From NCBI GenBank assembly GCA_048939465.1, contig JBHLPL010000004.1, positions 750 through 32,749 on the forward strand: a stretch of 32,000 nucleotides of DNA. Reading direction: 5' to 3'. Positions within the stretch are counted from its first letter, which is position 1. Every line of letters starts with the position of its first letter. This document shows positions 1-32,000 of this stretch, piece by piece. The notes beneath the pieces were generated by a model that saw only the letters and a list, made by a program, of their open reading frames with translations, made no database searches and was not told the DNA's origin. Made by a program: the position numbers and the translations under genes. The stretch is from Promethearchaeota archaeon. GTDB lineage: Archaea; Asgardarchaeota; Odinarchaeia; Odinarchaeales; JBHLKK01.

Positions 1-305
1 ATTGGATTTGTCATATATTTGTAATGTAGTTATCTTCGCAATATCCCGATCATGAGGGGGACAGAAACCTGAAAACCCGAGCAAATCCTATTCTACTACT
101 TCATGAATCCAGAACTGCAGAAGTGCTAGAAGATTCAAAAGATCCACGATATATCGAAGATCATAGAGAAGAAGACCTATGGTTGGGTGGCAAATGCTAT
201 ATGGATTTCTAGATGCTCTTCAAGACCACCAAGAGCTAAGATAGAGAAGAATCAGGCCAAGAATTAGAACAAAGAGTTCGTTGGAGTAAAACCAACAAAG
301 AAGAG

Positions 306-467
306 ATGGTAATGCTAAAATGTGATATGTGTAAGAGGCATGCTAGATTGCTCCACCCTATAAAAATAACTAGAATCATAACAAAGAATGGTATGACAAC
401 AACAGAAGAAGAACTACAATATCTATGCCGGAAATGTTATGATAGATATAAGAATAGACAACGATAG
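306..467 (+). CDS. Small (53 aa) putative zinc-finger protein, below the ORF-track cut-off
   Basis: Manual translation MVMLKCDMCKRHARLLHPIKITRIITKNGMTTTEEELQYLCRKCYDRYKNRQR has two CxxC pairs (CDMC, CRKC) at the termini. Confidence 0.6.
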   Translation: MVMLKCDMCKRHARLLHPIKITRIITKNGMTTTEEELQYLCRKCYDRYKNRQR

Positions 468-547
468 CTAGGCACTATCCGATCTCTAAAGCACGATATA
501 ACCACTTTTAAATACACCTTCTGGAAACGGTATATGGGGGGAGAAGT

Positions 548-1129
548 TTGGCCATGGAACTGTGGTTTATTCATTTTGTATTGATGGCTATTTTAATTGC
601 CAGTAGCCTATATTTGTGGTGGAAAACGAGGGAGAACAGACTTCTGTTTATTTCCGCGAGTTTTTTTATGTCTTCTCTGGTTTTGGCGTGTGTCTTTGCA
701 GGATATTTCGCTCTTTTCTGGTTTTTTCTAATCCCGGCGGTAGTACTCTTCATATTCGGGATACCAGGAATTTCCAGAGCATTCAGAAAACTGACAAGAG
801 AGTATGCCGAAGAATCGAGAATGGGGCCTGCACGTTTTATGATTAAACTGACCAAGAAATACGGTCCGGCCAAGGCTGTTCTTCTCTGGGCCGTTATTGC
901 CGAATCCATTACCTTCGTTGTGCTCTTCCCTGTGTTTACCTTTTTAGGCTACACCTTCATTGAATGTCTCCTCATATTCATTCTTGGGTCCATTCCTGTA
1001 AGCGTAGGAATTGCGAGGTTTTTTTATCCTTGGATCTCTGATGCAGTGAAGCGAGAGATTGAGAGTGAAAAGGATAGTGAAAGGGAAACGGCTACTACTG
1101 GTGATGAAAGTGGTGAAGTGGACACCTAA
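548..1129 (+). CDS. Hypothetical multi-pass membrane protein (about 5 TM) with acidic tail
   Basis: 193-aa ORF with several hydrophobic segments, TTG start after a purine-rich SD-like tract, and a YPW motif followed by an acidic C-terminus. Confidence 0.8.
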   Translation: MAMELWFIHFVLMAILIASSLYLWWKTRENRLLFISASFFMSSLVLACVFAGYFALFWFFLIPAVVLFIFGIPGISRAFRKLTREYAEESRMGPARFMIKLTKKYGPAKAVLLWAVIAESITFVVLFPVFTFLGYTFIECLLIFILGSIPVSVGIARFFYPWISDAVKREIESEKDSERETATTGDESGEVDT

Positions 1130-1655
1130 GAGGCTGCTGATATACTTCGCAGTGATTTGGATCACAGGAATATTTGTTGAAGTGTTTGTTCTGCCAATCC
1201 TCTGGCCTGAACGCGATCCCCTCTGGATAATCTCCTCACTGGTCACGGTGTCACTGGCTCTAGGCTTGATTTATTATGTTAAGGTATACACCGCTCCAAA
1301 AGATTATCTGAAAGTCCGTCGTACCCCAGAAGATTATCGGAAGCTGTTGGGTAATACGAGGGTGTATGTTATGCTATTATTCTTCATCTTTGGTTTCGGG
1401 GGTGGACTGGGCTTTTTCGGAATCACCGCTCCCATCGTTTTGCTTCATTGGACGCTTACAGGGAATCCTCTTCCCCCTTCGTGGGGATTCCTTACGTTTA
1501 TTGGTGGACCGCTAATAGGATTGTGTGTGATGGCCTTTATTGTAAAGAAAAAGTACCCTTGGTTTATTGACAGGATGTGGTTGATTGAACTGTACGCCCA
1601 AGAGGAAGGAGAAGAAGAGGGAGAACAAGAGCTTACTGAAAGTATAGATCAGTGA
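1104..1655 (+). CDS. Hypothetical multi-pass membrane protein (about 4 TM) with acidic tail
   Basis: ORF 1059..1655. ATG at 1104 chosen as the likely start (uncertain). Four hydrophobic segments, KKYPWF motif, Glu-rich tail. Confidence 0.8.
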   Translation: MKVVKWTPKRLLIYFAVIWITGIFVEVFVLPILWPERDPLWIISSLVTVSLALGLIYYVKVYTAPKDYLKVRRTPEDYRKLLGNTRVYVMLLFFIFGFGGGLGFFGITAPIVLLHWTLTGNPLPPSWGFLTFIGGPLIGLCVMAFIVKKKYPWFIDRMWLIELYAQEEGEEEGEQELTESIDQ

Positions 1656-1717
1656 AAACAGGATTCTCAAGTTTTTTGGCTCTCAAAGATTTATGAAATT
1701 TCAAATCACCGAAAGAA

Positions 1718-2680
1718 TCAATAATCTGAAACAGGCGTAAATTCTCCCAGCTCTACTTTTCGCCTATTCATAGCTTTCTCTATATATGGCTTGATAGACT
1801 CCAGTTGTCCAGAGCAAAACTTGTCAAGATCCACCTCAATTTGCTTGGCTTGGCTTCCTTTTGGATCTCTAGATCCTTTGTATATCACATTCATTATGGA
1901 TACCGATGGGAAATATTGACCAAAGCCACTTCTATACGCTCCAACTTTTTGGAATACTGAGACCGATTTTAGCATGTCTGTTGGAATCTCCCAGTTGTTG
2001 CTCTTGCCTCCTCCCGGTCTTGATCTGATCAACCTTTCGGAGGTAACAGTCAGAATATCTCCTTCCCCCAGCGATAGACCAACGGAGTGATAGACCCACT
2101 CATCAGAATGAAGCATATCCCTGATATCCGCCGGCAAAGACATTCTAAGTTTCTCCTGTTCCAAGCAGAATCTCGCTCTCTGTTCCTCAGGAACCGCATA
2201 TCTGTCAAGCTCCTTGACCAAGTATAATCCACAAGAATAGCAGTAAATCTGTTCCTTTCCAGTAATAGTGAAGGATCCACAATATGGGCAAGCATTATTC
2301 TTTAGGAAAAATGAAACTGCTTCAATCCCAAAATTCGATTTAAAAGCAAGCTTTATATCTCCTCTAAAGAGCTTCAGATCCTCTCCTACAAGTTTCAGTC
2401 CCAGAACAACGTCTCGTTTCTCATCGTACTCCTTTTGAAGCCTTCGTCCTTCTTTCTTCCACCAGGCGGTAAACTCTTTCTTACTAAGAGCAAGGTAGAC
2501 AACCTTCTTTCTTATTTGCTTAATCAGTGTATCAGGAATTGCAAATCTGCCTTTTCGACCTATATAGACATTCATAACCATCCGACCGTTAACTATCTCT
2601 AAAATAGATCCCAGTTGGCTTTCGTCAGAACTCCTGACCTCTGCAGTTGGTTCCGTTAGATTTGAGACTTTATCAATCAA
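1718..2680 (-). CDS. Hypothetical protein: possible AbrB-like N-terminal segment, zinc ribbon, C-terminal PH-like domain
   Basis: 320-aa ORF with GGAGG SD before TTG. Motifs: IGRKGRFAIPDTL (AbrB-like), CPYCG...CYSCG (zinc ribbon), LTVTSERLI...EIPTDMLKSVSV (bacterial-PH-like pattern). Domain calls are by eye. Confidence 0.75.
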   Translation of the reverse strand: MIDKVSNLTEPTAEVRSSDESQLGSILEIVNGRMVMNVYIGRKGRFAIPDTLIKQIRKKVVYLALSKKEFTAWWKKEGRRLQKEYDEKRDVVLGLKLVGEDLKLFRGDIKLAFKSNFGIEAVSFFLKNNACPYCGSFTITGKEQIYCYSCGLYLVKELDRYAVPEEQRARFCLEQEKLRMSLPADIRDMLHSDEWVYHSVGLSLGEGDILTVTSERLIRSRPGGGKSNNWEIPTDMLKSVSVFQKVGAYRSGFGQYFPSVSIMNVIYKGSRDPKGSQAKQIEVDLDKFCSGQLESIKPYIEKAMNRRKVELGEFTPVSDY

Positions 2681-2841
2681 TGCCTCCCCCCCATGGCATA
2701 GGTTTGTATTTACTTATGATTAAAGACATATTTACTTTTGCTCCCTCCAGGTTTCTGTGGAAAAACAACTGCGATAAGAAGATGCTAATTTAGGTTAGAA
2801 TTCTTTCCAAAGAAGGTAAAAAATATAAAAGAAAGCAGTCC

Positions 2842-3873
2842 ATGGTACTAGAGGAGGCGATATCAGTTCAAATTGATCCAACTTTATTAAACACCATAAT
2901 GGTGGGCATCTTTACATTATTTGGCGCATCCTTTGGCGGTCTAATAACCTATTTGATCAGCCGTCAAAGAATGAAATATGAGGAAGAACAGCGCCTAAAA
3001 GAAGAAAGGACAGGGAAATTTGAAGACTTGGCTGAAAATATCCTCAATCCGATATTTTACGAACTACGGTCCAATTCCCCTAAACTGCGCAAAGCGGCGA
3101 ATTTCTTGACAGAGTTTATTACCTACAATCCTGAAAACCCCATGCCGTTGGATTTGGCTTCTCGCCAAAAACAGATGACGCCGGAACTAACAGAATGGAA
3201 TCTTATCAATAAGCACAAAAGACGGTACTTCTTCGATAGATTGTGGAATGACTTATCAGCCGTATATGGTGGATTTGAGGCTTATGATTCCATTGTTGAA
3301 GTTCTTTTCCTGCAGTTTGTACGATTCAAGAATGAGTTTGATAAAACAGATAGTCCTGAATTCACTCCTGAACAGAGAAAAGAGAACATAAGCAGACTTA
3401 AACGTTTTTATCAGGAACAAATATCGATGATCTACGGTGCGATAACAACCATCGCACCCCGTTTACTCCTTTGGTCTGACGAAATCATCCGGCGAATAGA
3501 GAGTCTGCTCAAGTTTCTGTCAATCGATTCAGCGGAATTAGAGAGGCTCTCCTTAGGATCTCTAGATAGGCAATATGAACAAGTCTCAAAAGATTTTTCT
3601 GAGGGGTTCTTTGGACTCGCAGGCTTATTTGACTTGAGGTTCAGGTATATTGGTATGTCACAGACGATAGAACTTTTTAGGAGCCAGGAAGAGAACTTAG
3701 CTTCGAAGCTAAGCGATCCGAAGATTAAAGAATTTGAGAAAGACGAGCTTAAGGACAATCTGAAGAAGATAAAGGACGGCAGAGAAGAACTGGAAAAGCA
3801 AATTGTAGAGTTGGAAGAACAAATCGCTGTTCAGAGCAAGAATTTTGAGGGGGACTATCGAAACCGGGAATGA
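2842..3873 (+). CDS. Hypothetical protein with N-terminal membrane anchor and C-terminal coiled coil
   Basis: 343-aa ORF. IMVGIFTLFGASFGGLITYLI is a TM helix followed by basic residues; the C-terminus is heptad-rich and charged. Confidence 0.8.
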   Translation: MVLEEAISVQIDPTLLNTIMVGIFTLFGASFGGLITYLISRQRMKYEEEQRLKEERTGKFEDLAENILNPIFYELRSNSPKLRKAANFLTEFITYNPENPMPLDLASRQKQMTPELTEWNLINKHKRRYFFDRLWNDLSAVYGGFEAYDSIVEVLFLQFVRFKNEFDKTDSPEFTPEQRKENISRLKRFYQEQISMIYGAITTIAPRLLLWSDEIIRRIESLLKFLSIDSAELERLSLGSLDRQYEQVSKDFSEGFFGLAGLFDLRFRYIGMSQTIELFRSQEENLASKLSDPKIKEFEKDELKDNLKKIKDGREELEKQIVELEEQIAVQSKNFEGDYRNRE

Positions 3874-3970
3874 ATCTGGAGCTCCGAATTATATGGCGAA
3901 TTCACCAATCTGAGCGGACTTCCCTATCGGAACTTGCGTTTGCATAAGTGTTGTTTTGAATAATCAAGAT

Positions 3971-3984
3971 TATAACAGCGTTAT
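3971..3984. promoter_or_regulatory. Candidate operator, site 1 (TATAACAGCGTTAT), abutting the cysE TATA box
   Basis: ATAAC-N3-GTTAT palindrome; the same motif recurs at 4010 and 7870. Confidence 0.65.
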
Positions 3985-3991
3985 TTTTATA
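3983..3991 (+). promoter_or_regulatory. Probable TATA box of the cysE-cysK operon
   Basis: TTTTTATAA-like tract about 50 nt upstream of the cysE start, matching the archaeal TATA consensus. Confidence 0.55.
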
Positions 3992-4009
3992 AGCTACTAT
4001 CTGCATACG

Positions 4010-4023
4010 TATAACAGTGTTAA
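4010..4023. promoter_or_regulatory. Candidate operator, site 2 (TATAACAGTGTTAA), over the expected cysE transcription start
   Basis: Near-perfect copy of the ATAAC-N3-GTTAT palindrome about 20-30 nt downstream of the TATA box. Confidence 0.6.
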
Positions 4024-4040
4024 ATCGGGAGTAATCTATC

Positions 4041-4844
4041 TTGAAAAAAGACGCAGTGTGTATAGGTTGTGGTGTTGAACTCACAGACAAATATGAAAGA
4101 AAAGTTTGTGCGCAATGTCTGTTAGGCCTGAGTCTTGGAATAACTGAAGATCAATCTAAGGAGATAGTTAAACAGCTCAATGAAATACTAACAACATTTG
4201 GCTCTGATGTTGCAGCAGCTTTCAATAAAGATCCAGCAGCCAGAAGTCTAGTCGAAGTCCTAACCTCCTACCCGGGTATCCAAGCTATACTGCTTCATAG
4301 AGTTGCTCATTTCTTCTGGAACGTGGGTCTTCCTTTCATCCCGAGGTACCTTTCTAACATCACGAGGCAGATAACCGGAATCGAAATACACCCAGGGGCC
4401 AAAATAGGAAAAAACTTCTTCATAGATCATGGATCTGGTACGGTTATAGGAGAAACGGCGGAAATAGGAGATAACGTAACAATATACCAGAATGTGACAT
4501 TAGGCGGTACCAGTTTAGAGCCAGTAAAACGCCATCCAACCATAGGTAACAATGTGGTTATCGGAACAGGCGCGAAAATCCTAGGACCGATAACCATAGG
4601 GGATAACGTGAGAGTAGGAGCCAACTCAGTGGTAACTAAGGATGTCCCCCCAAACTCAGTTGTAGTGGGAGTTCCAGGTAGAATAACAAGAAGAGAAGGA
4701 AAGAAGGTTTCTAGATTAGAAATAGACTTGGAACATGGCGATCTGCCGGATCCTTTGGTTGACCTACTGTCAAAAGTAGAGAACCGAGTGGAGGATTTAG
4801 AAGAGAAAATCAGGGAGATGAAAAACGTTAGGAAGAATATATAA
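4041..4844 (+). CDS. cysE: Serine O-acetyltransferase with N-terminal Cys4 zinc-finger extension
   Basis: DPAARS...YPG...HRVAH helical domain, hexapeptide repeats ([28 protein letters not shown]), KRHPTIG and HGDLPDP motifs. Confidence 0.96.
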
Positions 4845-5757
4845 CAACATAATCGAGACCATAGGTCGCACACCGCTGGTTCGGTTGAATAGAATAACCA
4901 AGGGTTTGAATGCCCACGTTCTGGTAAAATTGGAGTCATTTAACCCCGGTGGCAGTGTTAAGGATAGAATCGGCATGTCAATGATCGACGCTGCTGAAAG
5001 GGCCGGCCTGATAAGACCAGGTGACAGAATAATTGAACCAACTTCGGGTAATACCGGGATTGCCCTGGCAATGGTAGCTGCGGCCAAGGATTATAAGCTG
5101 ACGTTAACGATGCCCGAAAGTATGTCTGTCGAAAGAAGAAAGATACTCACAGCTTTGGGCGCGGAGACGGTTCTTACTCCCGCATCTGATGGTATGAAGG
5201 GCGCTGTTGAGAAGGCTGCAGAAATCGCTAAAAAAGAAGGGAAAGCATTCATTCCGCAGCAATTCAGAAACTCAGCGAATCCTGAAATTCACAGAAAGAC
5301 TACCGCAATAGAGATACTCGAAGACACAAACGGAAAGGTTGACGCGTTCGTAGCAGGAGTAGGTACAGGAGGTACTATCACAGGAGTAGGCGAGGTTCTG
5401 AAAGACAGATTAGGGAATAGAGTTCAAATAATCGCAGTTGAGCCCAAAGATTCGCCGGTCCTGTCGGGAGGAAAACCAGGGCCACACAAGATTCAGGGCA
5501 TAGGAGCGGGATTTGTTCCAGAAGTGTTGAATACCGAAGTCATAGACCGCATAATCCAAGTCGAAGAGATCGATGCTGTCGAAACAACCAGGAAATTAGC
5601 AAGACTAGAGGGGATATTTGCGGGGATATCCTCTGGCGCTGCTGTGTGGGCAGCTCTCCAAATTGCCAAAAATGCAGCTCCGCGAAATAACATCGTAGTA
5701 GTTCTGCCTGACACTGGCGAAAGATATTTGACCACAGAATTGTTTGAGTATCCGTAG
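4837..5757 (+). CDS. cysK: Cysteine synthase A (O-acetylserine sulfhydrylase); start codon non-canonical or uncertain
   Basis: [14 protein letters not shown] (PLP lysine), [15 protein letters not shown] and HKIQGIGAG motifs. The frame continues upstream of TTG-4885 as [20 protein letters not shown] to a TGA at 4819-4821. ATA-4837 is given as a provisional start. Confidence 0.95.
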
Positions 5758-5818
5758 GTACCCACAAGATTCCGCTAAGAATCAATTTATGTTACTCTTA
5801 TTGAATTGGATGATAAGA

Positions 5819-6178
5819 ATGGAACTTCCGTGCGAGACAGCAGCGAAATATGTATTCCCCATCTTTAAATCAATTGTGGCAAAGGAACTCGTACAGAAAT
5901 ACAATTTCACCCAAACAGCGGCGGCAGAGAAGCTTGGAACGACCCAGGCTGCTATAAGCCAATATATTCATTCGAAACGTGGATACAGGAGGGACACAAA
6001 ACAGCTTAGAGAGATCCTGCCCGTGATCCAAGCTGTTGCCTGCAAAACCGCTGATCAAATAGCGGCCGAAGATCTAAAGACTGACGAGGTCATACCAAGA
6101 GTCTGCGGACTATGTATGCTAGCACGCCGGCTATCTAACATAAGCATTCGAAGAAGAATTCGCTCGACAAAGAAGTGA
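5819..6178 (+). CDS. Archaeal HTH transcriptional regulator (COG2522-like, XRE-type)
   Basis: MELPCETAAKYVFP...KELVQKYNFTQTAAAEKLGTTQAAISQYIHSKRG pattern plus a C-terminal CGLC. ATG at 5819 preferred over the ORF-track start. Confidence 0.85.
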   Translation: MELPCETAAKYVFPIFKSIVAKELVQKYNFTQTAAAEKLGTTQAAISQYIHSKRGYRRDTKQLREILPVIQAVACKTADQIAAEDLKTDEVIPRVCGLCMLARRLSNISIRRRIRSTKK

Positions 6179-6262
6179 AGAGAAGGTCCGTAATTCATCT
6201 CTTCGTAATATATTATTAGATTTCCCAGTTCAGTACTCAAATGAAGCACGTCCTTGCTTTGT

Positions 6263-7696
6263 TCAGGGAATAATATCATCTTTCTCTATTGTCCATCTGA
6301 CTCCGACAGGCGTGTCCTTAAGAGTCACCCCCATCCTTCTCAGCTTATCCCTTATCGCATCAGCTGTTTCCCAGTCCTTTCTTTTCCTTGCCTCTTCCCT
6401 CTGCTTAATCAGTTCTTCGATCTGTAGGTGCAATTCTTTCTCTTCATCCTTGAATTTCAGCCCAAAGACTTCCGAGAATCGTTTGAATATCTGTAAGGCA
6501 GTCTTTAGAGCATCTTTGTTCCTTCTTCTCTGCAGATACCCGTTTATCTCTTTCGCCAGTTCGTGAAATACTCTTAAGGCAAGTGGCGTGTTTAGATCAT
6601 CGTCCATTGCTTTGATGAATCTTTTCTCAATTGTTGCCAATTCATTCAAGAAAGCCTTCTCCGATTCCGCCTTCTTTGTGTCGGCATGTTTCATAAAGAA
6701 ATTAATCCGGCCAAATGTCTCCTTCAGCTTATCATAATTCCTCTTTGCATTAGCGGCGAATTCCTCAGTATAATTCAGTTTCTTTCGGTAATGAGCAGAG
6801 AGAAACATATATCTTACGACTTCGGGGCTGAATCTTTTGATGACGTCTTCAAGAGTTATGTAGTTCCCCAGTGATTTGCTCATTTTTCTTCCGTTGACCA
6901 AGAGATGCTCTCCGTGCATCCAATATTTGACAAAATCTTTTCCTGTGTAGGCTTCTGATTGAGCAATCTCATTCTCGTGATGGGGAAAAATCAGGTCCAC
7001 ACCGCCAGTATGTATATCCAGAGACTCTCCCAGAAATTTCATTGCAAGGGTGGAGCATTCAATGTGCCAGCCAGGTCGGACGTTCCCCCATTCGGTCTTA
7101 TAGTAAATACGTCTCCTGAGTTCTTCTGGGGTTGTTCTTTTCAATAAAGCAAAATCGCGGGGATTATCCTTGTCGTATTCATCGACGTCAACCCTTGCTC
7201 CAGCTTTTGTTTCACTTAGAATTATCTTGGAGAGTTTACCATAATCTTTGAACTTAGAAATATCAAAATAAACGCTTCCTGATTTTGTGTAAGCATATCC
7301 TTTTCTTGCCAACTCTCTGGTTATGTTAATCATATCTTGAACATGCTCTGTTGCTCGAGGGTAGTTTAGAGCTCTCTTTATGTTCAGCATATCTACGCCT
7401 TTGAAGAACTCTTTGACATATTTTTCCGTGAATTTCTTGAGAGAAAGACCTTCTTTTCCAGAGTCCCTTATTGTCTTGTCATCAATATCGGTGATGTTCA
7501 TCACATATTTCACTCTATACCCAATGTGTTCAAGGTATCTTCTAATCAAGTCTCCCATCAAGAAACTTCTGTAGTTCCCTAAATGAGGTGTAGAATAGAC
7601 CGTAGGACCGCAAGTATACATTCTGACCTCTTCTTTGCGAATTGGTTTGAATACTTCTTTCTTCTTAGTTAAGGTGTTGAAAACTCTCAAGACCAT
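6263..7696 (-). CDS. cysS: Cysteine--tRNA ligase (class I)
   Basis: YTCGPTVY...HLGN (HIGH), PGWHIECS, HTGGVDLIFPHHENE, KMSKS, and a C-terminal anticodon-binding segment ADAIRDKL...LKDT. Confidence 0.98.
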   Translation of the reverse strand: MVLRVFNTLTKKKEVFKPIRKEEVRMYTCGPTVYSTPHLGNYRSFLMGDLIRRYLEHIGYRVKYVMNITDIDDKTIRDSGKEGLSLKKFTEKYVKEFFKGVDMLNIKRALNYPRATEHVQDMINITRELARKGYAYTKSGSVYFDISKFKDYGKLSKIILSETKAGARVDVDEYDKDNPRDFALLKRTTPEELRRRIYYKTEWGNVRPGWHIECSTLAMKFLGESLDIHTGGVDLIFPHHENEIAQSEAYTGKDFVKYWMHGEHLLVNGRKMSKSLGNYITLEDVIKRFSPEVVRYMFLSAHYRKKLNYTEEFAANAKRNYDKLKETFGRINFFMKHADTKKAESEKAFLNELATIEKRFIKAMDDDLNTPLALRVFHELAKEINGYLQRRRNKDALKTALQIFKRFSEVFGLKFKDEEKELHLQIEELIKQREEARKRKDWETADAIRDKLRRMGVTLKDTPVGVRWTIEKDDIIP

Positions 7697-7710
7697 TCTC
7701 CTTCACCTGA

Positions 7711-7811
7711 AGCCGAGGAGGGGAGTTGAACCCCTTTAAACCGGTATCAGCACATCACCAATCAGCATACCAGTTTTGCAGCCGGACGCATGGCCGTTCT
7801 GCCACCTCGGC
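7711..7811 (-). tRNA. tRNA-Cys(GCA) with a 30-nt intron at position 37/38; CCA not encoded
   Basis: Minus strand: acceptor stem GCCGAGG/CCTCGGC, U73 discriminator, anticodon arm TCCGG-CTGCAA^A-CCGGT, T arm AGGGG-TTCAACT-CCCCT. Confidence 0.95.
7746..7775 (-). ncRNA. tRNA-Cys intron with box D'/C' K-loop and a second CTGA; candidate guide RNA
   Basis: AACTGGTATG-CTGA-TTG-GTGATGT-G-CTGA-T. Relaxed bulge-helix-bulge: C32-U33-G34-C35 pairs with intron GCUG with one U.U mismatch. Confidence 0.6.
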
Positions 7812-7869
7812 ATCTTTTATAGATTCGTATCCCCACTTACTAATTAAATTGATCCATATTCCGATATCA

Positions 7870-7883
7870 TATAACATTGTTAT
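7870..7883. promoter_or_regulatory. Candidate operator, site 3 (TATAACATTGTTAT), upstream of tRNA-Cys/cysS
   Basis: ATAACA-T-TGTTAT palindrome with the same consensus as the two cysE sites. It overlaps a second palindrome, TTATGAG-GT-CTCATAA (7880-7895). Confidence 0.6.
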
Positions 7884-7897
7884 GAGGTCTCATAAAA

Positions 7898-8098
7898 AGT
7901 CTACGGTTAACCCAATCGTAGACTACTCCTCCCTCGCAGAAGGAGCTGATGACTATGCTTGACCGCAGTTCCCTTCCTCTCCGCCCTTCAGGACGGAGTC
8001 TCCTTGACTTGGTTCGGATGAATAAGCTCCAAATCACTGAGAAGATCGATAGTCGCGAATAGATGTAAGTTCTCCTAGGTCCGTTTTCATCTATTCGC
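7898..8098 (-). ncRNA. Structured intergenic element A (ncRNA or non-autonomous mobile element; identity unknown)
   Basis: Four hairpins, two of which are complete only on the minus strand through G.U pairs. Shares a 28/32-nt motif with element B. Confidence 0.45.
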
Positions 8099-8216
8099 TG
8101 CCTTCTGTACATTCACATGTTTGACAATTGGAGGTGGTGGGGAGTTGATTAATACTTAAGCTAAAGAGATAAATCCGATTAGAATTCCTATTCATTCATA
8201 TTATGAGGTTACCACC

Positions 8217-9407
8217 ATGACGATGGGAGCTTTATCTGGAATAAGAGTTTTGGATCTATCTCGGGTCTTGGCAGGACCATTTTGTACCATGATACTGACT
8301 GACATGGGTGCGGAAGTCATAAAAGTAGAGGGAAAGACTGGTGACGATTCTAGATCTTTTCCTCCTTTCATCAAAGGTCAAAGTGCTTATTTCATCAACA
8401 TAAACAGAGGGAAGAAAAGCATAACACTCGATCTGAGACATAGAGAAGGAAGGAGGATATTCTTAGAACTGGTCAAATTATCCGATGTCGTTGTAGAAAA
8501 CTTCAGACCCGGGGTTATGGAGAGATTGGAATTAGGCTACGATAATTTGCAGCAGATCAATCCCCGAATCATTTATGCAGCCATTTCCGGATTTGGAGCG
8601 TACGGTCCGTATAAGGATAGGCCAGGTTATGATCTGATCGGACAAGCAATGGGAGGAATAATGAGCATTACAGGATGGCCAGACTCTCCCCCCACAAGAA
8701 CTGGAACCGCAATTGCAGATATTCTGGCGGGATTATTTTGCTGTACAGGTATTTTATCGGCACTCAATTCGAGAACGGCTACTGGAGTTGGCCAAAAAAT
8801 AGACGTGGCATTAGTCGATTCGGTCATGTCAGCTCTGGAAGCATATAACGAAATGTATCTCGTTGAGGGCCGGGTTCCCAAGAGACAAGGCAACAGATAT
8901 GAGTTTATCTATCCCTACGATACCTTCGAGGCAGAAGATGGTTGGGTTGTTGTAGGAATAGGTAATGACGATATGTGGAAGACCTTCTGTTCAATAATTA
9001 ACAGAGAAGAGCTTGCCACAGATCCAAGATTCATCACAAACGCGATGAGGATTGAGAACCATGTTGAGGCAAAAGCAGTAACAGAAGAATGGACATCAGA
9101 GAGGCCTGTACGCGACATCATGTCAACACTTGTAGAAAGAGGAATCCCATGTGCTCCTATCTATTCTGTCGAGGATACGTGCAATGATCCTCACATTGCT
9201 GACGCAAGAGAGATGATAGTGGAGATAGACCAACCTGGATTGGGGGCAATTAAGGTTGCAGGATGCCCAATAAAGATGTCCGGTACTAAGGCCATGGTGA
9301 GAGGATCTTCGCCCACTCTTGGTCAAGATACAATCAAGATTTTGGGAACGTTACTCGGATTATCAAAAACCCAGCTCAGGAAACTAAAGGACGGAAACGT
9401 AATTTGA
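8217..9407 (+). CDS. CoA-transferase family III (CaiB/BaiF)
   Basis: LSGIRVLDLSRVLAGPFCTMILTDMGAEVIKVE, NRGKKSITLDL, DVVVENFRPG and GYDLIGQAMGG (catalytic Asp) motifs. Confidence 0.95.
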   Translation: MTMGALSGIRVLDLSRVLAGPFCTMILTDMGAEVIKVEGKTGDDSRSFPPFIKGQSAYFININRGKKSITLDLRHREGRRIFLELVKLSDVVVENFRPGVMERLELGYDNLQQINPRIIYAAISGFGAYGPYKDRPGYDLIGQAMGGIMSITGWPDSPPTRTGTAIADILAGLFCCTGILSALNSRTATGVGQKIDVALVDSVMSALEAYNEMYLVEGRVPKRQGNRYEFIYPYDTFEAEDGWVVVGIGNDDMWKTFCSIINREELATDPRFITNAMRIENHVEAKAVTEEWTSERPVRDIMSTLVERGIPCAPIYSVEDTCNDPHIADAREMIVEIDQPGLGAIKVAGCPIKMSGTKAMVRGSSPTLGQDTIKILGTLLGLSKTQLRKLKDGNVI

Positions 9408-9592
9408 TGATTAGCAATACAATTATTGTCAAAACCAAATTGACTAATTGGCTCGGGACAATCATTTTAATTTATATTCTTTGAACCCGCCCGATCAGGT
9501 ATTGATTCTGGTGCCCTAAGTGTGCTAATCGGACCAAGAGTAATTTAATCCTTATCAATATCCAACCATCAAAACGCCACGAAAACTGATTG

Positions 9593-9820
9593 CTAGACAA
9601 GCGAACTCTTATAATACAGATAGACGAGCAAGATCGAAATCATAACCACAAAAGTGGTAACAGGTATGTAAATCTCGTAGAAAAAGACGGTCTGAGCAAA
9701 GCCAGTATGATACGAGCAGACTATAGAGATTATGTAGAACAATACTAAGGCTAATACCGCTGTTGATCCCATAAAGACCTTAAAACGCCTTTTTGGATCG
9801 ACCGTTATGACCCCCCCCAA
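9593..9820 (-). CDS. Small hypothetical membrane protein (2 TM)
   Basis: 75-aa ORF with two clear hydrophobic helices flanked by basic residues. Confidence 0.55.
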   Translation of the reverse strand: MGGVITVDPKRRFKVFMGSTAVLALVLFYIISIVCSYHTGFAQTVFFYEIYIPVTTFVVMISILLVYLYYKSSLV

Positions 9821-9955
9821 AAGAACTCTTGGAATTCGGACCTTAAAAAGTTGTCGAGCTAATTGGTTTTGCCCTTCGTGGCAATTATTACATTGATTCT
9901 TTTGATACCAACCATTTTCATGTCGATTTGACTCTTTCGTTTACTATTTGAGGAC

Positions 9956-10642
9956 TCAGAAGAGAGTTTTCGGCTTGAAATCAAATCGCCGCATAATATT
10001 TCTAATGGTCTTCCAGCTCTTTCTTACTTCCTCAGGAAAGCTCCTGTGTTTTTCATACCACTGGTTAAGAAACTTCTTAGTCCTTTCATCAGCGGGATAT
10101 CCAGAGCCAAAATCACCATACTTATCTTGCAGGTTTTTGACTATTTGATCTCTTCGAACCTTCGCCAGGATTGAGGCAGCCGCCACGATCGGGTACTTGG
10201 TCTCAGCATAATTCTCAGCCACGATTTGAGGTCTGAAGCTTAATCCTTCCCTGATTCTTCTTGTGTACTTGTCTGTGCTTACTTGTGGAGAATCGACGTA
10301 GACAATATCTGATCTTAGCTTTTCAATCAGCTCTGCCATTTTTCGGGCCTCAAGAAGATTCAACTCATTTTTCTCAACAGATTTGTCAATTTCTCTTGGA
10401 GAGATCTCCAGCAAGATGTAGCTGTCCAGTGTTTCAGCGATTTGGCTGGAAAGCGCAACTCTCCTCTTTGGAGTCAGCGATTTTGAATCCTTCACTCCTA
10501 TGTCGAGCAGTTGCCCAGTTTTCCTCTCCTGTATTAGGGCCCCGCACATTATCATTGGTCCGATTACAGGACCTCTTCCAGCTTCATCTATCCCGAGAAC
10601 CTTTCTTTTCTTGCCGTAATCCTTTGAATGCGATTTACTCAT
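9956..10642 (-). CDS. rnhB: Ribonuclease HII
   Basis: LGIDEAGRGPVIGPM, GVKDSKSL, VYVDS, VAAASILAKVRRD and DFGSGYP motifs. Confidence 0.97.
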   Translation of the reverse strand: MSKSHSKDYGKKRKVLGIDEAGRGPVIGPMIMCGALIQERKTGQLLDIGVKDSKSLTPKRRVALSSQIAETLDSYILLEISPREIDKSVEKNELNLLEARKMAELIEKLRSDIVYVDSPQVSTDKYTRRIREGLSFRPQIVAENYAETKYPIVAAASILAKVRRDQIVKNLQDKYGDFGSGYPADERTKKFLNQWYEKHRSFPEEVRKSWKTIRNIMRRFDFKPKTLF

Positions 10643-10747
10643 AATGAACCAACCACTCCACGAGTATTTGGGTCACCAGAGACTAAAATAAGTTTTGAAA
10701 ATCAGGGTAGAGTTTAGCGAAAAATAGAGAATATTGGATACAGAAAC

Positions 10748-11902
10748 TCAGATATGGCTTTTAGGTATGAGTTCATTGTCTGTGTCTGCAAAACGGTTCT
10801 TGGCGATTTCTCTTTTCTTCGTAGCTTGTTTGATGAGGTTTTCCAGTCCTTCAGCTGCTTCCGCCTGTGACTTGAGTTCGATGTATCCTTTCTTTACAGC
10901 TTCGTCAAACAATTGTTTGCCAAAAGGCGTTCTTGAAATTACAAAACACCAGCCGTCTGGAGCGCCTTGAGAACCCACGTTTATATCTGCCAGTTCGCCT
11001 GTAAGATCGGTGCATTCTTTGCATGCCTCCAGAGAATGTTCCTTGACCTCCTTGAGTTTCGCTGCTATGACCTCTTTGCTGCCCTGATAGGCATAGAAGA
11101 CTCCTTTCTTAATGTCGAATTTTGTAATGCTCTTCATGTCAAACCCTTTTGATTCTACGAAGAGCTTTATTCCATCGTAATGGAAATTATCCCAGCAGAA
11201 AACGCTAATGAAGAACTTGACAATCTCCGTGATCTTCAGGGTTCCGTGCTCGGAATACTGCATCTTTCTTAGTGATTCTGCTTGACAGGGAGTTCCCACA
11301 ATAGCAAGACTTCGCAAGTGAGAGGGGCCCGGAATATACTCATCGTATTCTTGGTATGCATATCCTAGCAGGGAATTATTGGGGGAAACCGTATATTTTG
11401 AGCCTGCTGCATTTAAGATAGCATCTTGAGATTGGGCCAGCATGGGGACGGGTTTCCAGGGAGTCTCAGGATCGGTGCCGGTCACAATTGCGGCCTTGAT
11501 GTATTTCTTGTCCATGGCGTACGTAAGGAGAGCCGTAACTACACCTCCATCCTGACAGCCCCTTCTAATTGGCCTGGCTTTTGCTCTCGCTATGGCGTAG
11601 GACTGGTATATTCCAATTGGTTCGTCTTCATTTCTTGTACGGCCGAAAAGGTCCGTTTCTGCAAGTTTGAAATCTAGGCCGAATCTGGGACAATGGGTAA
11701 CACACATACCACATTGCTCACACCTTGAAACCGGGACTGGCTTTTCATCTCTATAACCTATGGCAGCTATCGGACACGAGGAGATACAGCCGCCACAAAA
11801 CATACATCGGTCTTTCTTAATTATGTTTACCAGAAGGTCTCCAAACTTGTATTTGAAGGAATCTTTCCTTGCCATTCTTACTTCCGGAGCTGCTTCAGTC
11901 AT
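10748..11902 (-). CDS. Coenzyme F420 hydrogenase/dehydrogenase beta-subunit (FrhB/FdhB) family protein with N-terminal 2x[4Fe-4S] ferredoxin domain
   Basis: CMFCGGCISSCP, CEQCGMCVTHCP, QDGGVVTALL, AAGSKY, IVGTPCQ and CKECTDLTGELADINVGS motifs. Confidence 0.92.
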   Translation of the reverse strand: MTEAAPEVRMARKDSFKYKFGDLLVNIIKKDRCMFCGGCISSCPIAAIGYRDEKPVPVSRCEQCGMCVTHCPRFGLDFKLAETDLFGRTRNEDEPIGIYQSYAIARAKARPIRRGCQDGGVVTALLTYAMDKKYIKAAIVTGTDPETPWKPVPMLAQSQDAILNAAGSKYTVSPNNSLLGYAYQEYDEYIPGPSHLRSLAIVGTPCQAESLRKMQYSEHGTLKITEIVKFFISVFCWDNFHYDGIKLFVESKGFDMKSITKFDIKKGVFYAYQGSKEVIAAKLKEVKEHSLEACKECTDLTGELADINVGSQGAPDGWCFVISRTPFGKQLFDEAVKKGYIELKSQAEAAEGLENLIKQATKKREIAKNRFADTDNELIPKSHI

Positions 11903-12026
11903 TTTTCACACCAGAGCTAATTGATAGTTTTTCAAATTTAAAGCTTTGGCGAATACCTGCTGTCAACTCTTGCGCGGTATTCAGAAGAAGTATGCTTTAA
12001 ATCTTGCTATTTAAATCTTTACGAAA

Positions 12027-12215
12027 TCAGGCATTCAATAAAAGGAGGGGAGAAGACTCGCTCTTCTGAGTGAGTCTTGAAACGTGCTTGACAATTACCG
12101 GGGAGGGGGCACACTCTTTTCTAAGCGCACATGCCACACAAACGTCGCATAAACCCTCTAGGCAGAAATCTATAGGTACTCTATCGCATGGATATAGGTT
12201 TATATCGGTGACCAT
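12027..12215 (-). CDS. Putative small Cys-rich protein (62 aa, 6 Cys)
   Basis: GGTGA SD 6 nt before ATG; C-x4-C-x2-C-x2-C-x5-C cluster. The C-terminal half overlaps a hairpin, so coding status is uncertain. Confidence 0.45.
   Translation of the reverse strand: MVTDINLYPCDRVPIDFCLEGLCDVCVACALRKECAPSPVIVKHVSRLTQKSESSPLLLLNA
12053..12078. other. Hairpin AAGACTCGCTC-TTCT-GAGTGAGTCTT
   Basis: 11-bp stem with one G.T pair on the plus strand. On the minus strand it is followed by a pyrimidine/T tract. Confidence 0.5.
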
Positions 12216-12358
12216 ATTTTTTCACCATAAAATAATATGCAAAAACGAATTAATAAACGTTATCCGAGAATACATACTATGAAAAGTGGTAAACTCTATC
12301 TCGCAGAGAAGAATCTTTTAGAGGCAAGAAACGGATCGAAGTCACTCGCCTCAATCCT

Positions 12359-12390
12359 AAAAAAAAGAACTCGCAGAAGAAAAAGGGGGG
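12359..12390 (-). terminator. Probable T-rich terminator of gar1-tfb
   Basis: T5 and T8 runs on the minus strand immediately after the tfb stop codon. Confidence 0.45.
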
Positions 12391-12392
12391 AA

Positions 12393-13325
12393 CTAAAGCG
12401 GAACATCTAGGTTCAGTTTTTCTACTAGTTCTTTATAGCGGTTTCTCACAGTCACTTCAGTCACTTTGGTCACCTCGGCAACATCACGTTGTGTCCTTCT
12501 TTCATTCGAGATGACACTGGCGATATATAATGCCGCTGCAGCAACGCCTGTTGGACCACGTCCAGAAGTTAATCCATTCTCACTGGCAAGTTTCAGAATT
12601 TCAATTGCTTTTGACTGGACTTCTCCTGTAAGGTTCAGCTCACTCGCAAAACGCGGAATATAATAGGTTGGATTGGTGGGTGGAACAGCAATCCTCAGTT
12701 CCCGTGCTATGAAGCGGTATCCACGACCAACATCTTTCTTGCTAACATGTGATACCTCTGCTATTTCATCCAGAGTCCGAGGGACTTTGCATTGTCTGCA
12801 TGCAGCGTAAAGAGCTGCAGCAGTAACTCCCTCTATCGACCTTCCTCGAATAAGTTTCTGTTCGACCGCTTGCCTGTAGAGCATGGCAGCAGCTTCTCTT
12901 ACATTTCTGGAAAGTCCCAAGTGAGATGCCATCCGATCGAGCTCTGAAAGCGCGAAAGCGAGATTCCTCTCCGTAGCGTCAGATATACGTATACGACGCT
13001 GCCACTTCCTCAGTCGGTATATTTGCGCTCTCTTTTTGGGGCTTATATCCTTGCCGTAACTATCCCGATTCCGCCAGTCAATCATCGTACTCAGTCCCTT
13101 GTCATGGATAGTATACGTCATTGGAGCCCCAACTCTCGCTCTCTTTTCCTTTTGCTCGCTGTCGAAAGCTCTCCATTCAGGGCCATTATCAATGATTCTG
13201 GAACGTATAACAACGCCGCAATTGATACAAATTATCTCCGCACGTGCATAGTCCCTAACAAGTTTTGTATTTCCGCATTCAGGACAGGTGGTAATCACGT
13301 GTCCCTCACAATCCGGTTCTGTCAA
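12393..13325 (-). CDS. tfb: Transcription initiation factor IIB
   Basis: Zinc ribbon CPECG...CINCG, B-reader GPEWRAF, and two cyclin repeats ([46 protein letters not shown]). Confidence 0.98.
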
Positions 13326-13597
13326 AACTTCTTCCTCCTCCGGGGTCTTCTCCTATTGTTTTTTTCCTTATTCTTAAGATACAATACCGCCCCAACTAGA
13401 TTCTTAGCGTCTTCTGCTGGGATAGAGGGGGTAATTGAGATATAGGGCTTCTTAACAGGGCCAAAAACATCAGAAATCGTACCAGCCTTTCGTTCATTTT
13501 CTGTTAGAACCAAGGCATTAAGCGGGGGCGTAAAATCAGATTGTATTATAAGCTTTCCCATCGAAGAAACATGTGTCACCAACCCCAGCCATTTCAA
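13322..13597 (-). CDS. gar1: H/ACA RNP protein Gar1/Naf1
   Basis: [11 protein letters not shown]...[17 protein letters not shown] pattern and the conserved gar1-tfb linkage (4-nt overlap). TTG-13597 follows a GGAGGGGAG SD; the ORF extends to GTG-13624. Confidence 0.88.
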
Positions 13598-13647
13598 GCG
13601 CTCCCCTCCGGACGGTCGGGCCACTTTCTAAAGCTCTCCAAGGATGC

Positions 13648-13661
13648 CTTATAAATTTTTT
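13648..13661 (-). promoter_or_regulatory. BRE/TATA of gar1-tfb
   Basis: Minus strand reads AAAAAA-TTTATAAG upstream of gar1. Confidence 0.55.
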
Positions 13662-13743
13662 GGTTTTAGGCTGATTTAATTTATAGTATAATTCTTAGAT
13701 TGATATTAGAACTCGATATTTAATAAAACCACCTTGAAGATGT

Positions 13744-14040
13744 TTATTTTGTTCTCAATTTCCTGAGACTAGTGGAAAATTGTTTCAACAAACTTTTCTT
13801 TTCTGTTGAACCCTTTATGATAATTCTTCCCTCTTTTCTCCACCAGAATCTAGGATAGGCAGCTTCAGGTTCTGTTTCGTATTCAACCTTCAGAGCCTCT
13901 GCCGCTTTAATCAACTCTTCCAGTTTCGGAGCTTCTATAGCTTCTTTTAGAGGCGCCCGGCGTCCGCTCCTTCTTGAAAACCTTGAATCAAAATACACAG
14001 GCCACAGGATTGAAACGCCTCTTTTTTTCAAGCTTGACAC
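13744..14040 (-). CDS. srp19: Signal recognition particle 19-kDa protein
   Basis: ILWPVYFDSRFSRRSGRR, PKLEELIKAAEAL and AAYPRFWW...GRIII motifs; AGGAGG SD before GTG. Confidence 0.93.
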   Translation of the reverse strand: MSSLKKRGVSILWPVYFDSRFSRRSGRRAPLKEAIEAPKLEELIKAAEALKVEYETEPEAAYPRFWWRKEGRIIIKGSTEKKSLLKQFSTSLRKLRTK

Positions 14041-14150
14041 GCCCTCCTGATCCTAGACAAGAAATCTGTAAATACAAGTATTTGTATCGGGTTTGACATA
14101 AAACGGCCAGTGATGGTTGTTGCGAAAGGCTCTCTGGGCGACGCTTGGGC

Positions 14151-14534
14151 CTATTCCGTAATTAAGACGGCGTTGATTATTCCATGCTGTCCAGGGCGAC
14201 TTGTGACCTTTGCCTTCCCGATATCAGTGTTTATGGTTGCACCTTTTGTTATTACACCTCGTCTCTGATAGTCAACTGTCGCAGGATTAGAAATTACGTT
14301 GATTATTCTCACCTTCTGGGTTTTTCCGTCCTCAGGATCTGTTATGTTTGCGTACTGGCCTCGGAGAAGCTTCATTTTTATGTTTCCACCCCTTGAACGA
14401 ACCTTCTTCCTTTTACTCTCCCCAGGTAGCGTTTCGGCAGATTCTCTGCCTAATTCAAACAGTCTTTTCTTACGATGCGGCCGCAGTCTGGCCCCAGACG
14501 CCTTACGTGTTGAACGGCCTTGCCACCTTCCCAT
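14151..14534 (-). CDS. rps8e: 30S ribosomal protein S8e
   Basis: [13 protein letters not shown]...[28 protein letters not shown] and [15 protein letters not shown] motifs. Confidence 0.97.
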
Positions 14535-14722
14535 AGGTTTTCACTTCAACACTCAATTTACGCTAAGACTATTCAAATGCAGTTAAAAACCTTTTTGTAT
14601 CATTTCTATCGAACTTTCTTTTTGTACTAATTATCCAGATTTTCACCACCCCAGATGGCTGGCCATAGATAGGAATAATGATCATAGAGTCGAATGCTGT
14701 AATATGTTCTGAAGAGGTGATC

Positions 14723-15166
14723 ATGCTGCCAGGAGTAAAACTTAAATATCGCAAAAAATTAAGTTTTATAATAGATAAGCTCAATCGAGGTCAAGGAACT
14801 TCAGAGTTGACAGTTATGAGGCTGGGAAAGTGGGAAAGAGCGATAATGCAAAAAATCTTTGATCATGAACTGGAATCGTATTACAGAAATCAGTATAACG
14901 AAATCCTTCACTTGTTTCCAAAAACAATTAAAAACAGAAGGATCATTTGCAGTCAAGCGATAAATCGCCTTATTGAAAAGAAAATGGTGGAAAAGACGTG
15001 GACAATCGAAAATGTCTACAAAACGTATCGTTACGGCTTGACTACCCTTATAGTCAGCAATGGCAGAAAACCAGATCTATTTCTCAGTTTCAAGCTTACA
15101 GATAAGGGACGGGAAATCACCAAGCATTTTGCAGCTGGAAGTCAAGAGTACGCCTTTCAGGACTGA
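14723..15166 (+). CDS. Hypothetical winged-helix protein
   Basis: GAGGTGA SD before ATG-14723. SQAINRLIEKKMV helix followed by a long wing ending FKLTDKGREI, a typical wHTH terminal motif. Confidence 0.7.
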   Translation: MLPGVKLKYRKKLSFIIDKLNRGQGTSELTVMRLGKWERAIMQKIFDHELESYYRNQYNEILHLFPKTIKNRRIICSQAINRLIEKKMVEKTWTIENVYKTYRYGLTTLIVSNGRKPDLFLSFKLTDKGREITKHFAAGSQEYAFQD

Positions 15167-15507
15167 TTGCATACCATAGAATATATCTCCCTCAACAAGA
15201 CATCGACCTCAATCCAAATTCTTTGAGTTGCTTGAGATCAAATCACCCAAACAACGTTTGAGGGGTATTAATTTCCAAACCAATCTTCTCAATCGACTTT
15301 CATGGTTAGAACCCTTCAAATAAGAAACCTTTTATGTTTGTGTTTTTTAGCTTCGTAATGGAATAGTCAATCGAGAGATTCCTCTACCTCAGTATCTTAT
15401 TGAGGGAATATCTAAGTAAGATATCATTTAATAGGTACGTCAACAAAAAGTTTAATCAGCAGAGTCTAACCAAGGAATCGTACTATGAATGCGGGAGTGA
15501 AGCCCTC

Positions 15508-18500
15508 TTGGTCTTCATCAAGAAAATTGAAATGAAGGGGTTTAAGTCCTTTGGGAATCAAAAACTGATATCGCATTTTCCTAGGGGATTCACCGCCGTA
15601 GTCGGTCCAAACGGGAGTGGAAAGAGCAACATTTTGGATGCCTTTTGCTTTGTCTTAGGACACTTGAGCGCCAAAACAATGAGAGCCGGATCCTTCTCAG
15701 ATTTGATATACTCGGGCGGGGATTCATCGCCTTCTGCCAAATATGCCCGTGTAACGCTCTACCTCGATAATTCAGATGGGGGGATCCCTATCGATTCATC
15801 TTCAGTTGTGGTTGCCAGGGTAATAGATCAGGAGGGTCGGGGCGCTTACTGGCTAAATGGTAAGCGAGTGACAAGAAATCAAATCATCGATCTACTTGGG
15901 ATGGCAGGCATTTCTCCCAACGGTTATAATATTGTTCTTCAGGGGCAACTGGCCCAGTTCATCCAAATGAGTCCAGTAGATCGAAGAATATTAATTGAAC
16001 AAGTTGCAGGTATTGCAACATATGATGAAAAGAAGGAGAAAGCATTAGGCCAGCTAAAGCTAGCAGAGCAGAACCTTTCTAAAATCGAACTTCTGATCAG
16101 AGAAGTTATGAGCGAACTGGAAAGGCTGGAAAAAGAGAAGAATGATGCAGTAAGGTGGCAAGAGCTTTCAAAAGAGATCAAGAAGTCTGAAGCCTTAGTT
16201 GTGTTTAACGAACTGCAAAATACAGAACAAGAGCTATCCGGAAATCAAATACTGATCGACGAGAAGAAGAAAAGACTTGATAGACTGGAGAAGGATGGTA
16301 CTCAGCTCAGCCTAGAAGTGAGTAAGAAAAGAGAAAGATTAGAGGAAATCGATGCGGAAATTAGAACAAAACAAGAGGATGAGCTTGAGAAAGTGCGAGC
16401 TGAGATAAACGAGCTAAATCGCTTGGTATCTCAGATGGAAGCCGACTTCAGATACTTGAACAACCGATATGAAGAGGGTAAAGAAAACCTACAGAAACTC
16501 GATCATGAGAGTAAAGAGATTGAGGATCTGATTCAAAGACTGCATAATGAGATTCAGAAATTAAAGGAGCAAAAGACCGCGATTCAGTCCAAGATTGCAC
16601 AAAAGGATGAACTTACTTCCGAAATAACCCAGCACATATCCCAGAGAGATACAACATACAGCGCGAGCATAGTCAAACTCAGGAACATCCGAAAGCAATT
16701 GGACTTGAAGAGAGGCGAGCTTGCAGATATCTCGACCCAAAAGAGCGTCATCGAAAAAGAGTTGTCCTACCTTTATGAAGATCGAAAAAGTCTAGAATCG
16801 ATACACTCAGAGAGAAGCAAGAGAGTGGAAGAAACCATAAAAAGAAAAGAAACTCTTGAGGCTGAACTTAATCAAGTCAGATCTGAGATAGAATCCCTCG
16901 AAAAGCAGAAGCGGGAGGCAGATGAAGAGACACGATTAACGGTAAAACAGCTTAGGACGACTGAGGAATTGGTAAGGAACGCGAGAGAAGAAATCATAAA
17001 ACTAAAGGTACGCATAAACTCAATCAGAGAGGCGCGAGCACGCTTTCTCAGAAGCAGACCGGCTGTGCATGAAGTGCTTGAACTACGCGATAACAACGTT
17101 GTTGAAGGGATATTTGGAACTATAGCCGAGCTAGGCGTTGTTAGTTCTGAGTACGCAACCGCTTTGGAGGTCGCAGCTGGAGCTAGACTAAGCTATGTAG
17201 TTGTCAGGGACGACGATGTCGCTGCAAAATGCATAAACTATCTCAAACAGAAAAAGCTAGGCCAGGCTTCTTTCTTGCCTTTGAATAGATTAATTCTGCA
17301 GACACCCAAAGAACAGATCAGGGGTAAGGGTGTAGTAGCCCCTGCAATAGAGCTAATACGGTTTGAGGGGCAGTATAAGCCAGCTTTTGATTATGTTTTT
17401 GGGAGAACACTAATAGTAGACGATCTGAATACAGCCCGTTTCTTGAAAGCCGGCTCCAATCTTAGAAAAGTCACAGTCGATGGGGACGTCGTCGAGCCTA
17501 GTGGGCTAATGACGGGTGGCCATTACATCAAACCAGTCAAAATTACGCAGGAAGACGAAGAGACTCTGCCTAAGGTAGAGGAACAACTAAATGGCCTAAT
17601 AAAGACCCAACTGGATCTTAGAGACAAACGAGATGGCTTAATCGCCAGCATTGACAAAGTGCAAAATGAATTACTTCAAAAGAGAGAGAAGCAGAGCGAG
17701 ATTACCGCAAAATTGGAGAGCATAAACCTTCAAGTTCTGGAAGAAGAAAAGTCTCTTAACGAAATTCTTCCAAAGATGAGCGAAACTCAGGATATAGTGG
17801 ACGAGAAGAAAACGAGTCTTCAGACTTTGGAAAATCAAAGTGCCAAGGTTGAAAAAGAAACACAAGAGTTATCAAGACTAAGCGAAGAGCTAAGCGAAAT
17901 CGTTGAACGTTCTACTGTCGCTGAACTCAATGAGAAGATCAAAGCCCTTGAGAAGGAGCGTGAACAACTTAAGGATTCTGCCGCGAATATTGATGTCGAT
18001 TTGACTCAGAATCAAACTAGGTTAAACTATCATCTTCTTCCTCGAAAAGATGAGATTCTCTCAGTCATCTCTAAACTGGAAGAAATGCTTCCCGAGCTTG
18101 AGAAAGAGCTTCTAGCCAAAGAGACTGAATTAGATGAGCAGAGAGAGATATTTGGCAAATTTCACGAAGAAAAGGGAAGAATAGAGGGCTTAATAGGAAA
18201 GCTTCAAAAAGAAAAGCAAGAAATCTATCTCGGAATCCATGAGAAGACAAACAAACTCTCCGGCATGGAAAAGGAACTCATGGATCTGCGACTTGAAATC
18301 AATAGTCTTGAAGTCAAGGGAGATAACTATCAAAACAGGCTAGTCGATCTTAAGTCAAAAGCGCAGGAATACATTTTGTTTAAACCTCCCGAGATCGTTG
18401 AGATAGACGTTCGGAAACTAGGGGAAAGAGTTAGGGAACTTCAGGAGGAGAAGATGGCGCTTGAACCAATCAATCAGAAAGCGATACTCAGATACCCAAC

Positions 18501-19071
18501 AGTCAAAGAGCGTTATGATGAGCTCTCGGAAAAACAGAATAGACTTCTGATAGAAAAAAATTCAATAGTTGAGTTTATGGATGAAATCGAGAGGGAAAAG
18601 ACGAAAGTCTTCATGTCAACCTTTAACGAGATCAATCGTAATTTCAATAGAATATTCGGTCAGCTTTCTCCCGGTGGAGAGTCACGTCTGGTTTTGGAGA
18701 ACGAGATGCATCCTTTCATGGGAGGCATTCGGATAAAAGCAAATCCCGGAGGAAAGAAAGTACTCTATCTTGAGGCCATGTCTGGGGGGGAGAAGGCACT
18801 CACTTCTCTTGCGTTAATCTTTGCCATACAAAGGTGTCAACCAGCACCTTTCTATATATTTGACGAGGTTGATGCTTCTCTGGACTTGGCAAACGTCAAA
18901 CGGGTTGCTGAATTGATAAAGGAGTTCTCCAAAGACTCACAGTTTATAGTAATATCGCTGCAAGACGTAATGATGGCTAGGGCAGATTCTCTATTAGGAC
19001 TCGTTAGAAAGAGAGATCATTCAACCATCGTTTCGGCAAAACTGGAGCAGGGCGCAAGATACATTGAGTGA
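15508..19071 (+). CDS. smc: Chromosome segregation protein SMC
   Basis: FIKKIEMKGFKSF, Walker A GPNGSGKS, long coiled coils, hinge GDVVEPSGLMTGG, signature MSGGE, Walker B YIFDEVD. True start is TTG-15508 after GGGAGTGA. Confidence 0.98.
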   Translation: MVFIKKIEMKGFKSFGNQKLISHFPRGFTAVVGPNGSGKSNILDAFCFVLGHLSAKTMRAGSFSDLIYSGGDSSPSAKYARVTLYLDNSDGGIPIDSSSVVVARVIDQEGRGAYWLNGKRVTRNQIIDLLGMAGISPNGYNIVLQGQLAQFIQMSPVDRRILIEQVAGIATYDEKKEKALGQLKLAEQNLSKIELLIREVMSELERLEKEKNDAVRWQELSKEIKKSEALVVFNELQNTEQELSGNQILIDEKKKRLDRLEKDGTQLSLEVSKKRERLEEIDAEIRTKQEDELEKVRAEINELNRLVSQMEADFRYLNNRYEEGKENLQKLDHESKEIEDLIQRLHNEIQKLKEQKTAIQSKIAQKDELTSEITQHISQRDTTYSASIVKLRNIRKQLDLKRGELADISTQKSVIEKELSYLYEDRKSLESIHSERSKRVEETIKRKETLEAELNQVRSEIESLEKQKREADEETRLTVKQLRTTEELVRNAREEIIKLKVRINSIREARARFLRSRPAVHEVLELRDNNVVEGIFGTIAELGVVSSEYATALEVAAGARLSYVVVRDDDVAAKCINYLKQKKLGQASFLPLNRLILQTPKEQIRGKGVVAPAIELIRFEGQYKPAFDYVFGRTLIVDDLNTARFLKAGSNLRKVTVDGDVVEPSGLMTGGHYIKPVKITQEDEETLPKVEEQLNGLIKTQLDLRDKRDGLIASIDKVQNELLQKREKQSEITAKLESINLQVLEEEKSLNEILPKMSETQDIVDEKKTSLQTLENQSAKVEKETQELSRLSEELSEIVERSTVAELNEKIKALEKEREQLKDSAANIDVDLTQNQTRLNYHLLPRKDEILSVISKLEEMLPELEKELLAKETELDEQREIFGKFHEEKGRIEGLIGKLQKEKQEIYLGIHEKTNKLSGMEKELMDLRLEINSLEVKGDNYQNRLVDLKSKAQEYILFKPPEIVEIDVRKLGERVRELQEEKMALEPINQKAILRYPTVKERYDELSEKQNRLLIEKNSIVEFMDEIEREKTKVFMSTFNEINRNFNRIFGQLSPGGESRLVLENEMHPFMGGIRIKANPGGKKVLYLEAMSGGEKALTSLALIFAIQRCQPAPFYIFDEVDASLDLANVKRVAELIKEFSKDSQFIVISLQDVMMARADSLLGLVRKRDHSTIVSAKLEQGARYIE

Positions 19072-19346
19072 AATGCCCTGAGGAAAGGAGCTTATGACCA
19101 TGCTTGACCTCAATTCGTTCTCAGGCTTTAATTCAACCAAATGTCAAATAGGGGGAGGCATTTCAACGCCCCAGCCCTGTGATCCCCGTATTGTGTCTGC
19201 CTGCACAGTACATCTTACTCATCCCTCTCACAGGTCTTTGACTGCTTTCTCCCTTTCAGGGAATGCTTTCAGACCTATCGGCACGTATAGCACAAGCGTA
19301 TCTAGGGATCCCTTGATCCCTCCATCCGTTCGTATGAAATCTCTTT
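19069..19346 (-). ncRNA. Structured intergenic element B between smc and scpA (homologous motif to element A)
   Basis: TGAAATGCC/GGCATTTCA, GGGATC/GATCCC, AGGTCT/AGACCT and TCCC-TGAAA-GGGA stems; 28/32 and 10/11 matches to element A. Confidence 0.45.
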
Positions 19347-19349
19347 GAG

Positions 19350-20063
19350 GTGATTAGGATAGAGAATGAAGAGGAATCTGCAAAAGACGAAGAAGAGTTT
19401 TGGCTGCAACCGCCTTGGACATTGCTAACAGATGTAGTCAAGCTAAGCAAAGTAAGTCCTTGGAACATTGATCTTGACGAGTTAGTCCACGGCTTCCTCG
19501 AAAAAATGTTGACCTTGAGTCTAGTTAATTTTAGAGTCTCTGGCATTGCATTGCTCTCAGCATCAATTCTTTATCGTATGAAGACTGAGCTGGCGCTGAC
19601 TTTAGGCGAGGGGGAAGAGGAGAGCAATCTGTCTGAGGAGTTTAAACTCCTTCCTCCTATCAGACCTCCATTTCGCCTGGTTAGTCGGAAAGTCACCATA
19701 GATGAGCTACTGATAGCGCTGGAAGACGCTCTCCGCCAAGAGGTTGAGAGTAAAAAGCGTAAGCCAGTAACGAAAACAATAGAATTAGAGACACCTGATG
19801 TTGTTTACGAAGTAGAGCCCGACAAAGCTGAAATAGAAAAGACGCTAGCACTGGTTTACGAAAGAATAAGGACGTTAAGCCACAACGGGGAACCAATAAG
19901 ATTCTCTCAGCTCATTTTAGAAAAAAGAAAAATCATTATGGTCAGAACGTTTGTCTGTATTCTGTTGCTCAGTTTCAGAGGCAAGATAGACATCTGGCAA
20001 GAGGAACCGTTTGGCGAGATTTTTGTAAAGCTATTGGAAGAGGGGGACACAGATGACGAATAA
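19350..20063 (+). CDS. scpA: Segregation and condensation protein A (kleisin)
   Basis: SPWNIDL, FRVSGIALLSASILYRMK, and C-terminal RTFVCILLL...IDIWQEEPFGEI; located between smc and scpB. Confidence 0.92.
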   Translation: MIRIENEEESAKDEEEFWLQPPWTLLTDVVKLSKVSPWNIDLDELVHGFLEKMLTLSLVNFRVSGIALLSASILYRMKTELALTLGEGEEESNLSEEFKLLPPIRPPFRLVSRKVTIDELLIALEDALRQEVESKKRKPVTKTIELETPDVVYEVEPDKAEIEKTLALVYERIRTLSHNGEPIRFSQLILEKRKIIMVRTFVCILLLSFRGKIDIWQEEPFGEIFVKLLEEGDTDDE

Positions 20064-20634
20064 CAAGAACAAGGCACTAATAGAGGCAGCGCTATATATT
20101 TCAGGAAGACCCCTCAATCCTGAAGAGCTCTGTGAAGTAGCAGATTTGGAAAGAAACTCAGTTGACAAACTAATAGCAGAGCTAATCGACGATTATAACG
20201 GAAGAGATAGTGCTTTAGAGATTGTATCTCTTTCCGGAGGGCGATACGCATTACAACTTAAGGCAGATTTTTCTCCCTTGGTTGCTAGATTTGCACCAAC
20301 CGGTCTACTTTCTTTGGGAGCCCTAAAAACGCTCTCGTTGATTGCACTAAGACAACCTATTATGCAGACCCAGGTTGTAAAAATACGTGGTTCTCATGTT
20401 TACAAGCATATTCACGAACTTGAGGACAGGGGATTTATCAAGGGGAAACCTGAGGGTCGGACACGCGTCCTATCTACTACCAAAATGTTCGCAGACTACT
20501 TCGGATTTGACTATGATTTGAGGAGATTGAAACTCCAGCTTAGATGGCTGATGAGGAAGATGAAGAGTGAAGAAGAAGTGACACTTGAGGAGGAGCTGAT
20601 GCGCGAACCAATGGCATATGAAAAGGATAAATAG
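20053..20634 (+). CDS. scpB: Segregation and condensation protein B
   Basis: LIEAALYISGRPL, LKTLSLIALRQPI, IRGSHVY and TTKMFADYFG motifs. Confidence 0.95.
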   Translation: MTNNKNKALIEAALYISGRPLNPEELCEVADLERNSVDKLIAELIDDYNGRDSALEIVSLSGGRYALQLKADFSPLVARFAPTGLLSLGALKTLSLIALRQPIMQTQVVKIRGSHVYKHIHELEDRGFIKGKPEGRTRVLSTTKMFADYFGFDYDLRRLKLQLRWLMRKMKSEEEVTLEEELMREPMAYEKDK

Positions 20635-20735
20635 GATCTCTTTTTTGCCTTATTTTGTCTAGCATAATCAGGAACCCTTGTTCGAAATCTTTTTATAGGA
20701 GAATTATCCTACCATGTAGGCAAATCATCCTATGA

Positions 20736-21314
20736 GTGAAAACCATGCAGTATATGAATCGATCAATGCCCGACAATACAACAAAGCTGACCATGACATC
20801 GGTTTTGGCCTCATTGGCGATAGCTTTGCGGCTTTTTAAGCATTTTATCATTGGGCCAATTCAGATAATCAACTTGCCAGGTGTGATGACTGTGGCAAGT
20901 GGAATTCTAATGGGAGCTGTTTCGGGTCTGACAGTAGGTCTATTCGCATTTTTCGTATCGGATTTGATACTCGGATTCGGACCCTGGACACCAATAACTG
21001 CAGGCTTCATGGGACTCATAGGGATAGTTGCAGGGTTATTGTGGTTTAGAAGGGACGAGATATCACGTTTGGAGCTCTTTACCGTCTCGTTTATTCTGAT
21101 ATTCATAAATGATGTTTTCACGTCTGTCGGAGGGTACATGATATTAGGACTATCATTTGAGGGCGCATTACTGACCTCTCTCGTAGGTCTCTTCATACCA
21201 GCGGGTGGTGGTTTCTTCTTGGCCGTCGGTCCGATTACCGAAGGGGCAACAGCATTCTTGATTGCGATTCTAACACCGATCATAAGGAAGTATTCCGTCG
21301 AGGTGAATAGATGA
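20736..21314 (+). CDS. ECF transporter substrate-specific (S) component, possibly CbrT-like
   Basis: About 6 TM with the ASLAIALR, GILMGAVSG and FVSDLILGFGPWTP pattern typical of S components. Exact start uncertain. Confidence 0.8.
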   Translation: MKTMQYMNRSMPDNTTKLTMTSVLASLAIALRLFKHFIIGPIQIINLPGVMTVASGILMGAVSGLTVGLFAFFVSDLILGFGPWTPITAGFMGLIGIVAGLLWFRRDEISRLELFTVSFILIFINDVFTSVGGYMILGLSFEGALLTSLVGLFIPAGGGFFLAVGPITEGATAFLIAILTPIIRKYSVEVNR

Positions 21315-21767
21315 ATGGGAGCAGCAACTTCGCAGAAACCGTGGATAGTCTCAGTGGTCTTCCTATTTGCAACGATTGGGCTTGCTACAAGCACTGTTTA
21401 CTACTACGCGCAATTTGACTACTATCAAAGGTCATTCAACGCACTTACGACTGATTACATCTACGCGGATATGGAAATCGACTACGGAAATGGCACAAGT
21501 GTGTGGTATAATGATACATTAATCTTAAGAAACTCATCAGTTCTCAAACTAACTCTGGCAATAGCAGAAGTCAATTACACTTTTTACCCTGGGATGGGTG
21601 CCTTTGTAAATGGAATCAACAACGTAACGAACTATCAAATCAACCCAACTTCTGGCTATTCTTGGATCTACTATGTCAATGGTCTTACAGCAGTTGTAGG
21701 AGCAGATCAATACATCGTGGCTTTAGATGATGTTGTTCAATGGAGATTTGAATTCTATTCGTTCTAA
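21315..21767 (+). CDS. Membrane-anchored DUF4430 (transcobalamin beta-domain-like) protein
   Basis: N-terminal TM helix followed by GMGAFVNGINNV...SWIYYVNG...VGADQY...DVVQW motifs. Confidence 0.8.
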   Translation: MGAATSQKPWIVSVVFLFATIGLATSTVYYYAQFDYYQRSFNALTTDYIYADMEIDYGNGTSVWYNDTLILRNSSVLKLTLAIAEVNYTFYPGMGAFVNGINNVTNYQINPTSGYSWIYYVNGLTAVVGADQYIVALDDVVQWRFEFYSF

Positions 21768-21867
21768 AACTAGTTGAGCCTCCCGGGAAGAATCTCTTTC
21801 CTTTTTGTTTTTATATTGTTCCTGCAATAAGTATATTGAATCGAAATTAGCTTGGGCGGTTCCAATA

Positions 21868-22449
21868 TTGCCGAGCCATGATAAAATAAAGAGAATTCTC
21901 GAGCTTTTCATAATACGAAAAGAAAGACCTGTTGGGCGGTACGCTCTAAAGGACATGCTGGATCTCCCAGAAGGAAAGACCAGAGGTCGGCTAGCGAGAT
22001 TGCGTGATGAGGAGTTAATTGAGGAGACTAAGCAAGGGGCTACCATTACAGAAAAAGGAGAGAGAGAACTCCGAAGACTTCTATCTTCGATGAGTATTGC
22101 CGCTATCGATATCATAGATGTAGGGGCTTTGAAGACTGGACACGAAAGCGCGGTGATTCATGTCTGCGGCAGGGCAGGCAAGATCGGGACTGCCGAGTAT
22201 ACAGAGCTTCGAGACGAAGCAGTAAGAGTAGGTGCGCAAGGAGCAACTATAATCGTTTTTGGTGATGGGAAGCTCAGTGTTCCAGCCGTTTTTCCCGATT
22301 TAGAAACGGAATATCAGTCTATTGCAAAGATCTTACTGGAAAAATTCGATCTACAGCCTGGAGATGTGATTGTCGTGGGATCGGCTTTGACCGAATGGAA
22401 AGCATTAGAGGGGGCACTCGCTGTAGCTTCGGCATTAGGTAAGAAATAG
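21868..22449 (+). CDS. Winged-helix plus DUF4443 (PH0730-like) protein
   Basis: RPVGRYALKDMLDLPEGKTRGRLARL...GATITEKG wHTH; C-terminal RDEAVRVGAQGATIIVF...KLSVP. Start uncertain (ORF open from 21805). Confidence 0.7.
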   Translation: MPSHDKIKRILELFIIRKERPVGRYALKDMLDLPEGKTRGRLARLRDEELIEETKQGATITEKGERELRRLLSSMSIAAIDIIDVGALKTGHESAVIHVCGRAGKIGTAEYTELRDEAVRVGAQGATIIVFGDGKLSVPAVFPDLETEYQSIAKILLEKFDLQPGDVIVVGSALTEWKALEGALAVASALGKK

Positions 22450-22468
22450 AGAAAAGATTTAGAAAAAT

Positions 22469-22834
22469 CTATTCGAGTTGTTCGAGTGCTAATTTCAGGT
22501 TTCTGATGATTAATCCCACGCTGGGAGTAGCATCCTCTCCGGCTATCGCAAGCAGGAATAAGTCGTTGGAGCGTACTAGTATTGCGTGGCCTTCTGCTCC
22601 AGTGACGTGAACAACGCTTACGTTTCCTTTTTCAATGCTATCTGCCAGTTTCTCCGATTCGCTGAGCGTCTTCATCGCAATTTCCGAAATGGCTTTGTGA
22701 TCCATTTCAGTTATTGTTTGGCCAGTTATGATTTCTCCGTCTGAGTTGAAAGCGATAATTCCTTCTATCTCGGGAAGGTTATCCATCAGTTTGGCAAGTA
22801 CAGATTCTATCTCCTCTTTTTCCGCTTCACTCAT
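22469..22834 (-). CDS. Roadblock/LC7 domain protein (1 of 4)
   Basis: LPEIEGIIAFNSDGEII helix-strand-strand-helix pattern and C-terminal VGLIIRNL helix; 121 aa. Confidence 0.8.
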   Translation of the reverse strand: MSEAEKEEIESVLAKLMDNLPEIEGIIAFNSDGEIITGQTITEMDHKAISEIAMKTLSESEKLADSIEKGNVSVVHVTGAEGHAILVRSNDLFLLAIAGEDATPSVGLIIRNLKLALEQLE

Positions 22835-22876
22835 TGATATCCCTCTTGAACATTATTATGCTCCAACTAATTAATG

Positions 22877-22925
22877 GAATCTCTGATATAAATCCTTTAA
22901 CGAATCTCTGATATAAATCCTTTAA
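22877..22925. repeat. Perfect 24-bp tandem duplication (GAATCTCTGATATAAATCCTTTAA x2) containing a BRE/TATA-like element
   Basis: Copies at 22877-22900 and 22902-22925. The minus strand reads AAAGGA-TTTATAT in each copy. Confidence 0.9.
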
Positions 22926-23065
22926 TATATGAATATCTTAAGTATAATTATTAGTAATTAAACTAATCTATTAGACCCGCGTTGTATGTTGGAGAGTTCA
23001 CAATTCGAAAAGAAACTCTAAGCGAGCAGTTGAAATCAAGCAAAAAAGAGCAAAATAGGAGATTA

Positions 23066-23353
23066 ATGATGATAGGACAAGATGATATAAAATCTACCTT
23101 GAAGAACCTGCAGAAATTCAAAGGAGTACGAGGTGTAATTGTAACCACAACGGAGGGGCTACCAGTTAGCACAACACTCGACGTTGAAAAAACCGAAAAA
23201 ACATCGGCACTGGTTACGTCGCTTGTAGGAAAGGCAAGATCTGTCATCAATGAACTGGATGAGGGCGGTCTGAAGTTCCTTACTATATCCACATCGAGTG
23301 GAGAAGTCTACGTAGCGCCAGAAGACGAGTACATACTTATAGTCCTCAAATAA
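23066..23353 (+). CDS. Roadblock/LC7 protein, dynein light chain roadblock (DYNLRB)-like (2 of 4)
   Basis: 95 aa from ATG-23066 after an AGGAGA SD. Motifs [33 protein letters not shown] and LKFLTI...[15 protein letters not shown]. Confidence 0.9.
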
Positions 23354-23411
23354 ACAAGATAAAGAATATTTTTATTTATTGACTGAGTTATAAAATGTAG
23401 AGGCGAAAAAA

Positions 23412-23882
23412 TTGATCGATTTGAAATCCTTTGACAAAATCCTGAGTAAGGTCATCAAAAGCGAGACAGGGATAAAGAAGGTAATCCTGGTGGACAGAAC
23501 AGGTTTGACAATAGCGCACGTATCGAAGTTTTCCTACTATCCGGTTGACATTGATGGGATTGGTGCTATCGCCAGCGCAGTATTCAGTGCGAGTGAGGAA
23601 CAAGGAAAGAATCTTGATATAGGAGATCTCGACCTTGTGACCTCAGAATTCAACGATGGGAAGATATTTGCAGCTAGCTGTGGCAAAGGCGTACTGTGTG
23701 TAGTAACAGACCATGATGTCAACATAGGTATGATCAGACTAGTTATGAAGAAGACGAGTGACGAACTCAGGGAAGTTCTAGAAGAGTTTCTGGCCGAAAA
23801 ACCCATAGTACCCGAAGTAACAGCGGAAAAGGATGAAGAAGAGGAAATCAAAACAGCCCTTGGAGAACTCGAAAAAGCCTAA
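23412..23882 (+). CDS. Roadblock/LC7 protein, LAMTOR2-like, with acidic C-terminal extension (3 of 4)
   Basis: VILVDRTGLTIA, GAIASAVF, GKIFAAS and VLCVVTDHDVNIGMIR motifs. Confidence 0.82.
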   Translation: MIDLKSFDKILSKVIKSETGIKKVILVDRTGLTIAHVSKFSYYPVDIDGIGAIASAVFSASEEQGKNLDIGDLDLVTSEFNDGKIFAASCGKGVLCVVTDHDVNIGMIRLVMKKTSDELREVLEEFLAEKPIVPEVTAEKDEEEEIKTALGELEKA

Positions 23883-23914
23883 TGCTCTGCAAAATTTCTT
23901 GGGAGAAAAATTAT

Positions 23915-24289
23915 ATGTCAACTGCGCCCAAAAGTGAAACGCTTGAAGACATTCTCAAAGACCTTGAGATGAATATTCCGCAAATCCAAGCAACAGCCAT
24001 CGTGAGTGTTGAAGGATTGCCCATTGCCTCAGCACTTCCAACTGGAGTTGACGAGGCCATGATTGCTGCTATGACAGCAGCAATGCTTTCTTTGGGAGAA
24101 AGAGCTGCAGCCGAGCTAGGAAAAGGAGAGCTAGAACAGGTGTTCGTAAAGGGGCAGGATGGATACATCATTGCAATGGGGGCAGGGCCTAATGCTGTAT
24201 TAACAACCAGTGCTACAAAAGATGCGAAGATCGGTTTAATTTTCTTGGAAATGGAGCGGGCTGCGGAAAAGATTGCAAAATTGGTGTAA
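23915..24289 (+). CDS. Roadblock/LC7 protein, MglB/COG2018-type (4 of 4)
   Basis: AIVSVEGLPIASALP, IAAMTAAMLSLGERAAAELGKGELEQVFVKG and IGLIFLEM motifs; ATG-23915 after GGGAG. Confidence 0.9.
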   Translation: MSTAPKSETLEDILKDLEMNIPQIQATAIVSVEGLPIASALPTGVDEAMIAAMTAAMLSLGERAAAELGKGELEQVFVKGQDGYIIAMGAGPNAVLTTSATKDAKIGLIFLEMERAAEKIAKLV

Positions 24290-24464
24290 TTCGGTATATA
24301 ATAGGAGAAAACGTCGAAATCAAGGAATGAGCTTCTTTTCTGAGTCAGATATAAGGTGTTAGAGATTCTAAGTGATACTCTGGATTGACTAATAAGTTTT
24401 TTATATGATATGATAGTCAATCAAATAGAGGCAAGAATCGGTTGCTACGTGAGCAGGGATATTC

Positions 24465-25244
24465 ATGGTCAATCTGAAGAAGTTGCTACTAGGGCCACTA
24501 TACAGATTATACAGCTGGCGTCTATGGAAACAGGTTAAGAATGGGAGAAAACCGGGTCATATTGGTGTTATTCTCGACGGTAACAGACGATTTGCTCGAG
24601 AAAGAGGACTGAATGTCTGGATCGGGCATTACTTGGGAGCTGAAAAGGTTAGAGAGTTCCTATCATGGTGCTGGGAGGCAGGAATAAAGGTCGTTACATT
24701 ATACGCATTTTCCATTGAGAATTTTAGACGTAGGCGAAGGGAAGTCGAAGAGATCATGAAACTGGCCAAGTCAAAATTCGAGGAAGTTCTGGGGGATAAG
24801 AACATCCACAAATACAAGGTTAAGGTACGGACTATCGGCAGGAGAAACATGCTCCCTAAGGAACTGCAGGACATCGTTCTCAAGATTGAAGAGAACACCA
24901 AAGGTTACAGCGACCATCTCTTGAACGTTGCGATTGGTTATGGCGGAAGAGCCGAAATTGTTGATGCGTTCAGGAGCATAGCAACAGAAGTCTCAAAAGG
25001 CATTATTAGCCCAGAAGAAGTCAACGAATCGCTTATAGAGAAATACCTTTATACTGCTGGCCTACCCGACCCGGATTTGATAATTAGAACGTCAGGAGAG
25101 GAGAGATTATCTGGATTTCTTCTCTGGCAATCTGCATACTCTGAACTGTACTTCTGTGATGTGTACTGGCCGGCTGTAAGGAAGATTGATTTCTGGCGGG
25201 CCATCAGAATATATCAGCAAAGGGACAGAAGATTTGGGAGTTAG
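24465..25244 (+). CDS. uppS: cis-prenyltransferase (polyprenyl diphosphate synthase)
   Basis: HIGVILDGNRRFA, TLYAFSIENFRR, YGGRAEI, PDPDLIIRTSGEERLSGFLLWQSAYSE motifs. Confidence 0.97.
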   Translation: MVNLKKLLLGPLYRLYSWRLWKQVKNGRKPGHIGVILDGNRRFARERGLNVWIGHYLGAEKVREFLSWCWEAGIKVVTLYAFSIENFRRRRREVEEIMKLAKSKFEEVLGDKNIHKYKVKVRTIGRRNMLPKELQDIVLKIEENTKGYSDHLLNVAIGYGGRAEIVDAFRSIATEVSKGIISPEEVNESLIEKYLYTAGLPDPDLIIRTSGEERLSGFLLWQSAYSELYFCDVYWPAVRKIDFWRAIRIYQQRDRRFGS

Positions 25245-25269
25245 CATGACATAATAGTTAAGGAAGGAA

Positions 25270-25740
25270 ATGACAGTGAGCAGTATAAAGCACGCAATAA
25301 AAAGACTTCGCAGGATGAAGGGAAAAAGAATCGGTCTGTTGGTAGATGGAAAAAATCTCGGGAATAGCAGAATAGATCTAGAATTAAGGAATATTAAGGA
25401 CGTGTTGGAAGAAATAGGCAACCTGAGAGTTGCAAAGGTACTTCTCGATGAACTCCCTTCTGATGATGTATCAAAAGCGATCTCAAAACTTGGCTTCTTA
25501 TCGACCGTTTATCTGAATGACATGGACGTCTATATGGCGCTTGAGGCAATGGAATTAGTATATAACGATAAGATTAAGGTAGTAGCGCTTGTTACAGACG
25601 ATGAGAATCTGATACCGATTTTAGTGAAAGCAAAAGAAAGGGGTAAAGAAACAGCCATTGTGGAGACGAGTGAAGGCACCATAGGGGAAGGGCTTAGGAA
25701 CTCAGCTGACTATTTCTGTCAGTTCTCGAAAGAAGGTTGA
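25270..25740 (+). CDS. NYN/LabA-domain protein (TIGR00288-like)
   Basis: IGLLVDGKNL, DMDVYMALEAME, ALVTDDENLIP, KERGKET and LRNSADYF motifs. Confidence 0.85.
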   Translation: MTVSSIKHAIKRLRRMKGKRIGLLVDGKNLGNSRIDLELRNIKDVLEEIGNLRVAKVLLDELPSDDVSKAISKLGFLSTVYLNDMDVYMALEAMELVYNDKIKVVALVTDDENLIPILVKAKERGKETAIVETSEGTIGEGLRNSADYFCQFSKEG

Positions 25741-25792
25741 GAGGAATATTGCGCAGCATATCGGCTGATTAATACAGCAATATTGCGTTCTT

Positions 25793-26659
25793 CTAGATAA
25801 GTCCTTGTTCTAACAACATGGCAAATTCATCAAATGTCAACTTTTCTCCCATTTTTAGCTTCTCGTATGCTCTCCTAGTTTTCTCTTTGAGCAACTCTTC
25901 CTGATGCCTACGCTTTTCTTTCCTTTTGAAGCTCTTTTGCTCATGTATCTTCTGAACCAATTCCCTCATCCGCTTGCGTAATTCCAGATATTTCTGATGA
26001 TAATCATTAGCAATGTTCTTTGTTTCTAAGAACTCTTGGTGCACCGTATCTGCCCTTTCCTTAACACGCTTGGCATTTTCATACAGTTCTATCATCTTTG
26101 TATGATGCTCTTGTGCAATTCTCGCGGATTCTACGATTTCTTTTTTGACAAGAGAAATCGTAGATTTCAGAATTTCAATATTCGTAGACGCTTCGATTAT
26201 TCTCGAATCAACATCATTGTGCTTCTTTTGCTCTCCAAGAGCCATCTCAAGCTCGGAGATTTTGCTAACCAGTTCCCTTTCCTTCTCTGTATCAAGCACT
26301 GTGGTTTGGATTCTCCATTCCATGTCTTTAATCTGCTGCTGCAGCACGTAAGGAGGCATATTGGGGGCCGTTATCCCTTGTTTCTTTTCCTTGAATTGCC
26401 TAATCCGTTCCACCAATTCGAGTATTTGCTTCCTGAATTTTGCTTTCTTTTCTTTGTTCTCGGCCACTTCTTTGTTCGCTTCGTCTCTAAGCTTCTTCTC
26501 CAACCCTGCCTGACGGATAAGCTCGCTATGCTGCTCGTTAAGATCATTTCGTTCTTCGAGACGCTCCTTAGTTTTTGCGTTGCTTTCATCTCTGAGTCGT
26601 TTCAGCCGTAGAGCTTTCTTCTTAAGCTCTTCAAGTTCACGATCTAGCTCCTCAATCAA
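25793..26659 (-). CDS. Archaeal coiled-coil protein (COG1340-like)
   Basis: All-heptad 288-aa protein with LEWRIQT-like and GEKLTFDEF C-terminal motifs. Confidence 0.8.
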   Translation of the reverse strand: MIEELDRELEELKKKALRLKRLRDESNAKTKERLEERNDLNEQHSELIRQAGLEKKLRDEANKEVAENKEKKAKFRKQILELVERIRQFKEKKQGITAPNMPPYVLQQQIKDMEWRIQTTVLDTEKERELVSKISELEMALGEQKKHNDVDSRIIEASTNIEILKSTISLVKKEIVESARIAQEHHTKMIELYENAKRVKERADTVHQEFLETKNIANDYHQKYLELRKRMRELVQKIHEQKSFKRKEKRRHQEELLKEKTRRAYEKLKMGEKLTFDEFAMLLEQGLI

Positions 26660-26758
26660 TTCCGCAGCTCCAGATCGGTTTAGATGCTGTAGCTAGAACA
26701 CAAGGAGCTATTTTATAAACTTTTTTGAACAAATAGTTAGAATAGTTGATTACGGACT

Positions 26759-27982
26759 GTGGGAGGCGATTCTCTGAAACCACCGAGAGAGCTTTATCCA
26801 ATCCTGGCCTCAATGGAGTTTACTCCCAAGGCGAAGGCTCTCTTGAATCGATTTGCAACTATTCAGATCGCAGAGATGGAGAAAACAAAAGGATTGTCTG
26901 TTAAAGGCAAGTGGTATTGCTCTCTATTATCTCTATTCTCGAGAGTGATTGCCGAAAGACGGAGTCATAAGACCGTTGAGGAACTTGATGTTGAGGCTGC
27001 AGTGGTCCTCCACCACTATCTTATCACGCGTCCACAAATTGCAAGAATGGTGGAAGATGACAGACTGGGATTCTTCAAGCAACAAGTAAAGACTGCAACA
27101 GAGTTCTATGAATCCTTAATCGGAATTGATGTGGGACCTCAGGAGCTGGATCGATTAGCCGAAATTAGAAGTAATACATTCAGGTTCGTTAGTGAAATCG
27201 AAGAGATACCTCCAGATACGGTTTCAGAGATAGTCTCTAATATTGAAGATGTAGTAATGATGTTCATGTATTTACTCGTGAGCAATGAGGAGAAGTCGAA
27301 GATCGATATAGAAGACATAAACCGGGCGTACAGGCTATTTAGGATGATTACATTCAGAACGCCGTTATTGGATTTTGATACATTACATGATCTTTACCGC
27401 CTCTTACAGACTAATATCTATTCAAAAATGGATCGTCTAGAGATTAGTAGTACAAGTGAAGAATATCTCCAAGAGATTGTGAAAAAGGAAATGGACATTA
27501 AAGAAGATAAGGATCTCCAAAAAGAAAGTAGTAACTGGGAAGATATCCTTAAGGGGTGTATTCTGAGCATAGCTCAGATTTACAGTGTCAAGAAAAATGG
27601 TCTGAAAATAGGTAAAAGGGACCTAGACAACGCAGTTAGTATTTATCATAGAATATTGAATAAACTGATAGAAGACTTCGATGCCAAGGAAAAGGAATCG
27701 CTTTATGGCTTCATAAGAAATTTAAGCTTCAGTCTGGAATCAGAAAACGCATTAGCAGGATATAGAAGATGGTTATTAAGCGCGATCTCAGCTACAGCGG
27801 GTAGCGGTGCCATATTTAGGTATTCCAGCTTCGTTTTTAAACAGTCCCGCATGGTCGCCCTGTTTTCAGCCATAATGGCCTATAAGAATCAGCATGAAGT
27901 GGTGACCGTTGATGATATCAAGAAAGGGACACAAGTATACACGCACGTGCTATTGGATTTTGATTTTGATGCTCTAACCTAA
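26759..27982 (+). CDS. Hypothetical all-helical protein with four tandem AAA+ lid-like repeats
   Basis: 407-aa ORF; each roughly 100-aa unit ends in a V/I-x-x-x-D-V/I/L-x-x-A/G-type motif. Confidence 0.75.
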   Translation: MGGDSLKPPRELYPILASMEFTPKAKALLNRFATIQIAEMEKTKGLSVKGKWYCSLLSLFSRVIAERRSHKTVEELDVEAAVVLHHYLITRPQIARMVEDDRLGFFKQQVKTATEFYESLIGIDVGPQELDRLAEIRSNTFRFVSEIEEIPPDTVSEIVSNIEDVVMMFMYLLVSNEEKSKIDIEDINRAYRLFRMITFRTPLLDFDTLHDLYRLLQTNIYSKMDRLEISSTSEEYLQEIVKKEMDIKEDKDLQKESSNWEDILKGCILSIAQIYSVKKNGLKIGKRDLDNAVSIYHRILNKLIEDFDAKEKESLYGFIRNLSFSLESENALAGYRRWLLSAISATAGSGAIFRYSSFVFKQSRMVALFSAIMAYKNQHEVVTVDDIKKGTQVYTHVLLDFDFDALT

Positions 27983-28215
27983 TCTTCTTGCGATCCTGGC
28001 TTGTTTATGAGAACTATGTCTCCTACTGCAGCAATCCAGGTGTATGGCATTTTAAGAAGATTGTGGTCTCTGACTGTTTGCTTGAGTTTTATAGTTACGT
28101 GGGGCAGTGTGCCTGACTCAAAATCAACAGAAATGTCAATGATTTTCCCAACCAACTTCCCAATCAAGGAGTAGACCAGTTTTCCTTTGAGGTTAGATAT
28201 CTTTATACTGATGAT
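27979..28215 (-). CDS. Small PRC-barrel protein; non-canonical start inferred
   Basis: Frame reads IISIKISNLKGKLVYSLIGKLVGKIIDISVDFESG...MPYTWIAAVGDIVLI, the archaeal PRC-barrel pattern. In-frame TAA at 28218-28216; no ATG/GTG/TTG before TTG-28167. Confidence 0.8.
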   Translation of the reverse strand: MISIKISNLKGKLVYSLIGKLVGKIIDISVDFESGTLPHVTIKLKQTVRDHNLLKMPYTWIAAVGDIVLINKPGSQED

Positions 28216-28225
28216 TTATTCCCCC

Positions 28226-28933
28226 CTATTTTGATTTGAGTATGATTCTTGAATCTATAGCTATGGCGCCTTTTTCATAGACTATCGTTGGATTTAGATC
28301 TATCTGGGCAATCTCTTCGTTAGCGCCAACTAAATCGGAGACTCCTAGCAGTATATTTACGACCGCGTTAAAGTCAGCAGGTGGTATTCCTCTGTAGCCA
28401 CGGAGAATAGGATAAGCTCTGATTTCCTTTGTCATGTCTTGAGCTTCTCGTTTAGTTATTGGAAGTAGCCTAAAGCTAACATCTTTGAGCAGTTCCACAA
28501 AAACGCCGCCAAGGCCAAACATTATCGTGGGACCAAATTGGGGGTCAAGTGTCATACCTATGATTACCTCAGCGAGCCCTTTAGGACTGAAATGATATAC
28601 CATAATGCCAATGATTTTTGCATCGGGGACCTTTGATTTCACGCTGCCCATAATAGCCTTGAAGGCATCCTTGACTTCCTGAGCATTTTTGAGATTTAAT
28701 TTGACACCGCCAACATCTGTCTTATGTATTATGCCGGGAGAGACCACCTTTAATACGACTGGATATTTCACTTTTTCAGCGATGCCTACAGCTTCGTCAG
28801 CAGTTTGTGCTATGTCAAATGTCGTCGTAGGTATCCCGAACTCACGAATGAGTTCCTTAGATTCGTGCTCCATGAGAAAGACTCTTTCCTCAGATATTGC
28901 CGTTTTAATAATCTTTCTTGCCTGCAAATTCAT
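28226..28933 (-). CDS. Acetate/acyl-CoA ligase (ADP-forming) beta subunit, ATP-grasp
   Basis: LMEHESKELIREFGIP, YPVVLKVVSPGIIHKTDVGGV, EVIIG...DPQFGPTIMFGLGGVFVE and IDLNP motifs. ATG-28933 chosen as start. Confidence 0.92.
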   Translation of the reverse strand: MNLQARKIIKTAISEERVFLMEHESKELIREFGIPTTTFDIAQTADEAVGIAEKVKYPVVLKVVSPGIIHKTDVGGVKLNLKNAQEVKDAFKAIMGSVKSKVPDAKIIGIMVYHFSPKGLAEVIIGMTLDPQFGPTIMFGLGGVFVELLKDVSFRLLPITKREAQDMTKEIRAYPILRGYRGIPPADFNAVVNILLGVSDLVGANEEIAQIDLNPTIVYEKGAIAIDSRIILKSK

Positions 28934-28980
28934 AATTCTGCCCACCGTCATTATATGTAAATGAAGTATTTGAAGATTTT

Positions 28981-29742
28981 TTACACGCCAATATCCTCTC
29001 CTCCCCAAAAGATTCTTGAGAGCTCCGCGTACAGATTCTCCAGTCCTGTATTTCTTGATGCCGAGACGGGGAGAAGAATGTTGAATGCTTCTAGTTGGCC
29101 TAGTGCACGACATATTTCTATGCTAATTTCCTTCCGTAACCCCGCTGTCTCCTCCCTCACTGCCCCTAATAGCTCATACGGATCTTCAGACCAGTTCAGC
29201 AGTCTCTCGATTTCAGCATCCGATAGCAGATCGGATTTGGAGAGGATATTTAGCTGGGGAATTGAAAAGCGATATTGCGTTGATGCACCAAGAAGTAATA
29301 AAGAAACGAAATCAGAGGGGCGTTTTGCCAAAATAGGATCTACGAGAAAAAGGAGAGTCCTTTGTGATCCTCCAAGCGTAGTTACTATGAAGGGACCAGA
29401 ACTCCTGAAAGTGAAAAGCTCCATTTGCCCAGGAGTGTCGACAAGAATGAATTCGGGCCGCAGTTCTTCAATCTCGTCTTTGATCTCCCCAATTTTCTCG
29501 GCTATCATGTCGGCAGAGAAAATTAGGGCTCCATTTGGACCCAGACCGTATTCTCGCATGATCCTATCAATATCTATGAAATCCCTTACATCAACATCGG
29601 GTGAATAGGGCAATTGAATAACGCTTGGATCTAGATTCACAGTCGCCAGATCTACATTATTTGCCCTTAGCCATTCTGAAAATGAAGATGTTAGACTCGA
29701 CTTGCCAGACCCTGCAGTCCCCAAAACATAAACCGAAACCAT
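28981..29742 (-). CDS. GPN-loop GTPase
   Basis: GTAGSGKS, VNLDP, YGLGPNGAL (GPN loop), DTPGQMELF and LSKSDLL motifs. Confidence 0.96.
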   Translation of the reverse strand: MVSVYVLGTAGSGKSSLTSSFSEWLRANNVDLATVNLDPSVIQLPYSPDVDVRDFIDIDRIMREYGLGPNGALIFSADMIAEKIGEIKDEIEELRPEFILVDTPGQMELFTFRSSGPFIVTTLGGSQRTLLFLVDPILAKRPSDFVSLLLLGASTQYRFSIPQLNILSKSDLLSDAEIERLLNWSEDPYELLGAVREETAGLRKEISIEICRALGQLEAFNILLPVSASRNTGLENLYAELSRIFWGGEDIGV

Positions 29743-29781
29743 GTTCCCTAAACCTCCTAAAGCAAATGGATAACAACATTT

Positions 29782-29997
29782 ATGAGAATTCCTTTCTTAA
29801 GAGTATTTAGCAATACATCCGGGGCAAGAAAGGTGCGGAAGGAGAATTTGTGCAGTGTAGTTAACTGTCAAAAGACCCTAAAAAAAGGAGAATTTGTTGA
29901 AATAGGAGGAAAAACATACTGCTTAGAATGCGCAGTTCTGATTTCAAAATCCGAAGTTGGGAGATTAATGAGGGGGGTATCTTTTGAAAGAGACTAG
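29782..29997 (+). CDS. Small treble-clef/LIM-like zinc-finger protein
   Basis: CSVVNCQKTLKKGEFVEIGGKTYCLEC; overlaps the next gene's start as in an operon. Confidence 0.65.
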   Translation: MRIPFLRVFSNTSGARKVRKENLCSVVNCQKTLKKGEFVEIGGKTYCLECAVLISKSEVGRLMRGVSFERD

Positions 29998-30793
29998 GTT
30001 TGAACTAATTTTCCCCGCAAACGAGGTTCTTATCGGGAAAACACTCAACACAAATGGCCGTTGGATGGCAAAGAGAATAACATCTTTGGGTGGAAAAGTT
30101 GTAAGATTCACCGTGGTACAGGATGACGTTGGTGTGATCTCCGCTACGATGAGGAGGGCGGCAAAGAGATCTAATGTGATTATAGTATCTGGGGGTTTAG
30201 GCCCAACATATGATGATAAAACTCTTCAAGGATTGGGGGAAGCTATCAACAAAGCCTTAAGACTCGATACAAAAGCACTTGGAATGATTAAAGAGAAATA
30301 TAGAAAAATACAGGAGAAAGGTGTTATCAAAAATGCAACAATAACCGATCATCGGAAGAAAATGGCAATGTTACCTGAAGGCAGCATCCCTCTGCCAAAT
30401 CCTCTTGGATCGGCTCCTGGTGTATACGCTGAGTATGAGGGGGCTCGGATTATTTGTCTCCCAGGAGTTCCTTCAGAGCTTAAAGCAATCTTTGAGGAAA
30501 GTGTCGTTCCCATAATTAGAAAAATGGTAAAGGGAGCAATATTCGCTGAGGAGAGTTTTGTTTTGGAAGAGATAGTTGAGTCTGAGCTTGCGCCTCTAAT
30601 CGAGCAAGCCATGAGTAGGGATTCCTATGTCTACATTAAATCTCACCCACTAGGATACGAGGGCATTTCAAAAGTGATAATTCACATTACCGCAACTGGA
30701 GATGAGGATGTAAAAATGAGAGTCAGGAGAGCTTCTGATTTCTTGAAAAGAGAGCTTATAAGAAGAGGAGGAAAGATCAAGGAAGAATCATAG
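29984..30793 (+). CDS. CinA/MoeA-like molybdopterin-binding-domain protein (COG1058), without a PncC domain
   Basis: NEVLIGKTLNTN, VVQDD, VSGGLGPTYDDKT, NPLGSAPG and LPGVPSEL motifs. Confidence 0.9.
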   Translation: MKETRFELIFPANEVLIGKTLNTNGRWMAKRITSLGGKVVRFTVVQDDVGVISATMRRAAKRSNVIIVSGGLGPTYDDKTLQGLGEAINKALRLDTKALGMIKEKYRKIQEKGVIKNATITDHRKKMAMLPEGSIPLPNPLGSAPGVYAEYEGARIICLPGVPSELKAIFEESVVPIIRKMVKGAIFAEESFVLEEIVESELAPLIEQAMSRDSYVYIKSHPLGYEGISKVIIHITATGDEDVKMRVRRASDFLKRELIRRGGKIKEES

Positions 30794-31537
30794 ACTCGGT
30801 GGCAAGAATTCTCTGAGTCGCTTTATTAGACCCTCTCTCGTATCAATTGCGGACACTGCGAGTGGAATTCTCTCAGATTCAGCTATCCTTATGGCGAGGG
30901 GATCCGTGCGGTCCACTCCGTGCAACACGACTGCAGCTGGTTTGATTCCGGGAGCTCCCAGCCCCATCTGACTTGTCTTTATGGCTACCATCGGAGAACG
31001 TCCCTTATGAACGTTTGTAAAGATTGCAACTCTCTTTGGCGTTGTACCATAGAGTTGAAGCATTTGCTGAGGAGTTAGATTCAGAATTGCATTAATAGAA
31101 TCAATTGCAGTGTAGCCAAAAATGTTCTGATCTAGAAGAGCGGGGCATGCAAGCACATCGCACTCTAAGTGCTCGCAGAACGTCGAAAGCTTCACTGGAA
31201 CCGGGAACTCCCTTATGGCAAGCAGGCAATCGGAGGGAATTTCTAGGCCAAGTATGCGCTTGAAAGCGTTTATTGTCCCGCCCCCTTTTTTGTAATCGAG
31301 AAGAATGATGGCTTCAACGAATTTCCTAATCGTTTCCATGCGAGGAGAATTGCGCCTACCACTTTCATTGTCGCTTATCACTGACGGGGAAACATTCAGA
31401 AAACTAGCGAGATCCTTTTGGGTGATTTTGAGTTTGTTTCGCCACTTCTTCATGACAGCACCAGGATTGTCAGCCAGTGTAATCTCGCCAGCTATTCCTT
31501 CTGCCAGAAGCCCGATAGCATTGTCTTTAGGAAGCAT
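30788..31537 (-). CDS. Archaeal XRE-HTH transcriptional regulator (COG1709-like)
   Basis: IAGEITLADNPGAVMKKWR, TQKDLA...SPSVISD-ESGRR, GYTAIDS, YGTTPKRVAIFT and GRSPMVAIK motifs. Confidence 0.88.
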   Translation of the reverse strand: MLPKDNAIGLLAEGIAGEITLADNPGAVMKKWRNKLKITQKDLASFLNVSPSVISDNESGRRNSPRMETIRKFVEAIILLDYKKGGGTINAFKRILGLEIPSDCLLAIREFPVPVKLSTFCEHLECDVLACPALLDQNIFGYTAIDSINAILNLTPQQMLQLYGTTPKRVAIFTNVHKGRSPMVAIKTSQMGLGAPGIKPAAVVLHGVDRTDPLAIRIAESERIPLAVSAIDTREGLIKRLREFLPPSL

Positions 31538-31694
31538 GGAACATCAGTCTTACGATGATGCTTTGCATATTTAAAGATATTACAGAGGGTCTCGCTGGCT
31601 ACTTCCTTTCTAGGAACCCAGAATTCCAAAACCTCCGATAGATTAATAACTTCACAACAGAAAAAGGACTAGAATCGAGAAGGATGGATGATCT

Positions 31695-32000
31695 ATGGCA
31701 AACGGGTTTGAAGCCACACTTGAGAAATATGCTGAAAGGGTCAATAACGCATTGAATGGACTTATCAAAAGGGAAGTTGACGTAGCCAGTAGGTTAACTC
31801 CAATTCATGGAGAATATTATGGAGACATAGGAGAGTATTTAGAGAGGGGTGGTAAGAGGCTTCGACCTGCTGCCCTTATCGTTGGGTACGAGGGTGTCGG
31901 AGCCAAGGGAAGTGGAGACATTGATCTGGCCTCGCTTTCAATAGAGTTGCTCCACAATGCAACGCTGCTGCATGATGATCTCATTGATCATGATGAAATT
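31695..32000 (+). CDS. Polyprenyl (geranylgeranyl) diphosphate synthase, 5' part, runs off the window
   Basis: Manual translation gives GGKRLRP and IELLHNATLLHDDLIDHDE (first aspartate-rich motif). Confidence 0.93.
   Translation, partial: MANGFEATLEKYAERVNNALNGLIKREVDVASRLTPIHGEYYGDIGEYLERGGKRLRPAALIVGYEGVGAKGSGDIDLASLSIELLHNATLLHDDLIDHDEI

Follow-up and report, generated by a model that had tools for sequence, protein, structure and literature searches.

IscR, a [2Fe-2S] protein of the Rrf2 family, and SufR are Fe-S-sensing repressors of the bacterial Fe-S assembly genes, and in IscR the cluster is held by three cysteines and one other ligand. CymR, also of the Rrf2 family, is the master repressor of Bacillus cysteine metabolism and acts together with CysK. 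We know of no archaeal counterpart of IscR, SufR, CymR or CysB, and to our knowledge the control of cysteine synthesis, sulfur trafficking and Fe-S supply in archaea is largely unknown. SurR, the sulfur-response regulator of the Thermococcales, is a protein of ~230 aa with two winged-helix domains and a CxxC redox switch, and it recognizes the motif GTT-N3-AAC; MDR1, LrpA and Phr are archaeal repressors that occlude promoters. ThiR, the archaeal thiamine regulator, is reportedly a repressor in which an HTH domain is fused to a ThiN-like domain, and its palindromic operators are said to have been found by comparative genomics.

The locus studied here belongs to a relative of the Odinarchaeum group and lies in a 32-kb window, that is, the whole stretch of DNA analysed; its features are collected in Table 1. 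The cysE product scored 234.8 bits against NCBIfam TIGR01172, over the cut-off of that model. The start of cysK is uncertain, as no ATG, GTG or TTG is found from the in-frame stop at 4819 to the conserved N-terminus, and TTG at 4885 is the first canonical start; the cysE/cysK junction was compared with those of genomes G001, G003 and G004. On the other strand, aligning the tRNA with its intron-less counterparts in G003 and G004 placed a 29-nt intron at position 37/38 (about 7746-7774), because of which ARAGORN missed the gene. Only 14 nt separate the tRNA 3' end from the cysS start codon, so co-transcription of tRNA-Cys and cysS is most likely.

Table 1. Features of the cys locus (positions in the window)
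Feature	Position	Strand	Basis or remark
Operator O1, ATAACAGCGTTAT	3972..3984	.	Sequence; candidate operator, 5'-abutting the cysE TATA box, BRE position
TATA box of the cysE-cysK promoter, TTTTATAA	3985..3992	+	Read from sequence
Operator O2, ATAACAGTGTTAA, one flank mismatch	4011..4023	.	Candidate operator over the predicted transcription start
cysE, serine O-acetyltransferase with N-terminal four-cysteine extension	4041..4844	+	Pfam Hexapep and SATase_N
cysK, O-acetylserine sulfhydrylase	4837..5757	+	Pfam PALP, E 6.7e-73
Small HTH protein, 119 aa, cysteine-bearing family; candidate regulator	5819..6178	+	
cysS, cysteinyl-tRNA synthetase	6263..7696	-	Pfam tRNA-synt_1e, DALR_2, CysS_C
tRNA-Cys, anticodon GCA	7711..7811	-	Rfam RF00005, 42 bits
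Operator O3, ATAACATTGTTAT, perfect	7871..7883	.	Candidate operator, 59 nt upstream of the tRNA-Cys 5' end
TATA-like element, TTTTTATG	7891..7898	-	Read from sequence; 7 nt upstream of O3

The first-pass annotation had pointed to three copies of one palindrome, and all of them were found: TATAACAGCGTTAT (3971-3984), TATAACAGTGTTAA (4010-4023) and TATAACATTGTTAT (7870-7883). The sequence ATAACANNGTTA occurs exactly three times in the window, compared with 0.04 expected (none of 100 shuffles reached three). Looser matches (4840, 15925, 17089 and others) fall inside coding sequence. The palindrome proper is the 13-mer ATAACA-N-TGTTAT, whose cores are O1 to O3 of Table 1; its degenerate form is ATAACRNYGTTAT and the palindrome consensus is ATAAC-R-N-Y-GTTAT. 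As had been proposed, two copies bracket the cysE TATA box, O1 occupying the BRE position and O2, 17 nt before the cysE start codon, lying on the start expected ~26 nt 3' of the box; TATA box and start were assigned from the general geometry of archaeal promoters. The third copy, O3, is indeed located about 60 nt ahead of tRNA-Cys/cysS. Which promoter it would control is ambiguous, since the region also contains a second TATA-like element on the minus strand, nearer tRNA-Cys (7840-7851), and a divergent CoA-transferase gene; if the 7891-7898 element is used, O3 lies between TATA box and start.

The annotation had suggested a motif scan of the genome and its relatives. In the genome we counted 14 copies of ATAACRNYGTTAT, all at promoters, compared with two for the reversed control, and five perfect 13-mers, compared with none in ten third-order Markov simulations. 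The site directly follows the TATA box at 11 promoters, lies 17-24 nt after it, on the start, at six, and stands just upstream of it at two, including cysE (O1) and a ThiS-like gene. The putative targets are cysE-cysK, tRNA-Cys/cysS, a NifS/IscS desulfurase, TusA-DsrE, a rhodanese, ThiS-like and SufT-like proteins, CopA, FTR1, Hsp20, a hemerythrin protein, another CysRS-like gene and an HTH paralog. Hsp20, DUF169, DUF6512, fasciclin and an amino-acid permease are targets without evident sulfur role. The palindrome behaves as an operator, as the annotation had it, but it is not private to the cys module: judged from the promoters that carry it, the regulon is probably a genome-wide one for sulfur, iron-sulfur and metal functions, with about 15-20 promoters.

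Conservation at orthologous loci, which had also been put forward as a check, was found throughout the order. The genomes of the same genus contain 14 and 10 sites compared with two for the control, and those of the sister genus three, four and five compared with zero, two and zero. Sites are kept at the orthologous promoters of cysE, NifS/IscS, TusA-DsrE, CopA, hemerythrin, rhodanese, FTR1, ThiS, a permease, the DUF3795/CysRS-like unit and tRNACys/cysS. In these loci the intergenic sequence around the site has diverged, but its GC-containing core AAC-N3-GTT is kept. Genome G001, from a sister species in the same genus, keeps the two-site cysE layout with an identical O2, and an identical copy of O3 at the same place, flanked by a comparable TATA-like element. 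In the complete 1.42-Mb genome G003, all three sites precede cysE-cysK-tRNACys-cysS, tusA-dsrE-iscS or copA. The proposal that the palindrome joins cysteine synthesis, tRNA-Cys and cysS was borne out in the sister genus, where a single operator heads one cysE-cysK-tRNACys-cysS operon. Beyond this order a genome-wide excess of the motif is not seen, and the large regulon is therefore lineage-specific.

The gene located between cysK and cysS encodes a member of a family of stand-alone, COG2522-like archaeal proteins of ~105-130 aa with an N-terminal PCE cysteine, an LGxTQAA(I/V)SQY..KRG helix and a C-terminal CxxC. Its product has Cys5 in the PCE motif, the recognition helix TQAAISQY and CGLC as its CxxC, at invariant columns. 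In our alignment C5, P14, L24, Y49, R54, C92 and C95 are invariant, the three cysteines being so in 22 homologs. The genome encodes two members, the second being a conserved paralog on another contig (C11:12962-13300), divergent from thiI, with its own site ATAGCAGTGTTAT at -41. The window gene has no site in its own 61-nt upstream gap and lies downstream of cysE-cysK, which bears O1 and O2. Pfam HTH_3 (PF01381, gathering score 23 bits) gave 23.5 bits for the window protein and 19.1 for the paralog, and in fold searches only the HTH part (~45-50 residues) aligned, to DeoR/SorC and XRE-type domains with Z up to 5.

Sites with at most two mismatches were found within 260 nt upstream of 14 of 27 homologs of the HTH gene (16 hits compared with 1.0 expected). 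All distant Asgard genomes checked (1-4 copies per 1.2-3 Mb) have one copy next to the HTH gene or an HTH-cysE/cysK operon; in G010 and G022 it is the sole copy in the genome, in G030 the two copies stand at HTH-cysE-cysK and at iscS, and in G021 a tandem pair precedes cysK-HTH. The pairing extends beyond Asgard to a Sulfolobales MAG, where a TATA box and ATAACGGCGTTAT lie ahead of dsrE-tusA-iscS-iscU-HTH, and to a Bathyarchaeia MAG with a site 17 nt before the HTH gene. These data make a strong case for a link between operator and HTH family. The annotation had named the COG2522-like HTH protein as the simplest candidate for the binder; the autoregulatory sites across the phylum favour the family, but which copy acts is ambiguous, as the 5819-6178 gene is absent in G001. 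Literature searches found no publication describing this regulator, in line with the annotation's own statement.

Looking at the described regulators, the closest characterised relative is the DNA-binding domain of ThiR. The two domains are homologous, ThiN-fused Asgard proteins of ~320 aa matching the window protein (E 8e-12 to 1e-14) and aligning with it over C5 of the PCE motif, the HTH and the CxxC. However, the window protein has only 119 aa and no match to ThiN (PF10120), and without this ligand domain it is not ThiR itself. The recognition helix is TQAAISQY here and TQPAVSNY in the ThiN-fused forms, no ATAAC-N3-GTTAT is found upstream of the ThiN-fused genes, and the regulon is one of cysteine, sulfur and Fe-S, not of thiamine. 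IscR and SufR resemble the proposed system as small, cysteine-liganded, self-regulated repressors of cysteine desulfurase and Fe-S supply genes with a similar number of conserved cysteines (three). Their fold family is nevertheless unrelated: neither HTH protein matches Rrf2 (PF02082), and the best Rrf2 score in the whole genome is 20.5 bits with a cut-off of 30. A cluster is only putative here, and the regulon also takes in cysE-cysK, tRNA-Cys and cysS. CymR, which belongs to a different protein family, likewise represses genes of cysteine synthesis and uptake and is coupled to cysK; in this genome and in G021 the HTH gene directly follows cysK. SurR shares with our candidate its archaeal origin, a CxxC, a short palindrome made up of the triplets GTT and AAC, and a regulon related to sulfur, but all sites here read AAC-N3-GTT, with the half-site order reversed, and no similarity to SurR was found in sequence and fold comparisons. 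MDR1, LrpA and Phr, of other families and with other regulons, have comparable operators that overlap or follow the TATA box or cover the transcription start.

We consider it likely that ATAAC-R-N-Y-GTTAT is the operator of the small cysteine-bearing HTH family and that this family governs the sulfur/Fe-S regulon, most probably as a repressor. The HTH protein would bind the palindrome as a dimer, and either copy or both could do so because their recognition helices are nearly identical. Since every site adjoins the TATA box, covers the start or falls at the BRE, repression by blocking TBP/TFB or RNA polymerase seems most likely. Joint control would then extend over cysE-cysK, tRNA-Cys and cysS, cysteine desulfurase, the sulfur carriers (TusA, DsrE, rhodanese and a ThiS-like protein), the SufT-like Fe-S assembly protein, FTR1 iron uptake, the copper-type ATPase and stress proteins. 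With its three invariant cysteines the protein may monitor the sulfur or Fe-S supply, our first guess being an Fe-S cluster as in IscR and our second a thiol/persulfide switch; loss of the signal would release the supply genes.

Somewhat unlikely, in our opinion, is that the operator is bound here only by the conserved self-regulated paralog, the 5819-6178 protein being a diverged extra copy with another role or none. In G001 all three operators, two at cysE and one at tRNACys/cysS, are retained although no HTH gene stands between cysK and cysS, and this genome and the sister genus each yield only a paralog-type gene, with ATAGC(A/G)GTGTTAT 16-44 nt upstream; moreover, the longest terminal branch of the tree (1.68) is that of the window protein. 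Yet the two copies have almost the same recognition helix (TQAAISQYIHSKRG and TQAAVSQYVTSKRG), the three invariant cysteines are kept, and the gene order cysK-HTH after tandem operators is found again in the distant G021, whose HTH protein groups with the window copy (92/87 support). Furthermore, G001 and G002 are merely 78% and 82% complete. A factor of another kind binding the palindrome, with an indirect association to the HTH gene, is very doubtful given that the motif-poor genomes checked (1-4 copies in 1.2-3 Mb) all place one copy at the HTH gene, that sites are enriched 16-fold upstream of HTH homologs, that the Sulfolobales and Bathyarchaeia MAGs repeat this pairing, and that no regulator gene other than those of the HTH family adjoins a site in this genome.

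The position of the sites bears on the mode of action. Ptr2 and TFB-RF1 are examples of archaeal activators that bind upstream of BRE/TATA. O1 and the site of the ThiS-like gene have a BRE-proximal upstream position, and sites so placed could just as well mediate activation; O3 would lie ~30 nt upstream of the tRNA-proximal TATA-like element, if that one is used. Activation instead of repression, at least at cysE O1, the ThiS-like gene and possibly tRNA-Cys, is still improbable: 17 of about 20 sites lie on the start or between it and the TATA box, positions at which a bound protein normally prevents initiation, and the cysE promoter pairs O1 with the start-site operator O2. In many cases the motif touches or overlaps a TATA box, and the ATA...TAT at its ends looks like TATA sequence, as expected if it were a core-promoter variant or a chance AT-rich repeat of promoters with no regulatory role. 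This is hardly credible, however, for a motif that sits at any of three places with respect to the TATA box, is confined to some 15-20 promoters of related function in a ~2 Mb genome, is rarely matched by the reversed control, and keeps its AAC-N3-GTT core where the flanks diverge.

Altogether, these data provide a candidate regulator family, a 13-bp operator and a set of conserved target promoters, and as the proteins are small and the sites short, the hypothesis can be directly tested in vitro. It is unusual that tRNA-Cys and cysS should stand under the operator type of cysE-cysK, and their history is unusual as well: what is one operon in the sister genus forms two operator-bearing units here. 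The shared operator and this history together indicate selection for co-control of the amino acid, its tRNA and the ligase. It is quite possible, if just short of probable, that the HTH family is a general cysteine/sulfur/Fe-S regulator of archaea (Asgard and Thermoproteota) that senses Fe-S or persulfide status through its three cysteines and represses a tRNA gene and its synthetase together with synthesis of the amino acid. If true, this would be a counterpart, at the level of transcription initiation, of the bacterial T-box logic. The regulator is a candidate for how archaea control their sulfur supply.

A motif search of the 32-kb window with ATAACANNGTTA returned three matches (0.04 expected from shuffled sequence), and direct reading of the sequence placed the three palindromes exactly where the first-pass annotation had reported them. 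It had seen no further copies in the other intergenic regions, and the looser matches elsewhere indeed fall in coding sequence. The symmetry is that of a 13-mer, ATAACA-N-TGTTAT, centred on a single base, and its three copies are referred to as operators O1, O2 and O3. Near-matches at 4840, 15925, 17089, 24392 and 27763 were not counted as operators; the 4840 match encodes the conserved IYNNII of cysK, and those at 15925 and 17089 sit within a 1223-aa ORF.

Coordinates of the operators and genes discussed. Plain numbers are window positions; C and L prefixes denote contigs of the window's genome (G000) and compared loci.
Feature	Location	Strand	Remark
O1 core	3972-3984		cysE promoter
O2 core	4011-4023		cysE promoter
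cysE	4041-4844
cysE N-terminal extension	4041-4140		two CxxC pairs
cysK start region	4819-4885
cysK	ends 5757
HTH protein	5819-6178		119 aa
cysS	6263-7696	minus
tRNA-Cys(GCA)	7711-7811	minus	29-nt intron at position 37/38
ORF without family	7867-8112	minus	81 aa
O3 core	7871-7883		upstream of tRNA-Cys/cysS
CoA-transferase gene	8217-9407
HTH paralog	C11:12962-13300		divergent from thiI
Desulforedoxin-like protein	C52:4855-5019 (L003)		54 aa
Operator pair before DUF6512	C75:6510, 6527		17 bp apart
CysRS-like unit	C134:22407-24555 (L081:2408-4556)
Tandem operators before fasciclin-domain gene	L060:7692-7722 (G001), L064:1989-2019, L066:3036-3066 (G002)		18 bp centre to centre

ARAGORN at default settings misses the tRNA-Cys gene because of its intron, which is present in the window's genus and absent from the sister genus. 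The 3' end of the tRNA is 14 nt from the start of cysS, and this spacing makes it most likely, as read from the sequence, that the two form one transcription unit. Transcription is predicted to begin near 4015 (plus strand) for cysE and near 7868 or 7819 (minus strand) for tRNA-Cys. The N-terminal extension of cysE is zinc-ribbon-like and is kept in the sister genus, standard serine acetyltransferases being without such a part; its role may lie in regulation or metal binding. The beginning of cysK is also unusual: from the in-frame TGA at 4819 to the conserved N-terminus there is no ATG, GTG or TTG, and use of the first canonical start, the TTG at 4885, would cost about 15 conserved residues. 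The same state is found in G001 (same genus), while the equivalent place holds ATG in G003 and GTG in G004 (sister genus). A non-canonical start (ATA 4837), coupling to cysE and a frameshift are possibilities.

We then turned to the whole genome (1.96 Mb in 152 contigs, 91% complete, the window being contig C84). The perfect 13-mer occurs five times (none in ten third-order Markov simulations), and one mismatch separates a further 11 sites from it. Position 6 can be either purine (R) and position 8 either pyrimidine (Y), and the corresponding pattern ATAACRNYGTTAT has 14 copies, all at promoters, compared with 2 for the reversed motif used as control. On the counts from shuffles, simulations and reversed control, a chance origin of the palindromes was rejected. 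Viewed in the direction of their genes, the sites fall into three position classes relative to the TATA box. At 11 promoters they follow it directly (TTTAWAT/ATAAC); six sites lie 17-24 nt after it, on the expected start (cysE O2, the HTH paralog, Hsp20, tusA, the SufT-like gene and the second DUF6512 site); and two, cysE O1 and that of the ThiS-like gene, are directly upstream of it. Operators also occur in pairs: in tandem before a fasciclin-domain gene in the same genus, in a similar arrangement before DUF6512 in G000, and abutting, 14 bp apart, ahead of cysK-HTH in the relative G021. Such tandem pairs suggest, from their layout, cooperative binding.

Annotation of the targets by Pfam and NCBIfam gave, besides cysE-cysK and tRNA-Cys-cysS, a NifS/IscS-type cysteine desulfurase, TusA-DsrE, a tandem rhodanese, a ThiS/Urm1-like sulfur carrier, an FeS_assembly_P (SufT-like) protein, an HMA-domain P-type ATPase (CopA-like), the FTR1 iron permease, a DUF438-hemerythrin-PAS protein, Hsp20, DUF169, DUF6512, an amino-acid permease and the HTH paralog, the only regulator gene at the operator sites of this genome. 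A further target unit combines a short ORF beginning MCC, a DUF3795 protein and a second protein with a CysRS catalytic domain. The ORF has 35 aa, the CysRS-like protein has 420 aa and is devoid of the DALR and CysS_C domains, and the arrangement is kept in G001 (L093). A perfect operator also precedes a protein with a desulforedoxin-like cysteine pattern (CxxxC ... CC-x-EPM), which is kept in G001 and G002. Judged from these annotations, the operator set is a coherent putative regulon whose functions concern sulfur, cysteine, Fe-S and metals. The cysteine regulon first proposed is thus contained in it, with cysE-cysK, tRNA-Cys and cysS all included, but the operator is not private to the cys module and the target list is wider.

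A survey of 40 relatives showed enrichment of the perfect 13-mer in the window's order only, with 5, 5 and 5 copies in the window's genus and 2, 3, 4 and 1 in its sister genus (control 0 each). The degenerate pattern gave 14 matches in G001 and 10 in G002 (control 2), and 3, 4 and 5 in G003 (an assembly of one contig, 1,418,269 bp), G004 and G005 (controls 0, 2 and 0). Orthologous promoters retain the site although their flanks diverge; these are the promoters of cysE (with its two-site layout in G001), NifS/IscS, tusA-dsrE, copA, the hemerythrin gene, rhodanese, FTR1, the ThiS-like, permease and desulforedoxin-like genes, DUF6512 and the DUF3795/CysRS-like unit, together with the tRNA-Cys/cysS gap. 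The scan of the genome and its relatives and the comparison of orthologous loci, both suggested by the first-pass annotation, found a motif whose 14 copies in this genome all lie at promoters, which is associated with sulfur-related genes and is kept at orthologous promoters.

The CoA-transferase gene was considered as the target of O3 but is not favoured, being 333 nt away and having no conserved regulon membership in the sister genus. The gap between them (7884-8216) had no match in an Rfam search, and the sole content between O3 and this gene is the 81-aa ORF; the corresponding gap in G001 is much shorter (134 nt). The best argument for tRNA-Cys/cysS as the target comes from the sister genus, in which a single operator heads a row of genes in the same direction, cysE, cysK, tRNA-Cys (without intron) and cysS; in the window's genus the row is broken into two units, each with an operator of its own. 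An operon with one operator for all also supports the joint control of cysteine synthesis, tRNA and ligase that had been proposed.

Homologs of the HTH protein were present in 27 of the 41 genomes searched, and 14 of 27 homologs have a site (up to 2 mismatches) within 260 nt upstream, amounting to 16 matches where the remainder of these loci predicts 1.0. The association is clearest in genomes with few copies of the motif: G010 carries a single one in 2.9 Mb, ahead of HTH-cysK; G022 has one, ahead of its own HTH; G030 has two, ahead of HTH-cysE-cysK and of iscS; and G032 has four, at its own HTH, iscS (two) and FTR1. In G021 the pair ahead of cysK-HTH follows a TATA box, and three sites of G028 separate its cysK and HTH genes, which are divergent. 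Outside the Asgard archaea, at loci reached through single-homolog look-ups (n = 4), a TATA box and ATAACGGCGTTAT precede dsrE-tusA-iscS-iscU-HTH in a Sulfolobales MAG, and a Bathyarchaeia MAG carries ATAACGTTGTTAT 17 nt ahead of the HTH, with thiF and thiI as neighbours. Pairings of this kind are what comparative genomics typically shows for a self-regulated transcription factor and its predicted operator.

On this comparative evidence the assignment of the operator to the HTH family appears sound; the copy that acts may be the one in the window, the paralog or both. In G001, whose cysK is 87-94% identical, the gene next to cysK is cysS, in convergent orientation; no HTH gene lies in between, and all three operators are kept. 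G001 and the sister genus have the thiI-linked paralog type only, with its own site at each. In a tree the window protein pairs with the cysK-linked HTH of G021 (support 92/87), on a long branch, and the two G000 copies have nearly the same recognition helices and three cysteines. The HTH first named as the binder is therefore supported as a family, through the sites upstream of its homologs; as that particular copy, which is missing in G001 despite the operators, it is only a candidate.

Family members are 105-130 aa long, with invariant C5, P14, L24, Y49, R54, C92 and C95 (PCE ... CxxC) and an additional C..H..CxxC in longer forms. Their Pfam HTH_3 match is marginal (23.5 bits for the window protein and 19.1 for the paralog; cut-off 23), NCBIfam gave no meaningful family, and a PDB sequence search found no solved relative, returning only Cro (E 0.52). 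An AlphaFold model (pLDDT 81) had no whole-fold match in the PDB (Foldseek, VIA-align wide) or AFDB Swiss-Prot, the predicted fold showing only generic HTH similarity (Z up to 5), and a homodimer prediction for two copies (alignment A1) scored 0.15 (mark 0.42). Databases name the members just "transcriptional regulator", and a literature search found no description of the regulator, in line with the earlier statement that none of this kind was described. The ESM Atlas spreads the family across archaeal phyla; close homologs of the paralog are in Hodarchaeota and Promethearchaeota MAGs (74-75% identity). A ThiN domain is present in homologs about 320 aa long; these occur in several Asgard families (L023, L027, L029, L039) and retain the PCE cysteine and CxxC. 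This is the architecture of ThiR, reportedly the archaeal thiamine regulator, and by this criterion the DNA-binding domain of ThiR is the closest characterised relative. The ThiN-fused forms differ from the stand-alone ones in the recognition helix, and none has an ATAAC-N3-GTTAT site upstream.

The regulator would bind the palindrome as a dimer and block initiation, its three cysteines acting as signal readers. A thiol/persulfide or disulfide switch is our second choice for the signal, possible but rather doubtful, and a metal or another ligand takes what probability remains. The regulon covers the supply of sulfur (cysteine, desulfurase, carriers) and of iron (FTR1), the assembly of Fe-S clusters and the export of copper, and a genome search of G000 gave no Rrf2-type regulator above the cut-off. 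Given this content and this absence, an IscR-like sensor of Fe-S occupancy fits best, and we tentatively suggest that this is the signal to which the regulon may respond.

Follow-up and report, generated by a model that had tools for sequence, protein, structure and literature searches.

A 30-nucleotide intron in an Asgard archaeal pre-tRNA-Cys as a candidate single-K-loop guide for 2'-O-methylation of its own C39

Why a tRNA intron of only 30 nucleotides should accommodate both a K-loop and a stretch of antisense to its own anticodon arm is the question raised by a pre-tRNA-Cys(GCA) gene located at 7811-7711, on the minus strand, of the window, i.e., the whole 32,000-nucleotide stretch of DNA analyzed here. 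The gene comprises 101 nt, scores 42 bits against Rfam RF00005 in an alignment that places 32 inserted nt within the anticodon loop, and displays, in the minus-strand reading, a discriminator U73, a G13.A22 mismatch, and a 3' end at which CCA is not encoded. The intron itself (7775-7746, minus strand) occupies the canonical 37/38 position, as indicated by the sequence, by RF00005, and by the 18 other sequences with homologous introns, which are 30-36 nt long; a different placement, in which the stem strand is taken from its intron copy, fails since it gives no 7-nt anticodon loop. ARAGORN reports no tRNA at this locus when run without its intron option, because introns are then not sought, and the tRNA-Thr call returned with that option is a misreading. 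The host genome is rich in tRNA introns, and among the 24 tRNA genes detected the K-loop motif is found in the tRNA-Cys gene alone, even when searched in relaxed form. A second tRNA-Cys(GCA) gene, intronless, of different sequence and with CCA encoded, lies on another contig of the same assembly (G000 contig C11:6414-6487, plus strand) and is either native to the genome or the result of bin contamination; no complementarity exists between its anticodon stem and the intron guide.

Read from 5' to 3', the intron consists of AACUGGUAUG, CUGA, UUG, GUGAUGU, G, CUGA, and U, in exact agreement with the box layout proposed in an earlier sequence-only reading of this DNA. The first four of these segments, all on the minus strand, comprise (i) an antisense, or guide, element (intron nt 1-10; 7775-7766), delineated by pairing and by compensatory changes; (ii) a box D' (CUGA, nt 11-14; 7765-7762); (iii) a variable loop, UUG in this gene (7761-7759); and (iv) a box C' (GUGAUGU; 7758-7752), the last nucleotide of which pairs with N+1. 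A K-loop consists of a C-G pair, a U.U pair, and two sheared G.A pairs closed by a loop in place of the canonical stem, and the corresponding pairs C11-G23, U12.U22, G13.A21, and A14.G20 can be formed by the internal D' and C' boxes, as had been suggested. A true K-turn was rejected, as the G.A pairs abut the terminal loop and not a 4-nt bulge, as was an H/ACA reading, for which there is no ACA-type arrangement; a permissive Rfam scan of the locus returned no sRNA family.

Directly upstream of box D', intron nt 1-9 form a duplex with AUACCGGUU that spans the 3' splice junction and comprises eight Watson-Crick pairs and one G.U pair, to which A37-U45 adds a tenth pair. The target strand defined by this pairing analysis (7747-7738, minus strand) comprises the last two intron nucleotides, A38, C39-U43, U44, and U45, so that the guide resides in the tRNA's own intron and pairs with both its own anticodon arm and intron nucleotides. 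Positions N+2 to N+10 are engaged with the target, and G6 (7770), the fifth nucleotide upstream of D', stands in a Watson-Crick N+5 pair opposite C39 (7744), the predicted methylated nucleotide; both the pairing and this register coincide with those described in the sequence-only reading. When the intron is shuffled with its composition preserved, CUGA-N3-7-RUGAUG appears in 1067 of 2,000,000 shuffles, and the motif together with an 8-bp duplex directly upstream in 5 of 2,000,000 (about 2.5 per million).

Our preferred reading, to which we assign a probability of roughly 0.58 on the grounds of sequence comparison, is that the intron serves as a half box C/D guide that directs Cm39 in cis and that arrived together with a tRNA-Cys-cysS cassette. 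The proposed mechanism, in which L7Ae binding, methyl transfer, and the order of events are all inferred, would comprise the following steps: (i) the single C'/D' K-loop provides the predicted L7Ae binding site; (ii) the 10-nt antisense unwinds the anticodon stem, engaging the 3' side of that stem and the last two intron nucleotides, so that C39 faces the nucleotide five positions before box D'; (iii) L7Ae, Nop5, and fibrillarin 2'-O-methylate C39 of the unspliced precursor, either in cis or on a second precursor; and (iv) the RNA refolds to the cloverleaf with a bulge-helix-bulge (BHB) motif, from which the splicing endonuclease removes the intron. All three proteins are encoded in the host, the fibrillarin gene adjoining that of Nop5 and two L7Ae-family proteins being present. 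To our knowledge, no Cm39 is known in any tRNA-Cys.

Compared to canonical archaeal box C/D sRNAs, the intron preserves a C'/D' K-loop with a short loop, an antisense ending one nucleotide before D', a duplex starting at N+2, a Watson-Crick pair at N+5, and the encoded partner proteins, but it has no second guide and is not a separate gene. A terminal K-turn of box C (RUGAUGA) and box D (CUGA) is likewise missing, no box C being found 5' of the guide, and this absence speaks against the guide reading; because of it, the intron is filed as a variant that probably works like a box C/D sRNA and not as a member of the class. The resulting arrangement corresponds to a natural "half-mer", a form that we know only from in vitro constructs. 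The closest known system is the pre-tRNA-Trp intron, which guides Cm34 and Um39 or Cm39 (PMC2584109, PMC6313347, PMC7994747) and is known from Haloferax volcanii and from Pyrococcus (sR50). Both systems comprise a 37/38 intron with antisense to its own anticodon arm plus intron nucleotides, and position 39 is a target in pre-tRNA-Trp and the predicted target in pre-tRNA-Cys; since intron nucleotides join the guide pairing, methylation of pre-tRNA-Trp precedes splicing (PMC2584109), and the same would have to hold for the tRNA-Cys intron. On the other hand, the tRNA-Trp intron spans 60-105 nt and displays full C/D and C'/D' motifs with two guides, for positions 34 and 39, whereas the tRNA-Cys intron, at 30 nt, is limited to a single K-loop and a single guide, lacks the terminal C/D, and thus has neither the two box sets nor the two guides. 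Two published studies (PMC8413462, PMC1635284) hold that archaeal guides work efficiently only with both motif pairs, so that a single K-loop would have to act as a dimer or in some other way. Intron-borne guides are described only for tRNA-Trp in the reviews consulted, including Grosjean et al. 2008, and a partial coverage of the literature disclosed no paper on single-K-loop intron guides or on tRNA-Cys.

The second CUGA of the intron, also noted in the sequence-only reading, turns out to belong to the splicing motif and not to a box D: it varies among homologs (CUGA, UUGA, UAGA, UGGA, and CAGA, i.e., YNGA) and, together with the G before it, forms a helix with C32-C35 in the anticodon loop. 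This is the BHB central helix, with GCUG, part of the second CUGA (7751-7748, minus strand), as its 3' strand and C32-C35 (7781-7778, minus strand), placed by alignment, as its 5' strand; its C32-G and C35-G pairs are invariant, G34 pairs with C or U, and most rows have U opposite U33, whereas two have A or G and one further genome (G771) also has A. The outer helix comprises two base pairs (intron A2-U24 and C3-G23) and the bulges are A36-A37-I1 and I29-I30-A38, so that the canonical archaeal arrangement of two 3-nt bulges, a 4-bp central helix with the anticodon loop, and a 37/38 position is present in relaxed form, with removal by EndA and ligase as in ordinary BHB introns. Unlike in those introns, the outer helix is just 2 bp long, the central helix contains a U.U, and about two thirds of the intron belongs to a conserved module that the BHB does not require and with which it has to compete.

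The guide and splicing folds are mutually exclusive, as they are in pre-tRNA-Trp, because the outer helix uses G23 and U24, which are also required by the K-loop, and because the guide helix takes the 3' strand of the anticodon stem. In all four homologs tested, folding prediction gives the guide fold as the minimum free energy structure, 2-7.6 kcal/mol better than cloverleaf plus BHB. Two conserved and exclusive folds, the more stable of which cannot be spliced, would also be expected of an L7Ae-dependent folding or processing checkpoint without methylation, in which the non-spliceable fold is held until the protein binds or leaves, timing splicing or protecting the precursor; L7Ae does have roles beyond sRNPs (PMC5539422). 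We regard such a checkpoint as rather unlikely, for reasons of register that are set out below with the comparative data.

Homologs were searched with a pattern anchored on the tRNA-Cys exons alone, combined with a length that demands an intron. A total of 19 homologous tRNA-Cys introns is now at hand, two of them in this Asgard genus, the others being in small DPANN-type genomes and in sediment metagenome contigs. The exon-anchored pattern finds the intron only in this genome and its genus mate among 400 genomes of the phylum, and in the metagenome contigs it retrieves ten close homologs and one divergent homolog (L186). A search based on the CysRS found a further case (L007) in a 0.5-Mb genome labelled Aenigmatarchaeota; the intron also occurs in six more small genomes of that phylum and in one genome of a further phylum, labelled Woesearchaeota. 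Among the order-mates, G003 and G004 carry an intronless tRNA-Cys at the same place before cysS. The expectation of the sequence-only reading, that Asgard tRNA-Cys introns would share the boxes and a covarying guide, is therefore borne out in part: boxes are conserved and the guide covaries across the 19 homologs, but the intron is confined to one genus among the 400 genomes and is not Asgard-wide.

Several minor observations accompany these searches. A pattern with an uninterrupted 5' exon gave no match in relatives of genome G400, because their tRNA-Cys genes carry further introns. The tRNA-Cys genes of L245, L247, L248, and L249 contain, besides the K-loop intron, extra introns at 30/31 and in the D-arm. 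Matches of a looser pattern to thermosome genes were discarded as false positives, and one neighbor gene of the metagenome contigs encodes a copper P-type ATPase. In L285 (G796:C12, ~1592-1640), a segment of ~25 nt reproduces exactly the 3' portion of the intron and the beginning of the 3' exon, with no surrounding tRNA; it could represent a gene fragment or another use of the K-loop module.

Of the 19 introns, 18 have CUGA as box D' and one has UUGA, all share R-UGAUG as box C', and the intervening loop is free in both length (3-6 nt) and sequence, a combination that, judged by sequence, is the signature of a C'/D' K-loop. The nucleotide following RUGAUG pairs with the one just upstream of D' (10:24) as G.U, A-U, or G-C, with a single G/G. 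Only two differences separate the intron from that of the genus mate, a single indel in the loop and a G-to-A substitution at the R of C', whereas identity is ~55% over the 29 nt preceding the tRNA and 83% in the CysRS; we count this contrast between intron and flank as a likely sign of selection within the genus. Sediment contigs offer only two informative variants; a population variant among them changes G18 to A and keeps the purine. Position 37 (7776) is A in this genus and G in 17 other homologs and in a sediment variant; G37 is the usual m1G37 site of tRNA-Cys, and A37 turns the outermost guide pair into A-U.

The guide helix was evaluated on a 17-row alignment, with intron nt 1-9 plus position 37 set against the last two intron nucleotides plus nt 38-45. 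Paired cells amount to 93.8%, vs 29-46% when the 3' partner is slid by 1-3 columns, and the covariation score of 0.165, vs 0.124 in shuffles, is reached by 1 of 500 shuffles. Compensatory changes include (i) A-U to G-C at N+3 in five sequences (A8-U30 to G8-C30), where both partners are intronic; (ii) U.G to C-G at N+7 in two sequences; and (iii) two double changes in L186 (U-A38 to G-C38 and C-G42 to U-A42), by which the guide follows a different anticodon stem (AUCGG/CCGAU) and a C38. The suspicion, voiced with the original claim, that the complementarity is merely a relic of a duplication at intron insertion is countered by these changes, the intron-internal one included. Independent covariation events are few, about four lineages, because most homologs are nearly identical in the guide.

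The duplex always starts at N+2 and extends over 8-10 bp, and N+5 is a Watson-Crick G-C39 pair in 18 of the 19 sequences. The exception is L186, in which one extra nucleotide before D' moves N+5 onto C38 (G-C38); this register is the main inconsistency of the guide reading, and it fits a helix that matters as a helix and not as a ruler, as would be the case for a protein-dependent checkpoint without methylation. Such a checkpoint nevertheless leaves unexplained why the duplex starts at N+2 and why the Watson-Crick pair at N+5 falls on C39 in all homologs but one. Taken comparatively, the conserved boxes, the varying loop, the covarying antisense, and the placement of N+5 on C39 lend support to the interpretation as a single-guide intron with which the sequence-only reading had begun.

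The genomic neighborhood bears on the origin of the intron and on a possible role in cis beyond the tRNA. The gene for cysteinyl-tRNA synthetase, cysS (6263-7696, minus strand; Pfam tRNA-synt_1e, E 1.3e-112), starts 14 nt after the 3' end of the tRNA and its start codon is preceded by GGUGAAGGAG (7698-7707), a GGUGA-type motif. Given this layout, tRNA-Cys and the cysS mRNA almost certainly share one transcript, the likely promoter of which is a TATA-like A/T-rich box, UUUAAUUA, recognized only by eye at 7841-7848 (minus strand), ~30-37 nt upstream of the 5' end of the tRNA. In most homologs tRNA-Cys immediately precedes a cysS of the same orientation, often with a GGUGA-type motif behind the tRNA; the loci compared for this adjacency are window 6263-7811 (minus strand), L002, L007, L091, L099, L121, L123, L134, L157, L159, L193, L244, L245, and L247-L249. 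This layout, maintained even across two CysRS types, and the short spacing with its GGUGA-type motif would suit an intron structure that regulates the co-transcribed cysS, e.g., through L7Ae or CysRS bound to the unprocessed leader tRNA near the ribosome binding site. That possibility appears highly improbable to us, as the order-mates G003 and G004 share the tRNA-cysS layout and have no intron, and the intron is intact where cysS lies upstream of tRNA-Cys (L186, G771) and where no cysS is nearby (G428).

Near-identical tRNA-Cys genes precede two types of CysRS that are mutually ~44% identical. The host CysRS is 73-75% identical to the type of L007, L121, and L134, vs 57% to that of its order-mates, whereas the flanking PALP-family and neighbor genes are 68-75% identical to those of the order-mates (window 4041-7811 vs L003 and L004), and the tRNA-Cys-cysS cassette is inverted relative to theirs. 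From these identities and the inversion, and because the module is missing from the other host introns, we infer that the resident tRNA-Cys-cysS pair was replaced by a foreign cassette that brought the intron along; the source was probably a DPANN-type lineage with mini-guides in several tRNA introns.

A cassette that moved between phyla and a guide identical in most homologs invite the simpler explanation that the intron has no job beyond splicing, its conservation reflecting the recent horizontal spread of one tRNA-Cys-cysS cassette together with splicing constraints; intron nt 2-3 and 23-28 do serve the BHB. We consider this improbable: the two CysRS types and the several different acceptor stems among the exons indicate that the set of introns is old, variation is confined to the loop, and the compensatory changes maintain a helix that rivals the BHB. 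The combined motif, moreover, arises by chance at the ~2.5 per million shuffles given above.

Guidance of C39 in cis is further favored by the occurrence of the same module elsewhere. Fibrillarin and Nop5 (these two proteins only) are encoded in five of the small intron-carrying genomes, and the K-loop motif is enriched in these genomes over a reversed-pattern control, e.g., 22 vs 0 and 13 vs 2. A tRNA-Trp(CCA) gene of G403 (L288; G403:C12, near 1456-1620) contains a 46-nt intron with one K-loop, comprising UUGA, a 6-nt loop, and GAUGAUGA; the antisense upstream of that K-loop sets N+5 on C34, so that this intron would be, by its sequence, a half-size version of the classical tRNA-Trp intron guide. 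In tRNA-Leu(CAA) genes of two genomes (L264 in G403, 1454-1572; L260 in G413, near 1440-1560), introns at 30/31 carry the D'-loop-C' module, again with N+5 on C34. C34 of tRNA-Trp and of tRNA-Leu(CAA) are both box C/D targets (PMC7994747). A constant module with a changing antisense that obeys the N+5 rule on known sites provides the strongest indirect argument for a guide in tRNA-Cys, and it is a regularity that an L7Ae-dependent checkpoint without methylation leaves unexplained.

A guide could also act in trans, the excised intron, linear or circular, directing modification of another RNA, such as rRNA, since circularized tRNA introns and sRNAs are able to persist in archaea (PMC7994747). 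This seems barely credible, given that the best complement of the guide is the precursor itself, including two intron nucleotides, that matches to the guide across the genome number 596 vs ~959 expected at random, i.e., chance level or below, and that the host's second tRNA-Cys is not complementary.

If the reading as a guide for C39 is true, the consequences extend beyond this gene. Why archaea keep many short tRNA introns is an old question, and a built-in guide would give some of them a function; a natural guide with a single kink would challenge the two-motif-pair requirement for archaeal box C/D RNPs, and it would constitute the smallest known RNA-guided modification device, useful for engineering. 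The putative transfer would, in addition, show a functional RNA being carried from one archaeal phylum to another along with a tRNA-synthetase gene pair. More tentatively, and at somewhat less than even odds, a K-loop and one antisense totalling ~25 nt may represent a self-sufficient natural guide in pre-tRNA introns, for which many short archaeal introns would be kept and which would travel between phyla in tRNA-synthetase cassettes, here from a DPANN-type lineage to an Asgard host whose box C/D proteins would use it.

Strict patterns for canonical two-guide box C/D sRNAs returned none in the host genome and none in the controls, a blank that we set on the negative side of the guide reading but do not take as evidence of absence. 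A canonical-looking dual-guide sRNA with the same K-loop shape is found in another genome (L261; G428:C14, ~1460-1560), arranged as box C, a 12-nt guide, CUGA, AGG, GUGAUGA, a 12-nt guide, and CUGA; a second box C stands downstream of it and suggests tandem sRNA genes. Finally, a class II tRNA with a long variable arm and the loop CUUGA... occurs in two genomes (L252 in G406, 1432-1586; L274 in G403, 1434-1581), and its intron of 68-74 nt displays a K-loop between mutually complementary arms.

Follow-up and report, generated by a model that had tools for sequence, protein, structure and literature searches.

Two intergenic repeats in a Hodarchaeota (Asgard) genome very probably belong to one family of protein-less IS200/IS605 derivatives (PATEs)

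The window analyzed here is a 32,000-nt stretch of a 1.96-Mb Hodarchaeota (Asgard) genome, in which two loci share a 32-nt motif on the minus strand. At the first locus, the motif (7940..7971) lies in a 100-nt element, copy 1 (7918..8017, minus strand), and an intron-containing tRNA gene (7711..7811, minus strand; Rfam RF00005, 42 bits) stands 106 nt to the left, outside the element. At the second locus, the motif (19085..19116) lies in a full-length element of 298 nt, copy 2 (19068..19365, minus strand; nhmmer E-value 3.9e-66, model positions 13-303). Copy 2 sits between an upstream ORF of 1223 aa (15400..19071, plus strand) and a downstream ORF (19350..20063, plus strand), which were named smc and scpA, respectively, in a preliminary description of the window, the former from ORF size and context. 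Orthologues of scpA were found in 20 of 31 related genomes. As that description had stated, the two motifs are identical at 28 of 32 positions, which is far beyond chance, and both copies are intergenic. Rfam searches of the window and of four copies, at the gathering threshold and at E<=1, returned no family for the element and matched only the tRNA, while ARAGORN reported no tRNA.

The shared motif was the best-conserved part of a dispersed repeat of about 300 nt. Across the genome, nhmmer detected 18 full copies, together with halves and about 35 matches to the left-end module, and short forms of 100 nt and about 50 nt constituted further size classes. A 25-nt core pattern occurred at two places in the window, where none was expected from 100 shuffles. 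When up to three mismatches were allowed, this pattern was found at 17 places genome-wide, compared with 0 for a reversed control pattern. Moreover, the family had 7 and 13 matches in two genomes of the same genus, and other matches came from two further families of the phylum.

Read on the minus strand of the window, the element follows 5'-TCAT and begins with a 19-nt tip, after which come a hairpin, CTCCGTCC-GAAA-GGGCGGAG, and a TATA-like box, CTTAAATA. The middle part of about 220 nt runs colinear to the final ~50 codons of tnpB and the stretch that follows them, which is the region of the TnpB guide-RNA (omegaRNA) scaffold. The right side consists of a second hairpin, CTCCTTCTGCAAGGGAGGAG, and of TAGTTTAC as the 3' terminus. 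The distance from the left-end cleavage site to the hairpin is 19 nt, which is also the spacing in IS608. The 32-nt motif, when complemented, covers the 5' arm of the right-end hairpin and the segment immediately upstream of it. It is found on the strand opposite tnpB, within the region encoding the guide-RNA scaffold. In copy 1, it comprises the 3' arm of the right-end hairpin (AAGGAG) and the scaffold segment nearest the right end (A2 columns ~268-299).

Copy 1 is an internally deleted form of the same element. The nhmmer search aligned model positions 1-59 at 7918-7976 and 257-305 at 7974-8022; both end hairpins are intact, and the deletion has removed the promoter region and the greater part of the guide-RNA scaffold. 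The deletion junction recurs in a second copy on another contig (C41:8644-8747). The interior that had been regarded as variable is in fact that of one element, present at full length (298 nt) and with an internal deletion (100 nt). A second shared block had also been proposed, and it does occur as GTTCGGATGAA at 8012-8022 and GTTCGTATGAA at 19328-19338, with spacers of 40 and 211 nt, but the two occurrences are not homologous. In copy 1, the block is the element tip with the adjacent ATGA(A) (model 295-305, A2 columns 5-15), while the block of copy 2 is placed some 25 positions deeper, within the hairpin of the left end, which has decayed there (model ~270-280, A2 columns 30-40). The possible covariation with GACT and GACC partners likewise pairs non-homologous positions, and the T/C of ATGAC(T/C)ATG belongs to no conserved helix among 29 copies.

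The subterminal hairpins of the two ends are alike, stand on one strand, and are repeated in direct rather than inverted orientation. The left-end hairpin (A2 columns 29-48) was paired in 21-28 of the 29 copies per position and the right-end hairpin (A2 columns 292-313) in 24-28; both were kept in most copies, with some two-sided changes. RNAalifold predicted a partial consensus fold of 26 pairs for the 29 copies, with two-sided changes in five pairs and a covariation term of ~0. With 17 copies, partial folds were obtained on both strands, and the tnpB-sense strand folded better than its opposite (-26.6 vs. -11.5 kcal/mol), which is a weak indication. The omegaRNA fold is only a prediction, since the consensus fold is partial and compensatory pairs are few. 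No evidence was found in support of a ribozyme, which had been suggested before.

The ends of the family are common to elements that carry tnpB. With a 77-nt overlap, the contigs C70 and C55 can be joined, and together they contain TTCAT, directly followed by a left end, a 385-aa TnpB with the Pfam domains OrfB_IS605 and Cas12f1-like_TNB, and a right end ...GGGGTAGTTTAC. On the opposite strand, the left end of this element matches model positions 228-304 and its right end positions 1-147. It is 77% identical to the repeat over part of the length, the middle 80 nt of the repeat being unmatched there, and is, to judge from this alignment, a mere relative of the repeat's parent. The right-end halves aligned colinearly with the 3' ends of three tnpB genes, all of which end at ...GTAGTT(T/C)AC. 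For two TnpB genes, the colinearity of the right-end half covers the final ~50 codons, from about the ...NIA(Q/R)RY... coding stretch onward, and reaches the same boundary ...GTAGTTTAC. In addition, a broken tnpB lies inside a family copy on contig C5, and in a genome from another family of the phylum (G026), model positions 72-142 fall inside a gene for a 384-aa TnpB, at its 3' end. An IS605 with both Y1 TnpA and TnpB was found on contig C105; its right end has the same type of hairpin and tail, and it holds the single Y1_Tnp gene of the genome (E-value 4.9e-37). REP and BIME sequences are short hairpin repeats, intergenic and operon-internal, that are moved by RAYT Y1 HUH enzymes related to IS200 TnpA. 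Unlike the family here, REPs are 20-40 nt long and are not known to have a guide-RNA scaffold or to have their ends in common with tnpB elements.

Both loci very probably represent one family of protein-less IS200/IS605 derivatives (PATEs). The preliminary description had proposed a non-autonomous mini-mobile element with a guide-RNA flavor and partners acting in trans, and this was borne out by the tnpB- and tnpA-bearing relatives elsewhere in the genome. It is not an unnamed type, since the repeat family belongs to the PATE-type IS200/IS605 derivatives, which have been described (PMC3119063, PMC10055086). The apparently mysterious shared motif is explained as ordinary mobile DNA. Single-strand copies would be moved in trans by a Y1 TnpA, the only genomic one being that of the IS605 on C105. 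The retained promoter may drive an omegaRNA, for which the guide would be the flank beyond the right end and the TnpB would be encoded elsewhere.

The PATEs of Haloquadratum walsbyi and other haloarchaea are likewise gene-less IS200/IS605 derivatives with two palindromic ends and several size classes, down to terminal-only forms (Dyall-Smith et al., 2011, PMC3119063). The host here is instead an Asgard archaeon, and most copies keep ~220 nt of the tnpB 3'/guide-RNA region. IS605-family PATEs often encode omegaRNAs, and TTCAT and TTTAT have been described as TAMs (PMC10055086). The PATE-like/ISGst elements of Geobacillus stearothermophilus are also minimal and gene-less and rely on TnpA and TnpB supplied in trans, and their TAMs TTCAT and TTTAT are the pentamers seen beside the left end here; they differ in that the host is bacterial and that TTCAT is there the TAM of an IscB element (Meers et al., 2023 preprint, PMC10055086). 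IS608 and ISDra2 have one-strand subterminal hairpins and insert 3' of a 4-5-nt motif without duplication, as here, and the guide RNA of ISDra2 TnpB comes from the right end, as would that of the family here (Karvelis et al., 2021, PMC8612924). However, IS608 and ISDra2 are autonomous, with tnpA and tnpB, whereas the elements here are gene-less, with the right end TTAC and the target TCAT.

At three pairs of filled and empty sites, the element always lay directly 3' of TCAT, that is, 5' of ATGA on the gene strand, and no target duplication was present. The smc-scpA site is filled in G002 and empty in G001, a genome of the same genus, so that the empty allele sought in the preliminary description does exist. 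The second site, on C66, is empty in G002, and the third, on C23, is empty in both G001 and G002. Compared with the empty allele, the smc-scpA copies (G000 and G002) are longer by 8 nt at the left-end tip and show a 3-nt indel in the flank, and this pair is therefore not base-perfect. Beside the left-end tip of copy 1 stands ATGA (8018..8021, plus strand), the complement of the target-adjacent TCAT, which opens a frame of merely 14 codons. On either side of copy 1, the flanking sequence (7812-7917 and 8023-8216) occurs nowhere else in the genome, and the orthologous spacer of G001 lacks the copy. Its exact empty site was not rebuilt from G001 or G002, as the spacer of G001 is too diverged for the boundaries to be placed and the G002 assembly has no orthologous flank. 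The presence and absence of insertions within one genus show past mobility. Exact boundaries, a target motif, and filled and empty alleles are given for an IS605-type mini-transposon family in Hodarchaeota, which are close archaeal relatives of eukaryotes and whose mobile elements are little described.

The copies stand between co-directional genes, on the operon sense strand and at exact stop/start junctions, as would suit a host-selected intercistronic RNA element, or an RNA insert removed by the tRNA-splicing endonuclease (BHB intron). Both forms of this explanation are very unlikely. Presence and absence differ among species of one genus at three sites, as they would for mobile DNA. Exact removal of a BHB intron would require the first bases of the insert to pair with AUGA, but by inspection GUAAACUAC contains no UCAU, and the exon flanks, inspected in the same way, are unrelated between copies. 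Such removal is also unnecessary, because the element itself restores the stop, Shine-Dalgarno, and start. A classical TIR-type MITE, with a DDE transposon as its source and a long hairpin as its fold, is still less probable. The extreme ends are partly complementary (TAAACTAC... vs. ...GTGGTTTA), but only over ~9 bp and imperfectly; moreover, target-site duplications are absent at the three filled/empty pairs, the hairpins are not inverted copies, the ends are those of tnpB elements and an IS605, and no DDE transposase gene with such ends came up in searches not aimed at these genes. Least credible is the reading that would have turned both loci into stubs of a small protein-gene family, with the motif as its start (SD + MTMLD...), because the frame, the only recurrent one, has no coding signature, although it is preceded by AAGGAG 3 nt before the ATG, stays open over 84-92 codons in roughly half the family, and is listed as an ORF in copy 2 (19094-19348). 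Its start codon is replaced by ATT, ACT, ACG, or AGG in 4 of 29 copies and by TTG in 2 more, and in 15 of 29 it already stops at 28-69 codons. Most length differences among copies shift the reading frame, and variability is flat over the codon positions (0.274, 0.241, and 0.242) with no third-position excess. Moreover, AAGGAG is explained as an arm of the right-end hairpin, and the frame lies in a stretch antisense to the 3' end of tnpB.

At the smc-scpA junction, the PATE is flanked by ATGA (19366..19369, plus strand), which marks the insertion point and is the complement of the TAM TCAT. The stop codon TGA of smc (19069..19071, plus strand) aligns with the TAA of the G-TAA-AC end of the element, and the stop is therefore now supplied by element DNA. 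The gene ends with ...ATT GAA TGA in the empty allele, and with ...ATT GAG TAA (G002) or ...ATT GAG TGA (G000) in the filled ones. On the other side, the outward GAGGTG box, the replacement Shine-Dalgarno of the family, occupies 19346..19352 (plus strand). The GTG at 19350, inside this box, is the sole canonical in-frame start of scpA, and element DNA appears to have provided the gene with its new start codon. In copy 2, which is an old, decayed junction insertion, the two TnpA-type hairpins and the right-end tail are degraded. Because these parts have decayed, the copy is probably immobile.

Since TCAT is the complement of ATGA, insertion falls directly before start codons and at stop/start overlaps. 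The downstream ORF began at the flanking ATG in 11 of the 18 full copies, with GAGGTG supplied by the element, while start codons make up only ~4% of the 21,418 ATGA sites of the genome. The upstream ORF ended at the element's own stop triplet in 7 of 18. The element end would give G+TAA, by which the upstream gene is closed, and GAGGTG, 6-7 nt before the ATG, would re-start the downstream gene; junction insertions would be tolerated because the element supplies both. We tentatively suggest, with some doubt, that the family, perhaps with TCAT-targeting IS605 elements generally, may be adapted to operon junctions by start-codon docking, a portable stop and Shine-Dalgarno, and an antisense guide RNA. 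Polycistronic expression would then survive, and the upstream gene would have a self-promoted guide RNA placed in antisense to its 3' end. If docking is indeed an adaptation, a guide-RNA-bearing transposon can spread in essential operons harmlessly. This docking, in which the stop and the ribosome-binding site destroyed by the insertion come back with the element, is the part that deserves specialist attention. The literature searched held nothing relevant on IS605 elements that dock at start codons with a replacement Shine-Dalgarno, which may still be published. The text of PMC10055086 gave 0 matches for "start codon" or "ribosome binding," and the part of the haloarchaeal PATE literature that was searched held no start-codon docking with an outward Shine-Dalgarno.

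For annotation, PATE copies give rise to false small ORFs and obscure true start codons. The public runs listed as containing the sequence were all DNA contigs of mangrove and sediment metagenomes, with no RNA run among them, and the smc-scpA junction was also followed in such contigs. Among four runs, the filled junction was bridged in three, and no joint skipped the element. A strain of ~90% in these contigs also has a diverged element at smc-scpA.

The two 32-nt stretches singled out in the preliminary description (7940-7971 and 19085-19116) are both present and identical at 28 of 32 bases. A 25-nt core pattern matched only these two places in the window and nothing in 100 shuffles. Across the whole 1.96-Mb assembly, 17 places were found with at most 3 mismatches, versus 0 for the reversed control, and 19 with at most 5. 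Nineteen aligned loci defined an element of about 300 nt, which on the plus strand of the window starts with GTAAACTACTCCTCCCTTGCAG-AAGGAGCTTATGACTATGCTTGACC and ends with ...CTCTCCGCCCTTTCGGACGGAGTCTCCTTGAGGTGGTTTAG, followed by ATGA. When the genome was searched with a profile built from 17 full copies (the model), 18 full-length copies, several halves and two 100-nt forms were recovered. About 35 further matches, covering only the last ~80 positions, are sister families, which have the hairpin in common but the terminal sequence ...GCGGAGAAGAAGATAA. At least two such families are present in the source genome (~35 loci), with a common left-end hairpin and a TTATC-type flank, and they do not abut ATG codons. 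Forms of ~50 nt, with a single hairpin between both tips, were also found; one mini-element of a sister family (...GCGGAGAGGAA type; C105:995-1045, L033:195-245) lies directly upstream of the sole complete IS605 (tnpA+tnpB), at its left end. In G024, a genome of another family in the phylum, at least eight copies (contigs C199, C76, C211, C47, C261 and others; L012, L017) match only the central scaffold part (model 70-213), and at the two loci checked the neighbours were ordinary genes (FtsX permease, carbamoyltransferase), not tnpB.

Copy 2 (19068-19365, minus strand) is full length (model 13-303, E 3.9e-66), and copy 1 (7918-8017, minus strand) is a deletion form in which model 1-59 is joined to model 257-305. 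Both hairpins are present in copy 1; copy 2 has lost both, together with the TAGTTTAC tail. A copy on contig C41 has a deletion junction identical to that of copy 1 and shares derived bases with it, and the 100-nt form itself has therefore spread to at least two loci. The second block reported for both places, GTTCG(G/T)ATGAA, does occur at 8012-8022 and 19328-19338, but the two occurrences are non-homologous: in copy 1 it is model 295-305, comprising the tip of the element and the adjacent ATGAA, and in copy 2 it lies ~25 positions further in, inside a degraded hairpin. The suggested GACT/GACC covariation was discarded, since it pairs non-homologous positions. A 101-nt tRNA gene with an intron, missed by ARAGORN, was detected at 7711-7811 on the minus strand (Rfam, 42 bits). 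To the right of copy 1, a hairpin with an 11-bp perfect stem (8054-8098; GCGAATAGATG...CATCTATTCGC) is unique in the genome; the same-genus genome G001 lacks it, along with ~130 nt around it, in the orthologous spacer.

The ends of the element were examined by aligning 29 copies, drawn from three species of the genus. One strand carries both the left-end hairpin (CTCCGTCC GAAA GGGCGGAG) and the right-end hairpin (CTCCTTCTGCAAGGGAGGAG), and these are conserved in most of the copies, with some two-sided changes. The left-end flank is TTCAT in most copies and T(T)TAT in a minority; the pentamers TTCAT and TTTAT are TAMs published for IS605-family elements (PMC10055086). Filled and empty alleles were compared at three sites. 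The smc-scpA site is empty in G001 (...TATATTGA|ATGAGGAACC...) and filled in the source genome and in G002, a further genome of the genus; the C66 site is empty in G002 (...GAGTG|ATGAATAAG...) and filled in the source genome and G001; and the C23 site is empty in both G001 and G002 (...GGTGTTTAAGA|ATGAAGG...). In all three comparisons ATGA immediately follows the element; read on the tnpB strand, the element comes straight after TCAT. No target duplication was found at these sites. The comparisons show that the family was mobile within the genus in the past and that its target is TCAT.

The Pfam TnpB zinc-ribbon model matched six places in the genome and the Y1 transposase model one. Repeat pieces flank these tnpB genes, on the opposite strand. 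The start of contig C70 and the end of contig C55 overlap by 77 nt, and their join reconstitutes a single element: TTCAT, left end, a 385-aa TnpB (domains OrfB_IS605 and Cas12f1-like_TNB), right end and ...GGGGTAGTTTAC. This is a complete tnpB-only IS (C70:1-1004 plus C55:5721-6043), with the assembly break inside the repeat. In reverse complement, its left end corresponds to model 228-304 and its right end to model 1-147. Contig C5 carries a broken tnpB within a repeat copy, and the 3' end of a TnpB gene (384 aa) in G026, a genome from a different family of the phylum, contains model 72-142. When right-end halves were aligned with three tnpB elements at their 3' ends, colinearity began near the RuvC-III coding stretch (...NIAQRY...) and extended to a shared boundary, ...GTAGTT(T/C)AC. 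The one complete IS605 of the genome, on C105 (Y1 TnpA of 135 aa, TnpB of 427 aa), resembles the repeat at its right end, which is also of the hairpin-plus-tail type. The ends of the repeat and its colinearity with tnpB elements identify this 300-nt sequence as a tnpB-element derivative that has no gene. It retains the left end and the region that encodes the guide-RNA scaffold in TnpB systems, and by sequence the 32-nt motif corresponds, on the complementary strand, to the putative scaffold segment adjoining the right-end hairpin. A CTTAAATA box is conserved in the left end of the repeat, at the place taken in the autonomous element by a TATA-like box, ~27 nt ahead of the ATG of tnpB.

No Rfam family matches the element. 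On inspection of the sequences, an insert removed by splicing at a BHB motif was not supported, as the flanks differ among copies and the first bases of the insert cannot pair with AUGA. A gene in the SD+ATG (MTMLD...) frame was rejected: the start is changed to a non-start codon in 4 of the 29 copies, the frame is shortened in 15, indel lengths are not multiples of three, and the three codon positions are about equally variable. A TIR-type MITE is excluded by the absent duplications and the direct, not inverted, hairpins. The repeat is a PATE-type (palindrome-associated transposable element) IS200/IS605 derivative; such derivatives have already been described, and this is a new member in an Asgard host. 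By the established IS200/IS605 mechanism, Y1 TnpA would act in trans on the two hairpins in single-strand excision and insertion. Following PATE descriptions (PMC10055086; PMC3119063), the retained promoter would give a putative guide RNA, with the flank beyond the right end as guide, which a TnpB encoded at another locus might use.

Since its target TCAT is the complement of ATGA, the element lands just ahead of start codons. In 11 of the 18 full copies, the ATG on the element's edge, 6-7 nt past its GAGGTG, opens an ORF of 113-797 codons. A twelfth copy (C139b) has the edge ATG too, but the start scored for its ORF was a TTG 8 nt into the element. Among 21,418 ATGA sites in the genome, only ~4% are the first ATG of an ORF with 100 or more codons; at this expectation the binomial probability of 11 or more docked copies among 18 is 1e-11, and at a generous 25% it is 0.001. 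Part of this pattern surely reflects selection against insertions within genes. In seven of the 18 the upstream ORF is closed by the element's own G|TAA, and the C23 insertion has orphaned the native GGTG box, which now lies beyond the element's far edge. The portable stop and SD may be adaptations.

At the smc-scpA site, the filled junction was bridged by contigs of three independent metagenome runs, and no contig skipping the element was found. In the empty allele, smc ends with ...ATT GAA TGA, and a TTG lying 8 nt within smc serves as the start of scpA. After insertion, smc ends with ...ATT GAG TAA (TGA in the window), and the TTG is severed from scpA. The scpA frame of both filled alleles continues without a stop through the element's last 16 nt, and its only canonical in-frame start is the GTG of GAGGTG, which is in the scpA frame because of 8 extra nt at the element tip. 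From these alleles (window 19338-19430; L020:1495-1560; L021:1465-1600), the new start codon of scpA seems to come from element DNA.

Follow-up and report, generated by a model that had tools for sequence, protein, structure and literature searches.

The window, that is, the whole stretch of 32,000 nucleotides that was analysed, contains a cluster of four roadblock genes, and this analysis concerns the short one among them, RBLC7. The plus-strand frame at 23066-23353 is open and codes for 95 aa, as had been noted in the preliminary description, but translation probably begins at the second ATG (23069), which gives a protein of 94 aa (23069-23353). The second ATG was preferred because the first ATG (23066) reads ATA in a sister genome, because RBLC7 orthologues are 94 aa long when counted from the position of the second ATG, and because a putative Shine-Dalgarno-like element, AGGAG (23057-23061, plus strand), is placed 7 nt before it. 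A scan with a sigma-70 promoter model, which is unsuited to archaea, gave results at chance level.

RBLC7 matched Pfam Robl_LC7 (PF03259) with an E-value of 1.7e-20 and 73 bits against a cut-off of 23, while none of the NCBIfam models matched it. The predicted structure (pLDDT 89.6) has the element order alpha-beta-beta-alpha-beta-beta-beta of the roadblock fold. The stop codon follows directly after the strand of residues 89-94, so that the protein has no C-terminal helix. When the model was compared with known structures using Foldseek and VIA, 7F8F came first and DYNLRB next (Z 15.2 and 15.1).

Roadblock D (22469-22834, minus strand, 121 aa) is oriented divergently from RBLC7. On the plus strand, RBLC7 is followed by roadblock B of the MglB type (23412-23882, 156 aa), which has an acidic linker followed by a conserved C-terminal helix, and by roadblock C of the generic prokaryotic type (23915-24289, about 124 aa). 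The cluster is flanked by SMC-ScpA-ScpB genes upstream (15400-20634, plus strand), a conserved flank that is inverted compared with most other Asgard loci, and by a UppS-type cis-prenyltransferase gene downstream (24465-25244, plus strand), also a conserved flank; both are neighbours by position. In Odinarchaeum-family loci the place downstream of the cluster is taken by a p25-like/Zn-rich gene pair, whereas no dynactin-like neighbours were found in the window. Most Asgard lineages keep the C-terminal helix of roadblock B (23835-23882 in the window), which comes after an acidic linker that varies; in one family (f9) the helix is degenerate. Roadblock B passed the cut-off of Pfam MAPKK1_Int (LAMTOR3), and its alignment with Myxococcus xanthus MglB runs across the acidic linker and on into the C-terminal helix, which in MglB binds MglA (PMC6785124).

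Two other features of the window were recorded. A perfect 24-nt direct repeat (a 25-bp tandem duplication) lies at 22877-22925, immediately upstream of roadblock D in the intergenic region between the divergent genes; the sister genome lacks it, and it either arose by recent duplication or is an artefact of the assembly. A 407-aa ORF at 26759-27982 gave weak TIP49 AAA-lid-like Pfam matches below the cut-off and no NCBIfam match, and it was not among the conserved neighbours.

The best PDB match of RBLC7 was 7F8F (142 bits), to which it is identical at 71 of 94 residues (76%). 7F8F is Odin-RBLC7 from Odinarchaeota LCB_4 (OLS18093.1 / WEU39901.1), reported by Tran, Akil, Senju and Robinson in 2024 (PMC10933270). 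In that work the crystal structure was solved by molecular replacement with dynein roadblock, the protein is a homodimer without a C-terminal helix, DLRB1 and MglB were ranked as the closest structures, and a helix-binding site was proposed; the roadblock expansion in Asgard archaea, with RBLC7, was published there as well. RBLC7 is the orthologue of Odin-RBLC7, as indicated by the residue identity, by their grouping in both of our trees (100/95-96), where Odin-RBLC7 was the nearest row, and by gene order. The two proteins have the same length, and both lack the C-terminal helix. Their loci share the order D-RBLC7-B-C without a GTPase, and the genomes belong to different families of one order, that of Odinarchaeum. 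Judging from the identity to 7F8F, RBLC7 would also form a homodimer. The public record of another genome of the same genus, G001, gives Candidatus Hodarchaeota, while our grouping placed it in the Odinarchaeum order; the record is probably mislabelled.

The preliminary description had seen novelty in the level of similarity to DYNLRB, and this claim fell, since such a close orthologue had already been crystallised and compared with DLRB1, and other members of the Asgard group resemble DYNLRB just as closely. The RBLC7 gene alone thus adds little. The useful point is its context: this group, present in nearly all Asgard archaea and probably the nearest prokaryotic counterpart of a dynein subunit, usually sits in a cassette with an MglA-type GTPase and four roadblocks. 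Three core Roadblock/longin families were listed by Liu et al., Asgard MglA-MglB pairs were modelled before (PMC13408092), and the available parts of Tran et al. (PMC10933270) hold no phylogeny or gene context for Odin-RBLC7. In a literature search that reached a minority of subscription papers, we found no paper joining the phylogeny of Asgard RBLC7 and DYNLRB with this cassette.

The usual order of the Asgard locus is D, RBLC7, B, GTPase, C. Among 70 well-flanked loci, which are related so that the counts are not independent, the distance to RBLC7 was at most 3 kb for D in 54, for B in 59, for C in 59 and for the GTPase in 56, and at least one of the four was that near in all 70. Roadblock D adjoins RBLC7 even in loci where B, C and the GTPase are gone. 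In the genomes G008, G029 and G019, RBLC7 is followed directly by an MglA-type GTPase gene, and the 3 kb around it hold no further roadblock; for studying binding, this pair would be the least complicated case.

The cassette GTPase was assigned to the MglA type by its score of 126 bits to Thermus thermophilus MglA versus 48 or less for Arf. It keeps the motifs of the intrinsic Arg and the catalytic Gln, whose roles in MglA have been described (PMC3199381). In the window, the GTPase slot between B and C is empty, and in the order to which this genome belongs the MglA-type GTPase lies outside the cluster; beyond this order, about 10 of the 70 loci have no GTPase near RBLC7. The MglA orthologue of this genome has been relocated to another contig (C49, 11317-11868) and carries an in-frame TAA at 11635-11637, which may mark a pseudogene or an assembly error; it is intact in G001-G006, including G001 and G002 of the same genus. 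We dropped the candidate observation that family f9 lacks the GTPase, because diverged MglA-like genes appeared there at a lower threshold.

The similarity to the dynein light chain was measured in several ways. Using phmmer, residues 7-94 of RBLC7 aligned with human DYNLRB1 (PDB 1Z09) with 68 bits and one gap, and 37 identities were counted in 89 columns (about 42%), which bears out the earlier estimate of about 37 in about 86 positions with one gap. An independent local alignment with a mammalian-type DYNLRB likewise gave 37 identities in 89 pairs, with a raw score of 191, compared with 26 +/- 5 (maximum 52) in 1000 shuffles and only 40-49 for the three neighbouring roadblocks. When an insect DYNLRB was used as the PDB query, the best non-eukaryotic match was 7F8F with 63 bits versus 17 for the next prokaryotic one. 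The idea that RBLC7 has an unusually high similarity to DYNLRB was ruled out, as many Asgard orthologues are equally close: the mean identity to 31 DYNLRB-type sequences was 37.7% for RBLC7, among the higher values in a wide spread, and 38.9% for the top Asgard orthologue. Four residues are common to Asgard RBLC7 and DYNLRB and nearly absent from other roadblocks, with frequencies in Asgard RBLC7, DYNLRB and other roadblocks of 96/94/2% for F71, 89/100/0% for E80, 79/100/2% for P85, and 82/77/0% for K56.

A profile of Asgard RBLC7 matched 189 of 201 Asgard genomes, mostly with one copy each. In a search of 1.84 billion representative sequences, the best 150 matches consisted of Asgard members and DYNLRB-type proteins, whose eukaryotic identity was spot-checked, and no recognisable MglB-type sequence was among these 150. 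In the PDB, most DYNLRB chains reached 52-89 bits with the profile, other Asgard roadblocks about 30 bits, and LAMTOR2 18 bits; LAMTOR4/5 were not among the matches listed.

In both trees the Asgard group and eukaryotic DYNLRB were joined on one branch, with support of 98/94 in the first (115 rows, including one long-branch stray) and 100/96 in the second (65 rows). RBLC7 stood outside the generic prokaryotic roadblocks; a place among them would have spoken against the preliminary description. The branch joining the two groups is long. DYNLRB rows formed their own clade (99/83 and 100/100) within an unresolved polytomy, and RBLC7 was outside of that clade. The preliminary description had called this gene a close sister of DYNLRB; the association with DYNLRB stood, but the sister would be the Asgard group as a whole, not this gene in particular. 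The trees were built from 95 columns with seven bacterial rows and without LAMTOR rows, and the bootstraps were not fully settled. In AU tests, placing DYNLRB with B, or with C and the bacterial rows, was not rejected (p 0.32 and 0.25), and by this measure the tree does not decide the matter. Branch support, the reciprocal best hit and the shared residues favour the Asgard RBLC7 group as the closest prokaryotic group to DYNLRB, and the AU p-values and a tree without LAMTOR4/5 weigh against a firm placement.

RBLC7 shares the short architecture of DYNLRB1/2 (LC7, Robl), with a TM-score of about 0.87, but it differs from them in several respects. It lacks a one-residue insertion of DYNLRB and the basic beta3 motif with the invariant Arg at position 73: RBLC7 has T73 and S75, where the DYNLRB rows carry Arg in 100% and 87%. 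The beta3-beta4 region is basic in DYNLRB (mean charge +2.6) and neutral or acidic in Asgard RBLC7 (mean -0.9). Because of this difference in charge, the native ligand helix of RBLC7 is probably unlike that of the dynein intermediate chain. Conversely, the alpha2 face of small residues kept in RBLC7 is relaxed in DYNLRB: E44, A48, T51, S52 and G55 are conserved in Asgard RBLC7 and variable in DYNLRB, with G55 being Gly in 93% of the Asgard sequences. The statement in the preliminary description that archaea have no dynein agreed with our searches of this 91%-complete genome, in which dynein heavy chain AAA_6, LC8 and LIC gave no match, two of the searches being run without a positive control. 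By its predicted structure, RBLC7 would work as a DYNLRB-type clamp, though probably not as a dynein subunit.

The explanation to which we give somewhat more than even weight is that RBLC7 is an accessory adaptor roadblock dimer of an MglA/MglB-type switch that was later reused in dynein, and that eukaryotic DYNLRB arose from the Asgard RBLC7 group or next to it. In its favour stand the orthology to 7F8F with its dimer and groove, the clustering with roadblocks and an MglA-type GTPase, and the direct RBLC7-MglA adjacency in G008, G029 and G019. The RBLC7 dimer would act as a non-catalytic adaptor in the GTPase switch, with roadblock B as the likely cognate MglB and with a part comparable to that of the accessory proteins MglC or RomY. 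Its paired alpha2 helices, through the conserved small-residue face, may contact a protein of the cluster, either the GTPase or one of the other roadblocks. Because the C-terminal helix is missing, a groove would lie open, and it may take a helix of a partner, as DYNLRB takes the helices of the dynein intermediate chain. In eukaryotes, the clamp would have been kept and the alpha2 face relaxed upon reuse in dynein. The synteny makes it plausible that the partner is the product of a neighbouring gene, and the cassette names four small candidates and makes the role of the dynein light chain before dynein testable at the bench.

The cassette resembles the MglA/MglB switch of M. xanthus and T. thermophilus, with its accessory MglC and RomY, in that its GTPase is of the MglA type and carries the Arg and Gln motifs, one of its roadblocks is MglB-like and has a C-terminal helix, and further roadblocks are present. 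It is unlike that switch in having four roadblock paralogues and, in this order, an unlinked GTPase, and RBLC7, unlike MglB, lacks helix alpha3. G55 maps, via the alignment of the B family, to A64 of M. xanthus MglB, an MglA-contact residue, and in T. thermophilus MglB the corresponding pair of changes, A68/72R, makes the binding of MglA ten times weaker (PMC3199381). MglB has another contact position, G68, whose counterpart in RBLC7, S59, varies within the Asgard group; therefore, the support of G55 for an MglA contact is partial. The conserved small residues of alpha2 could simply serve dimer packing. Against the adaptor explanation, gene order is not binding, and the GTPase of this assembly is the unlinked gene with the in-frame stop described above; the relatedness of the loci, the roughly 10 loci outside this order that have no GTPase nearby, and the AU tests weigh on the same side. 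Prediction of a complex between the RBLC7 dimer and the last 30 residues of roadblock B, run without controls, gave a score of 0.03 and counts neither way. As for the C-terminal helix of B filling the groove of RBLC7, we ranked this candidate low: this helix aligns with the MglA-binding helix of MglB, and f9 combines a degenerate helix with an intact RBLC7.

A more specific version of the adaptor explanation is held only tentatively, at rather less than even confidence. It states that DYNLRB derives from a near-universal Asgard adaptor that clamped helices in an MglA/MglB polarity switch, and that the native partner is B, C, D or MglA. If it is true, one subunit of dynein was recruited from an archaeal small-GTPase module.

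The RBLC7 homodimer might instead act directly as a GAP on the MglA-type GTPase, in the manner of MglB, with a 2:1 complex formed via its two-helix face. This is consistent with the adjacency of RBLC7 and MglA in the three genomes in which no other roadblock is nearby, with the Gly at the position of MglB A64, and with the superposition of the RBLC7 fold on MglB (Z about 12). Roadblock B, however, looks more like the cognate MglB by the order of B then MglA and by its C-terminal helix; in addition, RBLC7 has only about 14% identity to MglB, and the position equivalent to G68 varies. We consider a GAP role unlikely.

Alternatively, the helix that RBLC7 clamps might belong to a protein from another locus, with both in a complex tied to the cytoskeleton that foreshadows dynein or dynactin; the gene order would then be historical. 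The genome contains an OdinTubulin orthologue (contig C134, 13873-15156; 704 bits to PDB 7EVH) and a p25-like/Zn-rich gene pair of the kind that follows the roadblock cluster in three Odinarchaeum-family loci, and the sharing of K56, F71, E80 and P85 with DYNLRB suggests a conserved binding mode. The pair is on another contig here, though, and its p62 Pfam match has an E-value of 0.028 and no PDB support. With the dynein components AAA_6, LC8 and LIC giving no match in the 91%-complete genome and the beta3-beta4 charge differing from that of DYNLRB, a cytoskeletal role appears quite improbable.

The four roadblocks might also form a Ragulator-like hetero-oligomer, in which RBLC7 would be a heterodimer with D, B or C. 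Four distinct and deeply conserved paralogues are clustered, D stays beside RBLC7 where the other genes are gone, roadblock B is above the LAMTOR3 cut-off, and RBLC7 itself has a weak LAMTOR5 match (19.6 bits, below the Pfam cut-off of 27). LAMTOR4/5, the short roadblocks of Ragulator, share the truncated architecture of RBLC7 (Z about 12-13), but their identity on structural alignment is 16-18%, and they form a heterodimer, not a homodimer. The homodimer in the 7F8F crystal (PMC10933270), the low score of the RBLC7 profile on LAMTOR2 compared with most DYNLRB chains, the LAMTOR4/5 chains missing from the listed matches, and the MglA rather than Rag type of the linked GTPase argue against such an assembly, and we give it little credence.

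Slow evolution or convergence among short roadblocks, in place of a sister relationship, is a highly improbable source of the likeness to DYNLRB: the trees had few columns, seven bacterial rows as a thin sample of non-Asgard prokaryotes and no LAMTORs, and the AU tests were not significant, but the composition of the best 150 matches, the reciprocal best hit in the PDB, the four residues nearly absent from other roadblocks and the 100/96 branch all speak against it.

Some further observations were made in this and related genomes. On contig C57 (4070-5756), a hexapeptide-repeat gene scoring above the Pfam DCTN5 cut-off is followed by a gene for the Cys-rich protein of about 380-400 aa that gave the Dynactin_p62 match; the hexapeptide-repeat gene may code for an ordinary gamma-carbonic-anhydrase-like protein. 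With the orthologue of this genome, OdinTubulin is represented in two families of the order. A second, fast-evolving RBLC7 paralogue was present at five loci in some Asgard lineages, and at one of them, in Hodarchaeales, two RBLC7 genes stand in tandem and adjoin a V4R gene.
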